From positions 6,529 through 70,528 of the forward strand of contig CAXBPH010000003.1 in NCBI GenBank assembly GCA_963977445.1: a DNA stretch of 64,000 bases, in the 5' to 3' direction. The DNA comes from an uncultured bacterium. Lineage in GTDB: Bacteria > Hydrogenedentota > Hydrogenedentia > Hydrogenedentales > JAEUWI01. The first letter of the stretch is position 1. Every line of letters starts with the position of its first letter. The notes beneath the pieces were generated by a model that made no database searches, had not been told where the DNA came from, and saw only the letters and a program-made list of their open reading frames with translations. The translations under genes were made by a program, and so were the position numbers. Of the stretch, positions 1 through 64,000 are shown piece by piece.

Positions 1-882
1 CGAACGATTCAGTGCTGAAGTCGATTCCGGAATCGTGGGCATGATCGGAATCCCCCGGGGGGTAGGATGCATAAACACCGAGGTCCATCCGGCGTATCCA
101 ATATCCTTGAGCCCTTGAAGAATGGGTACGAAGTCGAGGGGACCAAAGCCGGGTAACTGCTGCATTTCCCGCGCACGGGGCATGGGCTTGTGGCTACCAA
201 AGCCGTGTTCCCAGGCATAAAAGTGACACAGCTTGGGGCCGATGTCACGAATCAGCTGGGCCTGTAACGGAGCGTCCTGGGGCAGATGGTAGGGCGCATA
301 GGCGATACCCAAAGCCGGGCTCGTCGCTAATTCCGCAAAGTAGCGGAGGGAATCGGGACTATTGATCAGGGCATTGCCATGATTTTCAATCCCGAGGACA
401 ACCCCCGCAGCTTCCGCCGCATCGGCCATAGGTTTAAGCTGCTCTACAAATTGCTGAACCGCCGCCTTCAGGCCGGACGCGTCCCCGTTGAATCCCGTAC
501 TGCCCGCAATAACAATCCGCGCACCGAGGCGTCCTGCAATCTTGAGCTCGTCCTGGAGCTTGAAGGGCCCGAGGTCATAGCGGGTCGTCATGCCCAATTG
601 GACATTATTTTCCGCAAGTAACTTCTGGAAAGCTTCCTCGCCCATAGCGTCAAGCTCTTCGCGCTGACTACCGTGACTCTTCGGCCAGATATCGATGTGC
701 GTCGCGCCGACCTTCGCCACCTCCGGGAGGATATCCTTCAGCGGGAGCTGACCATAGAGGCTTGAAGCCAGAATATAGTCCAGCTTGAAGCCCCCTTCAG
801 CCTGTGCGGCCCCAAGGGGCAGGGCGGCCGAAGCGGCGGCTACGGTCGTATACTTCAAAAATTCACGGCGTGTGGAAGCCAT
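1..882 (-). CDS. Sugar phosphate isomerase/epimerase (xylose-isomerase-like TIM barrel) with twin-arginine signal; 3-prime end runs off the window
   Basis: My translation of the minus strand from the ATG at 882 gives MASTRREFLKYTTVAAASAALPLGAAQA (RR TAT motif) followed by TIM-barrel isomerase-like sequence. AGGAGG RBS lies 6 nt upstream. No stop codon before position 1, so the ORF track does not list it. Confidence 0.6.
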   Translation of the reverse strand, partial: MASTRREFLKYTTVAAASAALPLGAAQAEGGFKLDYILASSLYGQLPLKDILPEVAKVGATHIDIWPKSHGSQREELDAMGEEAFQKLLAENNVQLGMTTRYDLGPFKLQDELKIAGRLGARIVIAGSTGFNGDASGLKAAVQQFVEQLKPMADAAEAAGVVLGIENHGNALINSPDSLRYFAELATSPALGIAYAPYHLPQDAPLQAQLIRDIGPKLCHFYAWEHGFGSHKPMPRAREMQQLPGFGPLDFVPILQGLKDIGYAGWTSVFMHPTPRGIPIMPTIPESTSALNRS

Positions 883-897
883 GGTATGCCTCCTGTC

Positions 898-1800
898 TTA
901 CGCTTTGATTTTCATCTGTCCATTTTTCACCATCTGGGTGAAAAGTTCACGTTGCTCGATCAAGGCTTTCACGCCATCTTCGACTTTCGTGCGGCACTCG
1001 AGCAAAATCCAGCCGTCATAATCCATGGCAACAAACATGTCCATGAGTTTCTGATAGGGATAATCACCCACATTCAATTCACGGATGTGGGTCGTGGGAC
1101 CGAAACGATCCTTCACGAGGTTGAAGTTGTGTTCAAGACCGTCACCAATCAAATCCTGGTCATTGGAATTCCAGCATATAAACACATTGGGATCATCGGC
1201 GATATCAAAGATAGCTTTCATGGTGGGCAGTTCGCAGCAGGAGCCGTGGACTTCCACCCGAATCTGCTGACCATGCTCGCCGGCAAACTTACCCACTTCG
1301 TTGAGGGACTTGCCAATCTGCTCGATGGTCTTTTCACGGTCGACGCCCTCGTGGAAACTGTTGGGCTTCACTTTTACACCCGTCGCGCCAATATCGTGGC
1401 TCAACAGAATAAAATCTTTCGTACCCTGAATATTTTCTTTGAGCTTTGCAGGGTCCGGTTCGTCGTAATGTTGGTTGGTGCCCGGTCCCAGGCACGTCAC
1501 CGGGCTATCCGCGAATTTCTTCTTAACTTCTTCGCGCTCGGCCTTGGAAATCGTCGGCTGTACACCATGGGCATGTTCGGTGCGCAGCTCCACGGCCAAT
1601 ACGTCACTCGCCGTACAATTCTTGATGATGGTATCGAGATCCCAGTGTTCGCCCCAAAGATAGGTCACCAGGCCCAGGTGCATCTTGCTGCCGGGCATAG
1701 CCTTGGCAAAGGCCGGTGAAGGAAGTAGCGAAGCACCAAGAAATGCCGCCGCTGCCGCACCGGAGGATTGGACGAAATTACGTCGTGACATTGATTTCAT
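898..1800 (-). CDS. Sugar phosphate isomerase/epimerase (xylose-isomerase-like TIM barrel), TAT signal; paralog of the downstream gene
   Basis: ORF 898..1914. Internal Met gives MKSMSRRNFVQSSGAAAAAFLGASLLPSPAFA (TAT signal), so I place the start at 1800. The fold call is from overall resemblance to that family. Confidence 0.6.
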   Translation of the reverse strand: MKSMSRRNFVQSSGAAAAAFLGASLLPSPAFAKAMPGSKMHLGLVTYLWGEHWDLDTIIKNCTASDVLAVELRTEHAHGVQPTISKAEREEVKKKFADSPVTCLGPGTNQHYDEPDPAKLKENIQGTKDFILLSHDIGATGVKVKPNSFHEGVDREKTIEQIGKSLNEVGKFAGEHGQQIRVEVHGSCCELPTMKAIFDIADDPNVFICWNSNDQDLIGDGLEHNFNLVKDRFGPTTHIRELNVGDYPYQKLMDMFVAMDYDGWILLECRTKVEDGVKALIEQRELFTQMVKNGQMKIKA

Positions 1801-1955
1801 GTGTGAAGCACTCCCAACCTGTTCATATTTCAGTAGATTGCCGTCGCGGCGACCACTATGGTGCGGACAAGCGTATATCGGCTGAGGATAGGCAATTCCT
1901 CGTGAAATTTCCAATTTTTTCTGGGATCGGCCATCACTACCTGGCGCGAGAAGCG

Positions 1956-3059
1956 CTATGGCTGACCAAAAAGCCGCCGGGACTGGGTCATTTCCACGTT
2001 TGGCATGGTTTCGAAGAGCGCGGGCGGATAGACGATATTTATGGGCCCCTCCCGCTCACCCCGATGCCAAGCGGCCAGCAATTCCAAGCCCTCCGCCGCC
2101 GCTTCGCGAACAGGTAGCCACAGGTGAGCACAGGCCTCCGTCAACACCGCCGCATCGTTTCCATAGGTCCAGACGACGGCCTCAAAGTCTTTTCCACACA
2201 CCCGACCGGCACGTCGGGAACCTTCGCGAATACTCGCCGCATCTTCGGTGGCACTGCAATCCACCATGGCCGTGACGTTGCCATCCACCAGAAGGCGATG
2301 CACAATATTGGCGTTATCATTCGTTTTGAAGTTGACCGACTGCATGAGTCGCTCATCGGGCGCGATGCCCGCTTCTGCCAACGCACGCAGGTAGCCCCGT
2401 TGCCGATCAAGACCCGGTTGAAAATTGGCGAAGGCACGGAGCAAGGCTATGGAGCGGTGGCCCCTGTCAATGAGGTACTTGGTGCTCATGTAGGCCCCCA
2501 ACTCATAATCGGCCGTGGCGCTGCTGCACTCGGGGAAGGAGTCGAGTCGACCGAGACTCAGGTAGGGAACGCCATAGCGGTGAATTCGCTCGATGACCGT
2601 ATCGCCGATCTCCAAGGGGTTGAGCAGAAGACAGGCGGAAAAGAGATTTTCCCAGATACTTCGACCATAGTCGCCCTGGGGATCATCGGCGCAGGGGCAC
2701 ATGTCGAAACAGATGCGTCCCCCCTGGGCACCGAAGACACGATGCATTTCACTGAAGAGCCACTGTATGAAGGGGTGGCTCAGGGGCAACTCTTCGGACG
2801 TCGACGAACGCACAACCCCGATACAGCTCGGACGACCACCACGAAGCGCACGGGCCCCCACATTGGGAAAATAGCCCAGCTCATCGATGATCTGTCGTAC
2901 GGCCTCACGGGTGGCCTGGCCAACCCCGCTTTTCTCATTGATCACCCGGCTGACGGTATTGGCCGAAACCCCGGCACGGGTCGCCACATCATAAATGGTC
3001 GGTCTCTTAGTACCCACGAAAATCAACTCCTGCTTCGGTCCGCCCCCGCCTATCGTCAC
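1956..3059 (-). CDS. LacI-family transcriptional regulator
   Basis: N-terminal HTH TIYDVATRAGVSANTVSRVINEKSGV is typical of LacI, and a periplasmic-binding-fold effector domain follows. An alternative GTG start at 3017 would give MGTKRPTIYDV. Confidence 0.8.
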   Translation of the reverse strand: MTIGGGGPKQELIFVGTKRPTIYDVATRAGVSANTVSRVINEKSGVGQATREAVRQIIDELGYFPNVGARALRGGRPSCIGVVRSSTSEELPLSHPFIQWLFSEMHRVFGAQGGRICFDMCPCADDPQGDYGRSIWENLFSACLLLNPLEIGDTVIERIHRYGVPYLSLGRLDSFPECSSATADYELGAYMSTKYLIDRGHRSIALLRAFANFQPGLDRQRGYLRALAEAGIAPDERLMQSVNFKTNDNANIVHRLLVDGNVTAMVDCSATEDAASIREGSRRAGRVCGKDFEAVVWTYGNDAAVLTEACAHLWLPVREAAAEGLELLAAWHRGEREGPINIVYPPALFETMPNVEMTQSRRLFGQP

Positions 3060-3073
3060 CGCCTATCGTAACA

Positions 3074-3083
3074 TTATCGATAA
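3074..3083. promoter_or_regulatory. Perfect 10-bp palindrome TTATCGATAA inside a TAACATTATC motif that recurs at ~3259; candidate LacI operator in an AT-rich divergent promoter
   Basis: Seen directly in the sequence. It lies ~0-40 nt upstream of the candidate LacI starts (ATG 3059, alternative GTG 3017). A second TAACATTATCAGTTACTC copy sits at 3258-3275. Confidence 0.3.
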
Positions 3084-3401
3084 CTCTTAGTCTACTCCCT
3101 ACTTTCCTCCCATAGAAGTTCGGCGCATTTCCAAAACACCAATTTTAATTAACTTGTTTATTTACAATATATTACAGCAACCAACAACAGAACAACCACC
3201 CAACATTAATCTATTCGTATATAATCAATTGACGTAACACCCCTTTCCTGCTACCATTTAACATTATCAGTTACTCACGAATTGATTCATTATTATTTGG
3301 TTGGCGGGGCCTGGAGACCCCCGCGCACGCACAGGGCAGTACCGGCAGTATCCCTTTTCTTTCGAACCGTACACCTATTCTGCTAAACCGTGGAGAGACC
3401 T

Positions 3402-4424
3402 ATGAAAAAAAGAGGCTTTACCTTAATCGAATTGCTCGTTGTTATCGCGATTATCGGGATACTGGCGGCCATATTACTACCAGCCCTGGCCCGCGCTCGG
3501 GAAGCGGCCCGTCGGGCGAGTTGCCAGAACAATCTGAAACAACTGGGGCTCGTGGCAAAAATGTATGCCGACGAGAGCAAAGGCAACCTCTATCCCAACC
3601 CACAGGGCAATGAATTCGGGGGACTGGATTGCGAAACGGGCGGCACAAACGCCAGCTTCACCTACAACAGCCCCTATTCAGCTGCGGCCTTCTTCATGCG
3701 GATGAAAGAGATCTACCCCGAATATCTGACGGACCAGAATGTTATCTATTGTCCGTCTGATCAGGAGCCCAATGTCTTAAAGAACCCCAATACCGGTGAG
3801 GCCTGGGCCCACCTCCCCTGTTCCGACAATGACTTTGGCATTGGCAAAGCCGACATCAGCTACGCCTACACCGCCTGGGTCTATGACGATATCGAAGAAG
3901 AAACCATGTCGGTCACGTTCATGAACCCGGACATTCCGGCCGATTGGCTCGCGGCGCCTCAGGTTGTCGGCTACCTTGCGGTCTTACTGGTAGCTGCACC
4001 GACACGCAATGTCATCGAAGGCGGTGGCGACCCGGAAACGGCCGTCGGCATCCAGTTTAAGCATACCCAAGAGGACATCAAGTTTTCGGACTATATTCCC
4101 TACGACAGTTCCGGCGGCATCAACATGGCCATCACGGCCAATGGCGGGCCCATAGGTAATGGCGGCAGTGATACCATGTTGCGTTTGCGGGATGGTATTG
4201 AACGCTTCCTCATTACCGACATAAACAATGCCGCCGGCTCAGCCCAGGCCCAGAGCAATATCCCGATCATCTATGATCAGGTAAGCGGCACCACCATCGC
4301 CTACTACAACCACATCCCCGGCGGCAGCAACGTGCTGTTTATGGATGGTCACGTGGAGTTCCAGAAGTATGGCTCGGGCGGTGTCACTTCGAAAGGCTTC
4401 GCGGCGGCCTCTTCAATTCCGTAA
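3402..4424 (+). CDS. Prepilin-type N-terminal cleavage/methylation domain protein (planctomycete DUF1559-type pseudopilin-like)
   Basis: [29 protein letters not shown] is the class III signal/N-methylation motif. The C-terminal [11 protein letters not shown] is the H-X9-DG-like end found in DUF1559. GGAGAG lies upstream of the ATG at 3402. Confidence 0.75.
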
Positions 4425-4453
4425 GCGCAAATCAGGCCCATTAAGGTCGTTTC

Positions 4454-4487
4454 GACGCCCCGGAGCAAATTTCGGCTCCGGGGCGTC
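4454..4487 (+). terminator. Perfect 13-bp stem hairpin GACGCCCCGGAGC-N8-GCTCCGGGGCGTC downstream of the pseudopilin-like gene
   Basis: Inverted repeat seen directly. The following T-tract is weak (CTCCGTTTAC). Confidence 0.45.
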
Positions 4488-4628
4488 CTCCGTTTACAGG
4501 GCCCACGGCGCACACGTGGAACGCTGAAAAAGAATGTCCGCGCCCCCAGTGCGCAATTGAAAAAAAACCGTGGGAGGGGTATCCTTAAGGTTGGACTGTA
4601 CTTAGCACCCGTCAGGTAATTTAAATCG

Positions 4629-7535
4629 ATGAAACTTGCCATACATAAGATAGCCGGCCTTTCCTTGGGGATTTTTTCGTCCCTGGCCGTTGGTCAACCC
4701 GCACCCGATCCCGATTTTTTCACAACGGCCGTCAAACCTGTCCTGGAAGCCAACTGCTTCAAGTGCCATGGCGGACGGCCCGCGATTAAAGGAGAATTTC
4801 GCATCACAAGCCAGGAAGGCCTTGCCCGGGGCACGACCCGGGGCCCTGCGATTGACGTGGAGAACCCGGCAGAGAGCGCCCTGCTCCAGATGATCAGCTA
4901 CAGCGATGAGCAACATCAGATGCCGCCATCGGGCAAGCTGTCGCAGGAAGACATTGACACCCTCACAAAATGGGTGACGATGGGTGCCCCATGGGCCCCT
5001 GAAGGCGAAGACTTCGGGGTACCGCCTGAGGAACATCATGGACCGACAGACAAGGGCAAGGACCACTGGGCGTATCAGCCCGTGACCCGTCCCGACGTGC
5101 CCCAGGTAGCCGACCCGAACTGGCAGGCCAATCCTATTGATGCCTTCGTCCGGGCCCGACTCGATGGGGCGGGCTTTACCCCGGCCGAACCGGCCTCCCG
5201 ACAGGTCATGATTCGCCGCCTCTACTATGATCTTACCGGCCTCCCCCCCGCCCCCGAAGCGGTGGAAGCCTTTATTCACGACGAACGGCCAGACGCCTAT
5301 GAACAGCTGGTGGATGCCCTGCTTGCCAGCCCCCACTATGGCGAGCGATGGGCCCGGCACTGGCTCGATGTGGTGGGCTATGCGGAAACCCATGGCTTTG
5401 AGCGAGATTCCGACAAGCCCTTCATGTGGCGCTACCGTGACTATGTCATCGATGCCCTCAATAAAGACAAGCCCTACGACCAATTTGTCCGTGAACAGAT
5501 TGCGGGCGATGAGATGCCCGAAGCCGGCCCCGAACAGTATATCGCGACGGGACTTTATCGCCTTGGCATCTGGGACGATGAGCCCGCCGACAAGGCCCTC
5601 GGTCGCTACGATGAGTTGGATGGCATGGTACAAACGGTAACCGCTACCTTTCTGGGCTCGACCCTCGGTTGCGCCCGGTGCCACGATCATAAAATCGACC
5701 CCTTCCCCACGGTCGACTACTACAGCATGATCGCCTTCTTCCAGGGCATCAAGTCAACCCAGCGTCAGTCAGAATTAACGCCCGTCATGACGAAAGAAGA
5801 ACAGGCCGCCTACGACGCCGGGGTGGCCCAGAAGAATGCCGATGTCGCCCATATCAATGACCAGATCTATCAGGAGGAGCAGCAATTTCTCACCGCCCTG
5901 AATGCCAAGGCGGGCACCGATGCCCCCCCCATTCGGCGGAGCGATCTCGTCGACCTGAACTTCCGCTTTTACCGTGATACGTGGGAAACACTCCCCGCCT
6001 TTGACACCCTCCGGGCCGAAACCGAGGGCAAGCTGGCCCACAATTTTGTAACCCTGTCGGCCGCGAGTCGTAAGGATGCCATGGGGCTGGTCTTCCAGGG
6101 CAAGTTGCGGGTCACAGAAGAAGGCGAACACCAATTCAAGATAAAGGCCAAGGATGGCATCCGCCTCACTATCGGCGAGAAGGTCGTCTATGAAGCCGTG
6201 GGTACCGGCACCCATGAAGAGACGGTTTCACTCCCCCTCTGGCCGGGCCAACACGCGTTCCGCGTTGACTATTTCAACACCTATGACGGGCCACTCCTCG
6301 ACCTCCAGTGGTCCGGGCCCTCCTTCGAGCTTCGCCCCCTGTCGCTGGACGCACCAACGGCGGAAACGCCCGATGTGCCCAAGCTCATCGCGGCACGTGG
6401 TGCTGAAGTCCTCAGTGAAGAAGCCCGCACCCACTATGACCAACTCAAAAAAGACCTCAAGGCGACCCAGGACCGACACGTACCGGGTCAGTGGGGCACG
6501 ACCGTAATTTCCACGGGCCCCCAGGTTGCCGATACCCATGTCCTCCTTCGCGGCAACCCCCATGTGGAAGGTGAGCTGGTCCAACCGAATTTCCCGGGCA
6601 TCTTGAGCCAGGGTGCCGCAGTCGTTCCTCCGGCAAATTCAGACGCAAAATCGCCGGGCCGTCGTCTCGTCCTCGCCAACTGGCTGGCCAGCACAGAAAA
6701 TCCCATGACCGCACGGGTGATGATGAATCGAATCTGGCAATACCATTTTGGACGTGGCATCGTGCGGACCTCCAATGATTTTGGCACCATGGGCGAGCCG
6801 CCGACCCACCCCGAATTGCTCGACTGGCTCGCCAGTGAGTTCGTCGCCCGGGATTGGTCCATAAAATCCATGCACCGCCTGATCTTACTGTCGAACACCT
6901 ATCGCATGTCGTCCAAGGGCGACGAAACCGCCCTGGCAAAAGATCCCCGAAACAATCTGCTGTGGCGCTTCGACGTGCGACGTCTGGAAGCCGAAGAAAT
7001 TCGGGACTCCATGCTCGCTGTAAATGGCAGCCTCAATTCCAAAATGGGGGGCCCACAGGTCTTCCCGCCCATGCCGGCCGCCGTGCTGGCCACGTCGTCT
7101 ACGCCGGATCACGTCTGGGGCAATTCCCCCGTAGAGGAGCACACCCGTCGCAGCATCTACACCCATGTGAAGCGTTCACTGAAGGACCCTCTGCTGGCCG
7201 ATTTTGATATGGCCGACACGGAATCGAATTGTGCCGTGCGCTTTACGACGACCCAGCCTACCCAGGCACTCAACATGCTGAACAGCGACTTCGTAAACAC
7301 CCAGGCCGAACGACTGGCCACGGAGATCACCGAAGAAAATGCCGCCAACCTGCAAACGAAGGTGTGGCTGGTCCTGAATAAAGTCACCCAGCGCACGCCG
7401 GACAACAGCGAAGTGGATATGGGCCTCGCCTTTATCGCCGAGGTCCAGGAGCGCTATGGCTATGATGAGGCCCAGGCCTTTGAGCGATTCTGCCTCCTGG
7501 CATTGAATCTGAATGAATTCTTATACGTTGACTAA
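4629..7535 (+). CDS. Planctomycete cytochrome-c domain (PSCyt) / DUF1549 / DUF1553 protein
   Basis: Signal peptide, then an N-terminal CFKCHGG heme-binding motif, then the large DUF1549 and DUF1553 regions. It is immediately followed by a DUF1501 gene, the canonical pairing. Confidence 0.8.
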   Translation: MKLAIHKIAGLSLGIFSSLAVGQPAPDPDFFTTAVKPVLEANCFKCHGGRPAIKGEFRITSQEGLARGTTRGPAIDVENPAESALLQMISYSDEQHQMPPSGKLSQEDIDTLTKWVTMGAPWAPEGEDFGVPPEEHHGPTDKGKDHWAYQPVTRPDVPQVADPNWQANPIDAFVRARLDGAGFTPAEPASRQVMIRRLYYDLTGLPPAPEAVEAFIHDERPDAYEQLVDALLASPHYGERWARHWLDVVGYAETHGFERDSDKPFMWRYRDYVIDALNKDKPYDQFVREQIAGDEMPEAGPEQYIATGLYRLGIWDDEPADKALGRYDELDGMVQTVTATFLGSTLGCARCHDHKIDPFPTVDYYSMIAFFQGIKSTQRQSELTPVMTKEEQAAYDAGVAQKNADVAHINDQIYQEEQQFLTALNAKAGTDAPPIRRSDLVDLNFRFYRDTWETLPAFDTLRAETEGKLAHNFVTLSAASRKDAMGLVFQGKLRVTEEGEHQFKIKAKDGIRLTIGEKVVYEAVGTGTHEETVSLPLWPGQHAFRVDYFNTYDGPLLDLQWSGPSFELRPLSLDAPTAETPDVPKLIAARGAEVLSEEARTHYDQLKKDLKATQDRHVPGQWGTTVISTGPQVADTHVLLRGNPHVEGELVQPNFPGILSQGAAVVPPANSDAKSPGRRLVLANWLASTENPMTARVMMNRIWQYHFGRGIVRTSNDFGTMGEPPTHPELLDWLASEFVARDWSIKSMHRLILLSNTYRMSSKGDETALAKDPRNNLLWRFDVRRLEAEEIRDSMLAVNGSLNSKMGGPQVFPPMPAAVLATSSTPDHVWGNSPVEEHTRRSIYTHVKRSLKDPLLADFDMADTESNCAVRFTTTQPTQALNMLNSDFVNTQAERLATEITEENAANLQTKVWLVLNKVTQRTPDNSEVDMGLAFIAEVQERYGYDEAQAFERFCLLALNLNEFLYVD

Positions 7536-7600
7536 ACGCCCCACGGCCCCCCGTATCGGTGGCTGGCCAACGAGGGCGCGTAAGACAGGAGTAAAAAGCG

Positions 7601-9073
7601 ATGGCTGACAATAAACCACGCGGTTCATTTTGCGGGCGTACCCGCCGGGAATTTCTCACCACCATGGGCGGCGGATTTACCTCCCTGGCCCTGACCGGAC
7701 TGCTCGCGAAGGATGGCTTCCTGAACAATCAGGCTTTCGCGGCCGATGGGGTATCTTCCTTTGAAAGTCCCCTCGCCTCAAAGATTGCCATGGCCGCCCC
7801 CAAAGCCAAGAGTGTCATCTTCCTCTTCATGTATGGTGGCCCCAGCCATGTGGATACCTTCGACTACAAGCCCGAGCTGTTCAAGCTGGACGGAAAGACC
7901 ATTCAGGTTAAAACAGCCGGACGAGGCGGCAAGAAAAACGAAGGTCGCGTCGTCGGCCCCAAATGGCGATTCAAGCAATATGGCCAATCGGGTGCCTGGG
8001 TGTCGGAACTCTTCCCCCATGTCTCCACCTGCGTGGATGACATCACCTTCCTGAAATCCATGACGGCCGACTCCCCCATTCACGGCTCGGCCATGCTCAT
8101 GATGAATTCGGGACGCATCCTCAGTGGCAACCCGTCCATGGGTTCGTGGGTCAACTATGGCCTGGGCTCCATGAACGAAAACCTCCCCGGCTATGTGGTC
8201 ATGCTCGACAAGACCGGCGGCCCTATCAGCGGTGCCCAGAACTGGAGCAGCGGCTTCATGCCCGCCAACTACGAGGCCACCGTATTCCGTCCCCAGGGCG
8301 ACCCCATCCTCAACCTCTCCAATGATCGTGGCATGTCGCGGGAAGAGCAACGAACGCTCCTGAACCACCTCAACCACTTCAATGACCAGCATCTGGCCGA
8401 CCGGGTCGACAACAGCGATCTCGCCGCCCGCATCGCAAGCTATGAGCTGGCCTATAACATGCAAGTCACCGCCCCGGAAGCCGTTGACCTGGCCCAGGAA
8501 CCGGAGCACGTTAAACGGCTCTACGGCATGGATCACGACCGGACGGAAGACTTTGGACGAAAGTGCCTCATGGCCCGGCGCATGGTCGAGCGGGGTGTGC
8601 GCTTTGTTCAGCTCTACTCCGGTGGCGCCCACAACGACGCCAACTGGGATGCCCACGCCGATCTGCAGGACAACCACAATTACCACGCAGGCAATACGGA
8701 CAAACCCATTGCCGGCCTCTTGAAAGATCTTAAACAGCGGGGACTGCTGGACGAGACCCTGGTCATCTGGGGCGGCGAATTTGGCCGTCAGCCCACGGCG
8801 GAATATGAAAAGGGCACGGGCCGCGACCACAATTCCATGGGCTTCACCATGTGGATGGCCGGTGGCGGCATCAAAGGCGGCATGTCTTACGGCGAGACCG
8901 ACGAGCTCGGCAGCACCGCCGTAACCAACCGCCTCCACGTGAAACGTCTCCACGCCACCGTACTCCATCAGATGGGCCTGGACCCCAACCACCTGAGCTA
9001 TTTCTACAACGGCCTCGATCAGAAGCTCGTCGGTGTAGAAGGTGCCGAGCCGATCTGGGATATTATCGCGTAG
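7601..9073 (+). CDS. DUF1501 protein (sulfatase/alkaline-phosphatase superfamily-like), TAT signal
   Basis: RREFLTTMGGGFTSLALTGLL twin-arginine N-terminus. ~490 aa and paired with the PSCyt/DUF1553 gene. Confidence 0.8.
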   Translation: MADNKPRGSFCGRTRREFLTTMGGGFTSLALTGLLAKDGFLNNQAFAADGVSSFESPLASKIAMAAPKAKSVIFLFMYGGPSHVDTFDYKPELFKLDGKTIQVKTAGRGGKKNEGRVVGPKWRFKQYGQSGAWVSELFPHVSTCVDDITFLKSMTADSPIHGSAMLMMNSGRILSGNPSMGSWVNYGLGSMNENLPGYVVMLDKTGGPISGAQNWSSGFMPANYEATVFRPQGDPILNLSNDRGMSREEQRTLLNHLNHFNDQHLADRVDNSDLAARIASYELAYNMQVTAPEAVDLAQEPEHVKRLYGMDHDRTEDFGRKCLMARRMVERGVRFVQLYSGGAHNDANWDAHADLQDNHNYHAGNTDKPIAGLLKDLKQRGLLDETLVIWGGEFGRQPTAEYEKGTGRDHNSMGFTMWMAGGGIKGGMSYGETDELGSTAVTNRLHVKRLHATVLHQMGLDPNHLSYFYNGLDQKLVGVEGAEPIWDIIA

Positions 9074-9331
9074 GATCGACCTCGTATAGCCCGGCCCCTT
9101 CTCGATACGTTGTTTTTTTAACCACAAAGAACGCAAAGAACACAGAGAAGAGGTAGCCGCAGGGGCGCACAAAACGTCCCTGTGTCTGTTAATTCTTTTA
9201 AGTCGTTCCGCGCGATCGGGTTTTGGACGCGACGCAGGCGCTCCAAAACGCGTTCGTGCGTGGGGACTCGAAATCTGCCGACACCCTGTCACTACTTTCC
9301 CCCACCGACGACACCTTCCCTGCAACAACGA

Positions 9332-9385
9332 CAAACGCCGCTCCCAGCGGCACGAAAAACCGGGAGCGACGTTTGTTTTGCTTTC
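9332..9385 (+). terminator. Imperfect hairpin (AAACGCCGCTCCC...GGGAGCGACGTTT) followed by TTTTGCTTT, in the convergent gap between DUF1501 and nirBD
   Basis: Inverted repeat plus T-rich tail seen directly. Confidence 0.3.
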
Positions 9386-9422
9386 CCAGTGATTCACCTT
9401 CTCTGGGAATATGGGTTCGAAG

Positions 9423-12356
9423 TCAGCAGGCGGCGGCGCAGTCCTTTTTCACCTGTCCGATGGCACCGGCCAATTCTTCGGCAGGGGGCAGGTGCAGATA
9501 GACAAAGCCGTCGTTAACTTTTACGTCAAAGGTCGCCACCCGAAGGTTGTCGCCTGAGACGCAAGAGCCGTCTTCGAGAGAGAACTGTTTCTTATGCATG
9601 GGGCAGGCCACCTTCGGCACGCCCTCGTCGTCACCGAGTAATCCACGGGCAAGAACCATGTCTTGCTTGTGGGGACACATATTCTGGGTGGCATACCATT
9701 TATCTTCTTCGCCATAACGAAATACGGCTAACTGCACCCCGCCGTAGCTGACCGCCATGCCCCCCTCTTCCGGGAAGGTACCCACACGTCCGGCTTTCCA
9801 CCAGGACTGGGTCGACCATTCAAAGCCATCGGACGATTTCGCCACAACAGGCCAGTCCACGGGACGTTTCTGGTCGCGCTCTTCCACGTAGCCGATGGTG
9901 GGGTCAGCCTCATCAACGTTGGCAAAGTGCCGGAACAAGGCCCGTTTTTCTGGGTTATTCACCACTTCAGCCCATTCGCACTGGTAGGTATCCACCAGTC
10001 GGGCCATGTCGGCCTCCAGCACTTCGCACAATCCGAGCACATCGCCAATAACGACGTCTTTCAGATGGGCGACGCCACCTTCCAACTTTTCCAACCAGAC
10101 AGAAGTTCGCTGAAGGGGGTCGGCCGTCTGAATGTAATACATGAGAAAGCGGTCGATGTATTTAATGGCCGTTTCCGTGTCGATTTCCGAGGCAAACAAG
10201 TCGGCATGACGGGGTTTGGTACCGCCATTACCGCAGAGGTAAAGATTCCAGCCTTTGTCGGTGGCAATCAGGCCCACATCCTTGCACTGGGCCTCGGCAC
10301 ACTCTCGGACGCAGCCGGACACGGCAAACTTGAGCTTGTGGGGCGAGCGAATGCCGCGATAGCGCTCTTCGATCTCGACAGCGAAGGCGGTGGAGTCCTG
10401 GACGCCATACCGGCACCAGGTCTGGCCTACGCAACTCTTTACGGTACGCACCGACTTACCATAGGCATGACCACTTTCGAAGCCCGCCTCGATGAGCTCT
10501 TCCCAAATGTCAGGAAGCTGCTCCACCCGGGCTCCGAGGAGGTCTACACGCTGGCCGCCGGTAATCTTACAGTAGAGATCATATTTCTTTGCCACCTTAC
10601 CGATGACGATGAGTTTATCGGGGGTTATTTCCCCACCGGGAACGCGGGGTACGACCGAGTAGGTACCCCCTCGTTGGATATTGGCAAGATAACGATCATT
10701 GGTATCCTGAATGGTGGCGTGCTTCACAATGTGGTCATTCCAAAGACTCGCCAGGATGGAGGCCACCACGGGCTTGCAGACTTCGCAGCCCTCGCCGCCG
10801 GTGCCACACCCGGCGAGAATCATCCGAAAGTTTGTGAGCTTCTTCACCTTGACGCTATGGAACAATTCCTGACGACTCATGGGAAAATGGGAGCAGACTA
10901 CCTTCTTCACCACCACACCGGCCCGCTTGAACTCCTCGGCCATAATATCTTTCACCAGGGGAATGCAGCCACCGCAGCCCGTACCAGCGCAGGTAGCACT
11001 CTGCACATCGCCCAAATCACTGAGTTTGTGTTTCCGGATGGCGGTGCAAATTGCCCCTTTACTCACATTATTACAGGAGCAAACCTGGGCGTCATCGGGC
11101 AGAGATGCGGCGCCAGCAGCGCCGTCTCCCCCACTCCCCAGGAGCAGGGTCTTGGGTTCTCCCACAATGCCGTCGAGGCTTCGATAGGTGTGCAGCAATT
11201 TGGCGTAGTCGGAAGTATCCCCCACCAGAATGCCCCCAAGAATCTGGCGGCGGTCCTCGGAGAGAATTATTTTCTTATACACGCCACTGACCGTATCCTT
11301 CACCACCACCGTGTCACTCTTCGGGCCCTCCGTATCAATCGATCCCAGGCTCGCCACTTCCACACCCATCAACTTCAACTTGGTGGACATGTCCGCGCCG
11401 GTAAAGTGGGCCTCATGTCCCATGAGGTTTTCCGCCAGGGTGTCGGCCATCTGGTAACCCGGGCCCACCAAGCCGTAGATCATGCCACCGTGCAGGGCCA
11501 ACTCGCCGATAGCAAAAACGTTGGGATCATTGGTCTGCATCGTATCGTCCACGATGACACCACCCCGTTCGCCTACGGCCAATCCAGACTCCCGGGCCAG
11601 TTCATCCCGTGGTCGGATACCAGCAGAAATGATGAGCATGTCCGTGTCGAGTAAGACATCGTCCATAAAGGTGAGGCCCGTAATCGCGCCGTTCCCTTCG
11701 ATTCGTTTCGTTTGATGCTGAAGCAACACCTTCACGCCGAGGGCTTCAATTTCCCGAACCAACAACTTGGAACCTTCGTCGTCGAGCTGACGGGGCATGA
11801 GTCGCGGGGCGAACTCCACCACGTGTACATCCAACCCCAGGTCGACTACCGCCTTGGCCGCTTCCAGTCCCAAAAGTCCGCCACCAATTACGGTGGCCGT
11901 CTTCGAGTTTTTCGCATAGGCTCTTATGGCATCAAGGTCTTCAATGGTTCGATAGACGAATACGCCTTTTTTATCGACCCCGGCAATGGGCGGCACAAAA
12001 GGTGCCGAGCCCGTAGCAAGTACAAGATAGTCGTAGTGCTCGATGTCACCATCATCGGTAACGATGGTATGGGATTCCCGATCAATCGAAGCCACCCGCT
12101 GACTCGTGTGGAGGGTAACGTCGTTGGCTTCATACCACCCGAGACCATCCAACGTAAGATCTTCGATGGTGTTCGTTCCGAAGTAACTGGTGAGCTGGAC
12201 ACGGTCATAGGCCGGCCGAGGCTCTTCGCCATAAACGACAATATCGTAGTGACTCTTGCCATCGAGTTCTCGGAGTTTTTTGCAGAAACGATGCCCAACC
12301 ATTCCGTTCCCCACCACCACAACTTTCTTTCGAATTATTTCTACGGTTGCTGACAT
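9423..12356 (-). CDS. nirB: Assimilatory NAD(P)H-nitrite reductase, large subunit fused to a C-terminal NirD Rieske domain (NirBD fusion)
   Basis: N-terminal VVVVGNGMVGHRF FAD/NAD fold, BFD-like and nitrite/sulfite reductase siroheme-[4Fe-4S] regions, and a C-terminal CPHKQ...CPMH Rieske-type NirD domain. ORF track starts at 12434; I prefer the ATG at 12356 (MSATVEII). Confidence 0.85.
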   Translation of the reverse strand: MSATVEIIRKKVVVVGNGMVGHRFCKKLRELDGKSHYDIVVYGEEPRPAYDRVQLTSYFGTNTIEDLTLDGLGWYEANDVTLHTSQRVASIDRESHTIVTDDGDIEHYDYLVLATGSAPFVPPIAGVDKKGVFVYRTIEDLDAIRAYAKNSKTATVIGGGLLGLEAAKAVVDLGLDVHVVEFAPRLMPRQLDDEGSKLLVREIEALGVKVLLQHQTKRIEGNGAITGLTFMDDVLLDTDMLIISAGIRPRDELARESGLAVGERGGVIVDDTMQTNDPNVFAIGELALHGGMIYGLVGPGYQMADTLAENLMGHEAHFTGADMSTKLKLMGVEVASLGSIDTEGPKSDTVVVKDTVSGVYKKIILSEDRRQILGGILVGDTSDYAKLLHTYRSLDGIVGEPKTLLLGSGGDGAAGAASLPDDAQVCSCNNVSKGAICTAIRKHKLSDLGDVQSATCAGTGCGGCIPLVKDIMAEEFKRAGVVVKKVVCSHFPMSRQELFHSVKVKKLTNFRMILAGCGTGGEGCEVCKPVVASILASLWNDHIVKHATIQDTNDRYLANIQRGGTYSVVPRVPGGEITPDKLIVIGKVAKKYDLYCKITGGQRVDLLGARVEQLPDIWEELIEAGFESGHAYGKSVRTVKSCVGQTWCRYGVQDSTAFAVEIEERYRGIRSPHKLKFAVSGCVRECAEAQCKDVGLIATDKGWNLYLCGNGGTKPRHADLFASEIDTETAIKYIDRFLMYYIQTADPLQRTSVWLEKLEGGVAHLKDVVIGDVLGLCEVLEADMARLVDTYQCEWAEVVNNPEKRALFRHFANVDEADPTIGYVEERDQKRPVDWPVVAKSSDGFEWSTQSWWKAGRVGTFPEEGGMAVSYGGVQLAVFRYGEEDKWYATQNMCPHKQDMVLARGLLGDDEGVPKVACPMHKKQFSLEDGSCVSGDNLRVATFDVKVNDGFVYLHLPPAEELAGAIGQVKKDCAAAC

Positions 12357-12828
12357 GGTTTGAAGTTTTCCCGCCCAAGCGACTATGGAAAACACCGCAT
12401 TTCGCCTAAGAAAGCGTTTCGGTGATTTACCCATTCAGGAGATCTTCCGACATTTCCGTCATATCGGGATTTGATCGAGAAATGCAATTCTCGTGCCAAT
12501 GAGGCCACACGATTCCGGTTTGAGCTGTTTTCCTGGCTCTCGGAATGGGGCAGTTTGAAAACAATCCACATAAACTAAGGCGTTTACGCACAAAATATGC
12601 CAGTTCGCGCCCACCGGGCTTCCTGTCGAAGTCACTTCCTCTTGTATTTTGCAATGCTGCGGCCACCGCTAGCCGCCCAGTATCGTCGACAAAAAAACTA
12701 CATTTCCGTAGGCATAACTCAAAACCATAACCAATAGGTACTTTTAAAATCCCCCCACCTCAACGACAAGCAGCATGTGCCAGGAATACAAACTACGTGG
12801 TCCATTGTACGCAATCAAGTAACTTTTT

Positions 12829-12844
12829 ACGTATCTAGATACGT
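12829..12844. promoter_or_regulatory. Perfect 16-bp palindrome ACGTATCTAGATACGT in the divergent nirBD/narK promoter region
   Basis: Seen directly. It sits in the AT-rich 630-bp intergenic region between the nitrite reductase and the nitrate transporter. Confidence 0.3.
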
Positions 12845-13062
12845 GCTTCTACCCATATCAATAAAGAATATCACCCAATAAAACAAGCAATTTTCATGCA
12901 GATTATGCGCCCACCTTTCCGGTAGAAACCGTCGACCGATGACGACAATCGCTATCCGTTACCGGGGCGTCAAGGGGCATCCGGGGACCTATTACGCCTT
13001 TGGCACAGATTTCGCGTTCATAGAGAAAATTTCCTGGCCTCCCTTACTGAAAGGAATCCTCT

Positions 13063-14409
13063 GTGGATATCAAGCACAAAGCTACCCGGATCGAACTATT
13101 TAACTTTAGAACGGTCCAGATGCGAGCCTTCCATATGTCGTGGTTTGCTTTCTTTCTTTGCTTTTTTGCCTGGTTCGGCATTGCTCCCATGATGGTTATC
13201 GTGCGAGACGAATTGTCCCTCACGAAGGCACAGATCGGAAACACGATCATCGCGTCGGTCGCCATCACCATCATTGCGCGCCTGTTTATCGGGTGGCTCT
13301 GTGATCGCATCGGCCCCCGTTTAACCTACACGTGGTTACTCGTTTTCGCGTCGATTCCAGTTATGGGTATCGGGCTGGCCCAGAGTTACGAAACCTTTCT
13401 TCTCTTTCGTCTGGGAATTGGTGCCATCGGTGCCTCATTCGTTATTACCCAATACCACACATCCGTCATGTTTGCACCCAACTGTGTGGGAACGGCCAAT
13501 GCCACCACGGCCGGCTGGGGCAATCTTGGCGGTGGTGTTACGCAGATGGTCATGCCCCTGCTTTTCAGCACCCTGCTGGTCATCGGCCTGAGTGAATTCT
13601 GGGCGTGGCGAACGGCCATGGTTATCGCTGGCGTAGTTTGCATGCTTACGGGTGTCGCCTATTATTTTGTTACGCAGGATACGCCGGACGGCAACTTCAA
13701 GGACCTCCGTGAACGGGGCCTGATGAGCTCGGCGAAGGACAACAAAGGTGCCTTTCTGGAGGCGGCGAAAGACTATCGCGTCTGGGCTTTGTTTTTTGTC
13801 TATGGCGCGTGTTTCGGCGTAGAACTCACCATCAACAACGTCATCGCCCTCTACTACACGGATTACTTCGGCATGGGTATGAAGGCCGCCGGTGCGTTGG
13901 CTGCCTGCTTCGGTCTCATGAACTTATTTGCCCGCACCCTGGGTGGCTTCTTTGGCGACAAACTTGGCATCAAGTATGGCCTGAAAGGACGGGTCCACTG
14001 GCTCACCGTCGCCCTCTTCATCGAAGGTCTTGCCCTCATGCTCTTCTCGCAGATGACCTTCCTCCCCCTGGCCCTGGGCACCATGATCATTTTCAGCCTC
14101 TTCGTGCAGATGTCGGAAGGCGCAACCTTCTCAGTCGTTCCCTTCATCAACAAACGGGCCCTTGGCGCGGTAGCCGGCATTGTCGGTGCCGGTGGAAACT
14201 TTGGTGCCGTATGCGCGGGCTTCCTCTTCAAGTCCGGTGCCATCACCTGGCCCCAGGCGCTACTTATTCTGGGCGTCATGGTAACCCTCTGTTCTGGGCT
14301 TACCGTGTTCGTCCGTTTCAGCGAAGCCGACGAACGGGCTGCCGAAGCCGCAAATGAACTCGCTCGGGACATGGAAGACGGGGCTGTTGCGGAACCCGCA
14401 TCCGCCTAG
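13063..14409 (+). CDS. narK: Nitrate/nitrite transporter (MFS, NNP family NarK/NrtP)
   Basis: GWGNLGGG NNP signature and 12-TM hydrophobicity. The N-terminus RAFHMSWFAFFLCFFAWF resembles NrtP. GTG start with AAAGGA RBS. Confidence 0.85.
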   Translation: MDIKHKATRIELFNFRTVQMRAFHMSWFAFFLCFFAWFGIAPMMVIVRDELSLTKAQIGNTIIASVAITIIARLFIGWLCDRIGPRLTYTWLLVFASIPVMGIGLAQSYETFLLFRLGIGAIGASFVITQYHTSVMFAPNCVGTANATTAGWGNLGGGVTQMVMPLLFSTLLVIGLSEFWAWRTAMVIAGVVCMLTGVAYYFVTQDTPDGNFKDLRERGLMSSAKDNKGAFLEAAKDYRVWALFFVYGACFGVELTINNVIALYYTDYFGMGMKAAGALAACFGLMNLFARTLGGFFGDKLGIKYGLKGRVHWLTVALFIEGLALMLFSQMTFLPLALGTMIIFSLFVQMSEGATFSVVPFINKRALGAVAGIVGAGGNFGAVCAGFLFKSGAITWPQALLILGVMVTLCSGLTVFVRFSEADERAAEAANELARDMEDGAVAEPASA

Positions 14410-14540
14410 ACATTGTGTTTTCCTGAAATGGGTTAACACCAGTAAAAGACCTCTTAATGTCGGGACGGATGGCAGCCAACGTGGCTACCATCCGTTGCGA
14501 CGTTAAACTCAAGCGCGACGAATGCGAAAAGAGTTACATT

Positions 14541-17500
14541 ATGGCACCCTCTGCAAAAGAAGCTATTAAGACCACATGTTCCTACTGTGGTGTGGGTTGC
14601 GGCATGGAGGTTACGCAGGATCACCTCGGACGGCTGAATCTCGAAGGCGATCCGTCCCACCCCGTCAGTCGCGGCATGCTCTGCACCAAAGGGCGCACCC
14701 TGCACCATGTTGTGCAGAATCAGCAGGACCGGTTGCTCCATCCCATGATGCGGCGTAGTCGCGCCCATCCGCTGGAACAGGTCAGCTGGGATGCTGCCCT
14801 GGAACGGGCCGCTGGTGTCTTTCGCTCTATCCTCAATCGTTTCGGGCCGGAATCGGTAGGGTTTTATGTGTCCGGACAGTGCCTTACGGAAGAATATTAT
14901 ATCGCCAACAAGCTGATGAAAGGGTTTATCGGCAGCAACAACATCGACACCAATTCACGACTCTGTATGAGTTCTGCCGTGGTCGGCTACAAGCTCTCAC
15001 TGGGCGACGATGCCTGTCCCATCAGTTATGAAGACATCGAGCTGGGCTCCTGCTTCCTCATCGCCGGTGCCAATCCGGCCTGGTGCCATCCCATTCTTTT
15101 TCGGCGCCTTGAACAACACAAGGAAGCCAATCCCGACACCAAAATCATTGTGGTGGACCCCCGGCGTACCCAGACCTGCGCCCAGGCGGATTTACATCTT
15201 CAAATTAAGCCCGGCACCGACGTGGTCGTATTCAATGCCATCGCCCGAGAACTCCACGAGCACGGCCATTGGGATGACGCCTTCATTCGGGATCACTGCA
15301 ATGGTGTCGAATCGCTGATCGATGCCGCCTACGCCATGACCGTTGCCGAGGCCGCCGAAGTCTGTGCCGTCCCAGCCGACGACATCCGGGCGGCAGCGCG
15401 ACTCATTGGGGAGAGCAACGCCTTTCAATCCTGGTGGGCCATGGGACTCAACCAATGCAGCAACGGCGTGGACAAAAATATCGCCCTCCTCAACCTGTCT
15501 CTGGTAACGGGCCAAATCGGAAAACCCGGTGCAGGTCCCTTCTCCCTCACGGGACAACCCAATGCCATGGGCGGCCGGGAAGTGGGTGGGCTATCCAACC
15601 TACTGGCAGCCCACCGGGATCTGGCCGATCCGAAAGAGCGCGCCTTTGTGCAAAACCATTGGGATTCGGGCCCCATCGCCGCAAAGCCGGGCCTGACGGC
15701 GACGGAAATGTTTGCCGCGCTCGAGTCGGGCACCATGAAGGCCATTTGGGTCATCTGCACCAATCCGGCCGTTTCCATGCCCAACTTGAGTCAAATCGAG
15801 CGGGCCCTGAAGAAGGCGCGCTTCGTCGTGGTCCAGGATATTTCCTCCCTGTCGGACACCGTTGAATACGCGGATCTGGTGTTGCCTGCTGCGGGCTGGC
15901 TCGAAAAACAGGGGACCATGACCAATTCGGAGCGTCGGGTGACCCACCTGCCCAAGTTACTGACACCGCCGGGTGAGGCCTTGCCGGATGTCGATATCTT
16001 GTGTCGATTCGCAAAGAAAATGGGCTGGTCGAAGCAGTTCACCTATGGCAGCGAAAGCGACATCTTTGATGAGCACTGCGCCCTGACCCGGGGCACCAAT
16101 ATCGACATGAGCGGTATGTCCTATGACCGCCTTAAAGCCGCTGGCAGCCTGCAATGGCCTTGTCCGACTGCAGACCACCCTGGCACCCCACGCCTCTTCA
16201 GCGACAAACGTTTTTTCACACCGGACCAACGGGCCGCGCTCCACGGTATTCTCCACGAGCCACGGTCGGAGGCCTTGAGTGAGGCCTACCCGATTGTGCT
16301 GACTACCGGTCGTATTCGTGATCAGTGGCATACCATGACGCGCACGGGCAAGGTGGCCAAGCTGCGGCAGCACCTGGACACGCCTTTCGTAGAAATTCAT
16401 CCCGACGATGCGCAGGCCCAATCCATCGCGGAAGGGGACACGGTCACGATTTATAATGACCGCGGTGCCGTGCGTGCACGCGCCCATATTTCCGACGCCA
16501 TCAAACAGGGCGTTGTCTTCCTGCCCATGCATTGGGGCAAGTCTCTCCAACGGGGCGCGGCCCGCGCCAATCTCGTGACGAGCACCCACGTGGATCCCAA
16601 ATCGAAAGAGCCCGACTTCAAGTTTGCTGCGGTGGCTCTGAGCAAGGCACCGGCGACCCGACTGCAAATCCTGATTGTGGGTGGTGGCACGGCGGCCCTG
16701 GCCTTTGTGCAGGAATACCGAAAACTGAACAACGACGATGAGCTCATTGTCTTTGGGAAAGAGGGCCACGGATTTTATAATCGCATACTTCTGCCCGACC
16801 TTATTGGCGGCGAGTGTACGTGGGATTCCATGCAGACCGCATCGGCGGAACGCCTCGCCCTGGATCGTATTCATTTTCACCCCGGCGTGCGAATCGATTC
16901 CATCAACCGGGACAAGCGGCTTATTATCGACAACACCGGTGCGTCTCATCCCTACGACCGTCTGGTCCTGGCAACGGGCAGCAGCCCCAGTCTACCCCCA
17001 GAAGCCCCCCGCAAATTGGATGGGGTCTTCACGCTACGCACGAAGAGTGATGCCGATAAGGTAATGGACCACGTCAAACCGGAACACCGGTGTATCGTTG
17101 TAGGGGGTGGGCTGCTCGGCCTCGAGCTGGTTGCAGCCCTTCGTCAGCGAGGTGCCTCCTGCCACCTCATCCACCGTTCCTCCCAGTTGATGGGCCGCCA
17201 ATTGGATGGCATGGCCGCGCAACTCCTCGCCGAAGAGCTCGCGGAACGTGGTATTACGTTGCACCTGAACGAATCGATTGCCTCCGTACACGGTCAACGT
17301 CACGTAGAGGGATTGCGCACGCGCAACGGCCACTATCTGCCCTGCGACGCCTTATTTTTCGCCACGGGCACGACACCCAATATAACCCTCGCCCGGCAGG
17401 CCAGTCTCCCCTGCGGCCACGGGGTGCATGTAGACGACACGATGGGCACGGTAGACCCCCATATATTTGCCATCGGAGAAATCGCGGAACACCGGCATCG

Positions 17501-18062
17501 CTGTTACGGCACCACCCCTGCCGCACAAGAACAGGCCCGGGTCGCGGCTGCCCAGATTTCCGGCGATCCGTGGACGCATTACGAAGGCAATATCCCTTTC
17601 AATGTATTGAAATTGAGCGGCCTGGCCCTGTGCAGTATGGGCCAGATCGAAGTAAAACGCGAGGATGGAAACTTTGAGGAGATTACCCTCCTCGACCGGG
17701 CAGAGCGGTATTACCAGAAGTGTATTGTCTATAAGAACCGTTTGGTGGGTGCCCTGCTATTTGGTGATATGAGTCAGATGGCCACCCTGAAAGATCTCAT
17801 TGCAACGGGCATCGAGCTAGATGACCGACGGCGGGAATTGCTCCGCGCGGGAAGCGCGACGACCCAGGTGCCTTTACAGGGGGCCTTGGTGTGCAGTTGC
17901 AACCAGGTGGGCAGGGGCAATTTGGAAGGTGCCCTCGCATCGGGATGCAGCAGCGTCGAGGAACTCTGTAATGCCACCGGAGCCGGACTTGGGTGTGGCA
18001 GCTGCAAACCGGAGGTGAGTGCCCTGTTTGAAGAACACAGCGCCGTAGTCACGGCAGGATAG
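14541..18062 (+). CDS. nasA: Assimilatory nitrate reductase: molybdopterin catalytic module (NasA-like) fused to a C-terminal FAD/NAD(P)H oxidoreductase plus BFD-like [2Fe-2S] module
   Basis: N-terminal CSYCGVGCG...C [4Fe-4S] motif of molybdopterin oxidoreductases. After ~aa 700 there is LQILIVGGGTAALAFV (Rossmann), then C-terminal CSCNQVG...CGSCKPEV BFD-like cysteines. ORF track starts at 14457; an ATG at 14541 gives MAPSAKEAIKTTCSYC. Confidence 0.85.
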   Translation: MAPSAKEAIKTTCSYCGVGCGMEVTQDHLGRLNLEGDPSHPVSRGMLCTKGRTLHHVVQNQQDRLLHPMMRRSRAHPLEQVSWDAALERAAGVFRSILNRFGPESVGFYVSGQCLTEEYYIANKLMKGFIGSNNIDTNSRLCMSSAVVGYKLSLGDDACPISYEDIELGSCFLIAGANPAWCHPILFRRLEQHKEANPDTKIIVVDPRRTQTCAQADLHLQIKPGTDVVVFNAIARELHEHGHWDDAFIRDHCNGVESLIDAAYAMTVAEAAEVCAVPADDIRAAARLIGESNAFQSWWAMGLNQCSNGVDKNIALLNLSLVTGQIGKPGAGPFSLTGQPNAMGGREVGGLSNLLAAHRDLADPKERAFVQNHWDSGPIAAKPGLTATEMFAALESGTMKAIWVICTNPAVSMPNLSQIERALKKARFVVVQDISSLSDTVEYADLVLPAAGWLEKQGTMTNSERRVTHLPKLLTPPGEALPDVDILCRFAKKMGWSKQFTYGSESDIFDEHCALTRGTNIDMSGMSYDRLKAAGSLQWPCPTADHPGTPRLFSDKRFFTPDQRAALHGILHEPRSEALSEAYPIVLTTGRIRDQWHTMTRTGKVAKLRQHLDTPFVEIHPDDAQAQSIAEGDTVTIYNDRGAVRARAHISDAIKQGVVFLPMHWGKSLQRGAARANLVTSTHVDPKSKEPDFKFAAVALSKAPATRLQILIVGGGTAALAFVQEYRKLNNDDELIVFGKEGHGFYNRILLPDLIGGECTWDSMQTASAERLALDRIHFHPGVRIDSINRDKRLIIDNTGASHPYDRLVLATGSSPSLPPEAPRKLDGVFTLRTKSDADKVMDHVKPEHRCIVVGGGLLGLELVAALRQRGASCHLIHRSSQLMGRQLDGMAAQLLAEELAERGITLHLNESIASVHGQRHVEGLRTRNGHYLPCDALFFATGTTPNITLARQASLPCGHGVHVDDTMGTVDPHIFAIGEIAEHRHRCYGTTPAAQEQARVAAAQISGDPWTHYEGNIPFNVLKLSGLALCSMGQIEVKREDGNFEEITLLDRAERYYQKCIVYKNRLVGALLFGDMSQMATLKDLIATGIELDDRRRELLRAGSATTQVPLQGALVCSCNQVGRGNLEGALASGCSSVEELCNATGAGLGCGSCKPEVSALFEEHSAVVTAG

Positions 18063-19513
18063 TGAAAATGGCCAAGCGAAATGCAAGCATGATTTATCAA
18101 TCCCAAGGCGGTCGGATAAGTTTTGGGCTCCTTCGGGAACTGGCCGAGTGCGCCTTGGTTCATGGTGCAGGAACCGTAGCGCTCGGAGGGCGACAGGAGA
18201 TCATATTAAATGGGATAGTTCCCGATGCCCATCGACATGTGCGCCACATTATTGGTTCCCGTCTCGCCGAACACCAACCCCGACGGCCCAATATTGTTAC
18301 CACCCGCGCCGTCTGCGCCCGCGCCCACCGCACGGGTTGGTTGAGTGAAGGAAGCTACGACACCGTTCTCGAAAAATTTCGTAGTGCCCCATTACTGGCC
18401 ATTGATATTGTAGACCCCCAGCAAGACTATGTCCCGTTGTTTTGTGGTGATGTACATTTTCTGGCCACCCCGGAGCCCGACTTCTGGATGGTCTACCTGA
18501 ACGAGGGTAACCAGCCCAATCGGGTTTCCATTTCCCGCCCCATTCACAGTGCGGATATTGCTGATGTTGTATCGCTCATTCAGGAAATACACGTCGAACA
18601 CAATGATTTTAACTTGCCCCTCTTGCAAACCCGACTCGAGGAGCGTTTTGGCGACCGGCTCAAAGCCCATGACGTGGCCACGCCCCCCTTTCCCACGCAG
18701 ACGCGACCGCTGGTTGGATTTGTGCTTGACCCGAAGAACGATACCTACTCGCTCGGTATCTCCGTGCAACTGCGTTCCCTCTCGAGCGCCTTCCTCGTCG
18801 ACCTAAGCCTGCTCGCCGATCGATTTGGACTTGCGACTGCCCACATCAGCACCTGGAAAAGCCTCTTGCTCCACGGCATTCCGCGGACGGAGCGTATCGC
18901 CTTTGAAAAGTTGCTCCTTCGCCATCGAATCGATCTCTTCCCCGGTGCGTGGAGCCAGGTGTGTGTCAACCAATGGGCCCATAGCGCCCTGGCACCCTAT
19001 GCCCGCAAGCTCATCGGTACGTTGAATGAAACAATACCCCACGTCGGCTCCCTGGGCATCTCTCTGGTAACGGCGGATAAACGTGCCTTTCCCGACACCC
19101 CCATAATCGTCCACGCCGAGCCCGCCCGAGGTGCCTTGTCATTTTTACGGCCACGCTATCGCTTTTCCCTCTTTGGGCGGGAGGACTTCGGACGGCACAG
19201 CCCGACACTCCTGTCCTATGGTCGCAACATCACGGCATCAGCCCTTGCCGAACAGGTCATCGCGTTGATCGACCGGTACAGCGAGTCAGAAGGTGCCTAC
19301 AGGAGTACAGCGGGTAACAGGAAGCGTCCAACGCGCACCCTCCATGCCCACCGTTGCGTATCCTGTGGCACCGAGTACAGCGAGCTTTATGGTGACCCCA
19401 TAAGCAACGTGAGCGCGGGTACGCCCTTTATCGAATTACCCGACGCCTGGTGTTGCCCCACCTGTGAAGCCCCCCGGAGCGCCTTCGCCGCAAGCGTCCG
19501 GGAGGTCGCCTGA
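18062..19513 (+). CDS. Nitrite/sulfite-reductase ferredoxin-like half-domain repeat protein lacking the siroheme cysteine cluster, with a C-terminal rubredoxin-type Cys4 domain
   Basis: GRQEIILNGI and STWKSLLLHGIP resemble the R-x-T-x-RQ-x-L-x-L-G NIR_SIR_ferr signature. The C-terminus CVSCG...CCPTCE is a rubredoxin-like knuckle pair. Its start overlaps the nasA stop. Confidence 0.5.
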   Translation: MKMAKRNASMIYQSQGGRISFGLLRELAECALVHGAGTVALGGRQEIILNGIVPDAHRHVRHIIGSRLAEHQPRRPNIVTTRAVCARAHRTGWLSEGSYDTVLEKFRSAPLLAIDIVDPQQDYVPLFCGDVHFLATPEPDFWMVYLNEGNQPNRVSISRPIHSADIADVVSLIQEIHVEHNDFNLPLLQTRLEERFGDRLKAHDVATPPFPTQTRPLVGFVLDPKNDTYSLGISVQLRSLSSAFLVDLSLLADRFGLATAHISTWKSLLLHGIPRTERIAFEKLLLRHRIDLFPGAWSQVCVNQWAHSALAPYARKLIGTLNETIPHVGSLGISLVTADKRAFPDTPIIVHAEPARGALSFLRPRYRFSLFGREDFGRHSPTLLSYGRNITASALAEQVIALIDRYSESEGAYRSTAGNRKRPTRTLHAHRCVSCGTEYSELYGDPISNVSAGTPFIELPDAWCCPTCEAPRSAFAASVREVA

Positions 19514-19622
19514 AAGGCCACGGAAACGGCACTCACGTTCACCAACAGAGGCCCATTGGGCTCGCAGGATACACGTGACATATCCTTGTGCCTTTATCTT
19601 ATTCCTGGATTCTGATCGCCCC

Positions 19623-20060
19623 TCAGCGCATTCCCGGCTCAATGCTTGCTGCCGAGAAATCCTCCCCCGCAATAGGGAATCCACTTAATCGACTCAGCAT
19701 GGCGAGTTGTCCAACATGGGCAAGCATATCCGCTATTGGCCCCTGCAGGATGCGCCGGGCCCCATTTTCCGCAATATTCCGGTGGACCAATACATCGTCC
19801 AGCGCGGTTAACGTTTCCAAAAACCGTTCCACTTCCTGTGAAAATTCACACACCGTAGCGGTGTAGCCCTCGAAACGCTCTTCTTCGATATAGACTTGAG
19901 TGGCATGGGAGACTTCATACATATGGCGAACAATCTCACGGGGCGTTCTCGTACCCGAACCCGCAGAGAAATCTCCAAAATCTACGCCGGAGTTCTGCAG
20001 CACATTCTGAAATCGATACACTATTGTGGCAACACTATGCCGCAGAAATTCATTGTTCAC
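19623..20060 (-). CDS. DinB/YfiT-like (DUF664/DinB_2) four-helix-bundle protein
   Basis: 145 aa. C-terminal ADMLAHVGQLAML resembles the H-x-x-HRGQ end of DinB-family proteins. Confidence 0.45.
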   Translation of the reverse strand: MNNEFLRHSVATIVYRFQNVLQNSGVDFGDFSAGSGTRTPREIVRHMYEVSHATQVYIEEERFEGYTATVCEFSQEVERFLETLTALDDVLVHRNIAENGARRILQGPIADMLAHVGQLAMLSRLSGFPIAGEDFSAASIEPGMR

Positions 20061-20105
20061 TACTTCTCCTTACAACCTACACGCTGCCTATGCGAAAAGC
20101 CCGCC

Positions 20106-21560
20106 CTACTTCTTACTCGCCTCGAGCAAGGCACCCAGGGCATCGACTTTTTCTGGCATAGCAGACCAGAGATTTGTCGTCTCGCCAATATCGTCAGTCA
20201 GATTATAGAGTTGAACGCGGGGCGCGTCGGGACCCGGCGCGCTTTTTCCATTACTACTCCAACCACCACTGCCGGCGCTATCAATAAATTTCCAGGGCCC
20301 TTGACGCACCGCAAAAACACCGTCAATCGAGTGGTGAATCGTGTAGTCCCGCAACGCATCCGCCCCAGCCTTACCCTCCAACGCGGAGAGCATACTCACA
20401 CTGTCCGGGCCCGCTCCGTCAGGCAGGGGCGCACCCACGATGTCGGCTACGGTGGCGAGTAAATCGGTGAGGGTGGTCACTTCCGTTGATGCGCTGCCCG
20501 CCTTAACATGATCGGGCCACCGCACGAAGAAGGGCACGTGGTGTCCCCCTTCCCACACATCGGATTTTCGCCCACGAAAGATATAGTTGGGCCGATGATT
20601 AAATTGTTTGACCATAGCACCCGTCGGCATGGTAGAGCCGTTGTCGCTCGTAACAATCACGAGGGTGTTTTCGGCCAGCCCGGCTTCGTCGAGGGCATCC
20701 AGCACCGCGCCTACCGTATAGTCCACTTGCGCCGTAAAGTCACCGTACTCGCCCGCCTCACTCCAACCCTTGACGAAGGGAGCGGGTACTACCGGTGTGT
20801 GGGGCGCCGTCAGGGGAAAATAGAGGAAGAAGGGCTCTCCCGGGCTCATTTCTTTTCGTCCCGCAATGTAGGAGACCGCCTTTTCGGTGAGGGTAGGCAA
20901 CACATCGACTGTTTCGAAGCCCTCGGCCGTGAGGCCCGACCGGAAGGTGGTGTCCTTCACCTCCGTAGGCACCGCCGTGGCGCGATCATTCTCGATATAG
21001 ACGTAGGGCGGCATGTCTAAGGATGCGGAGATTCCGTAGAAATAATCGAAGCCCAGATTACGGGGTCCATGGGTCAGGGGCTGATCGAAGGCCACCTTTT
21101 CTCCCGTAAGTTTCATCTCATCGCTCAGGGACGAGCCATCTTTGGTCTGCCACCCCAATCCCAGGTGCCATTTACCAATACAGGCCGTGGCATAGCCCTG
21201 CCCCTTCAAAAAACCGGCCACTGTAAGCTCACCCTGGTCGATAAGGGGCGGCGAATAGCCCCAGAGCACCCCCGACTTCAGCCGGGTCCGCCAGGCGTAA
21301 CGCCCCGTCAACACACCATAGCGGGTAGGCGTGCAAACCGCCGACGGTGAATGGGCATCGGTGAAGGTCATCCCCGCTGCGGCCAGGCGATCCATATGGG
21401 GCGTGGGGATCTTGGACTCCGGATTCAGGCAACGGACATCGCCATAGCCGAGGTCATCCGCCAGGATATAAACGATGTTGGGCCGTTCTGCCGCACCTGC
21501 GATGCATGTCAGGGCCAACGTGAGACTGAGTACTGTTGTTCGTATCGTGTTCATCATCAA
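20106..21560 (-). CDS. Arylsulfatase (formylglycine-dependent sulfatase family), signal peptide
   Basis: PNIVYILADDLGYGD followed by the C-T-P-T-R FGly motif CTPTRYGVLTGRY. Confidence 0.85.
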   Translation of the reverse strand: MMMNTIRTTVLSLTLALTCIAGAAERPNIVYILADDLGYGDVRCLNPESKIPTPHMDRLAAAGMTFTDAHSPSAVCTPTRYGVLTGRYAWRTRLKSGVLWGYSPPLIDQGELTVAGFLKGQGYATACIGKWHLGLGWQTKDGSSLSDEMKLTGEKVAFDQPLTHGPRNLGFDYFYGISASLDMPPYVYIENDRATAVPTEVKDTTFRSGLTAEGFETVDVLPTLTEKAVSYIAGRKEMSPGEPFFLYFPLTAPHTPVVPAPFVKGWSEAGEYGDFTAQVDYTVGAVLDALDEAGLAENTLVIVTSDNGSTMPTGAMVKQFNHRPNYIFRGRKSDVWEGGHHVPFFVRWPDHVKAGSASTEVTTLTDLLATVADIVGAPLPDGAGPDSVSMLSALEGKAGADALRDYTIHHSIDGVFAVRQGPWKFIDSAGSGGWSSNGKSAPGPDAPRVQLYNLTDDIGETTNLWSAMPEKVDALGALLEASKK

Positions 21561-21641
21561 ACTTTCCCAGGGTACAATGTTCCGCCATTAATCTGCGGTT
21601 CTTACCGACGACGGTGACCACGAGGCTCACGCATCGGCAGG

Positions 21642-23105
21642 TCACGCACCATCCTTTCCGAGCAGTCGCTTTTCCCAATAGGCCACATGTTCGGCGGGCG
21701 TCGACTCCAGGGTCAACCCTCGGGATTCCAAGGCTTTTTTGTGACGCCCCCGGGCCTCCTCCATCCAATAGTCGGTTATTTCCTTCGATTCGGGGATGGC
21801 CCCCATGTCGCCCGTGCTTTCGCTCCAACCCTGGAGGGTTTCGCGGAGGTTTTTCAGTATTTCGCTGTGCGCGGCATCCCCTGCGATATTGTTCACCTCC
21901 CAGGGGTCGGCGCTCAGGTCATAGAGCTCTTCTTCGGGACGTGTCGTCGCCATGAAGGGCTTTTGGGCTTCCGTGAGCTTGCCTTCGGCCTGCCATTGCT
22001 CCAGGACCGATACGGCGGGGTACTGCTTCTTCTTGTAGGCATTAAATTGAAGGTAGGGACGGTCGGGAAAATAGTTTTTGATGTATTTGTACCGGTGGGT
22101 CCGCACACAGCGAATACGGTCCACGGTTTCATCACAGCGGTCCCGGGCACACACCACATACTCCCTGGGTGTGCCAGAGTCAATGGGCTGCCCCTGCAGA
22201 TGCGATGGTGGCGAGATGCCCGCCCACGTCATCATGGTGGGTGCCAAATCGATGAGCGAAACCAGCGACTCCGAAACCGTACCCCCATCTTCCCCCTGGG
22301 GTTTCCGAACAATCAGTGGTACGCGGATGCCCCCTTCATAAAGCCACTGTTTGCCGCGAACCTGGGGACGGCCATGGTCGCCGTGATAGACCACGATGGT
22401 ATTTTCCGCCAGCCCATCCTCTTCCAATCGCTTGAGAAGCACACCAATTTGTCCATCCAGCACTTGCAGCGATTCGAGATAATCAGCCCAATCCCGGCGC
22501 AACAATGGCGTGTCTGGATAATAGGGCGGCAGGGTTACCGCATCGGAATCAATGGGTTGAGCAGGGTCCCGTTTGAAATCCCGGTGGGTCAGGGAAAAAT
22601 TAAATTGGGCAAAGAAGGGCTGGCCCTCCTTGCGTTGCCGCCAGTCCGTTCCGTCGAAAGGTTGCTCTCTGGGTGAAAAGTTCCAGTCCGTTTTTCCTGG
22701 CTTTTCCGGATTTGTCCCATTGCCATTGCTCACAAAATAGCCCGCATCGCGAAAGTAGGACGTAATGACCGCTACGGGCTCGGGCAGGTGGTAATTGTCA
22801 TCCCGGTGGCTGCGATGGTTCTGAACGCCAATGCTCGTCTGATACATGCCCGTCATCATGGCCGATCGGGCCGGTGAGCAAACGGGACAGGTGGCAAAGG
22901 CGTTGTCATAGCGAACGCCCTCCGCCGCAAGTGCATCAAGATGGGGCGTTTTTACGAGGGGATCGCCATAACATGCGATATCGGGCGAGGTATCTTCAGA
23001 GATTATCCAAAGAATATTGGGACGTGTCGCCGAGGCCGCGTGATGGCAATAGGCGTAGCCCAGTGCGGCCGTTCCTGCGGCGGCGAGGAAGGTTCTTCGT
23101 TTCAT
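21642..23105 (-). CDS. Sulfatase, TAT signal
   Basis: MKRRTFLAAAGTAALG TAT signal and the CSPARSAMMTGMY FGly motif. ORF track starts at TTG 23117; ATG at 23105 has GGAG 7 nt upstream. Confidence 0.85.
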   Translation of the reverse strand: MKRRTFLAAAGTAALGYAYCHHAASATRPNILWIISEDTSPDIACYGDPLVKTPHLDALAAEGVRYDNAFATCPVCSPARSAMMTGMYQTSIGVQNHRSHRDDNYHLPEPVAVITSYFRDAGYFVSNGNGTNPEKPGKTDWNFSPREQPFDGTDWRQRKEGQPFFAQFNFSLTHRDFKRDPAQPIDSDAVTLPPYYPDTPLLRRDWADYLESLQVLDGQIGVLLKRLEEDGLAENTIVVYHGDHGRPQVRGKQWLYEGGIRVPLIVRKPQGEDGGTVSESLVSLIDLAPTMMTWAGISPPSHLQGQPIDSGTPREYVVCARDRCDETVDRIRCVRTHRYKYIKNYFPDRPYLQFNAYKKKQYPAVSVLEQWQAEGKLTEAQKPFMATTRPEEELYDLSADPWEVNNIAGDAAHSEILKNLRETLQGWSESTGDMGAIPESKEITDYWMEEARGRHKKALESRGLTLESTPAEHVAYWEKRLLGKDGA

Positions 23106-23304
23106 GGATCGCTCCAAAATAAGCGTTGGTGGAAGGCTGTACTATAGCGATATACGGAAAGATCTACAAGATCTCGGGGTATGTCCAGCGGTCCCCTCGG
23201 CAACCGTCTGCGTCGACGGCGGGTCGACCTGGACCTTGAAGACCACCGCCGTCCTCGTCAATACTCTATCCAGTTTCAATCACCACCAACACAAAGGACG
23301 CCAC

Positions 23305-24735
23305 ATGAACTGTCCAGCATTCCTTCGGGGCGCACTGGTCCTCTGCACGCTATTCGCCATGGCTGCCAATGCCGCAGACCAGCCCAATATCCTATTCCTC
23401 TTCGCTGATGACCAGACCTACGCGTCGATTCACGCGATGGGCAATGAGGAAATCCAGACGCCCAACCTGGATCGCCTGGTGAAGGAAGGCACGACCTTTA
23501 CCCATGCCTACAATCAGGGGGGATGGCACGGTGCCGTATGTGTGGCCAGCCGGACTATGTTGAATACGGGCCGATTTCTCTGGCACGCACGGGACCGGGA
23601 GGACCATCTCGCAGAAGAACAGGCCCAGCGCAATTTCTGGCCCCAACTCCTCCACGACGGGGGCTACGACACCTATATGTCGGGGAAGTGGCATGTAAAG
23701 GGCATCGATCCCGTCAACGTCTTCGACCATGTCCGCCATGTCCGCGCGGGGATGCCTCGTGACAACTATGGCACGACGAAACTCGGTTACAATCGTCCTC
23801 TGGAGCAGGAGGAAGACCTGTGGAAACCCTGGGACACCTCCCAGGGCGGTTATTGGGCCGGTGGCAAACATTGGAGTGAAGTTCTCGGCGACGATGGCGT
23901 AGACTTTCTCAATCAGGCGTCAAAAGAGGAAAAGCCCTTCTTCATGTATCTGGCCTTTAACGCCCCCCACGATCCGAGGCAGTCGCCAAAGGAATATGTG
24001 GACCGGTATCCGCTGGAGGGTATCGCCGTTCCTGAGAATTTTATTCCCCGCCATCCCAACGATGTGGCCATGGGCTGTGGTCCCGGCTTGCGCGACGAAG
24101 ACCTGGCACCCTTTCCACGCACCCCGCAGGCGGTCAAAGTCCATCGTCAGGAATACTACGCCATTATCACCCACATGGACGCCCAGATTGGCCGCATTCT
24201 TGACGCGTTGACGCAGAGTGGAAAGGCGGACAACACCTACATCGTTTTTACCGCCGATCACGGACTGGCGGCCGGGAACCACGGCCTGCTGGGCAAGCAG
24301 AACATGTATGACCACAGTGTACGCGTACCCCTCACCCTGGTGGGTCCAGGCATCGCCGCCGACCAACGCATCAACACGCCCATCTACCTGCAGGACGTCA
24401 TGCCCACAAGTCTCCAGTGGGCGGGTCTGAATATTCCCGAACAAGTGGAATTCAAGCCCCTCACTCCGCTCCTCAACGAGGGCCAGCAAAGCCATTATGA
24501 CGCCATCTACGGGGCTTATATGGAACGTCAACGAATGGTGACGCAAGATGGATTCAAATTGATTTACTACCCGAAGAGCGACACAACCCTGCTCTTCGAC
24601 CTCGTAAAGGACCCCCAGGAGATGAATAATCTGTCGGAAAACAGCGCCTATCAAGGGAAAAAGGAAACACTCTGGGCAGCCCTTGCAAAGGAACAGACAC
24701 GGGTAGGTGATTCATTGAAGCTCGCGGCGAAGTAA
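23305..24735 (+). CDS. Sulfatase with a variant C-V-A-S-R motif (Ala at the usual Pro position)
   Basis: Signal peptide MNCPAFLRGALVLCTLFAMAANA, then QPNILFLFADDQ and AVCVASRTMLNTGRF. ORF track starts at 23104; the real start is the ATG at 23305 with AAAGGA RBS. Confidence 0.8.
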   Translation: MNCPAFLRGALVLCTLFAMAANAADQPNILFLFADDQTYASIHAMGNEEIQTPNLDRLVKEGTTFTHAYNQGGWHGAVCVASRTMLNTGRFLWHARDREDHLAEEQAQRNFWPQLLHDGGYDTYMSGKWHVKGIDPVNVFDHVRHVRAGMPRDNYGTTKLGYNRPLEQEEDLWKPWDTSQGGYWAGGKHWSEVLGDDGVDFLNQASKEEKPFFMYLAFNAPHDPRQSPKEYVDRYPLEGIAVPENFIPRHPNDVAMGCGPGLRDEDLAPFPRTPQAVKVHRQEYYAIITHMDAQIGRILDALTQSGKADNTYIVFTADHGLAAGNHGLLGKQNMYDHSVRVPLTLVGPGIAADQRINTPIYLQDVMPTSLQWAGLNIPEQVEFKPLTPLLNEGQQSHYDAIYGAYMERQRMVTQDGFKLIYYPKSDTTLLFDLVKDPQEMNNLSENSAYQGKKETLWAALAKEQTRVGDSLKLAAK

Positions 24736-24815
24736 GGTTTCAGCCCCGATCAATAGTCTGCACAGAGTTAAAAGCCAGAAATGCATCGGCGAAGTAATCG
24801 ATGAGTTCAAAGGCC

Positions 24816-24944
24816 AACGTCTGGGTGGCACGGACAAGTCCGCAAGACTTGCCCGTGGGATAGCACCCACATCGGTGTCTCCCTCGGACAACGTCGGGGT
24901 GGCACGGACAAGTCTGCAAGACTTGCCCGTGGGGTAGCACCCAT
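24816..24944. repeat. Two copies (period 73 bp) of a ~57-bp hairpin-forming element CAACGTC-GGGTGGCACGGACAAGTC-YGCAA-GACTTGCCCGTGGG-RTAGCACCC in a convergent intergenic gap
   Basis: Direct repeat seen at 24816-24870 and 24889-24944. Each copy has internal dyad symmetry (CACGGACAAGTC / GACTTGCCCGTG). Confidence 0.5.
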
Positions 24945-25022
24945 GTCGAGGCCTCCATCTAGAAACAAAAAATCGAGAGCGAACCAAGTCCGCTCCCGAA
25001 TTTATTTCGCAGGCTTTAGTAC

Positions 25023-25691
25023 CTACTTAAGCTCTTTAATCTTGATGTTCTTCCACATGACCGAATAGGGGCCCGTGCCACCTTTGATCCCATGGACCTG
25101 AAGGCCGATAAAACCGGTAGGATGGCTCTTGGCCTTCTCTTCGTCGACCAGGTCTTCTATGGCTTCGCCGTTGATCCAGGTCTGGATGCGTGCACCCTTG
25201 GCCACAATCTTGTAGTGATTCCACTCGCCATCTTTGAAGGCTTTGCTGCGCTTGGCTTCCGCATCGGGGGACATCCATCCACCACAGGCCTCGCCGTAGA
25301 TATAGCCGGACTGGGCACCTTCGGCACCGGCCGCTTCGATCTCAACCTGCGGACCGTTAACGCGACCATACTTCGCGTCGCCTTCGGGAGCCGCGGTGGT
25401 CGAGCGAATCTGGATGCCGGAGTTGAGCTCATTGTCCATCAACATCACGTCGACTTCCAGCTCAAAATCGCCGTAGTCTTTGTCGCTGCACAAGAAGGAG
25501 TTCGGGCTACCTTCTGCCGTCGTGCCCACAATGGCACCGTCTTTTACTTCATAGGAAGCGGTGCCATTTTTCTGGGTCCACCCGCTGAGGGTCTTTCCGT
25601 CAAAAATGGATACCGCGTCATCGGCCGCCATGACAGACAGGGGCAGAGCGAGCAGGCCAAGTGCGGCCACGGCGATAGTTTTCTTCATCAT
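25023..25691 (-). CDS. DUF1080 (3-keto-disaccharide hydrolase-like, LamG/GH16-like jelly roll) secreted protein
   Basis: Signal peptide MMKKTIAVAALGLLALPLSVMA. C-terminal GFIGLQVHG...VMWKNIKIKEL is typical of DUF1080. AGGAGAAAAGT RBS before the ATG at 25691. Confidence 0.75.
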   Translation of the reverse strand: MMKKTIAVAALGLLALPLSVMAADDAVSIFDGKTLSGWTQKNGTASYEVKDGAIVGTTAEGSPNSFLCSDKDYGDFELEVDVMLMDNELNSGIQIRSTTAAPEGDAKYGRVNGPQVEIEAAGAEGAQSGYIYGEACGGWMSPDAEAKRSKAFKDGEWNHYKIVAKGARIQTWINGEAIEDLVDEEKAKSHPTGFIGLQVHGIKGGTGPYSVMWKNIKIKELK

Positions 25692-25820
25692 ACTTTTCTC
25701 CTGAGTTCGAGGGGGAGTTGCCGCACACCCGCGAAAGAAAACCCAGGGCGGGGAAGGCAGCAACGGTGAATCCGTGCAATTTAATCAGATAAATGCTTTT
25801 CGATCAAGAACGAAGTCAAT

Positions 25821-28235
25821 TTAGTCAACGGACCAATCGGCCGCCTGGACCAGTTTCCAGTCCGTACCGCCCGATGAACTCGTCATCAGGGCACGACGGG
25901 TCTCCCGTCGATCCGTCCGATAGAACCAATAAGTAGGCCAATAATCGTAGGAGAGAAAGAGACTACCCTTACGATCAATAGTTAGACGATGGTAGAAGAC
26001 ACTATATTCAGAAAAAGCAGAAACCACGAGGGGGCGGGGCGCAGACCAGGGCTCTCCGGGCTTCTTTTCCATATAGGAAAGGCTCGCATACAGGCTCGCA
26101 GGAAAGTACGTCGTGTCTGAATTCCAGAGCCGAAACACCACGTGGAGGGTGTCGTCGGGACCACAAACGAACCCCACGTAGGTCTGGCGCAAGTCGGCCC
26201 CGAGGGGCTCGGGCTCCGTCCAGCCGCTGCCGGCATCGTTGGGCGCAAGGGAGCGGGCATAGAGAAAAGTGCTGCCGTGGGTGCCCACCAGAACGTGGAG
26301 GTAGCCCTGGCTGTCCATCGTGATGCTGGGCGTATTGTGGACGTCGTTGGCGGGCGGCCCATAGCCGACCAGGGCGGGCTCGGACAAGATACCGCTATCC
26401 CGGTCATAGGTCGCCACGTAGGTCGGCACCCCCGGCACCGTAACCGCCGGCTCGGTGGCCTCCCCCCAGGTTACGTGCACCTTGGAACCCCGCGACGCAA
26501 TCGTGGAGGGAATGCCCGAGTGGCTGGAGATCCCGATACACGATTCGGAGAGGCGTATGGGCTCACCAAGACTAAGCGTACCATCGGCATTTTTCGTGGG
26601 CACAAACAGGTCGAGATCATGGACACGACGCCATTTCAATTTGGGATCCACTTGGGTCCGCGTATACCGGACAATCGGCGGTGGACCATCCGGACGGTTA
26701 TGTCCCGAAAATTGCTCCAACTCAATGGCACCCTTACCGGGAACGGCGGTGGACGAAAAAGTCTTCCCGCCATCTTGGGAATGCTCTAAGGCGACGTTGC
26801 CGTCCGATGTGGCCAGCATGTAGATGTCGTTCTCACCGTCAAAGGCAATCTTGCTGTTCACGACCTTCCCGACAGACGTCTCGTTCCACTCACCATCACG
26901 TTGGGTAAATATGCCGTTTTCAGACAAAATGAACGGACGATTATCGTTGTCAAAGTAGACTTCTTCGGTGACGGGATAGTCGGGCGCATAACCGAACTGT
27001 GCGTTCTCATGGCGATAGGGCTGGAGCACCAGGGGCAAATCCAAGGGGGCGTTCACCGCATCCAGCCCCGGTATCACGCGCAACGTCGACCACGTGGTAA
27101 AACCCGACGGCGTGGTGGCGCGAAGATGTACCTGGCCTTCAACGTCCGCCCCGACAAAGCGCACCCTCACCGAAGCGGACCTACCCGGCCCCATCGTCAC
27201 CGTATCCGCCGACAGGGAACAGTCCAACGATTGTCCGTCCGGGAATACCAGATCCAACGCGACTTCCTTGGATGCCGGCCCGTTGTTGTGTAACTCGAAT
27301 TGGACTTCACCGGATTCGCCCGCCGCCACATTTCTTCGCTGGGTGTAGGGCGTGAGGAGCCAGCGATTCTCATAGAAAGGAAACCAGGTCGACGCCCGTG
27401 GGGACCAGAGAGAAAGATCACGAAATTCTCCATCCCATCGGGTCACCCCGTCGATGTTTATTGTACCCTGCGCCTTGGAGAAGCTAAGTTGCCAGGGCAC
27501 ATTCTCCCGTTGCTCCGATGGGGCGACGGTGTACTGTCCTTTTCCATCCGTCCCCACCGGTATCACCGCAATAACACCCCCGACAGCGTCGAGCAGTTGG
27601 AGTTCCGCCCCCGTAAAACCCGCCACATCCAGGGTCAACGCTTCGTTGCGTGGCACAAAACATACCGCCCCAGGCTGGTCTCCCCCGTGCAACACCAGCG
27701 GCTCCTGGTGGCGCTCATCTTTGTGTCCCCGCGACGTCTCCACGAGATAGCGGGGGCTATTGGTGCGGATGCCCCAGACCATATCCTGACCATAGCGATC
27801 TTCTGACGCCGTGATATTAACGCCATAGACGCCCTTGAGGGGGACGTCGACTGAAAAGCGATGGCGCTGAACGGATGCCGCGCCACTTCCCTTTTCCTGT
27901 CCCTGAAAGGGGAGATAGGTTTCGGCAAGAACAGCACGATCGGGCCCGAAAAATATCGCGCGCACGTGGGTCTTACGGCCAATACGGTTCAGGTCCTGCT
28001 TCTCTACCTCAATCCAGAGTTCCCCCGGCTCCGCAAGCACATAAACACCGCCGCAACCTTCGATACGGAAATCGCTGCTCCAATCAAGGTCCTCGCCATG
28101 GGCCGCTGGGGATAACAATCCGCCTATCACGGTCAACAGGAGCACCAGACTCGGAAAAAAACCCGCGCCAATCCCCTTGCAAAAAAAGGCCTCGTGCAAA
28201 CAACGATTTCTCTGGGTACTTCTGGACATCTTCAT
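25821..28235 (-). CDS. Secreted BNR/Asp-box repeat beta-propeller protein (sialidase/glycosidase-like)
   Basis: Signal peptide, then SxDxGxT(W/F) Asp-box motifs (SQDGGKTF, SSGGTDWK). 804 aa. Confidence 0.55.
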   Translation of the reverse strand: MKMSRSTQRNRCLHEAFFCKGIGAGFFPSLVLLLTVIGGLLSPAAHGEDLDWSSDFRIEGCGGVYVLAEPGELWIEVEKQDLNRIGRKTHVRAIFFGPDRAVLAETYLPFQGQEKGSGAASVQRHRFSVDVPLKGVYGVNITASEDRYGQDMVWGIRTNSPRYLVETSRGHKDERHQEPLVLHGGDQPGAVCFVPRNEALTLDVAGFTGAELQLLDAVGGVIAVIPVGTDGKGQYTVAPSEQRENVPWQLSFSKAQGTINIDGVTRWDGEFRDLSLWSPRASTWFPFYENRWLLTPYTQRRNVAAGESGEVQFELHNNGPASKEVALDLVFPDGQSLDCSLSADTVTMGPGRSASVRVRFVGADVEGQVHLRATTPSGFTTWSTLRVIPGLDAVNAPLDLPLVLQPYRHENAQFGYAPDYPVTEEVYFDNDNRPFILSENGIFTQRDGEWNETSVGKVVNSKIAFDGENDIYMLATSDGNVALEHSQDGGKTFSSTAVPGKGAIELEQFSGHNRPDGPPPIVRYTRTQVDPKLKWRRVHDLDLFVPTKNADGTLSLGEPIRLSESCIGISSHSGIPSTIASRGSKVHVTWGEATEPAVTVPGVPTYVATYDRDSGILSEPALVGYGPPANDVHNTPSITMDSQGYLHVLVGTHGSTFLYARSLAPNDAGSGWTEPEPLGADLRQTYVGFVCGPDDTLHVVFRLWNSDTTYFPASLYASLSYMEKKPGEPWSAPRPLVVSAFSEYSVFYHRLTIDRKGSLFLSYDYWPTYWFYRTDRRETRRALMTSSSGGTDWKLVQAADWSVD

Positions 28236-28280
28236 TCGCTTCCATTCGTTTTCAGGTGAGTCAGTTGATGTAATGTTATT

Positions 28281-29054
28281 TCATCGCGTATATCGCCCAT
28301 TGAAGGCGTGATGAATCGATTTGTCGTGATAGGGATCCGAAGGGTCAGCCAGGTCATCAGGCGTATAACCGGATAAGATACACCCTATCGTAACGTGACG
28401 CTCATCGGGGGCCGTGGTGAACGTGGCACGCCAGGTGCGATACGCGATTTCCCACGTCCCTTCCCCAAGGTCGCGCAAGCGCTTGCGCTTTCCATTGAGC
28501 GGCTCATCGCCCAGTTGCTGGTGCAAGAAACCAGCCACGCCTTCGACACCGTGTGCGCCGAGCCATTCCAGTTGCTCCGTAGCGAACGTCGACAGGGTAA
28601 CCTTCCATGCTTCACCCTGCAGCGCATCGGTCCAACCACCATTCGCCTCGGGAAAACAATCCGCATAGGGGATATAGGGTTTGATATCGAGAATCGGTGT
28701 GCCATCGAGGAGATCGTGTCCCGCGACTTCGATACGTCGGCCCGACACACGGACAAGTTGGACACAGGACATGCCGATGGCGTTGGGGCGATAGGGTGCC
28801 CGCGAGGCAAATACCCCCACTTTCTTGTCACCCCGGGGCGGCTGAACGCGGGGCTTCCAGTGGCTATTCTTGTGAAATTGGAAGATCAGCCAGATGTGAG
28901 AAAAACCGTCCAGGTCTTGTAGCGCCTGCTCGAAATTGTGTCCCCCATCGAGCTCAACGACCCCGGTGCTTTCTTCCGCGAGCACCCCTTGACGGGGCGC
29001 GTCGTAGGTATATTTTTCATTGCAGCGAAACAGGCCGATGGGAATAATTTCCAC
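28281..29054 (-). CDS. trmO: tRNA (adenine37-N6)-methyltransferase TrmO (TsaA/YaeB family)
   Basis: YRPNAIGMSCVQLVRV...LDGTPILDIKPYIPY is the TsaA/YaeB signature. Confidence 0.8.
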   Translation of the reverse strand: MEIIPIGLFRCNEKYTYDAPRQGVLAEESTGVVELDGGHNFEQALQDLDGFSHIWLIFQFHKNSHWKPRVQPPRGDKKVGVFASRAPYRPNAIGMSCVQLVRVSGRRIEVAGHDLLDGTPILDIKPYIPYADCFPEANGGWTDALQGEAWKVTLSTFATEQLEWLGAHGVEGVAGFLHQQLGDEPLNGKRKRLRDLGEGTWEIAYRTWRATFTTAPDERHVTIGCILSGYTPDDLADPSDPYHDKSIHHAFNGRYTR

Positions 29055-29417
29055 GAGAATTCTCTATCGTGTGTCTGGTGTAGCGGGGTTCAATACGGGT
29101 ATCCACCCGACCAACCCGTTACGGATTCGAAAGGACAGGGTAAGCGAGAATCCGTACTATACCATACGCCCCCGTGCGGTCCCATCAGTGTCCCGCGAAC
29201 GGAATGGTTCGGACTTTCAGCCCCAATCGTATCTTGAAAACCTTGTTCCTGGTGCACCACGGGTGCCACCCTCAAACGGAGGAGTGAAGCGGAGGAAGTT
29301 TGAGGGTGAGGAGGTGTCAGCCAAGGAGAGTCCTACCAACGCCAAAACAAACTGAACCTATCAACCGTTCCGCACGTCCATGGCTTGTCGTTGCCCGTGA
29401 TGGGGAGAATGACGCAT

Positions 29418-30836
29418 TTACGGCATGGCACACCCGGTTACAACCGTTCCACTGCCGCCACCACCACCTGTTCCGCCTCCGCCCCCACCACCTTCACCCT
29501 CTCCTTCGCCTTCTCCCTCCCCTTCACCTTCACCACCGGTGGCCGAGCCGGGATTCAGGTTAACAAAGGGGGCCAGGGCCATACCCGCCGGAATTTTGAA
29601 GATAGGATCATTGAAATCTGCGCCGAAGACCGCCGAGGCGTCTTCGCCAAACCAGTCCGCAATTACATTGGAATAAATGGCCCGAAAGTCGACTTTGTGG
29701 TTCAGGTTTCCCCGAATCAAATTATCCGGGTTGAGATTGGGCTGTCCACCGTAGACACCTCCATTGACCCCGCCACCGAAAGCCATGAGACAGTTGGCAC
29801 CACCATGGTCGGTACCGGCACTGCCATTTTCCTCGACGCGACGTCCAAACTCGCTGAAGGTAAGTACGAGCACCTTGTCCAGGTTGCCCGTGGCATCCAT
29901 ATCACCGAGAAATGCGTTCATGGAACCGTTGAATTCGCTCATCAGGTTACCATGGTCCCGACTCTGCCCGGCGTGGGTGTCATAGCCACCCTGACTGCAA
30001 TAATAAACTTTCGTTTCCCGACCGGAGCGAATTAACTTGGAAATATTGCGCAATCCCTGCCCGAAACGACCGTTGGGGTACGAGCGCAAATCCTGGGTGT
30101 TGCTGGCTTCGTCAAACTCGGCCACCGTCGCCTCCGCCACATTCTCCACCCGCTGGATGTAGTCCAGGTCATTGTTGGGCACATTGAGGCGGTTCAGGGC
30201 CGTCAGATACTTTGCCCGCAAGTCCGTTCCCGCACGCAGGCTGAAATCATCCAGGTTGCTCACGCGGGCCGGGAGGTAGTTTTCACTTCCACTCAGTGCA
30301 TCGGGCAGCTGACTGGTGTTAAGGGCCAATATAGAGAGGGCGGGAATATCTTCCGGGGCAACACCCGCGCAAGCGTTGTCGAAGAATCGCATAATCCAGC
30401 CCTTATCACCAGGCTGAACGGCGCTGCCCGGTGACGCACCGAATTCAAAGTAGTCGGTAGAAAGGAAGTGAGACAGGTTGGGGTTGGGGTAACCCACATT
30501 CTGCAGCAGGGCCATATAGCCTTCGTCATACCAGCGCTTCAAATCGCCCAACTGGGGGTGGAGGGCGTTGAGGTTATCCCCAAGTTCGTGGTAACCGGAG
30601 CGCTGGGCCAGCACCGGGCGGGCATTATAATACCGGTCATCCGCATAGGGAATGACTGTATTCAGGCCGTCATTCCCGCCGCCCATTTGAACAATGACCA
30701 GAATGCGATCATCGAATTGCGTTGCCGAAAGGCCATGGGCCGATTTGGCGACCCAGGCAGGAACCGCCGCCGAAGCACTCAAATAGGCAAAACCACCCAA
30801 ACCCGCTTTTATAAAATCACGTCGCGTAAGTTTCAT
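29418..30836 (-). CDS. DUF1501 protein, TAT signal, with an unusual C-terminal Gly/Glu low-complexity tail
   Basis: MKLTRRDFIKAGLGG TAT signal. The C-terminus ends ...GEGEGEGEGEGEGGGGGGGTGGGGGSGTVVTGCAMP. Confidence 0.8.
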   Translation of the reverse strand: MKLTRRDFIKAGLGGFAYLSASAAVPAWVAKSAHGLSATQFDDRILVIVQMGGGNDGLNTVIPYADDRYYNARPVLAQRSGYHELGDNLNALHPQLGDLKRWYDEGYMALLQNVGYPNPNLSHFLSTDYFEFGASPGSAVQPGDKGWIMRFFDNACAGVAPEDIPALSILALNTSQLPDALSGSENYLPARVSNLDDFSLRAGTDLRAKYLTALNRLNVPNNDLDYIQRVENVAEATVAEFDEASNTQDLRSYPNGRFGQGLRNISKLIRSGRETKVYYCSQGGYDTHAGQSRDHGNLMSEFNGSMNAFLGDMDATGNLDKVLVLTFSEFGRRVEENGSAGTDHGGANCLMAFGGGVNGGVYGGQPNLNPDNLIRGNLNHKVDFRAIYSNVIADWFGEDASAVFGADFNDPIFKIPAGMALAPFVNLNPGSATGGEGEGEGEGEGEGEGGGGGGGTGGGGGSGTVVTGCAMP

Positions 30837-30891
30837 AGTTCGTTCCTCCGTCCAATCCCATCGGCAGTCGTCCAGGCCATCATTGCCATCT

Positions 30892-32589
30892 TCACTTCAT
30901 TTGCCACATGGGCAAGGACATCAGCAGGAAGATGAGGCCGCGCACCTGACGTCTGAATCGCCGATCTTTATTGTTTTCATCCGCAGCCACTTCATTCATA
31001 TATTTGTCCAATTGACTGAGAGAACCGGGGGCCCAGACTTCGATGTCATCTTGAATAATGACCGTCACGAAATAATCAACAATGCCACGGTGAACGCTCG
31101 GATCGATAAACCCACCATTCAGGATCTTGAGATCGTCGATGTCCTGATCGCTCAGACCCCAGCCATCCTGGTTGCGCACAATCCGTTCCAGGAAGTAATA
31201 GCGGGTCAGCAGGTATTCGGCATTGATCCACGGCCGTCCCTGGCGCCAGCCCGAGACATCCGGCGGATTGAACAACTGCATGCCCATGCCACGCATAAGG
31301 TTTATGGGCGCGTCGCCATAGATTCCGCGATTGTAATCAAAATCTTCCGGCGCGATGCCGATGGCCGCCTGGCTGAGCCGCAGGGCAGATACGCAAAAGT
31401 CGGCAGGACTTTTCGTGATGGAGAAATAATTGTCCACATCATAAAAACACTGGGACGTAAAAACCTTACGCAGGCAGGCCCGAAGGTCGTAAGGATAGCG
31501 ACGTAGGGGGTATTCGGCGTCATCGCTGCCACGCATGTAGTCGGCCAGTTCCAGGACCGCTTGGTCGGGTGGGTCAAGGCTGATGTTCTGATTCAGAAAC
31601 CACCGCAACAGTTTCCACGACATGTAAACCGCTGCTGCAGGCAAGTCATTGTAGGGTGCCGCGAGACCACTCACATCGGGCTGTACGCTTCGCTTGCTAA
31701 GTATGAGATCGATTATTTGAATCAGCTCGCCACCGTCGTCAGCTTCCGTAACAACCTGACCAAACACGGTCTTATTTCCCGTTACGTGATTGCCACTGCG
31801 GAAACGGTGGTCGAAGGCATCGTTTGAGCCGTCATCGCGAAAACCATCGAGGGTCTCTCCCGTAATGCTCTTGGCAATTTCCCGAACGTCCTCTTCGCTG
31901 TAGTTATTGACGCCCATGGAAAACAGTTCCATGACTTCCCGCGCATAGTTTTCCTGGGCACGCCCATCCCCGGCACCATTAATCCAGTTGTCGAGATAGA
32001 GCAACATGGCCGCATTGCGAGAGACTTCCCGAAGTGTGTCGCTGAAGCGTTCCAGGCCTATTTCCCGAAACAGACGATTTTGCACCAGCAATTGTTCGCA
32101 GGTCGCCGCGCGACGATCAATGCTCCGTTGGTAATCACCGATAATCTGCTCTACCTTGGGAAACTCCGAGACAAAGTGGTCCTGAAAGAATAGACCGATT
32201 TGCTCTTGGAAAGGCTGGCTGGAATAGAAGAGCCGATAGAAGAGGTGCGCCTCCAGGCGGCGATCAGAGCGGGGACGTTTGGTCTGGCCCTCATTCGTGT
32301 CGTTGTCGTTAATTTCATCGATGAGGTCGTCGGGAAGACCGGCAATGGGTCCACCCCACGGACCGGGGCCCGACGGCCCATCCAGGTTGGGGTCTTCTGG
32401 CAACACATCAACCAGCCCATCGACGGCATCGAGCATCGCCTGGACGCTTCCATCGCCCACGGCGGTTTCGAGTTCTGCGGGCGTACCGCCAAAGGCAGCG
32501 CGGCGCCAGAGGTGGGCCGCCTCCATCGTTGACCACGTTCCGTTATATTCATCGAGTAACGCCATGGCAAAACTCCCCTCCTGGTCCAT
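30892..32589 (-). CDS. DUF1800 protein (partner of the adjacent DUF1501)
   Basis: LLYLDNWINGAG...ENYAREVMELFSMG is the DUF1800 core. The DUF1800-DUF1501 gene order is conserved. Confidence 0.75.
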   Translation of the reverse strand: MDQEGSFAMALLDEYNGTWSTMEAAHLWRRAAFGGTPAELETAVGDGSVQAMLDAVDGLVDVLPEDPNLDGPSGPGPWGGPIAGLPDDLIDEINDNDTNEGQTKRPRSDRRLEAHLFYRLFYSSQPFQEQIGLFFQDHFVSEFPKVEQIIGDYQRSIDRRAATCEQLLVQNRLFREIGLERFSDTLREVSRNAAMLLYLDNWINGAGDGRAQENYAREVMELFSMGVNNYSEEDVREIAKSITGETLDGFRDDGSNDAFDHRFRSGNHVTGNKTVFGQVVTEADDGGELIQIIDLILSKRSVQPDVSGLAAPYNDLPAAAVYMSWKLLRWFLNQNISLDPPDQAVLELADYMRGSDDAEYPLRRYPYDLRACLRKVFTSQCFYDVDNYFSITKSPADFCVSALRLSQAAIGIAPEDFDYNRGIYGDAPINLMRGMGMQLFNPPDVSGWRQGRPWINAEYLLTRYYFLERIVRNQDGWGLSDQDIDDLKILNGGFIDPSVHRGIVDYFVTVIIQDDIEVWAPGSLSQLDKYMNEVAADENNKDRRFRRQVRGLIFLLMSLPMWQMK

Positions 32590-32870
32590 CTTGAATAAAA
32601 AGTACTTCCGGAACCCTGCGTTCAGTCCAGGGAACCTTCACGGAAATGCGGGATAATCAGTTGACATCCATAAGTAATCATAAGGGTAAACGGGAAAAAG
32701 TCAATCCATGAATACTGCGCTATTCGATTTAAACGGTGCGGCACGTGACCCGCGCGGGTGACGGAATACTGTCGATGGAAGTATAAGTCGTTGAACGGGT
32801 TGCGGTTGTCCCGCTGTCAAATTTCTGCCAGCTTGCACCATGGCGTCGTAAAAAACAGGGGGAAATTCGA

Positions 32871-34508
32871 CTATAACCGGGAAATTCGCACGTCGTGAAA
32901 ATAGTGCTGTAAAATGGCGTCGTAACCTTGGTTGGCCTGGGCCATCCCACAGGCACCCTGTTGGCAAAGTCCCACCCCATGCCCCCGACCGGCACCGCGC
33001 ACCCGAATCACACTATTTTTACGATCGACGTCAATGGTGCACAGGGCACTGGGGAGATTGTCGAAGGCGCGGCGAATATTCAGTTCTTTCCGCACGACCT
33101 CGCTTTTCCGCGAGCCGACCAGTCGAATTTCTTTCAATCGCCCACTCACGCCGCGCTCCATCATCTCGACCCGTTGAAGCGTTCCAATGCCATACTGGTT
33201 GTTCAGTTGCTTGGATACGGAGGCAAGTGACAGGGACCGGTTCCACCGAAAGTATTCCTTGTCGTGGGAACAGTAGGACGCGGGATTGTCTCGAATCCAG
33301 GACTCGACCGATCCGTTGCCCTGAAGTCGCTCGCCCCCAACCTGGTCGCTGTGACCCCGCAACGCGGCCGCCGGCGCACCATCCCAGACATTCTCATTGT
33401 GCTCGGTCCAGCCGCCGCAGTTGGCAGAGAACACGGTCGGTACAATGGCATTCTCGCGGTCCACAAGCACTTGATCGGTGGTCTCATGGACAGCCTCATC
33501 GGTGCGCGCATGATGCCCTTCTTCTCCCGAAAAAGCCCGACAGTGTTGTTCGATACAAAAATCAAAACCCTCAAAAAAATGCTTTCCACCAGCGTGGGCA
33601 ATGATTTCGCTTCGCGCGGCCACCGCCTGGGCCTTGAGGGCTTCGAGGGGCCAGTCCGGATACATTTCTGCAGGTAGAATTCCCTGGAGATAGCTTTCCA
33701 GCGGGAGCGACCCACAGACCGACAGATTGCCCTTGGTATTCAGTTCAAACTCAATTGGAGCCGTTGTGCGCAAGGGCGGCTTACCGGATCGGGCCCCTTC
33801 CAGGGAAACAGGACCTGCCGACCGAATCCGCGCCGGCGAGGGCGAGACCAACTGGGTCGTGCCACTGGCATCGATGAAGGACAGTTTTCCTTCGGCAGGC
33901 GAGCGGACTTCGGGACGGATCCAGGCCCAAATTTTTTCGTTTTGTAGCGTACCCTTTAAGGCAAGGGCATCCCGCTCTGTAGGACAGCGGTCTATACCGA
34001 GCCAGTACTTCCGGCCATCGTAGACGGTGCCATCGGATGCGGTAATCGCCCGCCCCATGGTCGTCACAAAAGTCGCATAGCCTTCCCCACGCCACTGTTC
34101 CCGCTCCTCGGCAAGGAGTTTGGTTTCATGGTGTTCGAAGGCCTTTACATATACGGAATAGGCAATCGTTGCCGGGCGGCTTTGCTGGAAGCTGACCTTC
34201 CAGTCTCCCTCGGGCAATCGTTTCAGCCCCGCATCGGGCGTGGTCACGACCAAACTCTCCGAAGCGTGGAAGCGTTGTGGCGTAATGGTTTCCAGGTATT
34301 GCAATCGCACCAGAAAGGGCTCGTTCGGAGACGTGCGTTCAATGCGTGTAGCCTCTATCGGCTGCGATTCATCCACGGGCATCGGCGCAGACGTGGGTGT
34401 ACCCACGGGTGCCACTCCTGTCGATGTTGTGTGGGTACATCCGGGTACCAGCAACAGCAGTAGCCCAACAAAGACCGGGCACCAGACCCGCGTAGATAGA
34501 CCAATCAT
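32871..34508 (-). CDS. SpoIID/LytB domain lipoprotein (putative amidase enhancer)
   Basis: Lipoprotein-like N-terminus (LLLLVPGC). C-terminal GAGRGHGVGLCQQGACGMAQ...YDAILQHYFHDV is the SpoIID/LytB motif. Confidence 0.75.
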   Translation of the reverse strand: MIGLSTRVWCPVFVGLLLLLVPGCTHTTSTGVAPVGTPTSAPMPVDESQPIEATRIERTSPNEPFLVRLQYLETITPQRFHASESLVVTTPDAGLKRLPEGDWKVSFQQSRPATIAYSVYVKAFEHHETKLLAEEREQWRGEGYATFVTTMGRAITASDGTVYDGRKYWLGIDRCPTERDALALKGTLQNEKIWAWIRPEVRSPAEGKLSFIDASGTTQLVSPSPARIRSAGPVSLEGARSGKPPLRTTAPIEFELNTKGNLSVCGSLPLESYLQGILPAEMYPDWPLEALKAQAVAARSEIIAHAGGKHFFEGFDFCIEQHCRAFSGEEGHHARTDEAVHETTDQVLVDRENAIVPTVFSANCGGWTEHNENVWDGAPAAALRGHSDQVGGERLQGNGSVESWIRDNPASYCSHDKEYFRWNRSLSLASVSKQLNNQYGIGTLQRVEMMERGVSGRLKEIRLVGSRKSEVVRKELNIRRAFDNLPSALCTIDVDRKNSVIRVRGAGRGHGVGLCQQGACGMAQANQGYDAILQHYFHDVRISRL

Positions 34509-36325
34509 GGTGTAGCGCTTTCCTTAATCATTTCGTCTAACCGACCTTCGGATTTTTGATAGCGTTGACGAGCCACAGAGGCGTCCACGGCATGCCAGGC
34601 CATGATCAACGCAATGGGTATGTCATACTTCGCATCTTCCAGAAGCTTCGCACTGCGGGCTTCAGACACGTCGGCGAGGGCCGCGACCATGCGGACCGCC
34701 CGGGCACGAAGTTTTATATTGGAGGCCCTCATCTTGACCATGCAACCGGCATACACGTACCCCGATTGGGCCATCGCGCCCGTCGTGATAATATTCAGGG
34801 CGACCTTGGTGGCCGTACCCGCATTCAGCCGCGTCGAACCCGGTAGCACCTCCGGGCCGGTGGCCAAGGCAATTACATGGTCGACTGGGTGCCCGGCCAT
34901 CTGTGGGTTGCAACACAGCAATACCGTCGTGCAGCCAAGTTTCCGACCATGATCCAGCGCTGCGAGGACATAGGGTGTCGTCCCCGATGCGGCAATCCCG
35001 ATAAGGATATCCTGTGTTTCGGGGGACTGGGCCTGAAGGTCAGCCACGCCCTGAACCTCGTCGTCTTCGGCACCTTCTACGGCGTCCCGCAGGGCCCGCT
35101 CGCCGCCCGCAATAATGCCCACCACCTGGCTGGGGTCCGTGCCGAAGGTTGGCGGACACTCGGAGGCATCCAACACCCCCAAACGCCCACTGGTGCCTGC
35201 GCCCATATAAAGAATACGTCCACCCGCACGGAGAGCCGCACCGGCCTTGTCCACGACCTTCGTGAGCGCACCGTGTTGCTGCTGCAACGACCGCACGACG
35301 TGGCGCTGGTGGTCTACCATGGACGTCACAAAGGTGGCCGTATCGACCTGGTCTATGGGCGCCACATTTTCGCTTTGCCCTTCCGTAGAAGAAAGGGTGG
35401 GACTATCCACACCAATCTCATGGCACCAGGGGGCTGCCCCGTTCACGCCACGAAGGGATAGCACGGCCTCGTGGCCCCGCACGCGTAGTGCTTCATGGGT
35501 CAGGCGCGGTGTGCCGCTGAGATAATCGAAATAATAACGTCGAAACAATTCACTGTGTTCAATTACCCCCCCCTGGACAAACAGGGGAATGGTGCCGTCC
35601 CCGGCGATGGTGCCTGCCGCTGCTGCCGTCAATCGGGCATGGAGGCGCGCCTGGGTCTGAACGCATTCAAGGGCAACTCGGTCGCCCCCCTCGGCTGCCT
35701 CCGACACGACGGAGGCGAGGGCCGCCACAGACTGCTTGGTGGCCGCCAGGGACCACGGCACGAGGGCTGCCGCATCGGCCAATCCAAGCGCTTCGGGCAC
35801 GCCATGCTGCAGGGACGTGGGCGGTGCAATGCCATCTTCCCCATGGGCAATGGCCTGCAAGGCGGCGCAGCCCAGTTTGTAACCACTGCCGTCATCACCC
35901 ATAACCTGACCACGCCCACCAAAGCGACGAAAGCCGCCCTGTCCGTCATGAACCAGTATGGAGCTGCCCGTGCCCGCAATGGCGAGGATGCCGGGGCGGT
36001 CGGGAACATGGGCGTAGAGTAGTGGGTGCAAGTCGGTCGTGATCGATGCATGACGTAATCCCGGCAGGGTCGTGAGTTGCCCAACCATATCCCGCGCAAG
36101 TTCCTCCGACATCATGCCGGCAATACCGGCGAGGAGCGTGTAGGCTTCCACCCCGGGCGTGACCAGGCGAGTGGCCAATTCACTGATGACGCCGGCCGCA
36201 GCCGCGGTTCCATAGGCCAACGGATTGGAAGGTCCCGCCGTCGCTTCGGCAAGAAGCGTCGTGTCGTCATAGAAGCCACCCACGGTGCGGGTTCCGCCAC
36301 CTTCTATCGCAAGGTAAAAGGCCAT
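34505..36325 (-). CDS. murQ: Fusion of a BadF/BadG/BcrA/BcrD-type sugar kinase (GlcNAc/MurNAc kinase-like) with N-acetylmuramic acid 6-phosphate etherase MurQ (SIS domain)
   Basis: N-terminal MAFYLAIEGGGTRT ATPase motif. C-terminal half has ILYMGAGTSGRLGVLDASECPPTFG (SIS/MurQ). ORF track starts at 36535; the ATG at 36325 overlaps the GH1 stop (TGATG). Confidence 0.75.
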   Translation of the reverse strand: MAFYLAIEGGGTRTVGGFYDDTTLLAEATAGPSNPLAYGTAAAAGVISELATRLVTPGVEAYTLLAGIAGMMSEELARDMVGQLTTLPGLRHASITTDLHPLLYAHVPDRPGILAIAGTGSSILVHDGQGGFRRFGGRGQVMGDDGSGYKLGCAALQAIAHGEDGIAPPTSLQHGVPEALGLADAAALVPWSLAATKQSVAALASVVSEAAEGGDRVALECVQTQARLHARLTAAAAGTIAGDGTIPLFVQGGVIEHSELFRRYYFDYLSGTPRLTHEALRVRGHEAVLSLRGVNGAAPWCHEIGVDSPTLSSTEGQSENVAPIDQVDTATFVTSMVDHQRHVVRSLQQQHGALTKVVDKAGAALRAGGRILYMGAGTSGRLGVLDASECPPTFGTDPSQVVGIIAGGERALRDAVEGAEDDEVQGVADLQAQSPETQDILIGIAASGTTPYVLAALDHGRKLGCTTVLLCCNPQMAGHPVDHVIALATGPEVLPGSTRLNAGTATKVALNIITTGAMAQSGYVYAGCMVKMRASNIKLRARAVRMVAALADVSEARSAKLLEDAKYDIPIALIMAWHAVDASVARQRYQKSEGRLDEMIKESATP

Positions 36326-37629
36326 CAGATAACTTCCCGAGCGGTAGTTTGCCAACCCGCCGCAAAACGGGACACGGCGCCTGGATGTATCACACCCGTC
36401 CGAATAATATCCTGATAGAGAAAAGCACTCGGATTGGGTGTGCGCGTGAGGCTCTTCCAATCCACGTGGACCAGGCCATAGCGTTGCTGGTAACCCTGTT
36501 CCCAGGCAAAGCCATCCAGAAGGGCGTTGTAGCAAAATCCAAGCACCTTCACCCCCGTATCACGGAGATGGAGGGTTCGTTCGACATGGTCGAGCAAATG
36601 GTGACATCGCAGCCCGTCGTCTTCTGTGGCCACACCGATGCCGGTCATCAACAATGGTACCTTCCACGGGGCCAGGTGCGATGCCATTTCCTCCAGCGTA
36701 TCGCTATCGGGTTCCGCCTGATCGGGAGCACAGGCCACACCCTGAGCGTTCGCATATTGGACAAACCCGTTGCGCGGCCGCAGAAGCGCCCCATGGACCT
36801 GAAGTTGGCCGGGGCTGGAAAGAGCGATAAAGGAAAATGGGGGTGCATCCCGGTCCGTACCACACAAGGTGTCGGGGTACGTTTCAAGAAACCACTTGGA
36901 TTGCTTTTGCTCAAGGCGCTTGTCCCAGGGACTGTGAATATCCCGCGAGACAATGCGGGGTGCATAAATTGAGGCACCAATCTGGTTACGCTGATCTACT
37001 TCCCGCAAAAACGTCGCGACCTCACGATGGGCAGCGGCCATGCCTTTGATGGCCCGTGAGGCACGTCGGGCTTGCTCGGGTTTGGGCCAGCATCCTTCGC
37101 CGTAGGCCATGGCAATCCAGCGCATGGGCTCCAAATGGGGAATCCACCACTGGCACGTGGATCCCAGGGCGTCATAGAGTCGTTTCACATAGGCCAGGAA
37201 GTGGTCGGGACCATCGGGATGCTCCCAGCCGCCCCGTTTGCTGAACCAGGCAGGCAGCGTGCATTCCTGCAATACGCAGACAGGCGTCATGCCCTGCCGG
37301 GTCATCGCACGAAACACAGAAGCGTAGTGGGCCAAGGCGGCCGTATCAAACTCGCCGGGCTCGGGCTCAACACGGGCCCAGGAAACGCCGTATTGAAGGG
37401 CATTGAGCCCGATCTTCTTGGCAAGTTCCAAATCGGTCTTGTAGCGCTTCAGGTGGTCGGCGGCCACTTCCGACGTTCCACCGCCCCGGATATGGGCAGG
37501 TCGTTGCTCCCACCGCCACCAGTCGGCGTGAAAATCGGTGCCTTCCACCGCGTGGGCGCTCACCGTGGCACCCCACAGAAAGGTATTTTCGACGTCAACC
37601 ACAGTATCTCCGACCAGACATAGGAACAC
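36325..37629 (-). CDS. Glycoside hydrolase family 1 (beta-glucosidase / 6-phospho-beta-glycosidase-like)
   Basis: FLWGATVSAHAVEG and C-terminal ALLDGFAWEQGYQQRYGLVHVDW are GH1 signatures. Confidence 0.7.
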   Translation of the reverse strand: MFLCLVGDTVVDVENTFLWGATVSAHAVEGTDFHADWWRWEQRPAHIRGGGTSEVAADHLKRYKTDLELAKKIGLNALQYGVSWARVEPEPGEFDTAALAHYASVFRAMTRQGMTPVCVLQECTLPAWFSKRGGWEHPDGPDHFLAYVKRLYDALGSTCQWWIPHLEPMRWIAMAYGEGCWPKPEQARRASRAIKGMAAAHREVATFLREVDQRNQIGASIYAPRIVSRDIHSPWDKRLEQKQSKWFLETYPDTLCGTDRDAPPFSFIALSSPGQLQVHGALLRPRNGFVQYANAQGVACAPDQAEPDSDTLEEMASHLAPWKVPLLMTGIGVATEDDGLRCHHLLDHVERTLHLRDTGVKVLGFCYNALLDGFAWEQGYQQRYGLVHVDWKSLTRTPNPSAFLYQDIIRTGVIHPGAVSRFAAGWQTTAREVI

Positions 37630-37711
37630 TACACACCATATTGTATAGGCTCATTGTAACGTACAGAGATACGCCCCGTGCAAAAAACTGAATAACCCAA
37701 AAAAAATAAAC

Positions 37712-37739
37712 GGAGAAGTGCGCATTGACGCACTTCTCC
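37712..37739 (-). terminator. Rho-independent terminator of fdxA
   Basis: Perfect 11-bp stem GGAGAAGTGCG / CGCACTTCTCC with a 6-nt loop. On the minus strand it is followed by a T-run (TTTATTTTTTTTGGG). Confidence 0.6.
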
Positions 37740-37763
37740 GCAGGAGACGATGTCTAAAAGCTA

Positions 37764-38105
37764 TCAGGCGCTTTCGCCGGGCTCCGGGCTGAATTCGCCC
37801 TTCTTATCTTCAACGTCTTTAAAATCGTCGGCGGAATCAAGGGGCTCTTTGCCCTCTTCGATTACGGGCCATTCCGCCGCATACTTGGCGTTGAGCTCGA
37901 TGTAGCCCTGCCACTTCTCCGGCACTTCGTCCTGGGAGAAGATGGCCGTCACGGGGCATTCATCAACACACACGCCACAATCGATGCACTCTTCCGGATC
38001 GATGGTAAGCATGTTTTCGCCTTCGTGAAAACAGGCAACGGGACATACATCCACACAATCGGTGTATTTGCATTTGATGCAGGGTTCGGTGACTACGAAT
38101 GCCAT
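37764..38105 (-). CDS. fdxA: 7Fe ferredoxin (FdxA type)
   Basis: [23 protein letters not shown]...[12 protein letters not shown]. The cysteine spacing matches the Azotobacter-type [3Fe-4S][4Fe-4S] ferredoxin. Confidence 0.85.
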
Positions 38106-38310
38106 GGGTCTAGCTCCTTTTTACGGTACCTTCGCACCGATACTATGTAGTACATCACTGTCGCACACCCGGTCGGTGTTTGACTCGTTGGGGATTCTAG
38201 CAATGGAGCAGGCGATCCGTCAACGGACGACGTATACACTTGTATACGCCCTATAACAATATCATGCGCACCCCACGAAGTGTCCAGACCGCTAAGGGTA
38301 GGCAATTCCG

Positions 38311-39435
38311 CTAGTTATGACCTTTTTCCGCGTCGGCATGAAATTTTTCTTGATTGGGATAGGTCTTGCCCTCGGCAAGATCGTCAAACTCTTTCAGCAA
38401 ATCTTTCTGCTTTCGGCTGAGTTTTACCGGTGTCTCCACAATCACGCGAACGATTTGATCCCCCTGGCGATAGCCGCGCAGGTCGGGCATACCCATGCCA
38501 CGCAGGCGAAGCTGCGTGCCCGTCTGGGACCCGGCAGGGATTTTCAATTCCGCTTCCCCTTCCAGGGTGGGCACGCGAATGGACGCGCCCAGCGTGGCCT
38601 GGCTCAAGGTAATCGGAACTTCACAGACAATCGTGGTGCCATCCCGCTCAAAGAGGGCATGCTCTGCAATATCGATGAAGATATACAGGTCGCCACGACG
38701 TCCGCCGCGGTGTCCTGCTTCGCCTTCACCCGTAACCCGAAGGCGGGATCCGGAATCGACACCCGCAGGCACATCGACCGAAAGCTCCCGGGCATTCTTG
38801 GTCTGGCCTTTACCGGCGCAGGTCGTGCACGGCTTGGAAATGGTCTTGCCCGCACCCTGACACTGGGGACAGGTGCGTGTGACGCTGAAAAAGCCGTGGG
38901 CAACCCGAACCTGACCCTGGCCCTGGCATTGGGAGCAGACTTCCGCTTTTGAACCGGGGGACGCGCCGGAACCGCTGCAGTCGCCACAATTTTCGCGTCG
39001 GTTATAGCGGATTTTCTTCTTGGTACCAAAAGCGGCATCTTCAAGGGTGATGCTGAGGCGCAATTCGAGGTCATTCCCCGCTTTGGCACCGCCGCTGCCA
39101 CCCCGTTTGCCGCCCTGCCCAAAAAGCATGTCGAAAAAGTCTTCGAAGGGCGCTTCAAAGCCCTGGCCGCCAGCACCAAAACCACCACCGCCGCCAAAAC
39201 CGCCACCCTGGGCGTCGGTACTGCCAAAACGATCATACTGGGCACGCTTTTCGGCATTCTTGAGAATATCGTAAGCCCCATTGATCTGCTTCAGCTTATC
39301 TTCCGCTTCTTTATCCCCACCCGTCTTATCGGGGTGATACTTGTGTGCCAGTTTCAGATAGGCTTTGCGAATTTGGTCTTGCGGGGCATCCCGGGGGACG
39401 CCTAACAATTCATACAGATCGATCGACTGTGCCAT
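38311..39435 (-). CDS. dnaJ: Chaperone DnaJ
   Basis: J-domain with HPD (KYHPDKT), a G/F-rich linker and four CxxCxGxG zinc-finger repeats. Start at MAQSIDLYELLGV. Confidence 0.9.
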   Translation of the reverse strand: MAQSIDLYELLGVPRDAPQDQIRKAYLKLAHKYHPDKTGGDKEAEDKLKQINGAYDILKNAEKRAQYDRFGSTDAQGGGFGGGGGFGAGGQGFEAPFEDFFDMLFGQGGKRGGSGGAKAGNDLELRLSITLEDAAFGTKKKIRYNRRENCGDCSGSGASPGSKAEVCSQCQGQGQVRVAHGFFSVTRTCPQCQGAGKTISKPCTTCAGKGQTKNARELSVDVPAGVDSGSRLRVTGEGEAGHRGGRRGDLYIFIDIAEHALFERDGTTIVCEVPITLSQATLGASIRVPTLEGEAELKIPAGSQTGTQLRLRGMGMPDLRGYRQGDQIVRVIVETPVKLSRKQKDLLKEFDDLAEGKTYPNQEKFHADAEKGHN

Positions 39436-39471
39436 TTGGTTCCGGCTCCATAGGGCGGTATGAGATAGTAT

Positions 39472-39503
39472 CCCCATGCCCCGGTAAAACCGGGGTCATG
39501 GGG
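39472..39503 (-). other. Intergenic hairpin between dnaK and dnaJ (CCCCATGCCCCGG-TAAAA-CCGGGGTCATGGGG)
   Basis: Inverted repeat seen directly. Possible intra-operon attenuator or processing site. Confidence 0.35.
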
Positions 39504-39538
39504 AGTGAAACTTTATTGTACTATAGGGATAGAGACGC

Positions 39539-41461
39539 TTACTTGTCTTCTTCTTCGTCGTCGTCCACCACGGTGAAATCAGCATCAACGGCGTCGCCAT
39601 TGGATTCGTCGTCATCGGCAGGTGCTTCACCACCGGCGGCCGCTGCGGCTGCGGGATCGGCACCGGCATCCTTGTACATGGCTTCGGCAAGCTTATGGGA
39701 GGCCTTGGTCAGGTTTTCTACCGACTGTTCGATGGCGGCGATGTCGTCCCCTTCCAGGGCTTTTTTCAAATCAGCGATGGCCGCTTCGATGCTTTTCTTT
39801 TCGCCTTCGTCGATCTTTTCCGCGTTTTCAGTCAGCAGTTTCTCGGTCTGGTAGATCATGCTGTCTGCATTGTTGCGTACTTCGATTTTCTTCCGGCGAG
39901 ACTTATCTTCATCAGCATGGGTCTCGGCTTCGTTGACCATCTTCTCGATTTCGTCTTCGGAGAGGCCACTGGACGTTTCGACTTTGAGCTTCTGCTCTTT
40001 TCCGGTCGCCAGGTCTTTTGCCGATGCGTGGAAGATACCGTTGGCATCCAGATCAAAGGAAACCTGAATCTGAGGGACCCCACGGGGCGCTGGGGGAATA
40101 CCCATCAGGTCGAAATGCGCGAGAGTCCGGTTGTCGCCGGCCATTTCCCGCTCACCCTGCAGCACGTGAATCGTAACGGCAGTCTGATTATCGGCTGCCG
40201 TGGAGAAAATCTGCTGCTTCGTAACGGGGATCGTCGTATTGCGTTCAATCAGTTTCGTGCAGACGCCGCCTAAGGTCTCAATACCCAGAGAGAGGGGCGT
40301 GACGTCGAGAAGGAGTACATCCTTCACGTCGCCGGACAGCACACCGGCCTGAACCGCGGCACCAATGGCAACCACTTCGTCGGGATTCACGCCACGGTGG
40401 GGCGTCTTTCCGAAGATTTCTTCGACAACCGCGCCAACGGCGGGCATGCGGGTCATACCACCCACAAGAATGACTTCGTTGATTTCGGAAGCCGCAAGAC
40501 CGGCATCTTCCAGAGCGCGGTGGCAAGGATTCTTGCTGCGCTGAAGAAGGTGGTCTGCCAACTGCTCAAACTTGGAGCGGGTCAACGTGTAGTTCAGGTG
40601 CTTGGGACCGGAAGCATCGGCCGTGATGAATGGCAGATTGACGTCGGTCGACATGGCACTGGAAAGCTCGCACTTCGCCTTTTCACCGCCCTCTTTCAAG
40701 CGCTGAAGGGCCATGGGATCTTTACGCAGGTCGATGCCCTGTTCTTTTTGAAATTCTTCGGCCAGCCAATCGATGATTACCTGGTCAAAATCGTCACCAC
40801 CAAGGTGCGTGTCGCCACTGGTGCTGAGCACTTCAAAGCTGTCATCACCGATGGCCAGGATGGATACGTCGAAGGTACCGCCGCCGAGATCGTAGACCGC
40901 TACTTTTTCGTCCCGCTTCTTATCAAGACCATAGGCCAACGCGGCTGCGGTGGGCTCGTTGATAATGCGCAGCACTTCCAGACCAGCGATTTTACCGGCG
41001 TCTTTGGTCGCCTGGCGCTGAGAATCGTTGAAATACGCCGGCACCGTCACCACGGCCTGGGTCACTTCCGTGCCCAGATAGGACTCGGCCGTTTCCTTCA
41101 TCTTCTGCAGAATCATGGCAGAGATTTCAGGGGGACGGTAAGAGTTGCCCATGATTTCGACCTGGCAGTCTCCCGTGGAGGTCTCGCCGATCTTATAGGG
41201 GACGATTTTTTCTTCAGTGGAGACTTCGTCGTGACGACGTCCCATGAAGCGCTTGATTGAAAAGATGGTGTTGGTCGGGTTGGTCACGGCCTGACGCTTG
41301 GCGACAGCGCCGATAAGGCGTTCCCCGTCCTTGTTGAAGGCCACCACGGATGGAGTCGTGCGGTTACCTTCGGCATTGGCTATGACCACAGGTTCGCCGC
41401 CCTCCATGACAGCAACGCAGGAGTTGGTGGTGCCCAGGTCAATTCCAATTACTTTGCCCAT
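39539..41461 (-). CDS. dnaK: Chaperone DnaK (Hsp70)
   Basis: [18 protein letters not shown]..., [10 protein letters not shown] and the EEVD-like acidic C-terminus. Confidence 0.95.
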
Positions 41462-41572
41462 TGTATTTATTCCTCCTGATAGTACAACCCGACGGGGGCT
41501 GCCTGGCTCGTGGTATGAACGACGCTCCGCTCGGGAAGCGATGTGTAACGGTATAACTTCAGTTCGTCAGTT

Positions 41573-42268
41573 TTATTCGGCAGTATCGGAAGCCGGGGCC
41601 TCCGTTGATGTTGTTTCTTCGGCAACGTTGCCATCTTTCGTGGCGGCAGGTCCGCTGCTCACGACCACCTGGGCCGGTCGCAGGACGAAGTCACCCAGGC
41701 GATAGCCCCGCTGAAATTCTTCCATGACCGTGTCGGCTGGAAATTCATCCGACGGCTGGTGGGTCAGGGCTTCGTGTATGTTGGGGTCGAAGGGTTCACC
41801 CTTGGCGGGTATGGGCTCCAGCCCCTTGCCGCTCAATATGTCGGAAAATTGGCGTACCACCATCTCCACACCCAGCGCCAAACCGTCACTCTTGTCTTCC
41901 ACGTGGCTCAGGGCACGTTCCAGATTGTCGACAATGGGGAGCAGGTCACGCAACAGACCTTCGGCGGCCGTCTTGCGAATTCGCTCGCTCTCCCGCGCCA
42001 TACGTTTCCGATAGTTATCGAATTCCGCACGGGCACGAAGGGCCTGATCCTTGAGCTCATCGCGCTCGGCCCGCAGGGCAGCATTTTCGGCCTCCAACGG
42101 ATCGACATCAGCGTCGTCGTCGCTCAATTCCATATCGGGAAGGGCGTCACCATCTTCGGGCATTACGCCTTCCGCTGTGGACACATTATCTTCGTCCACC
42201 GCACTTCCTTCGATTATTTCGACCTCTTCGTTCACCTGAACCTCTTCTTTATGATTGTTTTTTTTCAT
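41573..42268 (-). CDS. grpE: Nucleotide exchange factor GrpE
   Basis: Coiled-coil N-terminus and the RAEFDNYRKR...LLPIVDNLERAL GrpE motifs. Confidence 0.85.
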   Translation of the reverse strand: MKKNNHKEEVQVNEEVEIIEGSAVDEDNVSTAEGVMPEDGDALPDMELSDDDADVDPLEAENAALRAERDELKDQALRARAEFDNYRKRMARESERIRKTAAEGLLRDLLPIVDNLERALSHVEDKSDGLALGVEMVVRQFSDILSGKGLEPIPAKGEPFDPNIHEALTHQPSDEFPADTVMEEFQRGYRLGDFVLRPAQVVVSSGPAATKDGNVAEETTSTEAPASDTAE

Positions 42269-42352
42269 AGTTAGTCGTACTTCTATAAGTCAGATTGAAT
42301 TGGCACTGCAAACGCCGTTTGGGGGCATAGGCTATGCGGCCCCGGTTGGGGT

Positions 42353-43405
42353 CTAGCGTGCCAGACGCGTCAGCATCCGGCTAACCATGCCTGCCGTATA
42401 GTCCACGATTGAGGTCAATCGCGAATAGGGCATACGCCGGGGACCGAGTATCCCAATCATGCCAATGGGCTCATCTTTGCAATAGTAAGGCGAGGCCACT
42501 ACGCTGATATCTTCCAGTCCTTTGGACCCATCGATTCGTCCGATGTGAATTGAACAGCTGATTCGTTTCTCATCGAGGAGTGCGTTCCTCAACATATCTG
42601 TCAGGACCGTTCGCTCTTCAAACAGGTCGAAGACCTCACGGGCACGATCCACACCCTGAAACTCAGGCTGGGCAAACAAGTGTCCTGCACCTTCCAGAAA
42701 CAATTGCGTCCGGCCGTGCTGTGGTGCCAGACCCAAGAGGCGTAAGGCCAGTTCAGCCGTCTTCCGACGCTCATCCAGGAAAGTCTTCAGCCGTTCTTCA
42801 ATGGCCTGGCTCAGACCGTCCAGTCGAACGCGATATAGATGGTCATTTAAGAACTGGCTGAGCGACTGCAACTGCTCCGGCCCGACCGTTTCATTCAGAT
42901 TCACGGTCTGCGTCCGCACCCGACCGTAGTTATCTACGATCAGCATAACCACCCGATGGGGCCCGACCGCCATTACCTCGATACGATTTACATAGGCATG
43001 TGAATCGCCCGGCGCTTCGGCCAAACCCGCCTGATTGGATATGAGCGCCAGCAATTGGCTGGTGTGCTGCAGCACCTCATCGGCATCATTCAATTTTTCG
43101 GTGAACTCATGCTCGATACGATTGCGCTCACGCAAGGTAAGCTCCTGCACGTGCATGAGGTAGTTCACATAATAGCGGTAGCCGGCATCCGTTGGAATAC
43201 GGCCAGAGCTGGTATGAATCTGCTGGAGAAAGCCCATCTCTTCGAGGTCGGCCATTACATTGCGCACGGTCGCGGGGCTTAACCCCAACTCGAAACGTTT
43301 AACGACAGAACGAGAACCCACCGGATCCGCCGTGGTAATGTAACTATTTACTACCGCTTGGAGGATTCGTTGTTCACGTTCGTTAAGATCACGGGCATCC
43401 GTCAT
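42353..43405 (-). CDS. hrcA: Heat-inducible transcription repressor HrcA
   Basis: LNEREQRILQAVVNSYITTADPVGSRSV winged-HTH N-terminus. First gene of the hrcA-grpE-dnaK-dnaJ order. ATG at 43405; ORF track uses an upstream GTG. Confidence 0.85.
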   Translation of the reverse strand: MTDARDLNEREQRILQAVVNSYITTADPVGSRSVVKRFELGLSPATVRNVMADLEEMGFLQQIHTSSGRIPTDAGYRYYVNYLMHVQELTLRERNRIEHEFTEKLNDADEVLQHTSQLLALISNQAGLAEAPGDSHAYVNRIEVMAVGPHRVVMLIVDNYGRVRTQTVNLNETVGPEQLQSLSQFLNDHLYRVRLDGLSQAIEERLKTFLDERRKTAELALRLLGLAPQHGRTQLFLEGAGHLFAQPEFQGVDRAREVFDLFEERTVLTDMLRNALLDEKRISCSIHIGRIDGSKGLEDISVVASPYYCKDEPIGMIGILGPRRMPYSRLTSIVDYTAGMVSRMLTRLAR

Positions 43406-43423
43406 GGGCTTGCATCCACACAC

Positions 43424-43450
43424 TTAGCACTCAGCCAGCGGGAGTGCTAA
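43424..43450. promoter_or_regulatory. CIRCE operator (HrcA binding site) TTAGCACTC-N9-GAGTGCTAA
   Basis: Perfect match to the CIRCE consensus. It lies 19 nt upstream of the hrcA start and just downstream of the putative -10. Confidence 0.85.
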
Positions 43451-43461
43451 CAGGTGCCCAA

Positions 43462-43490
43462 AGTCTAACACACCCATGGGGTCGTGTCAA
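43462..43490 (-). promoter_or_regulatory. Putative sigma-70-type promoter of the hrcA operon (-35 TTGACA, 16 nt, -10 TTAGACT)
   Basis: Read on the minus strand: TTGACA (43485-43490) and TAGACT (43462-43467), immediately upstream of CIRCE. Confidence 0.4.
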
Positions 43491-43620
43491 GTTGGCGACC
43501 GTTGCAAGTACCATGCCCCGAAGTATATAACGGGGCCGTACCCGTGGTGTCCTTGTTGTATCGCGCCGCTGGGTAAATTCGAATTTCAGGAAGGGTTGCG
43601 GAGTGAATGACGTAGGAGCC

Positions 43621-44754
43621 ATGCAGAAATCAATGGGGGTCACCGGTTCCCCCCGCGACACGATATTGACCCTTCTCGAGATCATCGATGTGCAGGAAAA
43701 TGGCGACCGACCCTGGGACATACAAATCAAGCAACCCACGGCATACCAACGTTTTATGAGCGAAGGACGCCTCGGTCTCGGCGAAGCCTATATGGATGGC
43801 GACTGGGATTGTGACGATCTCGCCGAATTCTTCCATCGCATCCTTTCTGCCAATTTCACCGACCGGGTGGACTGGTGGCGCATGATTATCCCGTATCTCC
43901 GGGCCCGACTCCTCAATCTCCAGAGTGTACACCGCTCGCGGGAAGTTGCGGAGCGCCATTATGATCTCGGCAATGGCTTGTATGAAAAAATGCTCGACAA
44001 GCGCATGGTATATTCCTGTGGTTACTGGAAAGATGCGACCGACCTGGAAACGGCCCAGGAACACAAGCTCGACCTGGTTTGTCGTAAACTTGGGCTAAAA
44101 CCCGGCATGAAAGTCCTCGATGTGGGCTGTGGCTGGGGCTCCTTTGCCCGGTTCGCCGCCGAGCGCTATGGCGTTGAGGTCGAGGGCATCACTATCTCGA
44201 AGGAGCAGTTGAGCCTGGCCAGGGAACATTGTGCCGGCCTCCCGGTCAACCTCCATCTCAAAGATTACCGCGATCTGACGGGCCAGTGGGACCGGGTGGT
44301 CTCCATCGGCATGCTGGAGCACGTCGGCCGAAAGAACTACGATGGATTCATGACCCAACTGCGCGATTGGCTCACCCCGGATGGCCTGGCCCTCGTCCAC
44401 ACCATCGTGGGGCGCTATCCCGTGCGGCGGAGCGACCCATGGATTACGAAATACATCTTCCCCGGTGGCATGTTGCCCACGCCCGGTCAATTGGGCGCAT
44501 CCTTCGAGGGCAAACTGGTCCTGGAAGACCTTCACAATATCGGCGCGGATTATGACAAGACGATCATGGCGTGGTGGGCCAATTTTGAGAAGGCCTGGCC
44601 CGAATTGGAGGCGGAATATGGGGAGCGTTTCTATCGGATGTGGCGCTACTACCACCACTACTGTGCCGGCTCCTTTCGCGCACGGTACAATCACGTGTTT
44701 CAAATGGTTTTGTCGCGACACGGCGTGCCCGGTGGTTATGAAGCCGTTCGATAG
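43621..44754 (+). CDS. cfa: Cyclopropane-fatty-acyl-phospholipid synthase
   Basis: HYDLGNGLYEKMLD, the VLDVGCGWG SAM-binding motif and C-terminal YYHHYCAGSF. The start is ambiguous (GTG 43603, ATG 43621 or ATG 43633). Confidence 0.85.
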   Translation: MQKSMGVTGSPRDTILTLLEIIDVQENGDRPWDIQIKQPTAYQRFMSEGRLGLGEAYMDGDWDCDDLAEFFHRILSANFTDRVDWWRMIIPYLRARLLNLQSVHRSREVAERHYDLGNGLYEKMLDKRMVYSCGYWKDATDLETAQEHKLDLVCRKLGLKPGMKVLDVGCGWGSFARFAAERYGVEVEGITISKEQLSLAREHCAGLPVNLHLKDYRDLTGQWDRVVSIGMLEHVGRKNYDGFMTQLRDWLTPDGLALVHTIVGRYPVRRSDPWITKYIFPGGMLPTPGQLGASFEGKLVLEDLHNIGADYDKTIMAWWANFEKAWPELEAEYGERFYRMWRYYHHYCAGSFRARYNHVFQMVLSRHGVPGGYEAVR

Positions 44755-44824
44755 CAGCCCGTGGCCCCCACGGATTGCCCACCACCAATCCAATTCCATC
44801 TAACCGAAGCAGGAGACGACCGGA

Positions 44825-45925
44825 GTGCGAGTCCTCTTCAATGCCATGCAGGCAGGCAACCAGAGCGGCACCGGGCGCTATGTGGAGGAACTCCTCCCTG
44901 CCCTCGCGGCCCTGGAGGATGCGCCCGAGTTCACGGTCGTCTGGCCGGAAGACGTGCCCCTGCCCGCAGGAAGCGACCGGCTGGAAATACGCCTCCAGCC
45001 CCGGGGACTGCGCCACCGTTTGGCCCTGGAGCGACGTCTTTACACGATGGCGGGGCAATTTGATGTCGTCCACTACCCCGCGACCATCGGCCCCCTGTGG
45101 CGCAAACCCAACCTGGTCATCACGGTACACGATTGTATTTTTCTCCACCACCCCGAGTGGTTCCGCAGAGAACGGGCTCTCTATTATCGATGGGCCGGAG
45201 CCTGGAGCATAGGGCGGGCCGCCCACCTTATTGCAGATTCAACGCATACCGCCCGGGATCTGGAGGCTTGGCTGTCCCCTCCCCCACCGAATATCACCAC
45301 CATTCCCCTGGGCGTAAGCGAGTCCTTTCGGCCGCAGGGCGCGGATGCTGTGGAGCGCGTCCGGAAACGCTATCAACTTCCTGAACGCTTCTTCCTCTAC
45401 GTCGGCACCCTCGAACCCCGCAAAAATCTTGCCCGTATCGTCCGCGCCTGGGATCAGGTTGCCGCCACCCTGCCCGAAGACCTGGTTATCGCGGGGCGGA
45501 TCGGTTGGAAAACCGGCGAACTGGAGGGAGCCATAGCCGCTGCGACGCACCAGGACCGCATCCACTGCCCCGGCTTCATTGAGTCCTCCGACCTGCCCGC
45601 GCTACTCTCCGCCGCCCACGCCTTCGTCTGGCCCAGCCTCTACGAAGGCTTCGGCCTGCCCGTGCTGGAGGCCATGGCCTGCGGCACCCCGGTCATCACC
45701 GCCAACACCACGAGCCTCCTGGAAATTGCAGACGGCGCGGCTCTCACTGTAGATCCTCGGGATGAAGGAGCCCTCGCCCGGGCGTTAACCCAAATCTCGA
45801 CGGATGGGGACCTTCACCGCACACTCGGAACGGCGGGACGTAAACGGGCTGATGAATTCACCTGGCAGCGTTGTGCCCAGGAAACCCGGGCGGTCTATGC
45901 CACGGTGGCCAACGCCCGCATCTGA
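44825..45925 (+). CDS. Glycosyltransferase family 4
   Basis: EGFGLPVLEAMACGTPVI GT4 motif. GTG start with AGGAG 9 nt upstream. Confidence 0.8.
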   Translation: MRVLFNAMQAGNQSGTGRYVEELLPALAALEDAPEFTVVWPEDVPLPAGSDRLEIRLQPRGLRHRLALERRLYTMAGQFDVVHYPATIGPLWRKPNLVITVHDCIFLHHPEWFRRERALYYRWAGAWSIGRAAHLIADSTHTARDLEAWLSPPPPNITTIPLGVSESFRPQGADAVERVRKRYQLPERFFLYVGTLEPRKNLARIVRAWDQVAATLPEDLVIAGRIGWKTGELEGAIAAATHQDRIHCPGFIESSDLPALLSAAHAFVWPSLYEGFGLPVLEAMACGTPVITANTTSLLEIADGAALTVDPRDEGALARALTQISTDGDLHRTLGTAGRKRADEFTWQRCAQETRAVYATVANARI

Positions 45926-46149
45926 GCCCCACACGGGCCATCCGGAGCCCTTGGGCGGACCCCAAGTCGTCCTGCATGCCGCCAACGTGGGATATCTACA
46001 GAAGAAACGAATCCCGGCCTATCACAGATTTTTTGCCGCAAGAGAACGCAAAGAGCGCAAAGGATTCACTTCTTTGCGATCGCTTGCGGCCAATACCATT
46101 GTCCCTGCGTTTATAATCGCCAAGGGTGTCGGCTTCAACGGTATTAGTC

Positions 46150-46199
46150 CATGAACCCCAAAAAAAAACGACGCGCTTCGGAGGGCCAAGGCTCTCACA
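46150..46199 (-). terminator. Rho-independent terminator of the repeat-protein gene
   Basis: 10-bp stem CGACGCGCTT / AAGCGCGTCG with a 20-nt loop. On the minus strand it is followed by T9 (the plus strand shows A9 at 46150-46158). Confidence 0.5.
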
Positions 46200-46233
46200 A
46201 AGCGCGTCGTAGAATTACGAACCGATATTGAAA

Positions 46234-47043
46234 TTAGACGGCGTCGGAAACGATTTTCTTTCCGGTAACCGGGCAAACTTTGGCTTCACCTTCGGAAGAA
46301 GCGGCTTTGGCCTTGTCACACTCAGACTTGGCTTTGTCGCAGGTCTTGGCTTCGCCTTCGGAAGAAGCAGCCTTGGCCTTGTCACACTCAGCTTTCGCTT
46401 TGTCACAAGTCTTGGCTTCACCTTCGGAAGAAGCAGCCTTGGCCTTGTCACAAGCGGACTTGGGGCATTCGCCTTCAGAGGAAGCAGCCTTCGCTTTGTC
46501 ACAGGTCTTGGCTTCACCTTCAGAAGAAGCGGCTTTGGCCTTGTCACACTCAGACGTGGCTTTGTCACAGGTCTTGGCTTCGCCTTCGGAAGAAGCAGCC
46601 TTGGCCTTGTCACAGGTCTTGGCTTCACCTTCGGAAGAAGCGGCCTTCGCTTTATCGCACTGCTTCGCTTCACCTTCGGAGGAAGCAGCCTTGGCTACCT
46701 TCGTCTTGCAGCAGCTGGACGCTTCACCTTCAGAGGAAGCCGCCAACGCCTTATCGAAGGTCGCCTGCCGGTCGGCGATCAGCTTGGCTTTCTTTTCGCA
46801 TGGCTGAAAGGCATCTTCATTCGCTGCGGAAACCGTCTGCATGCCGAAGAAGGAGGCAACACTGTTCTTAGCACTCGTGATGGCGCAGGAACCTGATGCT
46901 CCGTTGTTCGCAACAACGCCAGCAGTCGCCACGCCGGATACGACGACCATAGCAGCAACGAAGGATGCCCATTTGCCTTTGTTACGTTTCGGTGCTTGAG
47001 CCGTTTCTTCGGTCACAAGCTCTTCCTGATGTTCTTCGTTCAT
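46234..47043 (-). CDS. Single-pass membrane protein with ~10 tandem 15-aa Cys/Lys/Ala-rich repeats (CDKAKAASSEGEAKT), function unknown
   Basis: Short cytoplasmic N-terminus, TM helix WASFVAAMVVVSGVATAGVVA, then the repeat array with ~17 Cys including C-x6-C and C-x4-C pairs. C-terminus VCPVTGKKIVSDAV. ATG at 47043 has GGAG 9 nt upstream. Shadow ORFs exist in the other frames. Confidence 0.55.
   Translation of the reverse strand: MNEEHQEELVTEETAQAPKRNKGKWASFVAAMVVVSGVATAGVVANNGASGSCAITSAKNSVASFFGMQTVSAANEDAFQPCEKKAKLIADRQATFDKALAASSEGEASSCCKTKVAKAASSEGEAKQCDKAKAASSEGEAKTCDKAKAASSEGEAKTCDKATSECDKAKAASSEGEAKTCDKAKAASSEGECPKSACDKAKAASSEGEAKTCDKAKAECDKAKAASSEGEAKTCDKAKSECDKAKAASSEGEAKVCPVTGKKIVSDAV
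46270..46745. repeat. ~10 tandem copies of a 45-bp coding repeat (with 12-21-bp insert variants)
   Basis: Near-identical units GCTTCACCTTCGGAAGAAGCGGCTTTGGCCTTGTCACA... are visible directly. The repeat is continuous and in frame, so it is not spacer/repeat organised like a CRISPR array. Confidence 0.8.
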
Positions 47044-47562
47044 TGAATATTGCTCCACAAGTGTTTAAATAAGTTACCCATGCAATCTACACGATAAACA
47101 TAGATTCAAAATTGACCCGATTTCATGTCAAAACCTGGAATTATTCGTAGGGTTCAGCATAACAAAAACTCCGCCACTTCGCAATCCTGTCGAAGCGCGC
47201 ATTTCCACGAACCCGAAAGAAATGAAAACAACCTAACCATCTCAATTTAAAGGCGTTACATAAAGTGTGTCTTTAACCCACAATCGCTGGAACGGCTACG
47301 TCGTCAGCTCACCAAGTTTCAATGCAGTGCAATTTGTCCGAAAAATCGCTGAAAACAGGTTGGTTGGCCGAGAACATTCATGAAATAACTGCCCCATAGG
47401 CCATGCCCCCACGAAGCCCCGACTCAACCGGTATTTTGCCGACTTCCGACGATGTTGCCGATGTTTTTGAGGAAGTGGTGGCGGAGTCTTGTGCGGGTGT
47501 CTTGGTGGCTTGGGTCGTTGTCGGTCATCGTCGGCTGCCTTTTAAGATTGCCGAAAAGGGGC

Positions 47563-47766
47563 CTACTCTGCGGGATGCGCAGCCGTGATCGCGACGGGCT
47601 CCGAGGCCTCGCGGCTCTTGCGCATGAGTTCCTGGTCGATCATGCCAAGTTCGGCGGCCAAACCGGCTGCGGCTACGGACAGGCAGGTTTCTTCCACTTC
47701 CGCCGCGTGGCGCATCCATTCGGGAAAAGGAAACGCATCACTTGTGCTATTCATATCCATGGTCAT
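47563..47766 (-). CDS. Small hypothetical protein (67 aa); its start overlaps the stop of the upstream GNAT-like gene by 4 nt
   Basis: ORF only. No motif recognised. The overlap suggests translational coupling. Confidence 0.3.
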   Translation of the reverse strand: MTMDMNSTSDAFPFPEWMRHAAEVEETCLSVAAAGLAAELGMIDQELMRKSREASEPVAITAAHPAE

Positions 47767-48329
47767 AGGTGCCTTTCCAGAATTCTCTCTGCATTGTCGC
47801 GCGAAAGTTCAAAGTACGTCAAGTTTTCGAAATCCACGTCAGGGCCCAACGGTGTCATCCAACACGCCCCTCCGTAGAAGGGTACGGACTGCGGCAAGGC
47901 ATGTAGGCCCACTCGACCTCCAAAGCCTTCGTCCCAGCTTTGCCGGACGGCGCGCTCGAACAGGTGGGGACCAATCAGGCCGTATTTTCGCGTTTGCCCG
48001 ATACCTGGAATGGTCCAGTTCCAAGGGGCGACTTCCAGGAAGTCTATATATACCAGCGGCTTGCCATGATCTTCGCCGAGTTGGGAGAAATGTGTCCCAG
48101 ACTTGGTCAGCATGGCACCCTGCCATTCGTCGTCACAGACCACGGCGAATCCAGATGCAGGAACCAGGCGCAGGTGCTGCGCCTTGGCCCGCCAGTTCCA
48201 GTTGAGGCTCTGGGGTCGCTCGGAATAGGGAAGACCCGCGCGGGCTATTTCGAGAAGGATGCGGGAGCGTTCTGGAGTCCACACCGATTCCAGTGTCAGC
48301 AGGTCTTCAGGCGCGACGAGGAGGGCCAA
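47763..48329 (-). CDS. GNAT-fold acyltransferase-like protein (tentative)
   Basis: 188 aa. VYIDFLEVAPWNW and EGFGGRVGLHAL weakly resemble GNAT motif regions. It sits between the low-GC acpS and the small ORF. Confidence 0.4.
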   Translation of the reverse strand: MALLVAPEDLLTLESVWTPERSRILLEIARAGLPYSERPQSLNWNWRAKAQHLRLVPASGFAVVCDDEWQGAMLTKSGTHFSQLGEDHGKPLVYIDFLEVAPWNWTIPGIGQTRKYGLIGPHLFERAVRQSWDEGFGGRVGLHALPQSVPFYGGACWMTPLGPDVDFENLTYFELSRDNAERILERHL

Positions 48330-48348
48330 GCTGTTCTGCCTTCACGGC

Positions 48349-48732
48349 CTACTCACCCGTTGCGATGGCACTGGCGAAAGCGATTCCGCTCGAATAGCTA
48401 ATACTCACATGCCAATCTAAGATACCGAGCTCATCAGAAAACTTTGCCACGTCATGATTTAGCCTTACATATGGAGCCCCGTTCTTCCCCCGAAGAATTT
48501 CTATTCCATGCCACGTTATTTTTCCAGAAAACCCAGTACCAAGAGCCTTTGCGATGGCCTCCTTTGCGGCGTATCTACCTGCATAGTAACGATAGTGGGC
48601 TGGGGGAGGGTCGGCGGCTTCTCGCTCGTCTATTGAGCAAAAGCAATTGACCCAGCTATTCGTACCTGAGTCAATTTCATTTCTTATACGTTGAATTCTT
48701 TCAATATCGATTCCGTGACCAATGATTCGCAT
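48349..48732 (-). CDS. acpS: Holo-[acyl-carrier-protein] synthase (4-prime-phosphopantetheinyl transferase, AcpS type), low GC and probably island-borne
   Basis: MRIIGHGIDIERIQRI...YAAKEAIAKALGTG...WHVSISYSSGIAFASAIA aligns along its whole length with the AcpS family. The gene is ~40-50% GC in a ~60% GC genome. Confidence 0.85.
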   Translation of the reverse strand: MRIIGHGIDIERIQRIRNEIDSGTNSWVNCFCSIDEREAADPPPAHYRYYAGRYAAKEAIAKALGTGFSGKITWHGIEILRGKNGAPYVRLNHDVAKFSDELGILDWHVSISYSSGIAFASAIATGE

Positions 48733-48740
48733 GCATCCCC

Positions 48741-50624
48741 CTATTTTATTTCTCGAACTACGATATCTCTCTTGTCAAGATCCAGGTCAACAGTTCCGCC
48801 TCCACGAGATTTCAACTCTCTCCAAACTTTGAAGCCCTGCAGGATAGCGCGTTCCCATTCTCCCGTTGTGCATGCTGACACCTCAAGATGAAGGACGGTA
48901 TTCTTTATCATTCGTAACAATTCACTACTGACCGACAATTTACCCTCTAGGAAGTTGTAGTCACGAGCGTAGGCAAAAATCATTGCCGATAGTGCCTCTT
49001 CCGTGACAATCGCCCTTGCACCATCTTCCACTTCGTCAACTTTCGGATCACTCTTTCGCTTCGCTGTGAACATTTTCCTGACGAGTGGAGACCAACCTAG
49101 AACCGCAGCGAAAGACAAATGGATTACATCGTGGAGTCCGTAACCATCGTTCTCGTAAGCGTTGTCAGTCAAGTCATCACCAAACTGCTGACCCTTGTAC
49201 ATCACCCGTATTTTTGGGTTGTTGAATTCGTCATGGTATGTGCTGAAATCGAGTGAAAAACTACGTGGAAATTGTTCATTTTCGGGATATCCTGCATCGA
49301 ACGGAGTTCGCGAAGGTAACGTGCCCCACCGTTCATCACATTTCGCCAAGTTAAGCTCGGCGATCTCCTTCAGATCGAGATTAAACTTCGTGGCGACGTT
49401 TGCCACATACCACAGCAAGTCTCCGAGTTCCTCGCTTAAGCGGTCCTTAAACAATTTATGCGTGTCACCGTCCCGAAGATATTTCTTGTATTCACTCAAC
49501 AATTCACCGGATTCGCTTGCGAGGCCCAACAGAGGAATCGTTAGCGAAGACTCGTCCACACCGGGATTTTGATCTGTCCCGGCAACTTTCTCTTGGTATT
49601 TGCCCATATCCATGGCTCTTGTCTCCAGGTTCACCCCCGTACTCGATCGATTTTCTTCGTTTGAGCTGGTACGGCTGATTAATTCGTTTATGCCCCACTT
49701 GGGTGGGTACCAATAGTCGATTGGTTCTAAAATAGGCTTCAGCTTCTGCTTTATGCGACTTCGCCCTGATTTTCCGACGAATTCTGGATGTACAACTCGC
49801 GCGTACTTGTCTACTTCACAAAACAGGTTTTGGCAATCAATCAATTGAAGCGGCCTTCCCCATAAGTCGGAAAAATCTATGCCCAGTCGATTAAATTCCT
49901 CATCCTGCCTCTCGGTCACCCACCGGATTATTTGTGCAGTATCCTTCTTTCCCGGGTTTAGAAAGCACTTCTGGATTCCATCGAGTGCTCCGGGGCCTGC
50001 GACCACAAAGTCCATTTCAGAGAAGTTAATGATGGTGCTGTAGTTCAAATCGGTAACATACTGATAGGCTAGAAAGTTGCCTATCCCAGGTGATGACCGC
50101 ATTGATTCGAACGCCTCTTCCATGGACTCCGAATCAGCAATTCGTTTCGGTAGCTCCGAAGACATCATGTATTCAAGTAACTTAAGATGGTTCTGGTGTT
50201 TGAATGTTAGCGAAAATTTTCGGACGGAGGGCATTATATAGGCTGCGGAATAGATCCGCTGGCCTCGCGTCATCGCCTGACTTAAGACACGGTCATATGC
50301 CTTGTATGAGTAATCGGCGTATGTGAGATGGCCAAGCTCATTCTCAAGTAGTTTCCATGTATCGATGCGATTGAAAAGTTTGAATAGAATTATGCGAAAA
50401 AACACTTCAGCTGGATGAGTCGGGAGGTCTTCGTTGTATATTACGTTCCTAATGAGATATTGGCTCACTCTGTCAGAGGCTCTGTAGGCGTTCGTGAATT
50501 TGTGGTTTTGAAGCACAGCGTCATCCGTCCACGGAAGAGGGCGCTTACTTATTCGTCGAAAGAAGATTCTCTGTCGCTCGGCGGCGAATTTCCAATACGT
50601 ATCGTATACAGGAGTAGTTTTCAT
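48741..50624 (-). CDS. 627-aa multidomain protein: N-terminal uncharacterised domain (possibly aGPT-pyrophosphorylase-like) plus a central MazG-like NTP pyrophosphohydrolase domain
   Basis: Central ESGELLSEYKK...EELGDLLWYVANVATKFNLDLKEIAELNLAKCDERW matches the MazG EExxE / ELGDxL motifs. The N-terminal 300 aa (MKTTPVYDTYWKFAAERQRIFFRR...PWTDDAVLQNHKFTNAYRASDRVSQYL) reminds me of nucleotide-base hypermodification-associated families, but I cannot verify that here. Confidence 0.6.
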   Translation of the reverse strand: MKTTPVYDTYWKFAAERQRIFFRRISKRPLPWTDDAVLQNHKFTNAYRASDRVSQYLIRNVIYNEDLPTHPAEVFFRIILFKLFNRIDTWKLLENELGHLTYADYSYKAYDRVLSQAMTRGQRIYSAAYIMPSVRKFSLTFKHQNHLKLLEYMMSSELPKRIADSESMEEAFESMRSSPGIGNFLAYQYVTDLNYSTIINFSEMDFVVAGPGALDGIQKCFLNPGKKDTAQIIRWVTERQDEEFNRLGIDFSDLWGRPLQLIDCQNLFCEVDKYARVVHPEFVGKSGRSRIKQKLKPILEPIDYWYPPKWGINELISRTSSNEENRSSTGVNLETRAMDMGKYQEKVAGTDQNPGVDESSLTIPLLGLASESGELLSEYKKYLRDGDTHKLFKDRLSEELGDLLWYVANVATKFNLDLKEIAELNLAKCDERWGTLPSRTPFDAGYPENEQFPRSFSLDFSTYHDEFNNPKIRVMYKGQQFGDDLTDNAYENDGYGLHDVIHLSFAAVLGWSPLVRKMFTAKRKSDPKVDEVEDGARAIVTEEALSAMIFAYARDYNFLEGKLSVSSELLRMIKNTVLHLEVSACTTGEWERAILQGFKVWRELKSRGGGTVDLDLDKRDIVVREIK

Positions 50625-50672
50625 ATTAACCGGCCGAAAGTATACGAGTACAGTGGAGTCATTTTTGTCTTT

Positions 50673-51497
50673 CTAAAAATCGTCATGAATAGGCTCGGAA
50701 ACTGTGCTCGTCACAGATTTGCAAAGTATTTTGTTAGAGCGCGTGATCAAGTCACGTGCATTGCGTACCCCCCAAGGAAATTGTTTTGAATCCTTAATTC
50801 TGGCTGGGCCTTTATCAATTTCGGCATGTGTGGAGACACAGGTGAGCGAACCGACGGTTAGGCCAGCTCGCTCTGCCACAAACGCCTGAAGTTGCCCCAA
50901 ACCGATTAGATTGCCAAGGCACCGAGATATGTACGTGTGGTTACGGTACATTGCTGTAAGCATCAAGCCCTTGTTTGGATGACATTTAAAGCTCAAAAAA
51001 CTGAGGCATTGTCCCCCCCATCGACTACGCCCATCCTCCAAGGGATCGTAAACCGCTAGCTCATATGCCGACTTGAACTTCTGACCACCATTCTCGCGTT
51101 CTTGTAGCTTACCGATCAGCTGTTCTAGTGGATTGTATGTCTTGCCGAGCCTAGTCTGATGCCTGGTCATTCGCTCAAAGTACCTACCCCAGCGCCGGGT
51201 CTTCGTCAGTCTATCGAACGCTTCATGGTATTTCTCGTAGAACACCGGAGCCCCGTGCTGATTGTAGAGTGATTGGGGAAAAATCGTGTTACAGACCGTG
51301 GATATGGGGTAGCAATCGTACTTTCGTAGAAAATCGTCTACCTCTGAAATGATTTCATTGTCAGTTGAATCGAACGATACGGGATTTTCTACATCAACAA
51401 TAACGTTGTATCCCTCATCATTGTGCTTCATGATCTCCATTGCAGCCGCTACCCACGCTCGCGCACAACTCTTCTGTGTCGGGATGGCGATGTACAT
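50673..51497 (-). CDS. Thymidylate-synthase-fold enzyme (ThyA / dCMP-dUMP hydroxymethylase superfamily, divergent)
   Basis: GGQCLSFLSFKCHPNKGLMLTAMYRNHTYISRCLGNLIGLGQLQAFVAERAGLTVGSLTCVSTHAEID aligns with the ThyA core PCHAFFQFYV...[21 protein letters not shown]...VGDFVWTGGDTHLY. QCL sits at the position of the catalytic PCH. Confidence 0.55.
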   Translation of the reverse strand: MYIAIPTQKSCARAWVAAAMEIMKHNDEGYNVIVDVENPVSFDSTDNEIISEVDDFLRKYDCYPISTVCNTIFPQSLYNQHGAPVFYEKYHEAFDRLTKTRRWGRYFERMTRHQTRLGKTYNPLEQLIGKLQERENGGQKFKSAYELAVYDPLEDGRSRWGGQCLSFLSFKCHPNKGLMLTAMYRNHTYISRCLGNLIGLGQLQAFVAERAGLTVGSLTCVSTHAEIDKGPARIKDSKQFPWGVRNARDLITRSNKILCKSVTSTVSEPIHDDF

Positions 51498-51509
51498 AGA
51501 AAGGTCTCC

Positions 51510-52157
51510 CTAATGCGTAATAAATGCGGAAAAGATTCGCGACCCGAGATAACGTTTGCTCAACCAGGCGTAGCCATGAAGGCCCCAGGATTCACCCCAA
51601 CTGTTTCTGATAGCGATATACTTTTCGCTGTTTTTCGTAGCTGTTGCGACGGCAACAACAGCGTGTCGTCGAACCGGGTCGATAGGCTCAGTTGAATCAA
51701 CGATTCCAACGTTGTCCGGGGTATAGAACGCATCTGAGAACGACATCGCGAGGACGACGGGCTTGTCGGTTTGGATGCAGTCCCAAACGGCGTCAAATGT
51801 GGCGGTTAAGGCGCTAGTATGGCATTGGAAAAGTTGCCCTACGTTGTTGGGAGGCTTCCAGTGCGAAATTGGGCTTGGCAATGCCTTGAGGTAGGGCCAG
51901 GCGAGTTCGTTCGGTTGCCCGTCCCCAGTTAATGCAGAGCATACCCCCGGAATGGAAACACCCAAATCTGGAGAGCTTCTCTCCCACTTTATCGCGTAGT
52001 AGTATAGGTACTCACACGACAAGGGTTGCCAATTCCTCTCCAGTGCGGCGGAATGTGCGTCGCTCGTGGCGAACGCCAGGCATGTCGGGCGCGCTCCTTG
52101 ATCGCGAGCGCTGCCAAAATATGGTCGTAGGTCGTGACGGATAATCATCGAACTCAT
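51510..52157 (-). CDS. Papain-like cysteine peptidase (C1A-like, compact, no pro-region)
   Basis: QGARPTCLAFA matches the QG-x-C-G-S-C-W-A-F spacing of the catalytic Cys. HAVVAVA matches the His region. NSWGESWGLHGYAWL matches papain NSWG..WG..GY. Confidence 0.7.
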   Translation of the reverse strand: MSSMIIRHDLRPYFGSARDQGARPTCLAFATSDAHSAALERNWQPLSCEYLYYYAIKWERSSPDLGVSIPGVCSALTGDGQPNELAWPYLKALPSPISHWKPPNNVGQLFQCHTSALTATFDAVWDCIQTDKPVVLAMSFSDAFYTPDNVGIVDSTEPIDPVRRHAVVAVATATKNSEKYIAIRNSWGESWGLHGYAWLSKRYLGSRIFSAFITH

Positions 52158-53167
52158 GGGCGACTCAACATTGCTTGGCGTTGAGCTGGCAGGAGGCCGG
52201 TTTGTAGTGGTCCTGTCAAGTTTACATCAAATTCGAGCGACTGTAGAGATTCATCATCTGAGAGCCATGGTCGCTGTTCACGAAGATTCACGTGACCGAG
52301 TGCCGACTGCTCCGGTTCAGCCACGATCTTACGTTCGACAATACTACCGATTGCATTTTCAGTCGAGCGGGCCTCTCGGATGTCCTCAACTATTTTGAGG
52401 CCGACTTTGGAGAGACTGTCAAACGACCACATGTACCCTGATGAAGCGTGTTCGATCAGCTCGAGAATCACGATGTCGTGCGCGCTTCCTTCAATTAGGA
52501 GCCTTTGATCGCCCATGCCAAGCACCCATATATCCGCATACCATGATTCTGGGGTGTGCTGTTTGGTGAGCTGCTGCTTGATAGATTTTGGTTGGGTTTT
52601 GAGCAGGGAGTCTCGTACTGATTTCGAAATCGCATTGTGCTTGAGGAGCGCATGACAAGTCGCCGCATAGCTTGACCCCATCCGTAAGGCCAATTGGTAG
52701 ACTATTTTCGGAGACGTTAGGTCTGAGCTCGCCCACCCTTGTTGACCCATGTGGTGCGTGATTAGCCATTTCGGTGTAAGCAGTTCGGAGGCAAACGCAT
52801 TTGCCTGCAGTTCTATGAGATCAAGAGCTGCCCCGCTCTCAAACGGAGTTCGGTTTAGCCTGGATTCGTCATCTAGACTAGACGAGTGCCCCATGACCGC
52901 GTGACCCAATTCGTGTGCTGCCGTGAAGCGCTGTACGGAAAGGGGGCGTTGTGTGGTCAACAGAACTCCAGATCCATTTTCTTCCAAATAGCATCCGAGC
53001 AGCCCCTTCATCGGTTGGAACATGACAGGTATGTCGAGAGCTGCGAGAAGTCCAAACACATCGATGCGTCCCACCCCACTCTTTACCTTTTTTTTGACAC
53101 CATGGCTAGCATGTAATCGGTTAGCAGCAAGAGCCGCCTCGAGTATAGCCTTACGAACGTCTGGCAT
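52154..53167 (-). CDS. ImmA/IrrE-family zinc metallopeptidase (COG2856) with a ~190-aa C-terminal domain of unknown function
   Basis: HEXXH in AAHELGHAVMGH, preceded by the typical ImmA helix. Its start overlaps the C1 peptidase gene by 4 nt. Confidence 0.75.
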   Translation of the reverse strand: MPDVRKAILEAALAANRLHASHGVKKKVKSGVGRIDVFGLLAALDIPVMFQPMKGLLGCYLEENGSGVLLTTQRPLSVQRFTAAHELGHAVMGHSSSLDDESRLNRTPFESGAALDLIELQANAFASELLTPKWLITHHMGQQGWASSDLTSPKIVYQLALRMGSSYAATCHALLKHNAISKSVRDSLLKTQPKSIKQQLTKQHTPESWYADIWVLGMGDQRLLIEGSAHDIVILELIEHASSGYMWSFDSLSKVGLKIVEDIREARSTENAIGSIVERKIVAEPEQSALGHVNLREQRPWLSDDESLQSLEFDVNLTGPLQTGLLPAQRQAMLSRP

Positions 53168-53170
53168 AGG

Positions 53171-53551
53171 TCAGCCCCCTTTTTGCGCTTTCCTCGATTT
53201 CAAGAATTCTGCGAATCTGGCGAGTTCGCTGCGATCTTCCGGGGCCAATTCAGATACCTGCCGTGCCAGATGAGCGACTTCCTTGTCAACTGGATGCGTG
53301 TCAGCGGTTTCACCGGTAAAAAAGTTCAGAGACCTCCCGTAGAGTTCGGCTAATTTCTTGAGTTCAAACACTTCAACTTTCCTCAGCCCTGCTTCCATCA
53401 AAGATAGCGCGGAACGAGAAGTACCTACTTTCGTGGCTATTTCGTTCTGGGAGAATCCAACATACTCTCGGGCTTCACGTAGCCGGTCACCAAGTACCTT
53501 TCTATCGCTATCACCTTCAACTTTTTTATTGTTGGGAGCTCTACTACTCAT
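53171..53551 (-). CDS. XRE-family (Cro/C1-type) helix-turn-helix transcriptional regulator
   Basis: LGDRLREAREYVGFSQNEIATKVGTSRSALSLMEAG is the HTH_3 motif. The ATG at 53551 overlaps the stop of the upstream ACP-like gene in an ATGA arrangement. Confidence 0.8.
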   Translation of the reverse strand: MSSRAPNNKKVEGDSDRKVLGDRLREAREYVGFSQNEIATKVGTSRSALSLMEAGLRKVEVFELKKLAELYGRSLNFFTGETADTHPVDKEVAHLARQVSELAPEDRSELARFAEFLKSRKAQKGG

Positions 53552-53868
53552 TTGCTTCCCTTTCTTTTTTCCTCTTCTTGGCACAATTTATCTATACGCA
53601 GCATCATATCGTCAATTGCTTCATCAACACTTTGATAGCCGCCTTTTCGTATAGTCTTGTCTGGAGGTAGTCGAAAACCAACGATTGGCTCGATGGCTAA
53701 CAAAGTGCTTACGACGGCAAAGGAGTCCAAAAGTGGCTCCCAAACCTTGCGCAACAGAGCCCCCTCATCCACAATCTCGTCAAGCTTGTCAGTCAAAACT
53801 GCCCGAATTTCGCAAGAAGTCAAATGAACATCTTCGTCGATTTGAAACGCTGTGGATGTGTTTGCCAT
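53548..53868 (-). CDS. Acyl-carrier-protein-like (phosphopantetheine-binding) small protein
   Basis: LLDSFAVVSTLLAIEPIVGFRLPPDKTI...SVDEAIDDMMLRI parallels ACP helix II/III (DSLDTVELVMALEE...FGIEIPDE...TVGDLVDYI), with Ser in DSF at the 4-prime-PP attachment position. Confidence 0.55.
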   Translation of the reverse strand: MANTSTAFQIDEDVHLTSCEIRAVLTDKLDEIVDEGALLRKVWEPLLDSFAVVSTLLAIEPIVGFRLPPDKTIRKGGYQSVDEAIDDMMLRIDKLCQEEEKRKGSK

Positions 53869-53935
53869 ACCGAATCTCCTGTGCTACTTGGTTAGGATAC
53901 CAAAATTCAGTTGGAAAATCAAACACAAAATATCA

Positions 53936-53958
53936 ATATGTTAGATTTTCTAACATAT
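53936..53958. promoter_or_regulatory. Perfect palindrome ATATGTTAGA-TTT-TCTAACATAT upstream of the island operon; candidate XRE-repressor operator
   Basis: 10-bp arms seen directly, ~70 nt upstream of the ACP-like gene start. A second long dyad (TATAGCCCAGGG...CCCTGGGCTATA) lies at 53961-54024. Confidence 0.45.
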
Positions 53959-54059
53959 GGTATAGCCCAGGGTTTTGCTTGTTCGCGCTTGGGGCGTGAA
54001 CTTGCTGCGCCCTGGGCTATAGTGTGTCACCCCGTTGGGGCTATTCAGATCGCCCTGTA

Positions 54060-54294
54060 CGGATTCGCCGAAGAATGACACTTCGCCCGAAGTGGGCGCC
54101 AGCAACCCCATGAGCACCTTGATGGTCGTGCTCTTACCCGCGCCATTGGGCCCGAGAAGGCCGAAGGCGGCCCCACGCTTTATTTGGAGATTGAGGCCGT
54201 GGACACCATCTCCGTGTTCGTAGGTTTTTACGAGTTCTGAGATTTCGACCACCGACTCGGTCTTCACCGGGGCCTGTTTATCCATAACCTGCAC
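54060..54294 (-). pseudogene. N-terminal fragment of an ABC transporter ATP-binding protein (Walker A GPNGAGKST) with nonsense readthrough after ~78 aa
   Basis: ORF 53950..54294. Homology is recognisable only to ...SGEVSFFGESV; the remaining 35 aa are unrelated junk before the stop. The break coincides with the island boundary. Confidence 0.5.
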
Positions 54295-54436
54295 GAAAAC
54301 AACTCCCCTTGTTCTTCGCTGCAGAACCTGCGTGCAGCGGGAAAACTGCCAACGAAATAGCCCGATACGCTATAGTACAAGACATTAATCTATCTGACAA
54401 TCCCCAAAGATTAACCGGAAAGCCCAATCAAAATTC

Positions 54437-55765
54437 ATGGCCGAAGATCTATTTGAAAATGCCGCCGCTGAGCGGATGCGGAAGGAAGCCCCGCTGGCCC
54501 GCCGTATCGCCCCCCGCACCCTCGATGACTTTGTGGGGCAGGAGCATATCCTCGGGCATGGCAAACTCTTGCGTCGCGCCATCGAAGCCGATCGCATCAC
54601 CTCCCTCCTCCTTTATGGTCCCCCGGGCACGGGCAAGACCGCGCTGGCGCGTATTATCGCCATGCGGACCAAATCGGCCTTTGAACCCTTAAATGCGGTG
54701 ACGTCGGGCGTGAAAGAGCTGCGGGAACTCCTGGCCCAGGCCAAGCAACGGCGCATCCACCAACAGAAGCGCACCATCGTTTTCGTGGACGAAATTCACC
54801 GATTCAATAAGGCCCAGCAGGACGCCCTCCTCCCCGATGTGGAGAATGGCAACATCACCATGATCGGTGCCACCACGGAGAACCCCTTCTTCTCCGTCGT
54901 CGCGCCTCTCCTCTCCCGTTCCCAGATTTTTGAATTCAAACGTCACACGGAAGAAGCCCTCGTCGGCTTACTGCGCCGCGCCCTCACACATCCCGAGCTG
55001 GGGATGGACCCCGAGACCATCACGGTAGACGACGACGCCTTCGCTCATATCGCGCGCTATGCCGAAGGGGATGTGCGCCGTTCCCTCAATGCCTTGGAAG
55101 TGGCCCTGCTTACCACGCCGGTGGTCGATGAGAAGATTCACATCACCGTGGAAGAAGCCCGGGAATCCATCCAGCGCAAACTCCTCCACTACGATGGCAC
55201 GGGCGATGGCCACTATGACGCGGCCTCGGCTTTTATCAAATCCATGCGGGGGAGCAATCCCGATTCGGCCCTCTATTGGATGGCCCGCATGCTGGAAGCC
55301 GGTGAAACGCCGCGCTTTGTGGCGCGACGCATCTGCATCGCCGCGTCGGAAGATGTGGGCAATGCCGACCCCATGGCGCTGGTGCTGGCGAACGCCGCCT
55401 TCCAGACCTGTGAGTTCATCGGCATGCCCGAAGCGCGCATCATGCTCGCCCAGGCCGTGACCTACATCGCCGCCGCCCCCAAGAGCAATGCGTCCTACGC
55501 GGCCATCGACGCCGCCATCGCGGCCGTGCGGGAAGAAAAAACCACCGAAATTCCCAAACACCTCCAGGATGCCCACTACAAGGGGGCCAAACGACTGGGT
55601 CACGGGGCCAACTATCAGTATGCCCACGATTTTGAAGACAACTACGTCACCCAGGACTACGGCATCCCCCGGGGCACCTTCTATCAGCCCACGAAAAATG
55701 GCAAGGAAGCCGAAATAAAGGCCTGGATGGATGAACTCGACGCCCGGGACCGGGGAGAGAACTAG
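54437..55765 (+). CDS. rarA: Replication-associated recombination protein A (AAA+ ATPase RarA/MgsA)
   Basis: [19 protein letters not shown] Walker [13 protein letters not shown] Walker B/sensor, and a C-terminal MgsA helical domain. Confidence 0.9.
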
Positions 55766-55865
55766 TCCACACCGATACGCACTGGACAGCACGACGTCTT
55801 CGGGGGTATCGTAGTCGTAGCATCCTACTGCACTGACCCCATTGACCGATTGGAGGGCCTTTACC

Positions 55866-56303
55866 ATGCTGACCTATTTTATATTGACGGGCATCATTGT
55901 CTTTGGATTTGCCTTTGCCATGTGGCTGGGCACCTTTCTGCTTAACCGCAGCATAAACACGACCCTGGAAACCGAAGATGAGGCGCGGCACAATGTCGCC
56001 GGTCAACTCGGCTATGGCACCCTGCTGCTGGGCGCTACCATCATTCTCACGGTCGTATTCTTCCAAATGGATCGGGCACCCATCATCCCCCCCATGCCCC
56101 CGGGGCTGCAGCCCGAGGGGATACGCCGGGAGGCTGAAGCGGAAAAAAAGGACACCAAGGCCATCGTCCCGGAGTCCAAGAAAGAAGCAGCGCCCCCTGC
56201 ACCGGTCAATGGAGCACCCGAGGTCACCCCGCCGACCGATATTAAACCGGCGGAGCCGAAAGAAGCCATACAGCCGGAGGCATCATCCGCGCTATCGGTG
56301 TAG
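55866..56303 (+). CDS. Small two-TM membrane protein with a Pro/Glu/Lys-rich C-terminal tail
   Basis: Two hydrophobic helices (LTYFILTGIIVFGFAFAMWLGTFLL; LGYGTLLLGATIILTVVFF), then PPMPPGLQPEG...PEVTPPTD. Confidence 0.4.
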   Translation: MLTYFILTGIIVFGFAFAMWLGTFLLNRSINTTLETEDEARHNVAGQLGYGTLLLGATIILTVVFFQMDRAPIIPPMPPGLQPEGIRREAEAEKKDTKAIVPESKKEAAPPAPVNGAPEVTPPTDIKPAEPKEAIQPEASSALSV

Positions 56304-56336
56304 ACGCTGAAGCGCTCAACGACCTTGGAACCTTCC

Positions 56337-57941
56337 ATGCACAAGTCTACGCGTTTCGCCTTGCTACTCTGCACCCTGCTGTCCTTCGCGGCAGTCGGGA
56401 GCCCTACCTTCACGATGGTGCCCATGGACGACGGCACCAAACTCGCAACCGATGTCCATCTGCCCGGTGGTGAAGCACCCTGGCCCGCCATTGTCCTCCG
56501 CAGTACCTACGGGCGCATGGGTTCCGTGGCCCGCGAGTGGCTCGAACTGAATTATGCCGTCGTCATTCAGGATGTCCGCGGCATGGGCGACAGCGAAGGT
56601 GAAGCCCATGTCTTCTATGCCGATGGATGGCGCGAGGACCAGCACGATGGGGCCGACACGGTCGCGTGGGTCAAGGCCCAGCCCTGGTGTGACGGCAAGA
56701 TCGGCACCTGGGGCGGCTCCGCACTGGCCATCACCGAAATGCTCATGGCACCCACCACGCCGGATATAGCCGTGCAGCACATGGTCGCCACGCCCGCTAA
56801 CCTCTATTTCGACACGGCCTACCATGGCGGCGTGTTGCGCAAAATGCTTATCGAAGGCTGGCTGACTTCGATTAGACAACCCCATATGATCGACGTCTAC
56901 AAAAGTCACCCCCGTTACGACGACTATTGGGCCCACTTTGACACCGTGGCAAAGGCGGCTGACATCAACGCACCGGCCCTCTTTGAAAACGGGTGGTATG
57001 ACATCTTTCAGCAGGGCACCATCGACGGATTTCTCGCCCGGGAAGGACAGGGCGCAGCCCCGGCAAAAGGCAACAACTTTCTCATCATGAAATGGTCGAG
57101 TCATGGCCCCGACGTGGAAGACGATTACAAACTCAACGAAAACCGTTTCGACCTCAAAATCAGCAAACTACGCGACCAGATATTTCGACACTACCTCCGG
57201 GGCAACGACGACATCAGCGAGATCCCCAAGGTCCATTATTACGTCATGGGGGCGGACACCCCCAACGCGCCCGGCAACGAATGGCGCACAGCCAATCAGT
57301 GGCCGCCCTACGAAACAACGGCGACGACCTACTACTTACATCAGGACAGCACGCTCAGCACGAACACACCGAATGCAGATGGCGTGCGCAGCTATGTCTT
57401 CGATCCCGCCAATCCCGTCCCCACCCATGGCGGCAACAACCTCCTCATGCCGTCCGGCGCCTTCAACCAGAAAAAGCACACCGAAGGCCGGGCGGATATC
57501 CTCCATTTCATGACCGAGCCGCTGGACGCACCAATTGAGATTACCGGCCGTGTCACCGTGCGACTGAACATCAGTACCGATGCCCCCGACACCGATTTCA
57601 CGGCCATGCTCCTCGACATCTATCCCGATGGAGACGGCCGGGAGCTGAACATCCTGGACAACATTCGCCGCGTGAAGACGCGCAATGGCTTTGCCGAAGC
57701 CGCCCCGCTGTTGACGGGCACCGAGGAAATTGTCACCTTGGAAATTGACCTCTGGAGCACGGCATGGGTCTTCGACACGGGCCACCGCATCGGCCTGAAC
57801 ATCTCCAGCAGTAACCACCCCCGCTTTGAAGTGAACCCCAACACCGGCGAAGACTTCCCCGGCGAGGAACTGCGCAAAGCGACGAACATCATACACCTGA
57901 GCGCCGAACACCCGAGTGCATTGATACTGCCCCTGCGGTAG
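56337..57941 (+). CDS. CocE/NonD-family hydrolase (S15 X-Pro dipeptidyl-peptidase-like), secreted
   Basis: Signal peptide MHKSTRFALLLCTLLSFAAVG. DVRGMGDSEGE and GTWGGSALA (nucleophile elbow) are typical of the CocE/NonD family. Confidence 0.75.
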   Translation: MHKSTRFALLLCTLLSFAAVGSPTFTMVPMDDGTKLATDVHLPGGEAPWPAIVLRSTYGRMGSVAREWLELNYAVVIQDVRGMGDSEGEAHVFYADGWREDQHDGADTVAWVKAQPWCDGKIGTWGGSALAITEMLMAPTTPDIAVQHMVATPANLYFDTAYHGGVLRKMLIEGWLTSIRQPHMIDVYKSHPRYDDYWAHFDTVAKAADINAPALFENGWYDIFQQGTIDGFLAREGQGAAPAKGNNFLIMKWSSHGPDVEDDYKLNENRFDLKISKLRDQIFRHYLRGNDDISEIPKVHYYVMGADTPNAPGNEWRTANQWPPYETTATTYYLHQDSTLSTNTPNADGVRSYVFDPANPVPTHGGNNLLMPSGAFNQKKHTEGRADILHFMTEPLDAPIEITGRVTVRLNISTDAPDTDFTAMLLDIYPDGDGRELNILDNIRRVKTRNGFAEAAPLLTGTEEIVTLEIDLWSTAWVFDTGHRIGLNISSSNHPRFEVNPNTGEDFPGEELRKATNIIHLSAEHPSALILPLR

Positions 57942-58056
57942 CCGATTCTTCTGCGGGCGGAGCCATCCGACACACACCGTGCAACCCTCGGACGCTCCAC
58001 ATTGCTTCGCCGTCTTTGCCCGGTTATATTGAATGCCAACGCGAAAGGGCACGACC

Positions 58057-59310
58057 ATGAGTACCAATTACGGCGACTACCAATTGGGCGTCTATTTCCA
58101 GGGCATGATGGGCCACCTACCCGACTTTCCGTTTGACATCGACGAAGTGGAAGAACAGGCAAAGGCCTGCCTCGACCCCAGGGCCTATTGGTATGTGGCT
58201 GGCGGGGCCGGGGCCAGCGAAACGGTACGCCGCAACCGCGTCGCCTTTTCAGGCTGGCAAATCATCCCCCGTATGCTGGCCGACGTGTCGCAACGCGACC
58301 ACCGCATCGAACTCTTCGGCCAGACCTACAACGCGCCCCTTTTCCTGGGACCAGTGGGTGTCCAGGAGATCATCCACCCCGAAGGGGAACTGGCCGTGGC
58401 CCGGGCCGCCAAGTCTCTGGCCATCCCCATGGTCTTGTCCACCCTGTCATCCCACCCGCTGGAAGACGTGGCGGAGACCTTGGGCGATTCGCCGAAGTGG
58501 TTTCAGCTCTATTGGCCCGGTGACCCCGAATTGGCCACAAGCCTCATCGAGCGGGCCGAAGCAGCAGGCTACACGGCCATTGTCGTGACCCTGGACACCA
58601 AACTCATGGGCTGGCGTGAAAAGGACCTGCAGACGGCCTACCTTCCCTTTCTGGAAGGCAAGGGCATCGCCAACTACGTCACCGACCCGGTCTTTTGCGA
58701 CGCCCTCGAAAAGCCCCCCATGGATGATATGCAGGCCGCCATCGGACACTGGACCCAGGTTTACGCCGACGCCAGCCAGACGTGGAAAAATATTGCCGAC
58801 CTGCGTAAGGTCACTACGCTACCCATCATCTTGAAGGGCATCCTCCATCCCGACGATGCACGCCTGGCCTTCGACCACGGTGTCGATGGCATCATCGTCT
58901 CCAACCATGGCGGACGTCAGGTAGATGGGGCCATCGCCGCACTCGATGCCTTGCCTGCCATCGTGGACCGGGTACCGGAATTGCCTGTCTTATTCGACAG
59001 CGGCATCCGCCATGGGGCCGACATGGTCAAGGCCCTGGCCCTCGGTGCGAAGGCCGTCTTACTCGGTCGGCCCTATGTCTACGGCCTGGCGGTGGATGGC
59101 GAAAATGGCGTGAAGAATGTGGTGCAGCGCCTCCTCGCAGAATTTGACGTGACCATGGCCCTCGCCGGTGTCGCGAAGGCGAGTACCTTGACGCGGGAAC
59201 ACATCGTGCGGGGCGAAATCTTGCACCCCACCGTCGTCGAGAGCCCTGCCCAGCCGCCGCCCACCGATACGAGGTACGCCTACATTCCCGCCATGCCAAC
59301 CGGCGAATAA
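58057..59310 (+). CDS. FMN-dependent alpha-hydroxy-acid dehydrogenase/oxidase (LldD / lactate monooxygenase family)
   Basis: SNHGGRQVDGAIAALDALP and GADMVKALALGAKAVLLGRPYVYGLA are the family signatures. Confidence 0.8.
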   Translation: MSTNYGDYQLGVYFQGMMGHLPDFPFDIDEVEEQAKACLDPRAYWYVAGGAGASETVRRNRVAFSGWQIIPRMLADVSQRDHRIELFGQTYNAPLFLGPVGVQEIIHPEGELAVARAAKSLAIPMVLSTLSSHPLEDVAETLGDSPKWFQLYWPGDPELATSLIERAEAAGYTAIVVTLDTKLMGWREKDLQTAYLPFLEGKGIANYVTDPVFCDALEKPPMDDMQAAIGHWTQVYADASQTWKNIADLRKVTTLPIILKGILHPDDARLAFDHGVDGIIVSNHGGRQVDGAIAALDALPAIVDRVPELPVLFDSGIRHGADMVKALALGAKAVLLGRPYVYGLAVDGENGVKNVVQRLLAEFDVTMALAGVAKASTLTREHIVRGEILHPTVVESPAQPPPTDTRYAYIPAMPTGE

Positions 59311-59521
59311 GCCCGCGAGATGCGCCGTGTTACGTACTGGTTCCATGGCGTAAATTCGTATCCGGCGATTGGCGTTGACGTTGTCTCAGGCAGGAATGCC
59401 CAAGCCCCGTTTGGCGAATCGTCTTTAAGGGGCTTAGGCATTCCTGCCTGAGACAAAGCACATCAAGGGACATGCATGGGCCATCAACGTCATGAAATAG
59501 CGAAGGGGAACCTACCCCCCT

Positions 59522-60601
59522 TTACTTCGTCACCAACCGCCCCACGGGATAGCCCGCCGAATAGTCAAATGCCCAACACCCATTGGGCGTGGTGTAGCAA
59601 ATCGTTTCCTTGCGCTCAAAATCGGTCTTGCCCTGCCGCACCGCCGCATCAGGGCTGTCTGGCAACAACTGGGGATCGGCCACGACTTCCAGCATTTTGG
59701 TCGGGTCACCCATCCCATGTCCAGTGCCCGTGAAAATGACGCCATCCAAATCTTTTTCTTCCGGATACCGTGCCACCACGGGCAGTCCCGCCGCCTTCAT
59801 ATTGGCAACCACCACCCGCTTGTCCTCGACCGGACAGACCTCGTCCGTCGCGCCGTGGACCACAAAAATCTGCGTTTCCTGCCCATAGTCTTTCATTTGC
59901 TTGAGGTGGGTGGTCTCCCCGAGATCCCGAAGGACCTGGGCATCGGCCGTAAGATAGGCGGGACTCTCGGGGTCCTGCGAATACCCCGCGTTCAGGGGCG
60001 AACCCCCTTCGAGATTAAAGGCGATGTCATCGCTCAACACGGCCATCCCACAGAAATCGATAATGGCGGCAAAGGTGCGTGGGGCCAGTTTGTTCGCCAT
60101 CTGGGTCACATTGCCTCCGCCCGAATACCCGGTGCAGTAAATTCGACCGGTATGAAAAGCGATGCGCTCCCGTTCCAGCCCGCTATACATCCAATGAAGA
60201 GAACGCAGGGCATCTAAGGCCTGGAGGTAGCCATAGTCATAGGGCGGCATGGTCGTGCCATCATAGGGACCGCTCTGAAGATAGTCCACGCAAATAGCCA
60301 CCACATTATAGCGGTCCGCCAGGGTCTGGGGATCGGGCACGCCGTCCGCATGGGTACCGGTCCAATAATGGAGGGTCAGAAAGAGGCCCGTCTTTTCATT
60401 AATATTCGCCTGCTTCATTCCCGGGTAATACACATAAGCCCGAATCGTCCGGGGACCTTCCTGAAACGCCCATTCCTGTGCCGGGAGCTCCGCCGTGCCA
60501 TTTTCGGCAGGCAAGGGCGGCCAGGGGCGATCGTCGGCGAAGGCACCACAGGCCAGACTCAACACAACAAGGACGATAGGGAATAATGACTTCATGGACA
60601 A
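59522..60601 (-). CDS. Secreted alpha/beta-hydrolase (esterase/lipase-like), paralog 1
   Basis: Signal peptide and the GYSGGGN nucleophile elbow. ~70% identical to the gene at 61944..63017. Confidence 0.7.
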   Translation of the reverse strand: MSMKSLFPIVLVVLSLACGAFADDRPWPPLPAENGTAELPAQEWAFQEGPRTIRAYVYYPGMKQANINEKTGLFLTLHYWTGTHADGVPDPQTLADRYNVVAICVDYLQSGPYDGTTMPPYDYGYLQALDALRSLHWMYSGLERERIAFHTGRIYCTGYSGGGNVTQMANKLAPRTFAAIIDFCGMAVLSDDIAFNLEGGSPLNAGYSQDPESPAYLTADAQVLRDLGETTHLKQMKDYGQETQIFVVHGATDEVCPVEDKRVVVANMKAAGLPVVARYPEEKDLDGVIFTGTGHGMGDPTKMLEVVADPQLLPDSPDAAVRQGKTDFERKETICYTTPNGCWAFDYSAGYPVGRLVTK

Positions 60602-60706
60602 ACTCCAAATTGTTTCGACTTAAGACTTCCCGCCTCAGGAGCTTAAGAAACTGGCCCCTGACGCAGCAAGATCACCGTGACTTATTCTTGTCGGTTTTCT
60701 AAATTG

Positions 60707-61897
60707 CTACCGAAGGCGAAACTCACCAATCAATCCAGGCCGTCGCGCAAGCAAACTCTCTAAGTGACTATCTGCCCACATTTCGATGCGAAGTGCCGAA
60801 TCTGATTGGTTGTGGTTCTCGATTATTTGAATAGCATCTGTGCTGAATCTGCCGGACGTCGCAATAATGTGAACATCAACTCGCGGCGGCTCCCAGAGTT
60901 TCATTTGCTCTCTCAAAGTCGCAATTTCCTTAGCACCGACGCTTTTCGACAGCCAATGCTTGCATTGAATAATCACTCGCAGGCGAAACGTTCCGCCTAG
61001 TTTGTCGAGAAACACTCTTTGGCACGAAAGATCCCGTCCTCTGTCTGACGCGTTCGTCTTAGTAAGCCACTCCGCATTTTCGTAACCTTCGGTTTGCGAT
61101 ATCAGATTGAAAACCAATCTCTCGAAATCATCCTCATCGATGGCTTCCCAGTTTAGCTTGGTTGCGATTTCTCCGACGGGCCTAGCCTTAACTAACTCAC
61201 CCAAATCGTCGACGGCCACCGGTAATGGGTCGGAACTACCGTATAAAATCTCCGTCATCCCCGCGTCGACAGCTGGCCAATCGTGCTTTATTATGTCTCG
61301 AAGATCGCCAATCATACCGTAATGAAGGTGCCTTTTCAGATCACCCCATCTCGGAGGACGCTTGGCACTACTTCCCAAGATAGTATCGATTCTGGAAACA
61401 CTGGAGACCAATACTTCCCAGTCGTCACCGTCGACAGAACCGTTAGCCTCGAGTTTGCTCGGATAGTCTGTGCGAAGACGCGCCAGCGCTAAATTGGCGA
61501 TACGTATCTCTTCAAGTAATGCGTGACGAAATACCGTTCTCCGTGACCTATTCAACCGATAACGGTACTCTTTGAGGTCTTTCTCTGGCGAGAATATGTG
61601 CTCATCTATTATTACGGCACTCTCAAAGTCGCCAATCTCCATGGCGTCAAATCTGAATTGTCCGATTTCATTTAGCTCTAAGAGTGAATCTGGCATTGTC
61701 CATCCATCAATCTTAGGAAGAGCTTCACGTACTTGACGATAATCTCGGCAGCAATCATCGTACACTCCGTCGGTCATGTCCCCGAACGAAACACTTTCAG
61801 GAATCATCGATTTGATCTTTTCCCACAAAGCTTCTAACTTCACAAGATTGGCTTCGGTTGCTTCAAATTGCTTCAATGCATCGTTCAATGAGCTCAT
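60707..61897 (-). CDS. Restriction-endonuclease-like (Mrr-cat type PD-(D/E)xK) domain protein with an uncharacterised N-terminal domain; low GC (~48%)
   Basis: The C-terminal region RGRDLSCQRVFLDKLGGTFRLRVIIQCKHW fits the D-x-G-x-D...Q-x-K pattern of the Mrr catalytic domain. Base composition is far below that of its neighbours. Confidence 0.55.
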   Translation of the reverse strand: MSSLNDALKQFEATEANLVKLEALWEKIKSMIPESVSFGDMTDGVYDDCCRDYRQVREALPKIDGWTMPDSLLELNEIGQFRFDAMEIGDFESAVIIDEHIFSPEKDLKEYRYRLNRSRRTVFRHALLEEIRIANLALARLRTDYPSKLEANGSVDGDDWEVLVSSVSRIDTILGSSAKRPPRWGDLKRHLHYGMIGDLRDIIKHDWPAVDAGMTEILYGSSDPLPVAVDDLGELVKARPVGEIATKLNWEAIDEDDFERLVFNLISQTEGYENAEWLTKTNASDRGRDLSCQRVFLDKLGGTFRLRVIIQCKHWLSKSVGAKEIATLREQMKLWEPPRVDVHIIATSGRFSTDAIQIIENHNQSDSALRIEMWADSHLESLLARRPGLIGEFRLR

Positions 61898-61943
61898 CTA
61901 GATTTGCTCCACCCTACAGCTGGCCGCGGTCACCCAACCCACC

Positions 61944-63017
61944 TTATTTCGTCACCATCCGCCCCACGGGATAGCCCGCCGAATAGTCGATTTCCCAACA
62001 CCCATTGGGCGTGGTGTAGCAAATCGTTTCCTTGCGCTCAAAGTCGGCCGTACCCTGCCGCACCGCCGCATCGGGGCTGTCCGCAAGCAACTGGGGGTCG
62101 GCCATATGCTGCACAATCTTCGTGCGGTCACCGAGACTGTGACCCGTACCCTTGAACACCACGTCGTCCAAGTGCGCATCGGTCAGGAACAACGCCGTCA
62201 CCGGCATACCCGCCGCCACCATGTTCCGCACCACCTCTTCCTTGTCCGCCACGGGACAAACGTCGTCGGTTGTTCCATGGACCACAAAAATCTTCGTTTC
62301 CTGCCCGTAGTCCACCATCTGCTTCAGGTGGGTGGGATTGCTGAGATCACGCAGGGCCTGGGCGTCGGGGGAGAGGTATTCGGGAGTTGCCGGGTCCTTA
62401 CTGTAGCCCGCGTTAAGCCGTGAGCCCCCTTCGATACCAAAGGCGATATCGTCGCTCAGTTTGGCCATGCCGCACATATCGACAATCGCGGCGAAGGTCC
62501 GGGGCGCAAGCTTATTGACCATCTGGGTCACGTTACCGCCGCCCGAGCCGCCGGTAGAGTAGATACGCCCCGCGTTAAAGGCCGTACCCCCTTCCTGGAG
62601 TCCATTGTAGACCCAATACAGGGCACGAAGCGCATCAAGCCCTTGCAGATAGCCATAGTCATAGGGCGGCATGTCGTCTTCGTATTTGCCGCTCTGAAGA
62701 TAGTCCAGGCAGATGGCAACCGTGTTGTAGCGGTCCGCCAATAGCTGGGGGTCGGCCGTGCCTGACGCATTGGTGCCACCCCAATTGTGGAGGCTGAGGA
62801 AAAGACCCGTGTGTTCGTTCACATTGGCGAGGGCCTTGCCGGGGTAATACACATAGGCCACAAACGTCCGTGGACCGTCCTGAAAGGCCCATTCCTGCGC
62901 GGGGAGTTCCGCCGATGCGTTTTCAGCGGGCAACGCGGGCCAGGGCCGCTCATCGGCGGCATAGGCTGAAATAGAAGCAAGACAGGCCAACAAGGCAAGG
63001 GCGATTCGAAAACGCAT
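61944..63017 (-). CDS. Secreted alpha/beta-hydrolase (esterase/lipase-like), paralog 2
   Basis: Signal peptide MRFRIALALLACLASISAYA and GGSGGGN. The 3-prime ~150 bp is ~90% identical at DNA level to the paralog 1 gene. Confidence 0.7.
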   Translation of the reverse strand: MRFRIALALLACLASISAYAADERPWPALPAENASAELPAQEWAFQDGPRTFVAYVYYPGKALANVNEHTGLFLSLHNWGGTNASGTADPQLLADRYNTVAICLDYLQSGKYEDDMPPYDYGYLQGLDALRALYWVYNGLQEGGTAFNAGRIYSTGGSGGGNVTQMVNKLAPRTFAAIVDMCGMAKLSDDIAFGIEGGSRLNAGYSKDPATPEYLSPDAQALRDLSNPTHLKQMVDYGQETKIFVVHGTTDDVCPVADKEEVVRNMVAAGMPVTALFLTDAHLDDVVFKGTGHSLGDRTKIVQHMADPQLLADSPDAAVRQGTADFERKETICYTTPNGCWEIDYSAGYPVGRMVTK

Positions 63018-63156
63018 TAAATTCTCCTGGTAGAACGACTCCGTGGCGAGTCATTTTTACAGTTCTGGAAATATGGGAATGGGCCAGCGTAATCAGCGGA
63101 CAGCAGGGGGCACCCAGGCCCGGTGGTCCTGGGAACGTTATCCGTTGGACACCCAA

Positions 63157-63606
63157 TTAGGCGGTTTTCTTGCTCCCACAGCCGCCCGAGCCACAGCCGC
63201 CGCTTCCGCAACCACCGCCGCCGCCACCACTGGCCGCTGCCGCAACGAGTTGTTCTTCGGTGGGCCGTGCGTTGCGATACCAGACGACTACAAGGCAGGC
63301 CATCCAGAGTGCCGCAATGAGTACCCCGCCGCCTTCGCGGGTCAATTCGCTCTTGAGATAGGGCGCTTCAAAGCTGGGGATGAGATAGGCAAAGCCACCG
63401 AGATAGCCCAGCACCCCGGGGATGGCCCAGGGGGAATAGAGTCCAAAGATGGCCGGAACGGTCATGAGGATGCTGTAGCCATAGATAAACATCCAGACCA
63501 CACCGTCGGGGTCGTTGTATTGGACCGCCACCGACGCACCGAGGGGCAGGAGCATGAACACGCAGACCGCGCGAAACAGGGGAAAGGTACTTTTTTTCGT
63601 AGCCAT
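63157..63606 (-). CDS. Four-TM membrane protein with a C-terminal (GGCGS)x3 Cys/Gly repeat tail
   Basis: Hydrophobic helices, then ...AAAASGGGGGGCGSGGCGSGGCGSKKTA at the C-terminus. Confidence 0.5.
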   Translation of the reverse strand: MATKKSTFPLFRAVCVFMLLPLGASVAVQYNDPDGVVWMFIYGYSILMTVPAIFGLYSPWAIPGVLGYLGGFAYLIPSFEAPYLKSELTREGGGVLIAALWMACLVVVWYRNARPTEEQLVAAAASGGGGGGCGSGGCGSGGCGSKKTA

Positions 63607-63696
63607 GGGAGATACCTCGTTGGGTTGTATACCCTGAGTTTACCGCGCATGACCGGCGAATCCAAAATATGCCATCGACCGGGATCGGGCGAATAA

Positions 63697-64000
63697 CTAC
63701 TCCACGTCGGTCAGCGGTAATTCTGTGGGCAGGGTTATCTCAAAGAGCCCCATAAACTGGGTCAAAATGCGATAGGTCAGGCCCCAAATCGTGTAGGGGC
63801 CGTGGTTAAAGCAGGAAAAGGCACGCTGTTCCGGGTCCGGCGGGTAATAATACGCCTCGATGTTGTTCACATCGCCCAGATAGCGGAGCGGCACCCACAC
63901 GGTGGCCGCCACTTCGTAGTTGTGGGTCAAGGGACCCGGCGCGGGACAATAATAGACTATCGGACACACGGCCAACTCAAAGGTGCGCAACCGACCACCG
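63697..64000 (-). CDS. NUDIX hydrolase (CoA pyrophosphatase-like), C-terminal portion; 5-prime end beyond the window
   Basis: YTIWGLTYRIL resembles the conserved C-terminal motif of NudL-type CoA pyrophosphatases. The reading frame is open to the window edge. Confidence 0.45.
   Translation of the reverse strand, partial: GGRLRTFELAVCPIVYYCPAPGPLTHNYEVAATVWVPLRYLGDVNNIEAYYYPPDPEQRAFSCFNHGPYTIWGLTYRILTQFMGLFEITLPTELPLTDVE

What the first reader, a model, noticed from the sequence alone, without database searches (positions are those of the whole stretch)
48741..50624. 627-aa MazG-core protein with a large unassigned N-terminal domain
The MazG EExxE and ELGDxL helices are clear at about aa 370-460, but ~300 aa N-terminal and ~170 aa C-terminal are unassigned. 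I could not confirm the N-terminal domain by eye as a pyrophosphorylase or transferase used in base hypermodification pathways. Fusion to MazG would couple pyrophosphate chemistry on a nucleotide substrate.
Basis: inference. Interest (0 to 1): 0.68.

Follow-up and report, generated by a model that had tools for sequence, protein, structure and literature searches.

The report
Pplase1–MazG–MazG_C nucleotide-modifying defence-cassette enzyme
The 627-aa protein is an ordinary member of an already catalogued but never characterised three-domain family (thymine-hypermodification-type domain + MazG pyrophosphatase + MazG_C), sitting in a small imported operon that looks like an inducible anti-phage system that rewires thymidine-type nucleotides and, unexpectedly, carries its own carrier protein and phosphopantetheinyl transferase.

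Summary
The ORF 48741-50624 (-) is real and intact. None of it is unassigned. Pfam places aa 4-282 in PF18723 (HMUDK_hel, formerly aGPT-Pplase clade 1; E 2.5e-114), aa 366-432 in MazG, and aa 440-625 in PF18722 MazG_C (E 8e-70). The MazG acidic residues are all present.

The gene lies in a 5.6-kb low-GC cassette of seven genes: ACP-like carrier, XRE repressor, ImmA/IrrE protease with a weak chagasin-like match, papain-like peptidase, divergent thymidylate-synthase-like enzyme, the fusion protein, and an AcpS-type PPTase. The core order recurs across phyla in the 80 related loci examined.

A related system, DS-4 (TS + kinase + HMUDK_hel + TIR + Nmad2), is an experimentally validated anti-phage system. 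MazG/MazG_C/aGPT-Pplase systems are so far only predicted.

- **Most likely function:** an inducible module that converts pyrimidine dNTPs into C5-modified nucleotides and/or depletes them. The individual steps are inferred, not shown.
- **Apparently unreported:** the carrier protein/PPTase linkage, and the lack of any structural match for MazG_C.

Verdict: new member of a known kind, moderate interest.

The parts
53910..53958 (.). Candidate operator: a 16-nt inverted repeat (88% complementary) and a perfect 10-nt inverted repeat ATATGTTAGA/TCTAACATAT, 42-90 nt upstream of the first gene of the cassette
   Evidence: Weak evidence: short repeats, not tested for conservation. The sigma-70 and terminator scans were not above shuffled expectation.
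53548..53868 (-). 106-aa acyl-carrier-protein-like gene with a conserved 'LLDS' serine (Ser49), the putative phosphopantetheine attachment site
   Evidence: It is syntenic with a ~97-aa gene found upstream of the HTH gene in 46 of 80 loci by clustering, plus 5 Planctomycete-type loci found by tblastn, giving 51/80. In alignment A1 the only invariant column is this Ser. The A1 profile hits 149 PDB sequences; the 60 listed are all ACPs (best 1.1e-8), and the Ser aligns to the DSL site. The Planctomycete-only profile is weaker (best ACP E 0.017). Its link to the main cluster is weak (hhalign E 0.0016).
53171..53551 (-). XRE-family HTH repressor. The likely start is the ATG at 53551, which overlaps the ACP-like stop codon as ATGA.
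   Evidence: Pfam HTH_31/HTH_3. The ATGA overlap was read directly from the sequence. Homologues are present in 53/80 loci.
52154..53167 (-). ImmA/IrrE (M78) metalloprotease with HExxH, plus a weak C-terminal match to the chagasin-family I42 cysteine-protease inhibitor
   Evidence: Pfam Peptidase_M78 at 9e-11. Inhibitor_I42 at 5.8e-5, below the curated cut-off. PADLOC capP at 4.7e-16. Homologues are present in 55/80 loci.
51510..52157 (-). Papain-like C1 cysteine peptidase, overlapping the ImmA gene by 4 nt
   Evidence: Pfam Peptidase_C1 at 1.7e-11. Found only in the five closest loci: L001, L002, L003, L005 and L007.
50673..51497 (-). Divergent thymidylate-synthase/hydroxymethylase-like enzyme with invariant Cys164 and Asn196
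   Evidence: No Pfam hit. NCBIfam TIGR03283 at 1.7e-10, below its cut-off. The family profile matches CMP hydroxymethylase MilA (5b6d) at E 0.045 and L. casei TS at about 0.4. Cys164 aligns to the catalytic P-C-H Cys and Asn196 to the PFN Asn. Present immediately upstream of the main gene in 60/80 loci.
49662..50624 (-). Main protein aa 1-321: aGPT-Pplase clade 1 / HMUDK_hel domain with a GIG helix-hairpin-helix-like motif and invariant Cys269 in 'CE(V/I/M)DK'
   Evidence: PF18723 at E 2.5e-114. 29% identity, E 2e-30, to the DS-4 protein WP_087900470.1. 500 phage records carry homologues. Foldseek top PDB hit is 8z2n, the 5-PmdU glycinyltransferase (prob 0.99, TM 0.46). Invariant residues come from alignment A7.
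49620..49661 (-). Disordered linker, aa 322-335
   Evidence: pLDDT below 50 in the full-length model.
49320..49619 (-). Main protein aa 336-435: MazG all-alpha NTP pyrophosphohydrolase domain with E371, E374, E378, E398, E399 and D402
   Evidence: PF03819 above its cut-off. Residue conservation. Foldseek matches to MazG, iMazG, DCTPP1 and YpjD at prob 1.0 and TM about 0.7.
48744..49319 (-). Main protein aa 436-627: MazG_C domain, with an enzyme-like set of invariant polar residues (N488, D493, H498, D499, H502, R516, K522-S525, D530, E533, D534, R537, E543, E581)
   Evidence: PF18722 at 8.3e-70. Domain model has pLDDT 94.8 and pTM 0.91. No credible Foldseek match in the PDB or BFVD. No PDB sequence match at E<=10. 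It exists as a stand-alone 187-193-aa protein in Bacteroidota loci.
48349..48732 (-). AcpS-type 4'-phosphopantetheinyl transferase belonging to the cassette
   Evidence: Pfam ACPS at 2.9e-16; TIGR00556 and TIGR00516 score above their cut-offs. Its GC content is that of the island (0.45-0.46) and not of the flanks. It is adjacent in 32/80 loci across phyla. 30 of those 32 loci have MazG_C (Fisher p 8.5e-6) and 29 of 32 have the ACP-like gene.

Best explanation
The ORF encodes a three-domain enzyme. The domains are aGPT-Pplase clade 1 (Pfam 'HMUDK_hel', a helix-hairpin-helix, glycosylase-like, Cys-dependent pyrimidine-C5 transferase fold), a MazG NTP pyrophosphohydrolase, and MazG_C (an enzyme-like domain of unknown fold that others have labelled a predicted nucleotide kinase).

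It is the central enzyme of a horizontally acquired 5.6-kb operon: ACP-like carrier > XRE repressor > ImmA protease > C1 peptidase > TS-like enzyme > this protein > PPTase. The operon belongs to a widespread group of pyrimidine-nucleotide-modifying cassettes that are predicted, and in one related form shown, to protect bacteria from phages.

Proposed mechanism (all steps inferred):
1. An infection or DNA-damage signal makes the ImmA protease remove the XRE repressor, and the operon is expressed.
2. The MazG domain hydrolyses a pyrimidine dNTP (dUTP, dTTP or dCTP) to the monophosphate plus PPi. This both depletes a replication substrate and supplies dUMP.
3. The TS-like enzyme (Cys164) adds a one-carbon unit at C5, giving an hm-dUMP-like product.
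4. MazG_C phosphorylates the product, either at the C5 hydroxymethyl group or at the 5' phosphate.
5. The Pplase1 domain (Cys269) exchanges the C5 substituent.
6. The resulting non-canonical thymidine-type nucleotide and/or dTTP starvation blocks phage DNA synthesis.

The carrier protein, once converted to its holo form by the cassette's own PPTase, takes part in a way that is not yet clear, perhaps as a carrier or thiol donor.
For: Shown:
- Domain identities and intact catalytic-type residues.
- Structure model and fold matches to the 5-PmdU glycinyltransferase and to MazG proteins.
- Low-GC insertion between housekeeping genes, next to a truncated ABC-ATPase gene.
- Tightly packed, partly overlapping genes.
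- Cassette order conserved across Planctomycetota, Cyanobacteria, Bacteroidota, Chloroflexota and others: TS-like in 60/80 loci, ImmA 55, HTH 53, ACP 51, PPTase 32.
- The ImmA protein matches the CBASS regulator capP.

Supporting a nucleotide-level pathway:
- In Bacteroidota the MazG domain is replaced by a dCTP-deaminase/dUTPase-fold gene next to a stand-alone MazG_C.
- In other loci the Pplase1 domain is fused to a thymidylate-kinase-like domain and followed by a canonical TS.
- MazG_C and canonical TS are mutually exclusive: 0/52 against 20/28.
- Phage SH-Ab 15599 has the same trio side by side: gp16 PF18723, gp17 dUMP hydroxymethylase, and gp18 (kinase-like + dimeric dUTPase), which was shown to be a dTTPase/dUTPase that feeds hmdU synthesis (PMC13458397).

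Supporting a defence role:
- DS-4 (TS + kinase + HMUDK_hel + TIR + Nmad2) is listed as a validated, replicated anti-phage system in E. coli; one held plaque-assay row shows about a 1-log effect on lambda (PMC13092281). Its HMUDK_hel protein is 29% identical to the window's N-domain.
- The same paper lists systems with aGPT-Pplase, MazG and MazG-C domains as predicted defence systems.
- TIR, Nmad2 and DCD genes co-occur in related loci.

Supporting a Cys-dependent mechanism: Pplase2 uses Cys247 and a metal ion (PMC11472151, PMC13458397). Cys269 is the only cysteine invariant from bacteria to phage in clade 1.
Against: - No member of this exact architecture has been tested. The DefensePredictor paper states that none of the aGPT-Pplase/MazG/MazG-C systems is validated.
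- No activity is known for clade 1 Pplase. M6 gp55 was not needed for in-vitro hypermodification (PMC8989533).
- The TS-like assignment rests on weak scores: no Pfam hit and PDB profile E 0.045. It is not detectably similar to the DS-4 TS.
- Some loci carry both the TS-like gene and a canonical TS. The TS-like gene travels with ACP-HTH-ImmA in every ACP-bearing locus, 51/51. It may therefore be a sensor or regulator and not a pathway enzyme.
- The kinase label for MazG_C has no support from fold or sequence searches here.
- The carrier protein and PPTase have no place in any known nucleotide-depletion or hypermodification scheme.
- In this window the cassette lies between housekeeping genes, not among recognised defence genes. 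PADLOC finds no match for the main protein.
- The co-occurrence counts are not corrected for shared ancestry.
Confidence: 0.5

Rival explanations
1. Self-DNA thymidine hypermodification. The cassette makes 5-hmdU-type nucleotides and decorates the bacterium's own (or a mobile element's) DNA, as hypermodifying phages do, to protect it from nucleases.
For: The N-domain family occurs in at least 500 phage records, largely relatives of thymidine-hypermodifying phages (ViI-like, M6/YuA-like, SP-10). It sits in the M6 hypermodification cluster as gp55. NCBI names relatives 'putative DNA base hypermodification protein'. Fold similarity to a DNA-acting 5-PmdU glycinyltransferase.
Against: The enzymes shown to be necessary and sufficient for the hypermodification step reconstituted in vitro are absent. 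There is no P-loop 5-hmdU DNA kinase (PF18748) and no amino-acid:DNA transferase (PF18724) in the protein or the cassette. There is no dedicated polymerase. The operon sits behind a repressor/protease pair typical of inducible systems. Fusion partners across the family are nucleotide-level enzymes: TMP-kinase-like, MazG and DCD.
Confidence: 0.15
2. Small-molecule biosynthesis. The cassette makes a modified nucleoside or nucleotide natural product (antibiotic-like or signalling), using a hydroxymethylase, a carrier protein and a PPTase.
For: The best solved match of the TS-like family is MilA, the CMP hydroxymethylase of mildiomycin biosynthesis. A dedicated carrier protein plus PPTase is a hallmark of secondary metabolism.
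Against: No adenylating, condensing, thioesterase or export genes are present in the cassette. The cassette is only 5.6 kb. Regulation is of the XRE/ImmA type. It is related to a validated anti-phage system and co-occurs with TIR and Nmad2 genes. This rival overlaps with 'chemical defence', so it is only partly distinct from the best explanation.
Confidence: 0.15
3. Sensor of phage hmU-DNA. The HhH-type N-domain recognises 5-hmdU or related bases in invading DNA, and MazG and MazG_C act on that DNA or on nucleotides as the effector. The TS-like/ACP/ImmA/HTH block would be purely regulatory.
For: The Pfam name (helical domain of the 5-hmdU DNA kinase) and fusion to the kinase in SP10 gp186 (PMC5889632). 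The related Pplase2 flips a base out of dsDNA (PMC11472151). One relative is fused to a DNA methylase and a NADAR domain (P0196). ACP-HTH-ImmA-TS-like behaves as a unit in front of two different effector sets.
Against: There is no evidence that clade 1 binds DNA. hmU-DNA phages are a narrow target for a system spread over many phyla. The replacement of MazG by a DCD/dUTPase-fold enzyme points to dUMP supply, which a DNA sensor would not need.
Confidence: 0.12
4. Housekeeping function. An ordinary MazG house-cleaning pyrophosphatase and the cell's ordinary AcpS happen to lie together.
For: MazG and AcpS are common housekeeping genes. The flanks are housekeeping genes: RarA, DnaK and HrcA.
Against: GC content drops from about 0.58-0.60 to 0.40-0.55 exactly over the seven genes. 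The same gene set recurs in unrelated phyla. MazG is embedded between two specialised domains. The PPTase tracks MazG_C in 30 of 32 loci.
Confidence: 0.03

Closest known systems
Pfam architecture PF18723 (HMUDK_hel / aGPT-Pplase1) + PF03819 (MazG) + PF18722 (MazG_C); NCBI names 'putative DNA base hypermodification protein' and 'nucleotide kinase domain-containing protein'
   Same: Same three domains in the same order. 60-69% identity to the 119 listed full-length relatives (the 120th listed hit, P0001, is the identical protein). Same neighbours in the closest loci.
   Different: Nothing essential. The window protein lacks the ~30-aa N-terminal extension of most relatives. The Planctomycete subgroup adds a C1 peptidase and a weak chagasin-like match on ImmA.
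DS-4 ('NTTI') anti-phage system of E. coli (DefensePredictor, PMC13092281)
   Same: Contains an HMUDK_hel protein 29% identical (E 2e-30) to the N-domain, together with a TS-family enzyme and a nucleotide kinase. DS-4-like loci (HMUDK_hel + TS + TIR + Nmad2) are among the 80 relatives.
   Different: DS-4 has a canonical TS, a P-loop kinase, and TIR and Nmad2 genes. The gene set listed for it includes no MazG, MazG_C, carrier protein, PPTase or HTH/ImmA gene. Across the loci, MazG_C and canonical TS never co-occur. The window's TS-like protein is not detectably similar to the DS-4 TS.
Phage thymidine-hypermodification clusters (M6 gp51-55, ViI, SP10, PhiW-14, SH-Ab 15599)
   Same: The phages carry PF18723 homologues, such as M6 gp55 and 15599 gp16. 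These lie next to dUMP hydroxymethylase and an all-alpha dTTPase/dUTPase.
   Different: The phage pathway needs the P-loop 5-hmdU DNA kinase (PF18748) and the amino-acid:DNA transferase (PF18724), and both are absent here. The phage clade 1 proteins are 23-37% identical and stand alone. The role of clade 1 is unknown even in phages.
MazG-family house-cleaning NTP pyrophosphohydrolases (E. coli MazG, integron iMazG, DCTPP1/RS21-C6, YpjD, DR2231)
   Same: Four-helix fold and ExxE...ExxD metal-binding residues. Foldseek prob 1.0 and TM about 0.7.
   Different: Those proteins stand alone or are tandem MazG repeats. This MazG domain is flanked by Pplase1 and MazG_C, and its substrate is unknown.
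CapH/CapP-type HTH + ImmA/IrrE regulators of defence operons
   Same: An XRE HTH gene is immediately followed by an M78 protease gene at the head of the operon. PADLOC capP match at 4.7e-16.
   Different: Here the pair is preceded by a carrier-protein gene and followed by a TS-like gene in every ACP-bearing locus (51/51). The protease also has a weak C-terminal chagasin-like match.
Nucleotide-depletion defences (dCTP deaminase, dGTPase)
   Same: dCTP-deaminase-fold genes occur in 30/80 related loci and replace MazG in Bacteroidota. Hydrolysis of dNTPs by MazG would have a similar effect. That these depletion defences exist is from general knowledge, not tested here.
   Different: Those systems are single enzymes. 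This cassette has extra enzymes that imply conversion, not just depletion.

Membership tests
aGPT-Pplase clade 1 / HMUDK_hel (PF18723) | Match to the family HMM above the curated cut-off over the whole domain | tested here: met
   381.8 bits against a cut-off of 25; profile positions 1-279 of 281.
aGPT-Pplase clade 1 / HMUDK_hel (PF18723) | Family-wide invariant residues, including the single conserved Cys | tested here: met
   R17, N45, R48, D51, R52, H143, D192, G210-P-G212, C269, E270, D272, K273 and R276 are invariant in an alignment with DS-4 and phage members.
aGPT-Pplase clade 1 / HMUDK_hel (PF18723) | Helical, HhH-containing fold related to the Pplase2/DNA-glycosylase fold | tested here: met
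   Foldseek top hit is 8z2n (Pplase2), prob 0.99 over 274 columns, TM 0.46, E 0.078. OGG glycosylases match weakly. There is no sequence-level link.
aGPT-Pplase clade 1 / HMUDK_hel (PF18723) | Biochemical activity | not testable with these tools
   No activity is established for any clade 1 member (PMC8989533).
[quoted passage not shown] | P-loop kinase domain PF18748, as in M6 gp54 | tested here: not met
   No PF18748 hit in the protein or the cassette. M6 gp54 does hit it. Despite the Pfam name of its N-domain, this protein should not be called a 5-hmdU DNA kinase.
Amino-acid:DNA transferase (AADT, PF18724, ex aGPT-Pplase2) | Match to PF18724 | tested here: not met
   No hit. Profile comparison with M6 gp51 is not significant, E 0.48.
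MazG NTP pyrophosphohydrolase (PF03819) | HMM match above the cut-off | tested here: met
   27.0 bits against a cut-off of 22, aa 366-432.
MazG NTP pyrophosphohydrolase (PF03819) | Metal-binding acidic residues ExxE ... ExxD | tested here: met
   E371, E374, E378, E398, E399 and D402 are present and conserved in 43-52 of 52 homologues.
MazG NTP pyrophosphohydrolase (PF03819) | All-alpha four-helix fold | tested here: met
   Foldseek prob 1.0 and TM 0.7 to 5ie9, 2q73, 2gta and DCTPP1.
MazG NTP pyrophosphohydrolase (PF03819) | (d)NTP to (d)NMP + PPi activity, and substrate identity | not testable with these tools
   Requires an enzyme assay.
MazG_C (PF18722) | HMM match above the cut-off | tested here: met
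   234.7 bits against a cut-off of 29.7, aa 440-625.
MazG_C (PF18722) | The 'predicted nucleotide kinase' function ascribed to it | tested here: inconclusive
DS-4-type defence system | HMUDK_hel protein | tested here: met
   29% identity, E 2e-30.
DS-4-type defence system | Canonical TS, P-loop dNMP kinase, and TIR and Nmad2 genes in the operon | tested here: not met
   None is present in the 47.7-54 kb cassette. The TS-like protein is not similar to the DS-4 TS. The window is therefore a sister type, not a DS-4 member.
DS-4-type defence system | Protection against phage | not testable with these tools
   Needs plaque assays.
Thymidylate synthase / pyrimidine hydroxymethylase superfamily (neighbour gene 50673-51497) | Family HMM above the cut-off | tested here: not met
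   No Pfam PF00303 hit. TIGR03283 scores 40.8 bits against a cut-off of 174.55.
Thymidylate synthase / pyrimidine hydroxymethylase superfamily (neighbour gene 50673-51497) | Catalytic Cys nucleophile and base-contacting Asn | tested here: inconclusive
   Invariant C164 and N196 align to the P-C-H Cys and the PFN Asn, but only in weak profile matches (E 0.045 to 0.4).
Acyl/peptidyl carrier protein (gene 53548-53868) | Conserved Ser in a D-S motif at the start of helix II; similarity to ACPs | tested here: inconclusive
   Clear for the family in other phyla (E 1e-8; the 60 listed PDB hits are all ACPs). Weaker for the window's subgroup (E 0.017; hhalign E 0.0016). Position and size are conserved.
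AcpS-type PPTase (gene 48349-48732) | HMM matches above the cut-offs | tested here: met
   PF01648 59.9 against 25; TIGR00556 72 against 45.35; TIGR00516 64.3 against 59.8.
CapH/CapP-like regulator pair | Adjacent XRE HTH and M78 protease genes at the head of the operon | tested here: met

The most novel reading that the evidence does not exclude
The cassette's own holo-carrier protein is a reactant, not a bystander. The phosphopantetheine thiol (or a group carried on it) would be the nucleophile that the Cys269-dependent Pplase1 domain adds to an activated C5-methylene of a uracil nucleotide. That nucleotide would be made by the TS-like enzyme and activated by MazG_C. The product would be a protein-linked or pantetheine-linked pyrimidine nucleotide (or DNA adduct) that acts as the antiviral agent. 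This would be a new kind of nucleobase chemistry and the first role for a carrier protein/PPTase pair in phage defence.
Probability: 0.07. Interest if true: 0.85.

Novelty: new member of a known kind. Interest (0 to 1): 0.48.

Why it matters
Nobody has shown what the clade 1 'pyrophosphorylase' domain does, either in thymidine-hypermodifying phages or in bacteria. Nobody has shown what MazG_C does either. Systems built from these domains are listed as predicted but unvalidated immune systems.

This locus is a compact, complete example of seven genes in 5.6 kb with clear catalytic-residue candidates. That makes the question directly testable. The recurrent carrier protein/PPTase pair, the exchange of MazG for a dUTPase-fold enzyme, and the mutual exclusion with canonical TS give concrete hypotheses about the pathway.

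If it works as proposed, it would extend nucleotide-pool defences from simple depletion to the synthesis of altered nucleotides. It could also provide new enzymes for DNA or nucleotide modification.

Tried and rejected
- **Promoter and terminator scans** over 47.4-54.5 kb gave counts no higher than shuffled sequence, so they are not used.
- **No tRNA or integrase** marks the island ends.
- **PADLOC** has no model matching the main protein, the TS-like gene or the C1 peptidase.
- **PHROGs** only repeats 'MazG-like pyrophosphatase' and an unknown-function family.
- **Sequence profile of the N-domain against the PDB** returned only spurious hits such as HIV gp120. Profile comparison with M6 gp51 (Pplase2) was not significant (E 0.48, prob 0.1). 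Its only aligned stretch pairs C269 with the catalytic Cys247. I treat that as a hint only.
- **DS-4 TS against the window's TS-like protein** was not significant.
- **SH-Ab 15599 gp18 against the MazG-MazG_C half** was not significant. The phage uses a different member of the all-alpha superfamily (dUTPase_2) and a P-loop kinase.
- **Source organism:** it could not be named. The identical protein has no name or contig on record. Planctomycetota is inferred only from the closest cassette relatives.
- **Papers not held:** the Aravind-lab papers that first defined these domains (NAR 2013, NAR 2015) could not be read. I therefore cannot exclude that the ACP/PPTase linkage was noted there. Two full-text searches combining these terms found nothing, and the papers found by domain-name searches did not appear to address it.
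- **Downstream 188-aa ORF (47763-48329):** considered and rejected as part of the cassette. Its GC matches the flanking sequence, it has no family hit, and it has no homologue in the 80 loci.


Full report
**1. The observation**

An ATG-initiated ORF of 627 codons lies at exactly 48741..50624 on the minus strand. It is not a chance ORF. Pfam gives three strong matches:
- PF18723 HMUDK_hel at aa 4-282 (E 2.5e-114, 381.8 bits).
- PF03819 MazG at aa 366-432 (27 bits against a cut-off of 22).
- PF18722 MazG_C at aa 440-625 (E 8.3e-70).

An AlphaFold2 model built on 52 homologues has mean pLDDT 85.6. It shows three folded parts, and its only stretch with pLDDT below 50 is a linker at aa 322-335.

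The first helix reads E371-S-G-E374-L-L-S-E378, not a literal EExxE. The second reads E398-E399-L-G-D402-L-L. In 52 homologues E371, E378, E399 and D402 are invariant, E398 is kept in 51 and E374 in 43.

The statement that about 300 N-terminal and 170 C-terminal residues are unassigned is not correct.

The public gene call for the identical protein is 575 aa (P0001), 52 residues shorter. That implies a start at V53, which would delete invariant residues. The 627-aa reading is therefore preferred.

**2. What the domains are**

PF18723 is the family first called alpha-glutamyl/putrescinyl thymine pyrophosphorylase clade 1. A tblastn search of aa 1-300 against phage genomes finds 500 records. They include ViI-like Ackermannviridae, M6/YuA-like Pseudomonas phages and SP-10, at 23-37% identity, and some are annotated with the old name.

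In phage M6 I verified the assignments with Pfam:
- gp51 is PF18724, the amino-acid:DNA transferase (former clade 2).
- gp54 is PF18748, the real P-loop 5-hmdU DNA kinase.
- gp55 is PF18723.

According to PMC8989533, gp54 plus gp51 suffice for hypermodification in lysates and gp55 is dispensable. So despite its current Pfam name the domain is not a kinase, and its activity is unknown.

Its closest solved structure is the clade 2 enzyme PaMx11 gp46 (8z2n; Foldseek prob 0.99 over 274 columns, TM 0.46), followed weakly by OGG-type glycosylases. Clade 2 enzymes use a catalytic cysteine (Cys247) and a metal ion (PMC11472151, PMC13458397).

In an alignment of the window's domain with bacterial relatives, the DS-4 protein and phage 15599 gp16, the only invariant cysteine is C269, in the motif CE(V/I/M)DK. 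A profile comparison with M6 gp51 is statistically insignificant, and its only aligned stretch pairs C269 with Cys247. I take this as a hint, not a result.

The MazG domain matches MazG, iMazG, DCTPP1 and YpjD structures at prob 1.0 and TM about 0.7.

MazG_C modelled alone is very confident (pLDDT 94.8, pTM 0.91). It has no credible neighbour in the PDB or in BFVD and no PDB sequence match even at E 10. It also occurs as a free-standing protein of 187-193 aa. Its invariant polar residues look like an active site: N488, D493, H498, D499, H502, R516, K522-R-K-S525, D530, E533, D534, R537, E543 and E581. The label 'predicted nucleotide kinase' used in PMC13092281 could be neither supported nor refuted.

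**3. How common it is**

The 120 best all have the same three domains: one is the identical protein and the other 119 are full-length relatives at 60-69% identity.

The exhaustive search of 1.84 billion cluster representatives gives 10,337 hits at E<=1e-3 and 1,097 at E<=1e-30. Among the 150 best listed hits, most are the N-domain alone, N-domain proteins with an extra ~210-300-aa N-terminal region, or MazG+MazG_C proteins of about 295 aa. Pfam scans of two of the extended proteins show a thymidylate-kinase-like domain fused to the N-domain.

The triple fusion is therefore one arrangement of a modular family. Relatives occur in Planctomycetota (closest, 67%), Cyanobacteria, Bacteroidota, Chloroflexota, Acidobacteriota and others.

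**4. The surroundings**

GC content falls from about 0.58-0.60 to 0.40-0.55 between roughly 48.35 and 53.95 kb. The flanks are housekeeping genes (RarA, DnaK, HrcA). A truncated ABC-ATPase gene abuts the upstream end.

The low-GC block holds seven minus-strand genes separated by -4 to 48 nt:
1. A 106-aa ACP-like gene (53868-53548).
2. An XRE HTH gene, whose ATG overlaps the preceding stop codon as ATGA.
3. An ImmA/IrrE protease with a weak chagasin-like C-terminal match.
4. A papain-like C1 peptidase.
5. A TS-like gene.
6. The fusion protein.
7. An AcpS-type PPTase.

I compared these genes with 80 related loci by tblastn and by clustering all ORFs. The frequencies are:

| Gene | Loci of 80 |
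|---|---|
| TS-like, immediately upstream of the main gene | 60 |
| ImmA | 55 |
| HTH | 53 |
| ACP-like | 51 |
| PPTase | 32 |
| dCTP-deaminase-fold gene | 30 |
| Canonical TS | 20 |
| ThsB-type TIR | 15 |
| Nmad2 | 15 |
| DUF1643 | 13 |

Four patterns stand out:
- The PPTase is almost confined to loci with MazG_C (30 of 32, Fisher p 8.5e-6) and to loci with the ACP-like gene (29 of 32).
- MazG_C and canonical TS never co-occur (0/52 against 20/28).
- The ACP-like gene is always accompanied by ImmA and TS-like genes (51/51).
- Ten loci have MazG_C without MazG. In the Bacteroidota examples a dCTP-deaminase/dUTPase-fold gene sits between the N-domain gene and a stand-alone MazG_C.

These counts are not corrected for shared ancestry, but they span several phyla and both gene orientations.

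**5. The carrier protein**

The small upstream proteins from other phyla have one invariant column, a serine in G-F-D-S-L. Their profile hits 149 PDB sequences; the 60 listed are all acyl carrier proteins (best 1.1e-8), with that serine on the phosphopantetheine site.

The window's version (LLDS, Ser49) belongs to a divergent subgroup shared with the five closest loci (38-44% identity, same position). That subgroup's profile still ranks ACPs first, but only at E 0.017. Its link to the main group is weak.

I conclude that the cassette very probably encodes its own carrier protein and the enzyme that activates it. The window's copy is less certain than the family as a whole.

**6. The TS-like gene**

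It has no Pfam hit and a sub-threshold NCBIfam hit to archaeal thymidylate synthase (1.7e-10). The family profile matches CMP hydroxymethylase MilA (E 0.045) and L. casei TS (about 0.4). The invariant Cys164 aligns to the catalytic cysteine and the invariant Asn196 to the base-contacting asparagine. The assignment is plausible but weak.

Because the gene always travels with ACP-HTH-ImmA, and sometimes coexists with a canonical TS, a sensor or regulatory role cannot be excluded.

**7. Links to known biology**

- PMC13092281 lists DS-4 of E. coli among its validated, replicated systems. DS-4 comprises thymidylate synthase, adenylate-kinase-like dNMP kinase, an HMUDK_hel protein, a TIR protein and an Nmad2 protein. 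One held plaque-assay row shows about a 1-log effect on lambda.
- The same paper lists systems containing aGPT-Pplase, MazG, MazG-C and dUTPase domains as predicted defence systems, and says none has been validated.
- The DS-4 HMUDK_hel protein is 29% identical to the window's N-domain (E 2e-30). DS-4-like loci are among the 80 relatives.
- In phage SH-Ab 15599 three genes are adjacent: the PF18723 gene (gp16), dUMP hydroxymethylase (gp17), and gp18, a kinase-like domain plus a dimeric dUTPase. PMC13458397 shows gp18 to be a dTTPase/dUTPase that depletes dTTP and supplies dUMP.
- The window's ImmA protein matches capP, the CBASS regulator, in PADLOC.

**8. Most likely mechanism**

The shown facts are the domain identities, the intact residues, the imported operon and its conserved content. 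Everything about chemistry is inferred.

The partners of the Pplase1 domain across the family are TS or TS-like enzymes, thymidylate-kinase-like domains, MazG, and dUTPase/DCD-fold enzymes. All are enzymes of free pyrimidine deoxynucleotides. The interchange of MazG with a dUTPase-fold enzyme points to dUMP production as the shared step.

I therefore propose an inducible pathway:
1. Removal of the repressor by ImmA.
2. dNTP to dNMP + PPi by MazG.
3. C5 one-carbon addition by the TS-like enzyme.
4. Phosphorylation by MazG_C.
5. C5 substitution by the Cys269 domain.

The outcome would be dTTP depletion and/or an altered nucleotide that poisons phage replication. I put about 0.5 on the general picture and much less on any single step. 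The carrier protein and PPTase do not fit any known scheme and remain unexplained.

**9. Rivals**

Each is detailed in the rivals section.
- Self-DNA hypermodification is weakened by the absence of the kinase and transferase that the phage pathway requires.
- Natural-product biosynthesis has hints from MilA and the ACP/PPTase pair, but no other biosynthetic genes are present.
- A sensor of hmU-DNA.
- Housekeeping function is contradicted by composition and by cross-phylum synteny.

**10. Novelty and score**

The protein is a new member of a known, named, populous but uncharacterised family.

Three things may be new. The first is the recurrent carrier-protein/PPTase linkage; two full-text searches combining these terms found nothing. 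The founding bioinformatic papers could not be read. The second is the lack of any structural match for MazG_C. The third is the Planctomycete-specific pairing of a papain-like peptidase with a weak chagasin-like match on ImmA.

Interest is 0.48: not surprising as a sequence, but a compact and testable entry point to an open question.

Noticed in passing
window 52154-53167 (-) and 51510-52157 (-): The ImmA/IrrE protease has a C-terminal match to the chagasin family of cysteine-protease inhibitors (aa 230-306, E 5.8e-5, below the Pfam cut-off). It overlaps by 4 nt a papain-like C1 peptidase gene. By eye, that peptidase appears to keep the catalytic Cys context ('RPTCLAF'), 'HAV' and 'NSWG' motifs. 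An inhibitor/protease pair inside a regulatory module is unusual. It occurs only in the five closest loci: L001, L002, L003, L005 and L007.
   Followed up: partly
window 53950-54294 (-): An N-terminal fragment of an ABC-transporter ATPase. The Walker A motif GPNGAGKST is intact, and the reading frame degenerates after about aa 80. It lies directly against the upstream end of the low-GC cassette and looks like the scar of the insertion. The rest of the gene is not at the other end of the cassette.
   Followed up: partly
window 47763-48329 (-): A 188-aa ORF lies 19 nt downstream of the PPTase gene. It has no Pfam, NCBIfam, PADLOC or PHROG match and no homologue in the 80 related loci. Its GC content (about 0.59) is like that of the flanking sequence, so it is probably not part of the cassette. 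By eye it has a GNAT-like look, which was not tested.
   Followed up: partly
window 46234-47058 (-): A 274-aa protein with a hydrophobic N-terminal segment and about ten tandem copies of a 'CDKAKAASSEGEAKT'-type Cys-containing repeat. It has no Pfam match.
   Followed up: no
L046, L052, L055, L068, L069 (Bacteroidota loci), about 3-7 kb or 8-11 kb in each: A variant cassette: ACP > HTH > ImmA > TS-like > stand-alone Pplase1 (about 345 aa) > dCTP-deaminase/dUTPase-fold gene > stand-alone MazG_C (about 190 aa) > PPTase. The MazG domain is replaced by a non-homologous enzyme able to make dUMP.
   Followed up: partly
P0196 (1007 aa): A relative in which the Pplase1 domain is fused to an N-terminal NADAR domain and a C-terminal N6/N4 DNA methyltransferase. 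This is a DNA-directed context that differs from the nucleotide-level partners seen elsewhere.
   Followed up: no
L009-L017, L023, L025 (cyanobacterial loci), downstream of the main gene: A DUF1643 gene (Pfam E 1e-51) follows the PPTase on the opposite strand in 13 loci. A MazG/MazG-C system with a UDG-labelled gene is listed as a predicted defence system in PMC13092281, and DUF1643 may correspond to that UDG label (from memory, not checked).
   Followed up: no
P0001 (public protein identical to window aa 53-627): The public gene call is 52 residues shorter than the ORF, which implies a start at GTG (V53). That start would remove 52 residues, including invariant family positions W11, R17 and F43-R52, so it is probably mis-annotated.
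   Followed up: yes

Follow-up and report, generated by a model that had tools for sequence, protein, structure and literature searches.

The thymidylate synthase (TS) fold was long held to serve a single chemistry, the folate-dependent transfer of one-carbon units, and its flavin-dependent hydroxylase branch was described only in 2025-2026 (PMC13326640). The flavin-dependent 5-hydroxy-dCMP synthases, among them HY126 AfhB (PDB 9iqc) and RB69 gp48, form a branch of the TS superfamily that has departed from classical folate chemistry, and their signature is D169N + N177D in the numbering of the thymidylate synthase ThyA (PMC13326640). Position 177 is also linked to substrate choice, Asn leading to uracil and Asp to cytosine substrates (PMC13326640). 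A TS is furthermore part of the E. coli system DS-4 ("NTTI", DefensePredictor, Science 2026), which combines it with a dNMP kinase, an HMUDK_hel protein, a TIR protein and Nmad2 and protects against phage (PMC13092281). The themes of the cassette analyzed here, nucleotide modification, MazG and 5-hmU recognition, had been predicted by bioinformatics, and another gene combination with them, DS-4, was lately shown to be protective in E. coli (PMC13092281). At the operon head of CBASS and other defence operons, CapH/CapP modules consist of an XRE-family HTH repressor and an M78/ImmA metallopeptidase. The HMUDK_hel and MazG_C domains were reportedly defined by Iyer in 2013 and Burroughs in 2015. 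The TS-like protein described below is proposed, with a probability of roughly one half, to be an active TS-fold enzyme that acts as the nucleotide-modifying effector of an acquired, repressor-controlled cassette, most likely an anti-phage one.

The window is a stretch of 64,000 nucleotides from an uncultured bacterium of the Hydrogenedentota (contig CAXBPH010000003.1). The TS-like ORF runs from its ATG to its stop codon at exactly 50673..51497 on the minus strand and encodes 274 amino acids, and its start codon agrees with the conserved N-terminus of the homologues (MY..IPTQ.SCARAW). A total of 1738 clusters at 90% identity match the protein at E<=1e-3, the best of them (own cluster excluded) with E about 1e-105 and about 60% identity, and the family profile matches 1272 representatives at 50% identity. 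The ORF is confirmed as a real gene and a chance ORF is excluded. Homologues are named "thymidylate synthase" in some JGI records. The protein has no match in PADLOC, PHROGs or Pfam (E<=0.01). The family is patchily distributed, being present in 61 out of 185,579 species genomes, and a tblastn search of 50,697 phage records returned no homologue.

The earlier note, made from the sequence alone, had described a TS-fold protein, and this was borne out by the structure model, by fold matches and by profile alignment. The model and the fold matches show the alpha/beta TS fold, and from helix H to strand vi the model follows the same succession of secondary-structure elements as ThyA (EC 2.1.1.45, PF00303), with an extra long helix (residues 44-59) that is particular to the TS-like protein. 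At the sequence level the homology becomes visible only once the family is broadened with the genome loci and eight real TS sequences are used: hhalign of the broadened family profile against the eight real TS homologues places residues 99-225 on ThyA residues 86-208 (probability 92%, E 5.7e-7). With a narrow profile of 26 sequences, hhalign against E. coli ThyA gave a probability of 2% and an hmmsearch of the PDB returned no TS entries, as did phmmer with the protein itself against the PDB. The earlier description of the C-terminal ~70 amino acids as aligning convincingly with ThyA was therefore overstated, since the pairwise comparison fails and tblastn with E. coli ThyA leaves the ORF unmatched at E<=1. 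The closest NCBIfam model is the archaeal thymidylate synthase family (TIGR03283, E 1.7e-10), whose score of 40.8 bits lies far under the 174.55-bit cutoff. Ten relatives were compared with Pfam PF00303, to which a few show marginal matches; only P0104 passes the gathering score, and that narrowly (25.7 bits vs a cutoff of 24.3 bits).

The catalytic core could be compared residue by residue in a family alignment of 51 sequences that extends down to 33% identity. Invariant positions are Cys164, Arg185, Asn196, the motif WGRYFER (103-109), N70-x-I-F-P74, E146 and D155, as well as K171, Y184, H187, Y189 and S222-T223. In the hhalign alignment Cys164 corresponds to ThyA C146, the nucleophilic Cys at the start of strand iv, Arg185 to R166, the phosphate-binding Arg of the RS(x)D motif, and Asn196 to N177 (each 51/51), and ThyA Y94 and H207 map to Tyr106 and His224. 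The family differs from ThyA in the invariant WGRYFER motif and in the catalytic motif, which is P-C-H in ThyA and Q-C-L here. This replacement, already pointed out in the earlier note, was found as Q163-C164-L165 and is conserved across the family (Q 48/51, C 51/51, L 50/51).

The residues around this core are altered. The equivalent of R-S-x-D reads R185-N186-H187-T188 in the window protein, with Asn186 at the S167 position, and position 188 (ThyA D169) holds mainly Tyr (30/51), Thr (8/51), His (5/51) or Ala (4/51), whereas S167 and D169 are kept in 8/8 reference TS enzymes. Position 226 (ThyA Y209) varies and Trp is not conserved at the equivalents of W80/W83. ThyA E58 falls on the invariant Asn70, a tentative mapping of low confidence because it comes from a forced global hhalign alignment alone, the region lying outside the local alignment. 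An inspection of the nucleotide-binding arginines and the Cys, which had been suggested as a check, gave a divided answer: the protein has the Cys and the R166-type Arg, while an R21 equivalent is absent (R21 falls tentatively on Val or Ile at position 36) and the R126'/R127' loop is not conserved, showing only semi-conserved basic residues (Arg in 23/51 at position 139, Arg or Lys in 38/51 at position 142). The invariant R105 and R109 might substitute for the missing phosphate-binding arginines. As the folate-handling residues of every reference TS are replaced, the donor, one-carbon or other, is perhaps bound in a non-classical way. Judged from its sequence, the protein is a very atypical TS relative that has kept the reactive Cys and lost the folate-handling residues. 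A family of about 1,270 clusters at 50% identity that retains the covalent-catalysis core and has dropped the folate-handling residues is thereby a candidate for further new chemistry on the TS scaffold.

The pattern had been called typical of pyrimidine hydroxymethylases, a comparison that does not hold at the residue level. Likenesses exist in that T4 gp42, MilA and the ViI-/M6-type dUMP hydroxymethylases also have a role that is not housekeeping, and in that the phage/MilA-type enzymes are also partnered with a nucleotide pyrophosphatase and 5-hmU-processing functions. However, the reference hydroxymethylases (T4 gp42, ViI-like, M6-like and Molly) all carry E58, S167, D169 and Y209 together with Asp at 143, whereas in the TS-like family position 161 (ThyA L143) holds Gly (26/51), Asn (24/51) or, in a single sequence, Asp. 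The family thus follows neither the hydroxymethylases with their acidic residue nor ThyA, where a bulky hydrophobic residue at position 143 keeps water out and leads to the methyl product. Because E58 (tentatively), S167, D169, Y209 and Asp143 are absent, hydroxymethylation is an analogy only. The TS-like gene is also bacterial and chromosomal, and the 50,697 phage records hold no homologue. Asn196 predicts a uracil-type specificity for the enzyme and, by its place at the N177 position, argues against the dCMP/CMP specificity of the gp42/MilA type.

The flavin-dependent 5-hydroxy-dCMP synthases share the compact TS fold and a similar size with the TS-like protein, but are phage encoded and use dCMP as substrate, and their signature is not found in the family: position 188 is never Asn among its four commonest residues (47/51) and position 196 is always Asn. 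The missing signature weakens the suggestion, which we regard as possible though rather unlikely, that the same fold carries out another, folate-independent chemistry in which Cys164 activates C5 of a uracil nucleotide, with flavin/O2 hydroxylation or capture by the phosphopantetheine thiol of a carrier protein as candidate reactions. The replacement of D169 and (tentatively) E58 and the loss of Trp at the W80/W83 equivalents would agree with such a reaction, and a switch from folate to flavin has already been shown in the TS superfamily (PMC13326640).

Genomic context, overlooked by the earlier note, is the decisive evidence on the TS-like gene. It occupies the fifth place among eight closely spaced genes that lie on a single strand, the minus strand, with overlaps of 4 nt or gaps of 3-48 nt. 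Neither DHFR/folA nor thyX is adjacent, as had been stated, and thyA is not adjacent either; the lack of a DHFR neighbour is a further point in which the TS-like gene differs from ThyA. The second gene (53171..53584) encodes a CapH-like XRE-family HTH repressor (Pfam HTH_31 and HTH_3, PADLOC capH 3.5e-15); its true start codon is likely the ATG at 53551, and there start codon and upstream stop codon share letters in the sequence ATGA. The third gene (52154..53167) encodes a CapP-like M78/ImmA metallopeptidase (PF06114 9.2e-11, PADLOC capP 4.7e-16) whose HEXXH residues (H85, E86, H89) are kept by at least 95% of 55 homologues and which carries a C-terminal chagasin-type (I42) domain (PF09394 at 5.8e-5, under its cutoff). 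This two-domain architecture recurs in the loci L001 and L004. Chagasin-type domains are inhibitors of C1 peptidases, and the fourth gene (51510..52157) encodes a papain-like (C1) cysteine peptidase of 215 amino acids with an intact catalytic set (PF00112 1.7e-11; Q20, C26, H165, N185 and W187 shared by at least 95% of 57 homologues). The head of the cassette resembles the CapH/CapP modules in its repressor and metallopeptidase and differs from them in the chagasin domain and in the papain-like protease that follows; the cassette effectors are nucleotide-metabolism enzymes and not CD-NTase systems.

Downstream of the TS-like gene, a protein of 627 amino acids (48741..50624) fuses HMUDK_hel, MazG and MazG_C. 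Its Pfam matches, from strongest to weakest, are PF18723 (2.5e-114), PF18722 (8.3e-70) and PF03819 (5.4e-6). The acidic motifs of MazG are invariant among homologues of the fusion protein, and a MazG/MazG_C profile built from the 627-amino-acid protein and five homologues (alignment A2) matches MazG structures of the DCTPP1 type. The fusion is followed by an AcpS-type 4'-phosphopantetheinyl transferase of 127 amino acids (48349..48732; PF01648 2.9e-16; TIGR00556 at 72 bits, over its cutoff) whose D9, E58 and K62 are retained by at least 95% of 17 homologues. By their residues, MazG, the C1 and M78 peptidases and AcpS look catalytically active. DS-4 also places a TS-superfamily enzyme and an HMUDK_hel protein in a single operon, and its gene 3 is homologous to the cassette HMUDK_hel (29% identity, E 7e-29). 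The DS-4 TS is, however, a canonical PF00303 member with, by eye, Asp at 143 and QRSGD, and its BLASTP match to the TS-like protein is not significant (E 0.95). The DS-4 dNMP kinase, TIR and Nmad2 are absent from the window cassette and the related loci examined, and DS-4 in turn is without MazG/MazG_C, CapH/CapP, the C1 protease, the chagasin domain, the ACP-like protein and AcpS.

The ACP-like protein is the product of the first cassette gene (53548..53868, 106 amino acids), which is conserved upstream of the HTH gene and putatively acyl-carrier-like. Ser49 is present in 39/39 and Asp48 in 37/39 distinct aligned sequences, a helix follows Ser49, and hhalign sets S49 on Ser36 of E. coli ACP (probability 70%, E 4e-5). 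Since Pfam gives no match, we infer the assignment from this alignment and the conserved Ser. A large protein search with the sequence returned only the self-match, a single-sequence AF2 model was unusable (pLDDT 56), and no bona fide acpP gene was found in the cassette loci. AcpS is encoded in 19/61 genome loci, downstream of the cassette or divergently upstream. The folate-independent chemistry considered above would fit with two companions of the cassette, a dedicated AcpS and a carrier-like protein whose Ser49 is invariant. Against it count that the ACP-like assignment has one weak profile alignment (70% probability) and no Pfam match behind it, and that AcpS is restricted to 19/61 loci. 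An extended form, which we consider clearly unlikely, has the folate-independent TS-fold enzyme work with a holo-carrier made by AcpS, whose thiol would capture the C5 intermediate or deliver a group, under two proteolytic switches. If true, the reaction would yield either a conjugate of protein and nucleotide or a new hypermodified base, a defence chemistry so far undescribed, and the switches would be the M78 protease acting on the repressor and the chagasin domain acting on the papain-like protease. The cassette as such yields two hypotheses on regulation, one from the pair of protease and inhibitor and one from the carrier protein and the phosphopantetheinyl transferase that comes with it.

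The organization of the cassette is conserved. The gene order HTH, M78/I42, C1, TS-like was found in 55/61 species-representative genomes, the C1 gene being directly upstream of the TS-like gene in 55/61 loci, and MazG/MazG_C is located close to the TS-like gene in 57/61 genomes. Planctomycetota, Gemmatimonadota, Acidobacteriota, Alphaproteobacteria and Nitrospirota are among the groups represented, and in Devosia one copy is plasmid-borne. HMUDK_hel is linked to the TS-like gene in the variants examined except for a Devosia-type variant, and a dCTP-deaminase-like (DCD) gene is linked to the cassette in some loci and absent from the window. The protein P0262 unites M78, TS-like, MazG and MazG_C in a single chain. 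Among the neighbors, BREX adjoins L001, a type I RM system L002, and a recombinase or integrase L004 and L021; strong PADLOC matches among the 98 nearest large flanking ORFs are Mad3, type I and IIG RM, BrxL, GajA, JetA, AbiEii and IetA, a descriptive list and not a formal measure of enrichment. The gene order is thus conserved across many phyla and lies in defence islands, yet the cassette is absent from PADLOC, whose models gave no match to any core cassette component.

The cassette has a GC content of 0.43-0.53 compared with 0.58-0.65 in the flanks, and relatives with a 97% identical RarA lack it and have other genes in the same spot. It is mobile and was horizontally acquired in this Hydrogenedentes host. 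The search of the island boundaries turned up no tRNA, no integrase and no convincing direct repeats, and the island has no replication or structural genes. A prophage origin was considered and rejected. The location in a low-GC island that has no counterpart in close relatives, together with the loss of TS-universal residues, upholds the earlier view that the gene is not a housekeeping thyA. That the protein is an ordinary though divergent housekeeping thymidylate synthase, as some JGI names of homologues and the archaeal thymidylate synthase family as nearest NCBIfam model would have it, is hardly credible: the NCBIfam score is 40.8 bits against a 174.55-bit cutoff, Pfam gives no match, the TS-universal residues are absent, the island is missing from close relatives, the gene travels with regulators, proteases (55/61) and MazG/MazG_C (57/61), and its spread is patchy (61/185,579 species genomes). 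The housekeeping identity was accordingly rejected on score, residues, island, partners and distribution.

Mobility and the HMUDK_hel domain, known from enzymes that act on 5-hmdU in DNA and modify it (PMC8989533), would also be expected of a DNA hypermodification module with which a mobile element shields its own or the host DNA, in an epigenetic or anti-restriction role comparable to thymidine hypermodification in phages and not an abortive or poisoning one; phages indeed make modified DNA with a TS homologue, a pyrophosphatase and a kinase-like domain (PMC13326640). This explanation appears improbable, as the 50,697 phage records contain no homologue, the island has no replication or structural genes, the window has no modification-dependent or modification-sensitive nuclease cognate to the cassette, and the CapH/CapP-type induction with a protease/inhibitor pair is better suited to a toxic conditional effector than to constitutive self-modification.

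Under the preferred reading of a nucleotide-modifying effector, a signal of infection or DNA damage would lead the CapP-like M78 protease to cut the CapH-like repressor, which would derepress the operon. MazG, assisted by DCD where present, would convert dCTP or dUTP to the monophosphates, and Cys164 of the TS-like enzyme would attack C6 of dUMP and install a C5 substituent, most likely a hydroxymethyl-type group because HMUDK_hel is its partner and DS-4 offers an analogy. dUMP would be drawn away from dTMP synthesis or a non-canonical nucleotide would be made, and the HMUDK_hel-MazG-MazG_C protein would act on the modified nucleotide, or on DNA containing it, so that phage replication stops. 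Control probably has a second, proteolytic layer as well, made up of the papain-like protease and the chagasin domain of the M78 protein. The enzyme would thus be an effector, made on induction, that alters or depletes nucleotides in a candidate anti-phage system thematically akin to DS-4. Several points were counted against the effector model: it does not account for what AcpS, the C1 protease and the ACP-like protein do, HMUDK_hel is missing from the Devosia-type variant and DCD from the window, and the R21 equivalent is absent and R126'/R127' are not conserved.

The position of the TS-like gene next to the C1 protease gene, the Asn at the E58 position (tentative mapping) and the loss of the proton-relay and folate residues could alternatively point to a sensor or trap without turnover, which would bind an infection-related pyrimidine nucleotide (perhaps a 5-modified dNMP of phage origin), possibly covalently via Cys164, and would control the proteases or MazG. 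To our knowledge, a TS-fold sensor is without precedent. More than 25 residues invariant at 33% identity, including the new WGRYFER motif, are typical of an enzyme active site, and the E58 mapping is of low confidence, which leaves the sensor decidedly improbable; in its favour was counted that the covalent intermediate builds up in E58-type mutants of classical TS (Huang and Santi 1994, via PMC13326640).

Two features at the ends of the operon complete the locus. At the downstream end, an ORF of 188 amino acids (47763..48329, minus strand) has no match in Pfam, PADLOC or NCBIfam and no homologue in the other cassette loci; its GC content is host-like (0.56-0.58), close relatives are without it, and its membership in the cassette is doubtful. 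A promoter and terminator scan returned sites no more numerous than in shuffled sequence. Upstream of the first cassette gene, at a distance of 67 nt, the sequence contains a perfect 9-bp inverted repeat, ATATGTTAG-N5-CTAACATAT (53936..53958), a candidate operator for the HTH repressor.

The gene for the thymidylate synthase (TS)-like enzyme (50673-51497, minus strand) is the fifth of eight minus-strand genes that overlap by 4 nt or are separated by gaps of 3-48 nt, and the main interest lies in this cassette rather than in the TS-like gene alone. From the first gene onward, the cassette encodes a 106-aa protein (53548-53868), an XRE HTH protein (53171-53584, PADLOC capH, E = 3.5e-15), an M78 peptidase that ends in a chagasin I42 domain (52154-53167, PADLOC capP, 4.7e-16), a papain-like C1 peptidase (51510-52157, Pfam PF00112), the TS-like enzyme, a 627-aa fusion of HMUDK_hel, MazG and MazG_C (48741-50624, Pfam, 2.5e-114, 5.4e-6 and 8.3e-70, respectively), a phosphopantetheinyl transferase of the AcpS type identified by domain-model matches (48349-48732), and a 188-aa protein at the operon tail (47763-48329). 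This last ORF is a doubtful member: its GC content is host-like, no family match was obtained, and no homologue was found in the other cassette loci or in close relatives. At least 95% of homologues share the catalytic residues of the cassette enzymes: H85-E86-x-x-H89 of the M78 peptidase, Q20, C26, H165, N185 and W187 of the C1 peptidase, D9, E58 and K62 of AcpS, and the acidic motifs of MazG. A perfect 9-bp inverted repeat, ATATGTTAG-N5-CTAACATAT (53936-53958), lies 67 nt upstream of the first gene and is a plausible candidate operator.

When one genome was scanned for each species, 61 loci with the cassette were identified, distributed over the Planctomycetota, Gemmatimonadota, Acidobacteriota, Nitrospirota, Armatimonadota and many Alphaproteobacteria (among them Bradyrhizobium, Bosea and Inquilinus), with one copy located on a Devosia plasmid. 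The gene order HTH, M78/I42, C1, TS-like is retained in 55 of the 61 loci, the exceptions being contig ends and a single rearrangement, and MazG/MazG_C is found nearby in 57, as a fusion, in split form or in convergent orientation. Nineteen loci carry AcpS, either downstream or divergently upstream, and 16 carry a dCTP-deaminase-like gene. The Devosia variant (L050, to which the coordinates in this sentence refer) lacks HMUDK_hel and contains in its place a weakly UDG-like protein (E = 0.004), encoded between the TS-like gene and MazG/MazG_C (9828-10511, minus strand), and an adjoining gene for a 730-aa metallophosphatase (11844-14036, plus strand). A metagenomic protein of 674 aa (P0262) joins M78, TS-like and MazG segments and part of MazG_C in one chain; it may be a true fusion or else a cassette that has collapsed or degraded. 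No paper on the TS-like family or on the cassette was found in the literature.

In other genomes, the cassette has defence and mobility genes as neighbours. BREX, a type I RM system, a serine recombinase, and a HEPN protein with an integrase adjoin it in one locus each (L001, L002, L004 and L021, respectively). For 56 loci, the nearest large ORF on either flank was taken (98 ORFs in all), and strong PADLOC matches were obtained to Mad3 (3), type IIG RM (2), type I RM (2-4), BrxL (2), GajA, JetA, AbiEii, IetA and PDC-S21. Defence-type genes make up about one-seventh of these ORFs, which would probably be well above their usual genome-wide share. No PADLOC model matched any core protein of the cassette, and a tblastn search of 50,697 phage records identified no TS-like homologue.

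The TS-like ORF runs from ATG to stop, encodes 274 aa, and begins where the conserved N-terminus of its homologues begins. It is no chance ORF: the protein has 1738 matches (E ≤ 1e-3) among 90%-identity clusters, the best at E ~1e-105 and ~60% identity with the query's own cluster left out, and a family profile retrieved 1272 matches at E ≤ 1e-3, 866 of them at E ≤ 1e-10, from 1.84 billion 50%-identity representatives. An AlphaFold2 model built from 26 homologues was confident (pLDDT 86, pTM 0.87), and structural comparison assigned it a TS fold, the next, unrelated fold scoring 4.7; Foldseek searches of the PDB and of viral models gave the same answer. The fold proposed in the earlier note was thereby borne out. 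The Q-C-L motif is family-wide, with Q163, C164 and L165 present in 48, 51 and 50 of 51 aligned sequences (down to 33% identity).

The sequence link to ThyA is real, yet weaker than the earlier note implied. A pairwise search with E. coli ThyA did not detect the ORF, and a narrow family profile detected neither the PDB TS entries nor E. coli ThyA. When the alignment was broadened with sequences from the genome loci and compared with eight TS homologues (E. coli ThyA, T4 gp42, the T-even-type (Mosigvirus) td of phage PTK, and the ViI-like, M6-like, Molly, EFDG1 and Slicko01 enzymes from annotated records), residues 99-225 aligned with ThyA 86-208 (probability 92%, E = 5.7e-7); a forced global alignment gave 93%. 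The NCBIfam archaeal TS model matched the protein at E = 1.7e-10, far below the model cutoff, and PF00303 touched a few relatives.

Within the reliable part of this alignment, ThyA C146, R166, N177 and Y94 correspond to C164, R185, N196 and Y106, all invariant in the 51 sequences, and H207 corresponds to H224 (40/51). Other positions are replaced: S167 by N186 (50/51), H147 by L165 (50/51), D169 by T188 (variable: Tyr 30, Thr 8, His 5, Ala 4), Y209 by E226 (variable) and L143 by G161 (Gly 26, Asn 24). In the less reliable N-terminal part, E58 falls on an invariant N70 and R21 on Val/Ile at position 36. The eight reference enzymes without exception retain E58, Y94, R126, C146, R166, S167, D169, H207 and Y209. 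The earlier note's interpretation is right in part: the protein is a non-canonical TS-fold enzyme, with the core Cys and Arg kept and other TS residues replaced. According to published residue rules (PMC13326640), Asn177 specifies dUMP and Asp177 dCMP, a hydrophobic residue at 143 a methyl product and Asp/Glu a hydroxymethyl product, and D169N indicates a flavin-dependent 5-hydroxylase. These rules make the protein uracil-type and place it outside all three known product classes. The suggested hydroxymethylase signature is absent: position 143 is Gly/Asn, whereas all four hydroxymethylase-type references carry Asp. The extent of the family's own invariant motifs (WGRYFER at 103-109, N70-x-I-F-P74, E146, D155, K171, Y184, H187 and Y189) points to an active enzyme. 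R105 and R109 of the WGRYFER motif may stand in for the phosphate-binding arginines that the protein lacks.

In published work, DefensePredictor (Science 2026, PMC13092281) validated the E. coli system DS-4 (TS, dNMP kinase, HMUDK_hel protein, TIR and Nmad2) and predicted, without validation, systems containing MazG, MazG-C ("predicted kinase"), dUTPase, aGPT-Pplase and UDG. The HMUDK_hel domains of DS-4 and the cassette are homologous (E = 7e-29). The TS of DS-4 belongs to the canonical PF00303 family and has no significant similarity to the TS-like protein. 5-HMUDK enzymes phosphorylate 5-hmdU in DNA (PMC8989533). The analysis establishes the TS fold, the conserved catalytic core, and the operon with its wide distribution and island character; the role and mechanism that follow are inferred. 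The cassette may serve as an anti-phage system that is induced through CapH/CapP-like regulators, in which MazG, with DCD where present, would supply pyrimidine monophosphates and the TS-like enzyme would convert dUMP to a 5-substituted product, probably of the hydroxymethyl type by analogy with its partners. The HMUDK_hel-MazG-MazG_C protein would then act on the resulting base or nucleotide, leading to pool depletion or DNA poisoning. Since folate-handling residues are missing from the TS-like enzyme, a different chemistry is well in play.

Two further pairs are not accounted for by a simple mechanism. A chagasin-family (I42) inhibitor domain is attached to the CapP-like M78 peptidase, and the next gene encodes the papain-like C1 peptidase, whose catalytic residues are all in place; together they look like a built-in protease/inhibitor pair, present in 55 of 61 loci. 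The 106-aa protein is conserved (39 distinct sequences aligned), with an invariant Ser49 preceded by Asp48, and in an hhalign alignment Ser49 coincides with Ser36 of E. coli ACP, to which phosphopantetheine is attached (probability 70%, E = 4e-5); Pfam gave no support for an ACP-like assignment, and further efforts did not strengthen it. Together with the cassette AcpS, this alignment suggests a carrier protein/transferase pair, an unexpected component of a nucleotide-centred cassette.

The cassette behaves as an island, with a GC content of 0.43-0.53 against 0.58-0.65 in the flanks. Judged from RarA, the host is a marine Candidatus Hydrogenedentes bacterium. In two host relatives with 97% identical RarA (L073 and L074), the position of the cassette between a repeat-protein gene and rarA is taken up by unrelated genes with BNR repeats, spanning about 2 kb; none of the cassette proteins was found in these two relatives, and the region upstream of rarA has no nucleotide similarity to close relatives. 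A BrnT/BrnA toxin-antitoxin pair lies just downstream of rarA in L074 and, together with the BNR-repeat genes, makes the rarA neighbourhood look like a variable-gene hotspot. One edge of the variable region is marked by a tandem "KAKAASSEGEAKTCD"-like repeat protein (46234-47058, minus strand; 7052-7975 in L073; 3784-4641 in L074) whose repeat number differs among close relatives. At the cassette boundary, a 114-aa ORF (53950-54294, minus strand) with an ABC-transporter ATPase-like start (Walker A GPNGAGKST) ends abruptly, and a 28-nt imperfect inverted repeat is located at 53961-54021.

Follow-up and report, generated by a model that had tools for sequence, protein, structure and literature searches.

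An XRE repressor paired with an M78 peptidase that carries a predicted chagasin-type inhibitor domain, encoded beside a papain-like peptidase in a mobile cassette

In the window, which is the whole stretch of 64,000 nucleotides that was analysed, one minus-strand operon encodes an XRE-family repressor, an M78/ImmA-type peptidase and a papain-like peptidase, together with the following neighbours.

53548-53868, minus strand: small ACP-like protein of 106 residues with an LDS motif, the product of the first gene of the operon.
53171-53551, minus strand: XRE-family HTH repressor of 126 residues from the ATG at 53551 (longest open reading frame 53584-53171, from a GTG).
52154-53167, minus strand: M78/ImmA-type zinc peptidase with a helical linker and a predicted chagasin/I42 domain, 337 residues (Pfam and PADLOC).
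52208-52555, minus strand: predicted chagasin (I42) domain of the M78 protein, residues ~205-320 (Pfam, alignment, PDB profile and Foldseek).
51510-52157, minus strand: papain-family C1 cysteine peptidase of 215 residues, its start overlapping the M78 stop (ATGA).
50673-51497, minus strand: thymidylate-synthase-like (TS-like) protein of 274 residues, the fifth core member.
48741-50624, minus strand: fusion of HMUDK_hel (aGPT-Pplase-like), MazG and MazG_C domains (Pfam, 2.5e-114 and 8.3e-70).
48349-48732, minus strand: cassette-borne holo-ACP synthase, AcpS (Pfam ACPS and NCBIfam matches).

The repressor/peptidase pair is present as the original prediction described it, in a tightly coupled minus-strand operon with every element in its expected place, and its assignment to the ImmR/ImmA, DdrO/IrrE and CapH/CapP type of regulatory switch is supported. 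The predicted translational coupling of the HTH and M78 genes was borne out by their junction, TGAcctATG, and the M78 and C1 genes share an ATGA overlap (CCCATGAGT); both junctions recur in 67 distinct related loci. The ATG at 53551 overlaps the stop of the preceding 106-residue gene (AAATGAGT). Homologues of the repressor are 121-126 residues long, so its real start is almost certainly this ATG and not the GTG at 53584 from which the protein had originally been read. Comparison of 85 loci revealed an HTH gene adjacent to the M78 gene in all of them, and a C1 gene directly after the M78-I42 gene, with an ATGA or TGA-ATG junction, again in 85/85. The TS-like gene was found in 81 and the ACP-like gene detected in 77. 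The conserved core thus consists of the ACP-like, HTH, M78-chagasin, C1 and TS-like genes.

The cassette occurs in the genomes of at least 477 species and on 16 conjugative plasmids; its hosts span numerous bacterial phyla, and at least one archaeal plasmid carries it. Its core is carried on conjugative plasmids and ICEs with nucleotide-modifying genes, and related loci have AbiE, HipA, RM, Cas and Bil-like genes as neighbours, in defence islands or on plasmids. A search of the phage collection gave no full-length homologue, and we rejected a prophage immunity module on that ground. Around the window cassette, no flanking direct repeats, att sites or remainder of the truncated ABC ATPase described below were found. 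No Rfam family matched within 47000-54500.

The outer genes of the cassette point to acyl-carrier and nucleotide chemistry. The ACP-like character originally proposed for the upstream gene is supported: the protein alone had no Pfam match, and its family profile matched only acyl carrier proteins in the PDB (best E 2.2e-5), with Ser49 aligned to the phosphopantetheine-attachment serine. Within the family D48 is invariant and S49 is kept in 27 of 28 sequences; in one locus, L004, the serine is replaced by Trp. For the fifth core protein, the likeness to thymidylate synthase rests on a sub-threshold NCBIfam match (TIGR03283 at 1.7e-10, below the family cut-off); Cys164 is invariant in its family alignment, and its profile found nothing in the PDB. 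Most alphaproteobacterial loci show a 29-nt overlap between the C1 and TS-like genes. The HMUDK_hel/MazG fusion gene is an accessory module of the planctomycete-type cassette, following the core in L001, L002, L005 and others. The AcpS gene lies at the same place in 13 related loci, and the archaeal (Haloarcula) cassette carries an Sfp-type PPTase. Accessory genes of the cassette have exactly the domains of the aGPT-Pplase/MazG/MazG-C/UDG systems of DefensePredictor, which are predicted, unvalidated defence candidates (PMC13092281); the text of that report contains no M78, ImmA or papain, and its single "peptidase" is an M15 family domain.

The repressor matched Pfam HTH_31 and HTH_3 and the PADLOC capH model (3.5e-15). 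Its predicted structure comprises an HTH domain, a flexible or disordered linker and a two-helix C-terminal domain, the first helix of which contains the family-invariant H94-L95-A96-R97 (model pLDDT 55-77). No structural match was found for the C-terminal domain. For the HTH domain, the matches reached no further than the general XRE fold, with the ImmR DNA-binding domain (7t8i) among the closest, so the fold does not single out the CapH group.

The M78 protein matched Pfam Peptidase_M78 (9.2e-11) and PADLOC capP (4.7e-16). It carries HELGH at residues 85-89 (52915-52901) with E119 as the third ligand, and the HExxH motif and E119 are invariant in the family alignment of 37 homologues. Its AF2 model (pLDDT 86.9, pTM 0.86) gave Foldseek matches to PprI/IrrE and CapP for the N-terminal part. 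The C-terminal part had no match to a GAF domain, being modelled instead as a chagasin/I42 immunoglobulin-like beta-sandwich. There is an I42 Pfam match in the window protein, with relatives scoring above the gathering threshold, and a PDB profile search with the M78-I42 family retrieved both EhICP2 (2.7e-9) and IrrE (1.3e-5). Foldseek superimposed the domain on EhICP2 (3m86, E 2.8e-8, TM 0.82) and on chagasin entries 2nnr, 2h7w, 2oul and 2nqd (TM 0.72-0.80), the overall TM range to EhICP2/chagasin being 0.72-0.83 and including entries complexed with cathepsin L and falcipain-2.

The loops that canonical chagasins use to bind proteases are L2 (NPTTG-F/Y-x-W), L4 (GxGG) and L6 (RPW). The corresponding motifs in the M78-I42 family, E-H-x-x-S-G-Y-x-W, I-G-G and R-P-W, are invariant family-wide and in the same register (e.g., LPSNPTTGFAWYF vs LIEHASSGYMWSF, and RPW). 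In the window protein they appear as H240-ASSGYMW, residues 273-275 and R299-P-W, with HASSG in L2 where canonical chagasin has NPTTG, and IGS rather than IGG in L4. Taken by its sequence and model, the C-terminal domain is predicted to be a chagasin-type (I42) inhibitor of papain-like proteases. The I42 inhibitors matched, which belong to the MEROPS I42 family with T. cruzi chagasin, EhICP2 and P. aeruginosa ICP, are small stand-alone chains of about 100-130 residues, whereas here the domain is fused to a metallopeptidase and sometimes to an HTH as well. Literature searches on chagasin together with ImmA, M78, defence or toxin-antitoxin turned up nothing relevant and no description of such a fusion.

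The enzyme encoded next to this domain belongs to the papain family that I42 inhibitors target. Q20, C26, H165 and N185 (in N185-S-W) are invariant in 27 C1 sequences and give the Gln-Cys-His-Asn order of papain. The family profile matched mature Blo t 1, ficin and cathepsins H, K and L (down to 1.1e-18), covering the mature papain/cathepsin domains only, over their whole length; the window protein has neither signal peptide nor propeptide. The original prediction had the regulatory pair simply upstream of a papain-like peptidase. The adjacency stands, but the peptidase appears to be more than a neighbour, given that it follows M78-I42 in every locus compared: it is the predicted target of the fused chagasin domain. 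HTH-M78-I42 triple fusions also exist, one of which directly precedes a C1 gene without other cassette genes, and a stand-alone I42 gene followed by a C1 gene is found as well. At two triple-fusion loci the C1 gene is degraded beside an intact regulator, and the regulator can thus persist without its presumed target.

Upstream of the operon lie three predicted control elements.

53936-53958, unstranded: operator O1, a perfect 10+3+10 palindrome with the core TGTTAGA-TTT-TCTAACA at 53939-53955.
53909-53925, unstranded: operator O2, an imperfect copy with one mismatch that overlaps the -35-like hexamer.
53894-53922, minus strand: promoter, with a -35-like TTGATT (53922-53917), a 17-nt spacer and a -10-like TATCCT (53899-53894).

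The perfect palindrome that had been noted some 70 nt upstream of the ACP-like gene is exact (ATATGTTAGA-TTT-TCTAACATAT) and ends 67 nt before the ATG at 53868; a Shine-Dalgarno AGGAG lies at 53880-53876, ahead of the gene. By itself such a palindrome is only mildly unusual, as the window contains three different perfect inverted repeats whose arms reach 10 nt or more, where shuffled sequences give about 0.8. The 17-bp core motif conserved among related loci, TGTYNGA-WWW-TCNRACA, is far beyond chance, with two matches in the window against 0.04 expected and 0 mismatches between O1 and the motif (TGTYNGAWWWTCNRACA). Among 80 related loci, 69 have it at this same upstream position, and of its 73 matches in 1.1 Mb of such loci, 72 share a single position class, lying 700-800 nt ahead of the M78 start. 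The original prediction did not include O2. Its centre lies 30 bp from that of O1, on the promoter side, and planctomycete-type loci that have O1 all show another site 30-31 bp downstream. The palindrome overlaps the -35 in planctomycete-type loci and occupies the spacer between TTGCAT (-35) and TATAT (-10) in alphaproteobacterial ones. Judged by this positional conservation, it behaves as a conserved predicted operator overlapping a promoter, as originally proposed. The promoter position is kept in homologous loci, where the -10 reads TATAAT, TATCAT or TAGGAT. The weak hexamers of the window were not called by a sigma-70 consensus scan (score 8/12 vs a threshold of 9/12), and the promoter is therefore assigned from positional conservation only. 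Neither the distant HTH-M78-I42 triple fusions nor the Haloarcula locus has the motif upstream, which limits operator conservation to the bacterial five-gene family. A truncated ABC-ATPase gene and a long imperfect hairpin (53961-54021) adjoin the palindrome.

Comparison with the known systems indicates what the pair shares with them and where it departs. [quoted passage not shown] The window pair resembles CapH/CapP in having an XRE repressor beside an HExxH M78 protein with a helical linker, a palindromic promoter site (predicted here), a Foldseek match to CapP (7t5t) and a family-invariant Arg in helix 1 of the C-terminal domain, at the place of the CapH cut. It differs in that chagasin/I42 takes the place of GAF, no cysteine-switch Cys is found in the loop after HExxH in the family alignment, the two genes are co-directional inside the operon, and their partners are a papain-like peptidase and nucleotide-modifying enzymes rather than CBASS. 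The description of the pair as CapH/CapP-like therefore stands for the adjacent XRE/M78 genes with their capH and capP matches, but not for the peptidase, which is not of the CapP/IrrE type. In the DdrO/IrrE (PprI) pair of Deinococcus, DdrO is likewise cut before an Arg (between L106 and R107, in the C-terminal domain), reminiscent of the invariant Arg97, and IrrE (8slm, 3dte) is the best solved relative of the N-terminal part. The ssDNA-binding GAF-like domain of IrrE is, however, absent here, and what IrrE governs is a DNA-repair regulon on the chromosome rather than a mobile cassette. ImmR/ImmA of ICEBs1 is also a repressor/anti-repressor protease pair on a mobile element, in line with the ICEs and conjugative plasmids that carry relatives of the window pair, but ImmA is a single domain of 169 residues and governs excision and transfer, not a protease effector. 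As GAF-dependent ssDNA sensing is the known route of CapP and IrrE and the GAF is missing here, DNA-damage sensing cannot be assumed; by analogy, activation of M78-I42 by ssDNA through a peptidase/GAF groove is unlikely.

These comparisons enable us to propose a putative model of two-layer control, in which a repressor/protease switch autoregulates the mobile operon while the chagasin domain clamps the co-translated C1 protease; we put its probability at roughly 55%. In the resting state, XRE dimers would bind O1 and O2, two 17-bp palindromes 30 bp apart, with O2 lying over the -35 region. On comparative grounds, expression of the operon, the gene of the repressor included, would stay low through this binding. 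Upon a signal, probably not sensed in the way that CapP and IrrE sense ssDNA, as the GAF domain is replaced, the M78 domain (HELGH and E119) may cleave the repressor and derepress the operon. We infer this cleavage by analogy with ImmA, IrrE and CapP, and place it in the first helix of the repressor's putative C-terminal oligomerisation domain, near the invariant Ala96-Arg97. Meanwhile, the fold, the invariant motifs and the obligate synteny suggest that the three chagasin loops insert into the active-site cleft of C1. Being translated from the overlapping next gene and having no propeptide of its own, C1 would emerge already inhibited, at a stoichiometry of roughly 1:1 with M78-chagasin. C1 would thus represent a latent effector or toxin, and HTH and M78-chagasin its antitoxin-like keeper, a pair that would govern the cassette both transcriptionally and post-translationally. 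Since Rir-like M78 relatives act by binding their repressor and not by cleaving it, the proposed cleavage step may be wrong.

An extension of this model, which we offer tentatively and rate well short of an even chance, is a two-protease relay, not previously described, in which the metallopeptidase regulator holds on to C1 by its fused chagasin domain and one trigger both cleaves the repressor and frees C1, or newly made excess C1 escapes inhibition. Once free, C1 might cleave proteins of the host or of the cassette and in this way, for instance, switch on the TS-like/MazG nucleotide-modifying arm, or it might kill the cell. If true, the relay would constitute a protease-inhibitor toxin-antitoxin or abortive-infection switch of a new class, one that conjugative elements have spread among bacterial phyla and as far as the haloarchaea.

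Rather unlikely, in our estimate, is a toxin-antitoxin-like module without repressor cleavage, in which HTH, M78-chagasin and C1 form a repressing complex and loss or titration of a labile keeper frees the C1 toxin. The M78 domain would then serve as a binding partner, as in Rir, or would cleave a foreign protein that comes from a phage or plasmid. The minimal two-gene form, an HTH-M78-I42 fusion plus a C1 gene, accords with this arrangement, as do matches to "repressor/antitoxin" HTH-M78 families such as spr1629 and RmrA, the AbiE, HipA, RM, Cas and Bil-like neighbours in defence islands and on plasmids, and the inhibition by Rir of its own repressor without demonstrable cleavage. The predicted autoregulated operon, the inhibitor domain, the two-gene form and the degraded C1 remnants beside intact regulators would fit the architecture of a type II module. 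Yet the invariant HExxH and E119 argue for real peptidase activity of the M78 domain, and the repressor keeps its invariant Ala-Arg at the structural position where CapH is cut; DdrO is likewise cut before an Arg.

The pair would be an ordinary CapH/CapP-type regulator if an ssDNA-sensing peptidase cleaved the repressor and the chagasin-like domain were a structural replacement of GAF and not an inhibitor of C1. We consider this very unlikely. capH and capP are the best PADLOC matches of the pair, the M78 protein resembles CapP and IrrE in its N-terminal peptidase and helical linker, and defence operons of many kinds are known to have CapH/CapP pairs next to them. However, the known ssDNA route requires a GAF-like domain, and ssDNA does not stimulate ImmA or Rir, which lack one. 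The family-wide invariance of all three protease-binding loops is also hard to explain for a mere scaffold. A C1 gene comes after M78-I42 in all 85 loci, and after the triple fusion and the stand-alone I42 gene as well.

To a further reading we give little credence, namely that the C1-fold protein is a pathway enzyme (thioesterase, acyltransferase or amidase) acting on the phosphopantetheinylated ACP-like protein or a nucleotide-linked intermediate, with chagasin merely tethering or timing it in a nucleotide-modification pathway (TS-like, MazG, aGPT-Pplase-like, DCD, UDG). It would account for the ACP-like gene that opens the operon, the two independent recruitments of a PPTase (AcpS in the planctomycete type, Sfp-type in Haloarcula), the 29-nt C1/TS-like overlap and accessory genes that all encode pyrimidine-nucleotide enzymes. 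It is at odds with L004, which keeps HTH, M78-I42, C1 and an ACP-like gene whose serine has become Trp, without a TS-like gene or PPTase, and with L091, which keeps HTH, M78-I42 and C1 and lacks the ACP-like gene too. Moreover, the C1 profile covers true papain/cathepsin endopeptidases over the whole mature domain. A last reading denies that the palindrome is an operator and takes it for an inverted repeat that arose by chance, for a terminator belonging to the upstream ABC-ATPase fragment or for the scar of an insertion, as its modest improbability and the neighbouring hairpin and truncated gene might suggest. Conservation effectively refutes this reading, since in different phyla the motif keeps a constant distance to the start of the operon and overlaps promoter elements; the palindrome is AT-rich, has no T-run after it and was not called as a terminator, and we rejected the terminator and scar readings accordingly.

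M78/XRE pairs are the commonest "alarm switches" ahead of prophages, ICEs and defence operons, and to our knowledge their signal sensing is understood only for the GAF-containing IrrE and CapP. In this family, the sensor domain appears to have been swapped for a eukaryote-style cysteine-protease inhibitor, predicted to link a transcriptional switch physically to a latent protease effector. A cytoplasmic, operon-encoded inhibitor specific for a co-transcribed papain-like protease is familiar from the staphostatin-staphopain operons of Staphylococcus, but staphostatins have a different fold and are not fused to a regulator, and staphopain is secreted as a zymogen. If confirmed, the arrangement would provide a compact operator/repressor/protease set for a synthetic-biology switch and represent a new logic for silencing a cytoplasmic papain-like protease. 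It would also assign a function to bacterial chagasin homologues, and offer a handle on a widespread, uncharacterised mobile cassette that combines ACP, PPTase and pyrimidine-modifying enzymes.

The cassette lies on the minus strand at about 48.3-54.0 kb of the window, with a G+C content of 0.44-0.53 versus 0.57-0.66 in the flanks. Its genes are arranged as follows.

53868-53548, minus strand: 106-aa ACP-like protein, first gene in transcription order
53551 (probable ATG start) to 53171, minus strand: XRE HTH protein; longest ORF from GTG 53584
53167-52154, minus strand: 337-aa HELGH peptidase
52157-51510, minus strand: 215-aa papain-family peptidase (C1)
51497-50673, minus strand: 274-aa thymidylate-synthase-like (TS-like) protein
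50624-48741, minus strand: 627-aa HMUDK_hel, MazG and MazG_C fusion
48732-48349, minus strand: AcpS
47763-48329, minus strand: 188-aa ORF after AcpS, a possible operon member; G+C above that of the cassette

The successive junctions, in gene order, are AAATGAGT (a stop/start overlap), TGAcctATG, CCCATGAGT (an overlap) and TAG-9 nt-ATG. The original prediction of an HTH repressor beside an ImmA-type peptidase is confirmed as an observation; its HTH start at 53584 gives way to the probable start at ATG 53551, since homologues of the HTH protein are 121-126 aa long. The 188-aa ORF had no family match in four libraries, and its place is taken in related loci by a dCTP-deaminase-like gene or a 363-aa protein. 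A terminator-like hairpin follows it at 47417-47391. Further on, a 274-aa minus-strand ORF (46234-47058), with no Pfam match, encodes a hydrophobic N-terminal segment and about nine tandem copies of a unit 15 or 22 residues long (…SSEGEAKTCDKAKAA…); the DNA periods are 66 and 45 nt, and the opposite strand is open through the repeats too.

The N-terminal 200 residues of the HELGH peptidase match Peptidase_M78, PADLOC capP (4.7e-16), IrrE/PprI and CapP. The AlphaFold2 (AF2) model of the whole protein is confident and has two domains (pLDDT 86.9, pTM 0.86). Residues ~205-320 form a chagasin-family (MEROPS I42) inhibitor domain of papain-like cysteine proteases. This identity is based on the AF2 model together with four further lines of evidence. 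The Pfam Inhibitor_I42 match of 5.8e-5 is below threshold in the window protein and above it in relatives, and the family profile matches Entamoeba EhICP2 over the whole domain (2.7e-9). Superposition of the domain on EhICP2 gives TM 0.82; on chagasin structures, among them complexes with cathepsin L and falcipain-2, it gives TM 0.72-0.80. Moreover, all three protease-binding loops are invariant in the family: L2 (E-H-x-x-S-G-Y-x-W, in register with NPTTGFAW of chagasin), L4 (I-G-G) and L6 (R-P-W).

HTH_31 and HTH_3 both hit the HTH protein; of the PADLOC models, capH scores best against it, over the full length (3.5e-15). By analogy, the two genes resemble the repressor and M78 peptidase pairs ImmR/ImmA, DdrO/IrrE and CapH/CapP. 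A plain CapH/CapP-type regulator would explain these matches but is an unlikely reading. CapP and IrrE are defined by a GAF domain; here it is absent, the chagasin domain standing in its stead, so the peptidase does not have the CapP architecture. The sole known ssDNA-sensing route requires a GAF domain, which the M78-chagasin protein lacks. The earlier assignment to the ImmR/ImmA, DdrO/IrrE and CapH/CapP type is retained without the CapP architecture, and the original interpretation is partly supported.

In the model of the HTH protein, a confidently predicted HTH domain (residues 13-79) is joined by a disordered linker (83-91) to two C-terminal helices. The HTH fold is generic, matching C.AhdI, SinR, ImmR, DdrO and the N-terminal domain of CapH alike. 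In the first C-terminal helix, His94-Leu95-Ala96-Arg97 are invariant. Cleavage of CapH falls between Phe82 and Arg83, within helix 1 of the C-terminal domain, and that of DdrO between Leu106 and Arg107. A less likely rival explanation is that HTH, M78-chagasin and C1 form a TA-like complex in which the repressor is not cleaved. Against it, residues H85, E86, H89 and E119 of the peptidase are invariant in 37 homologues, which argues for real peptidase activity. The loop that leads from HELGH to E119, the third zinc ligand (residues 90-120; 52808-52900), is modelled with low confidence (pLDDT 55-69); H94, S97, D99 and R106 are invariant in it. The same region of CapP is an autoinhibitory cysteine-switch loop; here it contains no cysteine, so an autoinhibitory loop of another kind may exist.

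The next gene, overlapping that of M78-chagasin, encodes the papain-family enzyme, whose Gln20, Cys26, His165 and Asn185 show no variation. The enzyme's profile can be aligned to mite, plant and cathepsin peptidases over their mature domains, with values as low as 1e-18, and includes no propeptide region. A metabolic role for this C1-fold enzyme is an unlikely alternative; the profile match to true papain and cathepsin endopeptidases speaks against it. In two triple-fusion loci, L088 (6404-6766) and L090 (6458-6562), C1 has decayed to a 120-aa N-terminal remnant and a 34-aa stub, respectively, beside an intact regulator, as would be expected of a costly protease and a harmless inhibitor.

The comparative set comprised 85 loci encoding relatives of the peptidase. 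The order HTH, M78-chagasin, C1 is kept in all 85, the TS-like gene comes next in 81, and an ACP-like gene was detected in 77; with few exceptions, neighbouring core genes in related loci overlap or lie 2-6 nt apart. These comparative data show the predicted inhibitor domain and its cognate protease class to be always co-encoded and translationally coupled. A search of 1.84 billion representative proteins, with just the chagasin domain as query, yielded 188 clusters, mostly M78-chagasin fusions of ~335 aa, plus about 10 HTH-M78-chagasin triple fusions of 450-485 aa. One triple fusion is directly followed by an intact C1 gene and no other cassette gene; behind two others the C1 gene is a decayed remnant, and their neighbours are Cas1/2/4 or a Bil-like ubiquitin system. 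A C1 gene also comes after a stand-alone I42 gene. Together with the minimal forms, the triple fusions speak for HTH, M78, chagasin and C1 acting as one functional unit.

The perfect palindrome originally reported at 53936-53958 is indeed exact (ATATGTTAGA-TTT-TCTAACATAT) and lies 67 nt before the first ATG. Taken alone it exceeds chance only modestly: the window contains 3 distinct perfect inverted repeats whose arms reach 10 nt or more, versus ~0.8 in shuffles. A chance palindrome is dismissed on the comparative evidence, which is decisive. The related loci (85 collected) have in common a 17-bp palindrome, TGTYNGA-WWW-TCNRACA, upstream of the first gene. With one mismatch allowed, it has 73 matches in 1.1 Mb of related loci, 72 of them at 700-800 nt before the peptidase start; upstream DNA was long enough in 80 loci, and 69 of these contain it. 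The window has 2 matches versus 0.04 expected:

53939-53955: O1, core of the palindrome first reported
53909-53925: O2, second motif match

In the window, as in the other planctomycete-type loci, O1 is followed 30-31 bp downstream by O2. A -35-like TTGATT sits inside O2, and 17 nt on there is a -10-like TATCCT in the window, or TATAAT or TATCAT elsewhere. A generic sigma-70 scan did not call the weak hexamers of the window. Alphaproteobacterial loci have a TTGCAT...TATAT promoter whose spacer is taken up exactly by the palindrome. Because the palindrome overlaps promoter elements in classic operator geometry, we favor a repressor-operator reading; comparison across loci shows a conserved, putative operator pair overlapping the promoter of the operon that contains the repressor gene. 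Upstream, a minus-strand ABC-transporter ATPase ORF (53950-54294) retains the Walker A half only (residues 32-95 match ABC_tran), with no ABC ATPase signature or Walker B motif anywhere in 40-54.4 kb of the window. Between this fragment and O1 is a long imperfect hairpin (53961-54021; 28-nt arms, 75% complementary), which could be an insertion scar or insulator; a search for flanking direct repeats found none.

A genome scan gave at least 600 candidate stretches, at least 477 of which encode a confirmed relative; as the collection holds one genome per species, this corresponds to the genomes of about as many species. The 80 retained loci come from Planctomycetota, Alphaproteobacteria (including Sphingomonadaceae, Brevundimonas, Methylobacterium, Bradyrhizobium and Brucella pecoris), Gemmatimonadota and Armatimonadota. 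On alphaproteobacterial ICEs and plasmids, relaxase and coupling-protein genes flank the cassette, which there has a convergent UDG-like gene plus a MazG-MazG_C gene. A match occurs in 26 plasmid records, of which 16 are conjugative; phages yielded no full-length homologue. A Haloarcula plasmid has the five-gene core plus an Sfp-type PPTase, a 'nucleotide kinase domain' protein and tmk, and adjoins a restriction enzyme. A dozen loci from several Sphingomonadales genera (L036-L044, L048, L049 and L051; Sphingopyxis, Sphingomonas, Erythrobacter, Sphingosinicella) gave identical tblastn coordinates and percent identities against the window proteins, and most were lost on deduplication of upstream DNA or M78 protein sequences. 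This pattern argues for a recent horizontal transfer across genera with a single conjugative element; in L036, the one locus of the dozen examined, the cassette lies between T4SS coupling-protein and relaxase genes.

The ACP-like protein (53548-53868) has a serine aligned to the phosphopantetheine site, replaced by Trp in the related locus L004. A PPTase was recruited to the cassette twice, as AcpS in planctomycete-type loci (window 48349-48732) and as the Sfp type on the Haloarcula plasmid (L087, 4577-5224). The accessory genes (window 48741-51497, minus strand; L003 12868-13722; L036 9407-11286; L087 2224-3858) all encode pyrimidine-nucleotide enzymes: TS-like with an invariant Cys164, an aGPT-Pplase-like HMUDK_hel-MazG-MazG_C fusion, dCTP-deaminase-like, UDG-like and tmk. 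This shared theme suggests that a modified dU/dT nucleotide is made or destroyed. The DefensePredictor paper (PMC13092281) places aGPT-Pplase, MazG, MazG-C and UDG domains in predicted, unvalidated defence systems, domain sets similar to those of the accessory genes.

Our literature search found no paper tying chagasin to M78/ImmA or to defence. In the putative mechanism, an HTH dimer or tetramer would bind O1 and O2, the M78 domain would cleave or otherwise inactivate the repressor near Ala96-Arg97, and the chagasin domain would block the C1 active site. The fused chagasin inhibitor, with the neighbouring papain-like peptidase as its predicted target, appears to be an undescribed feature of such regulators.
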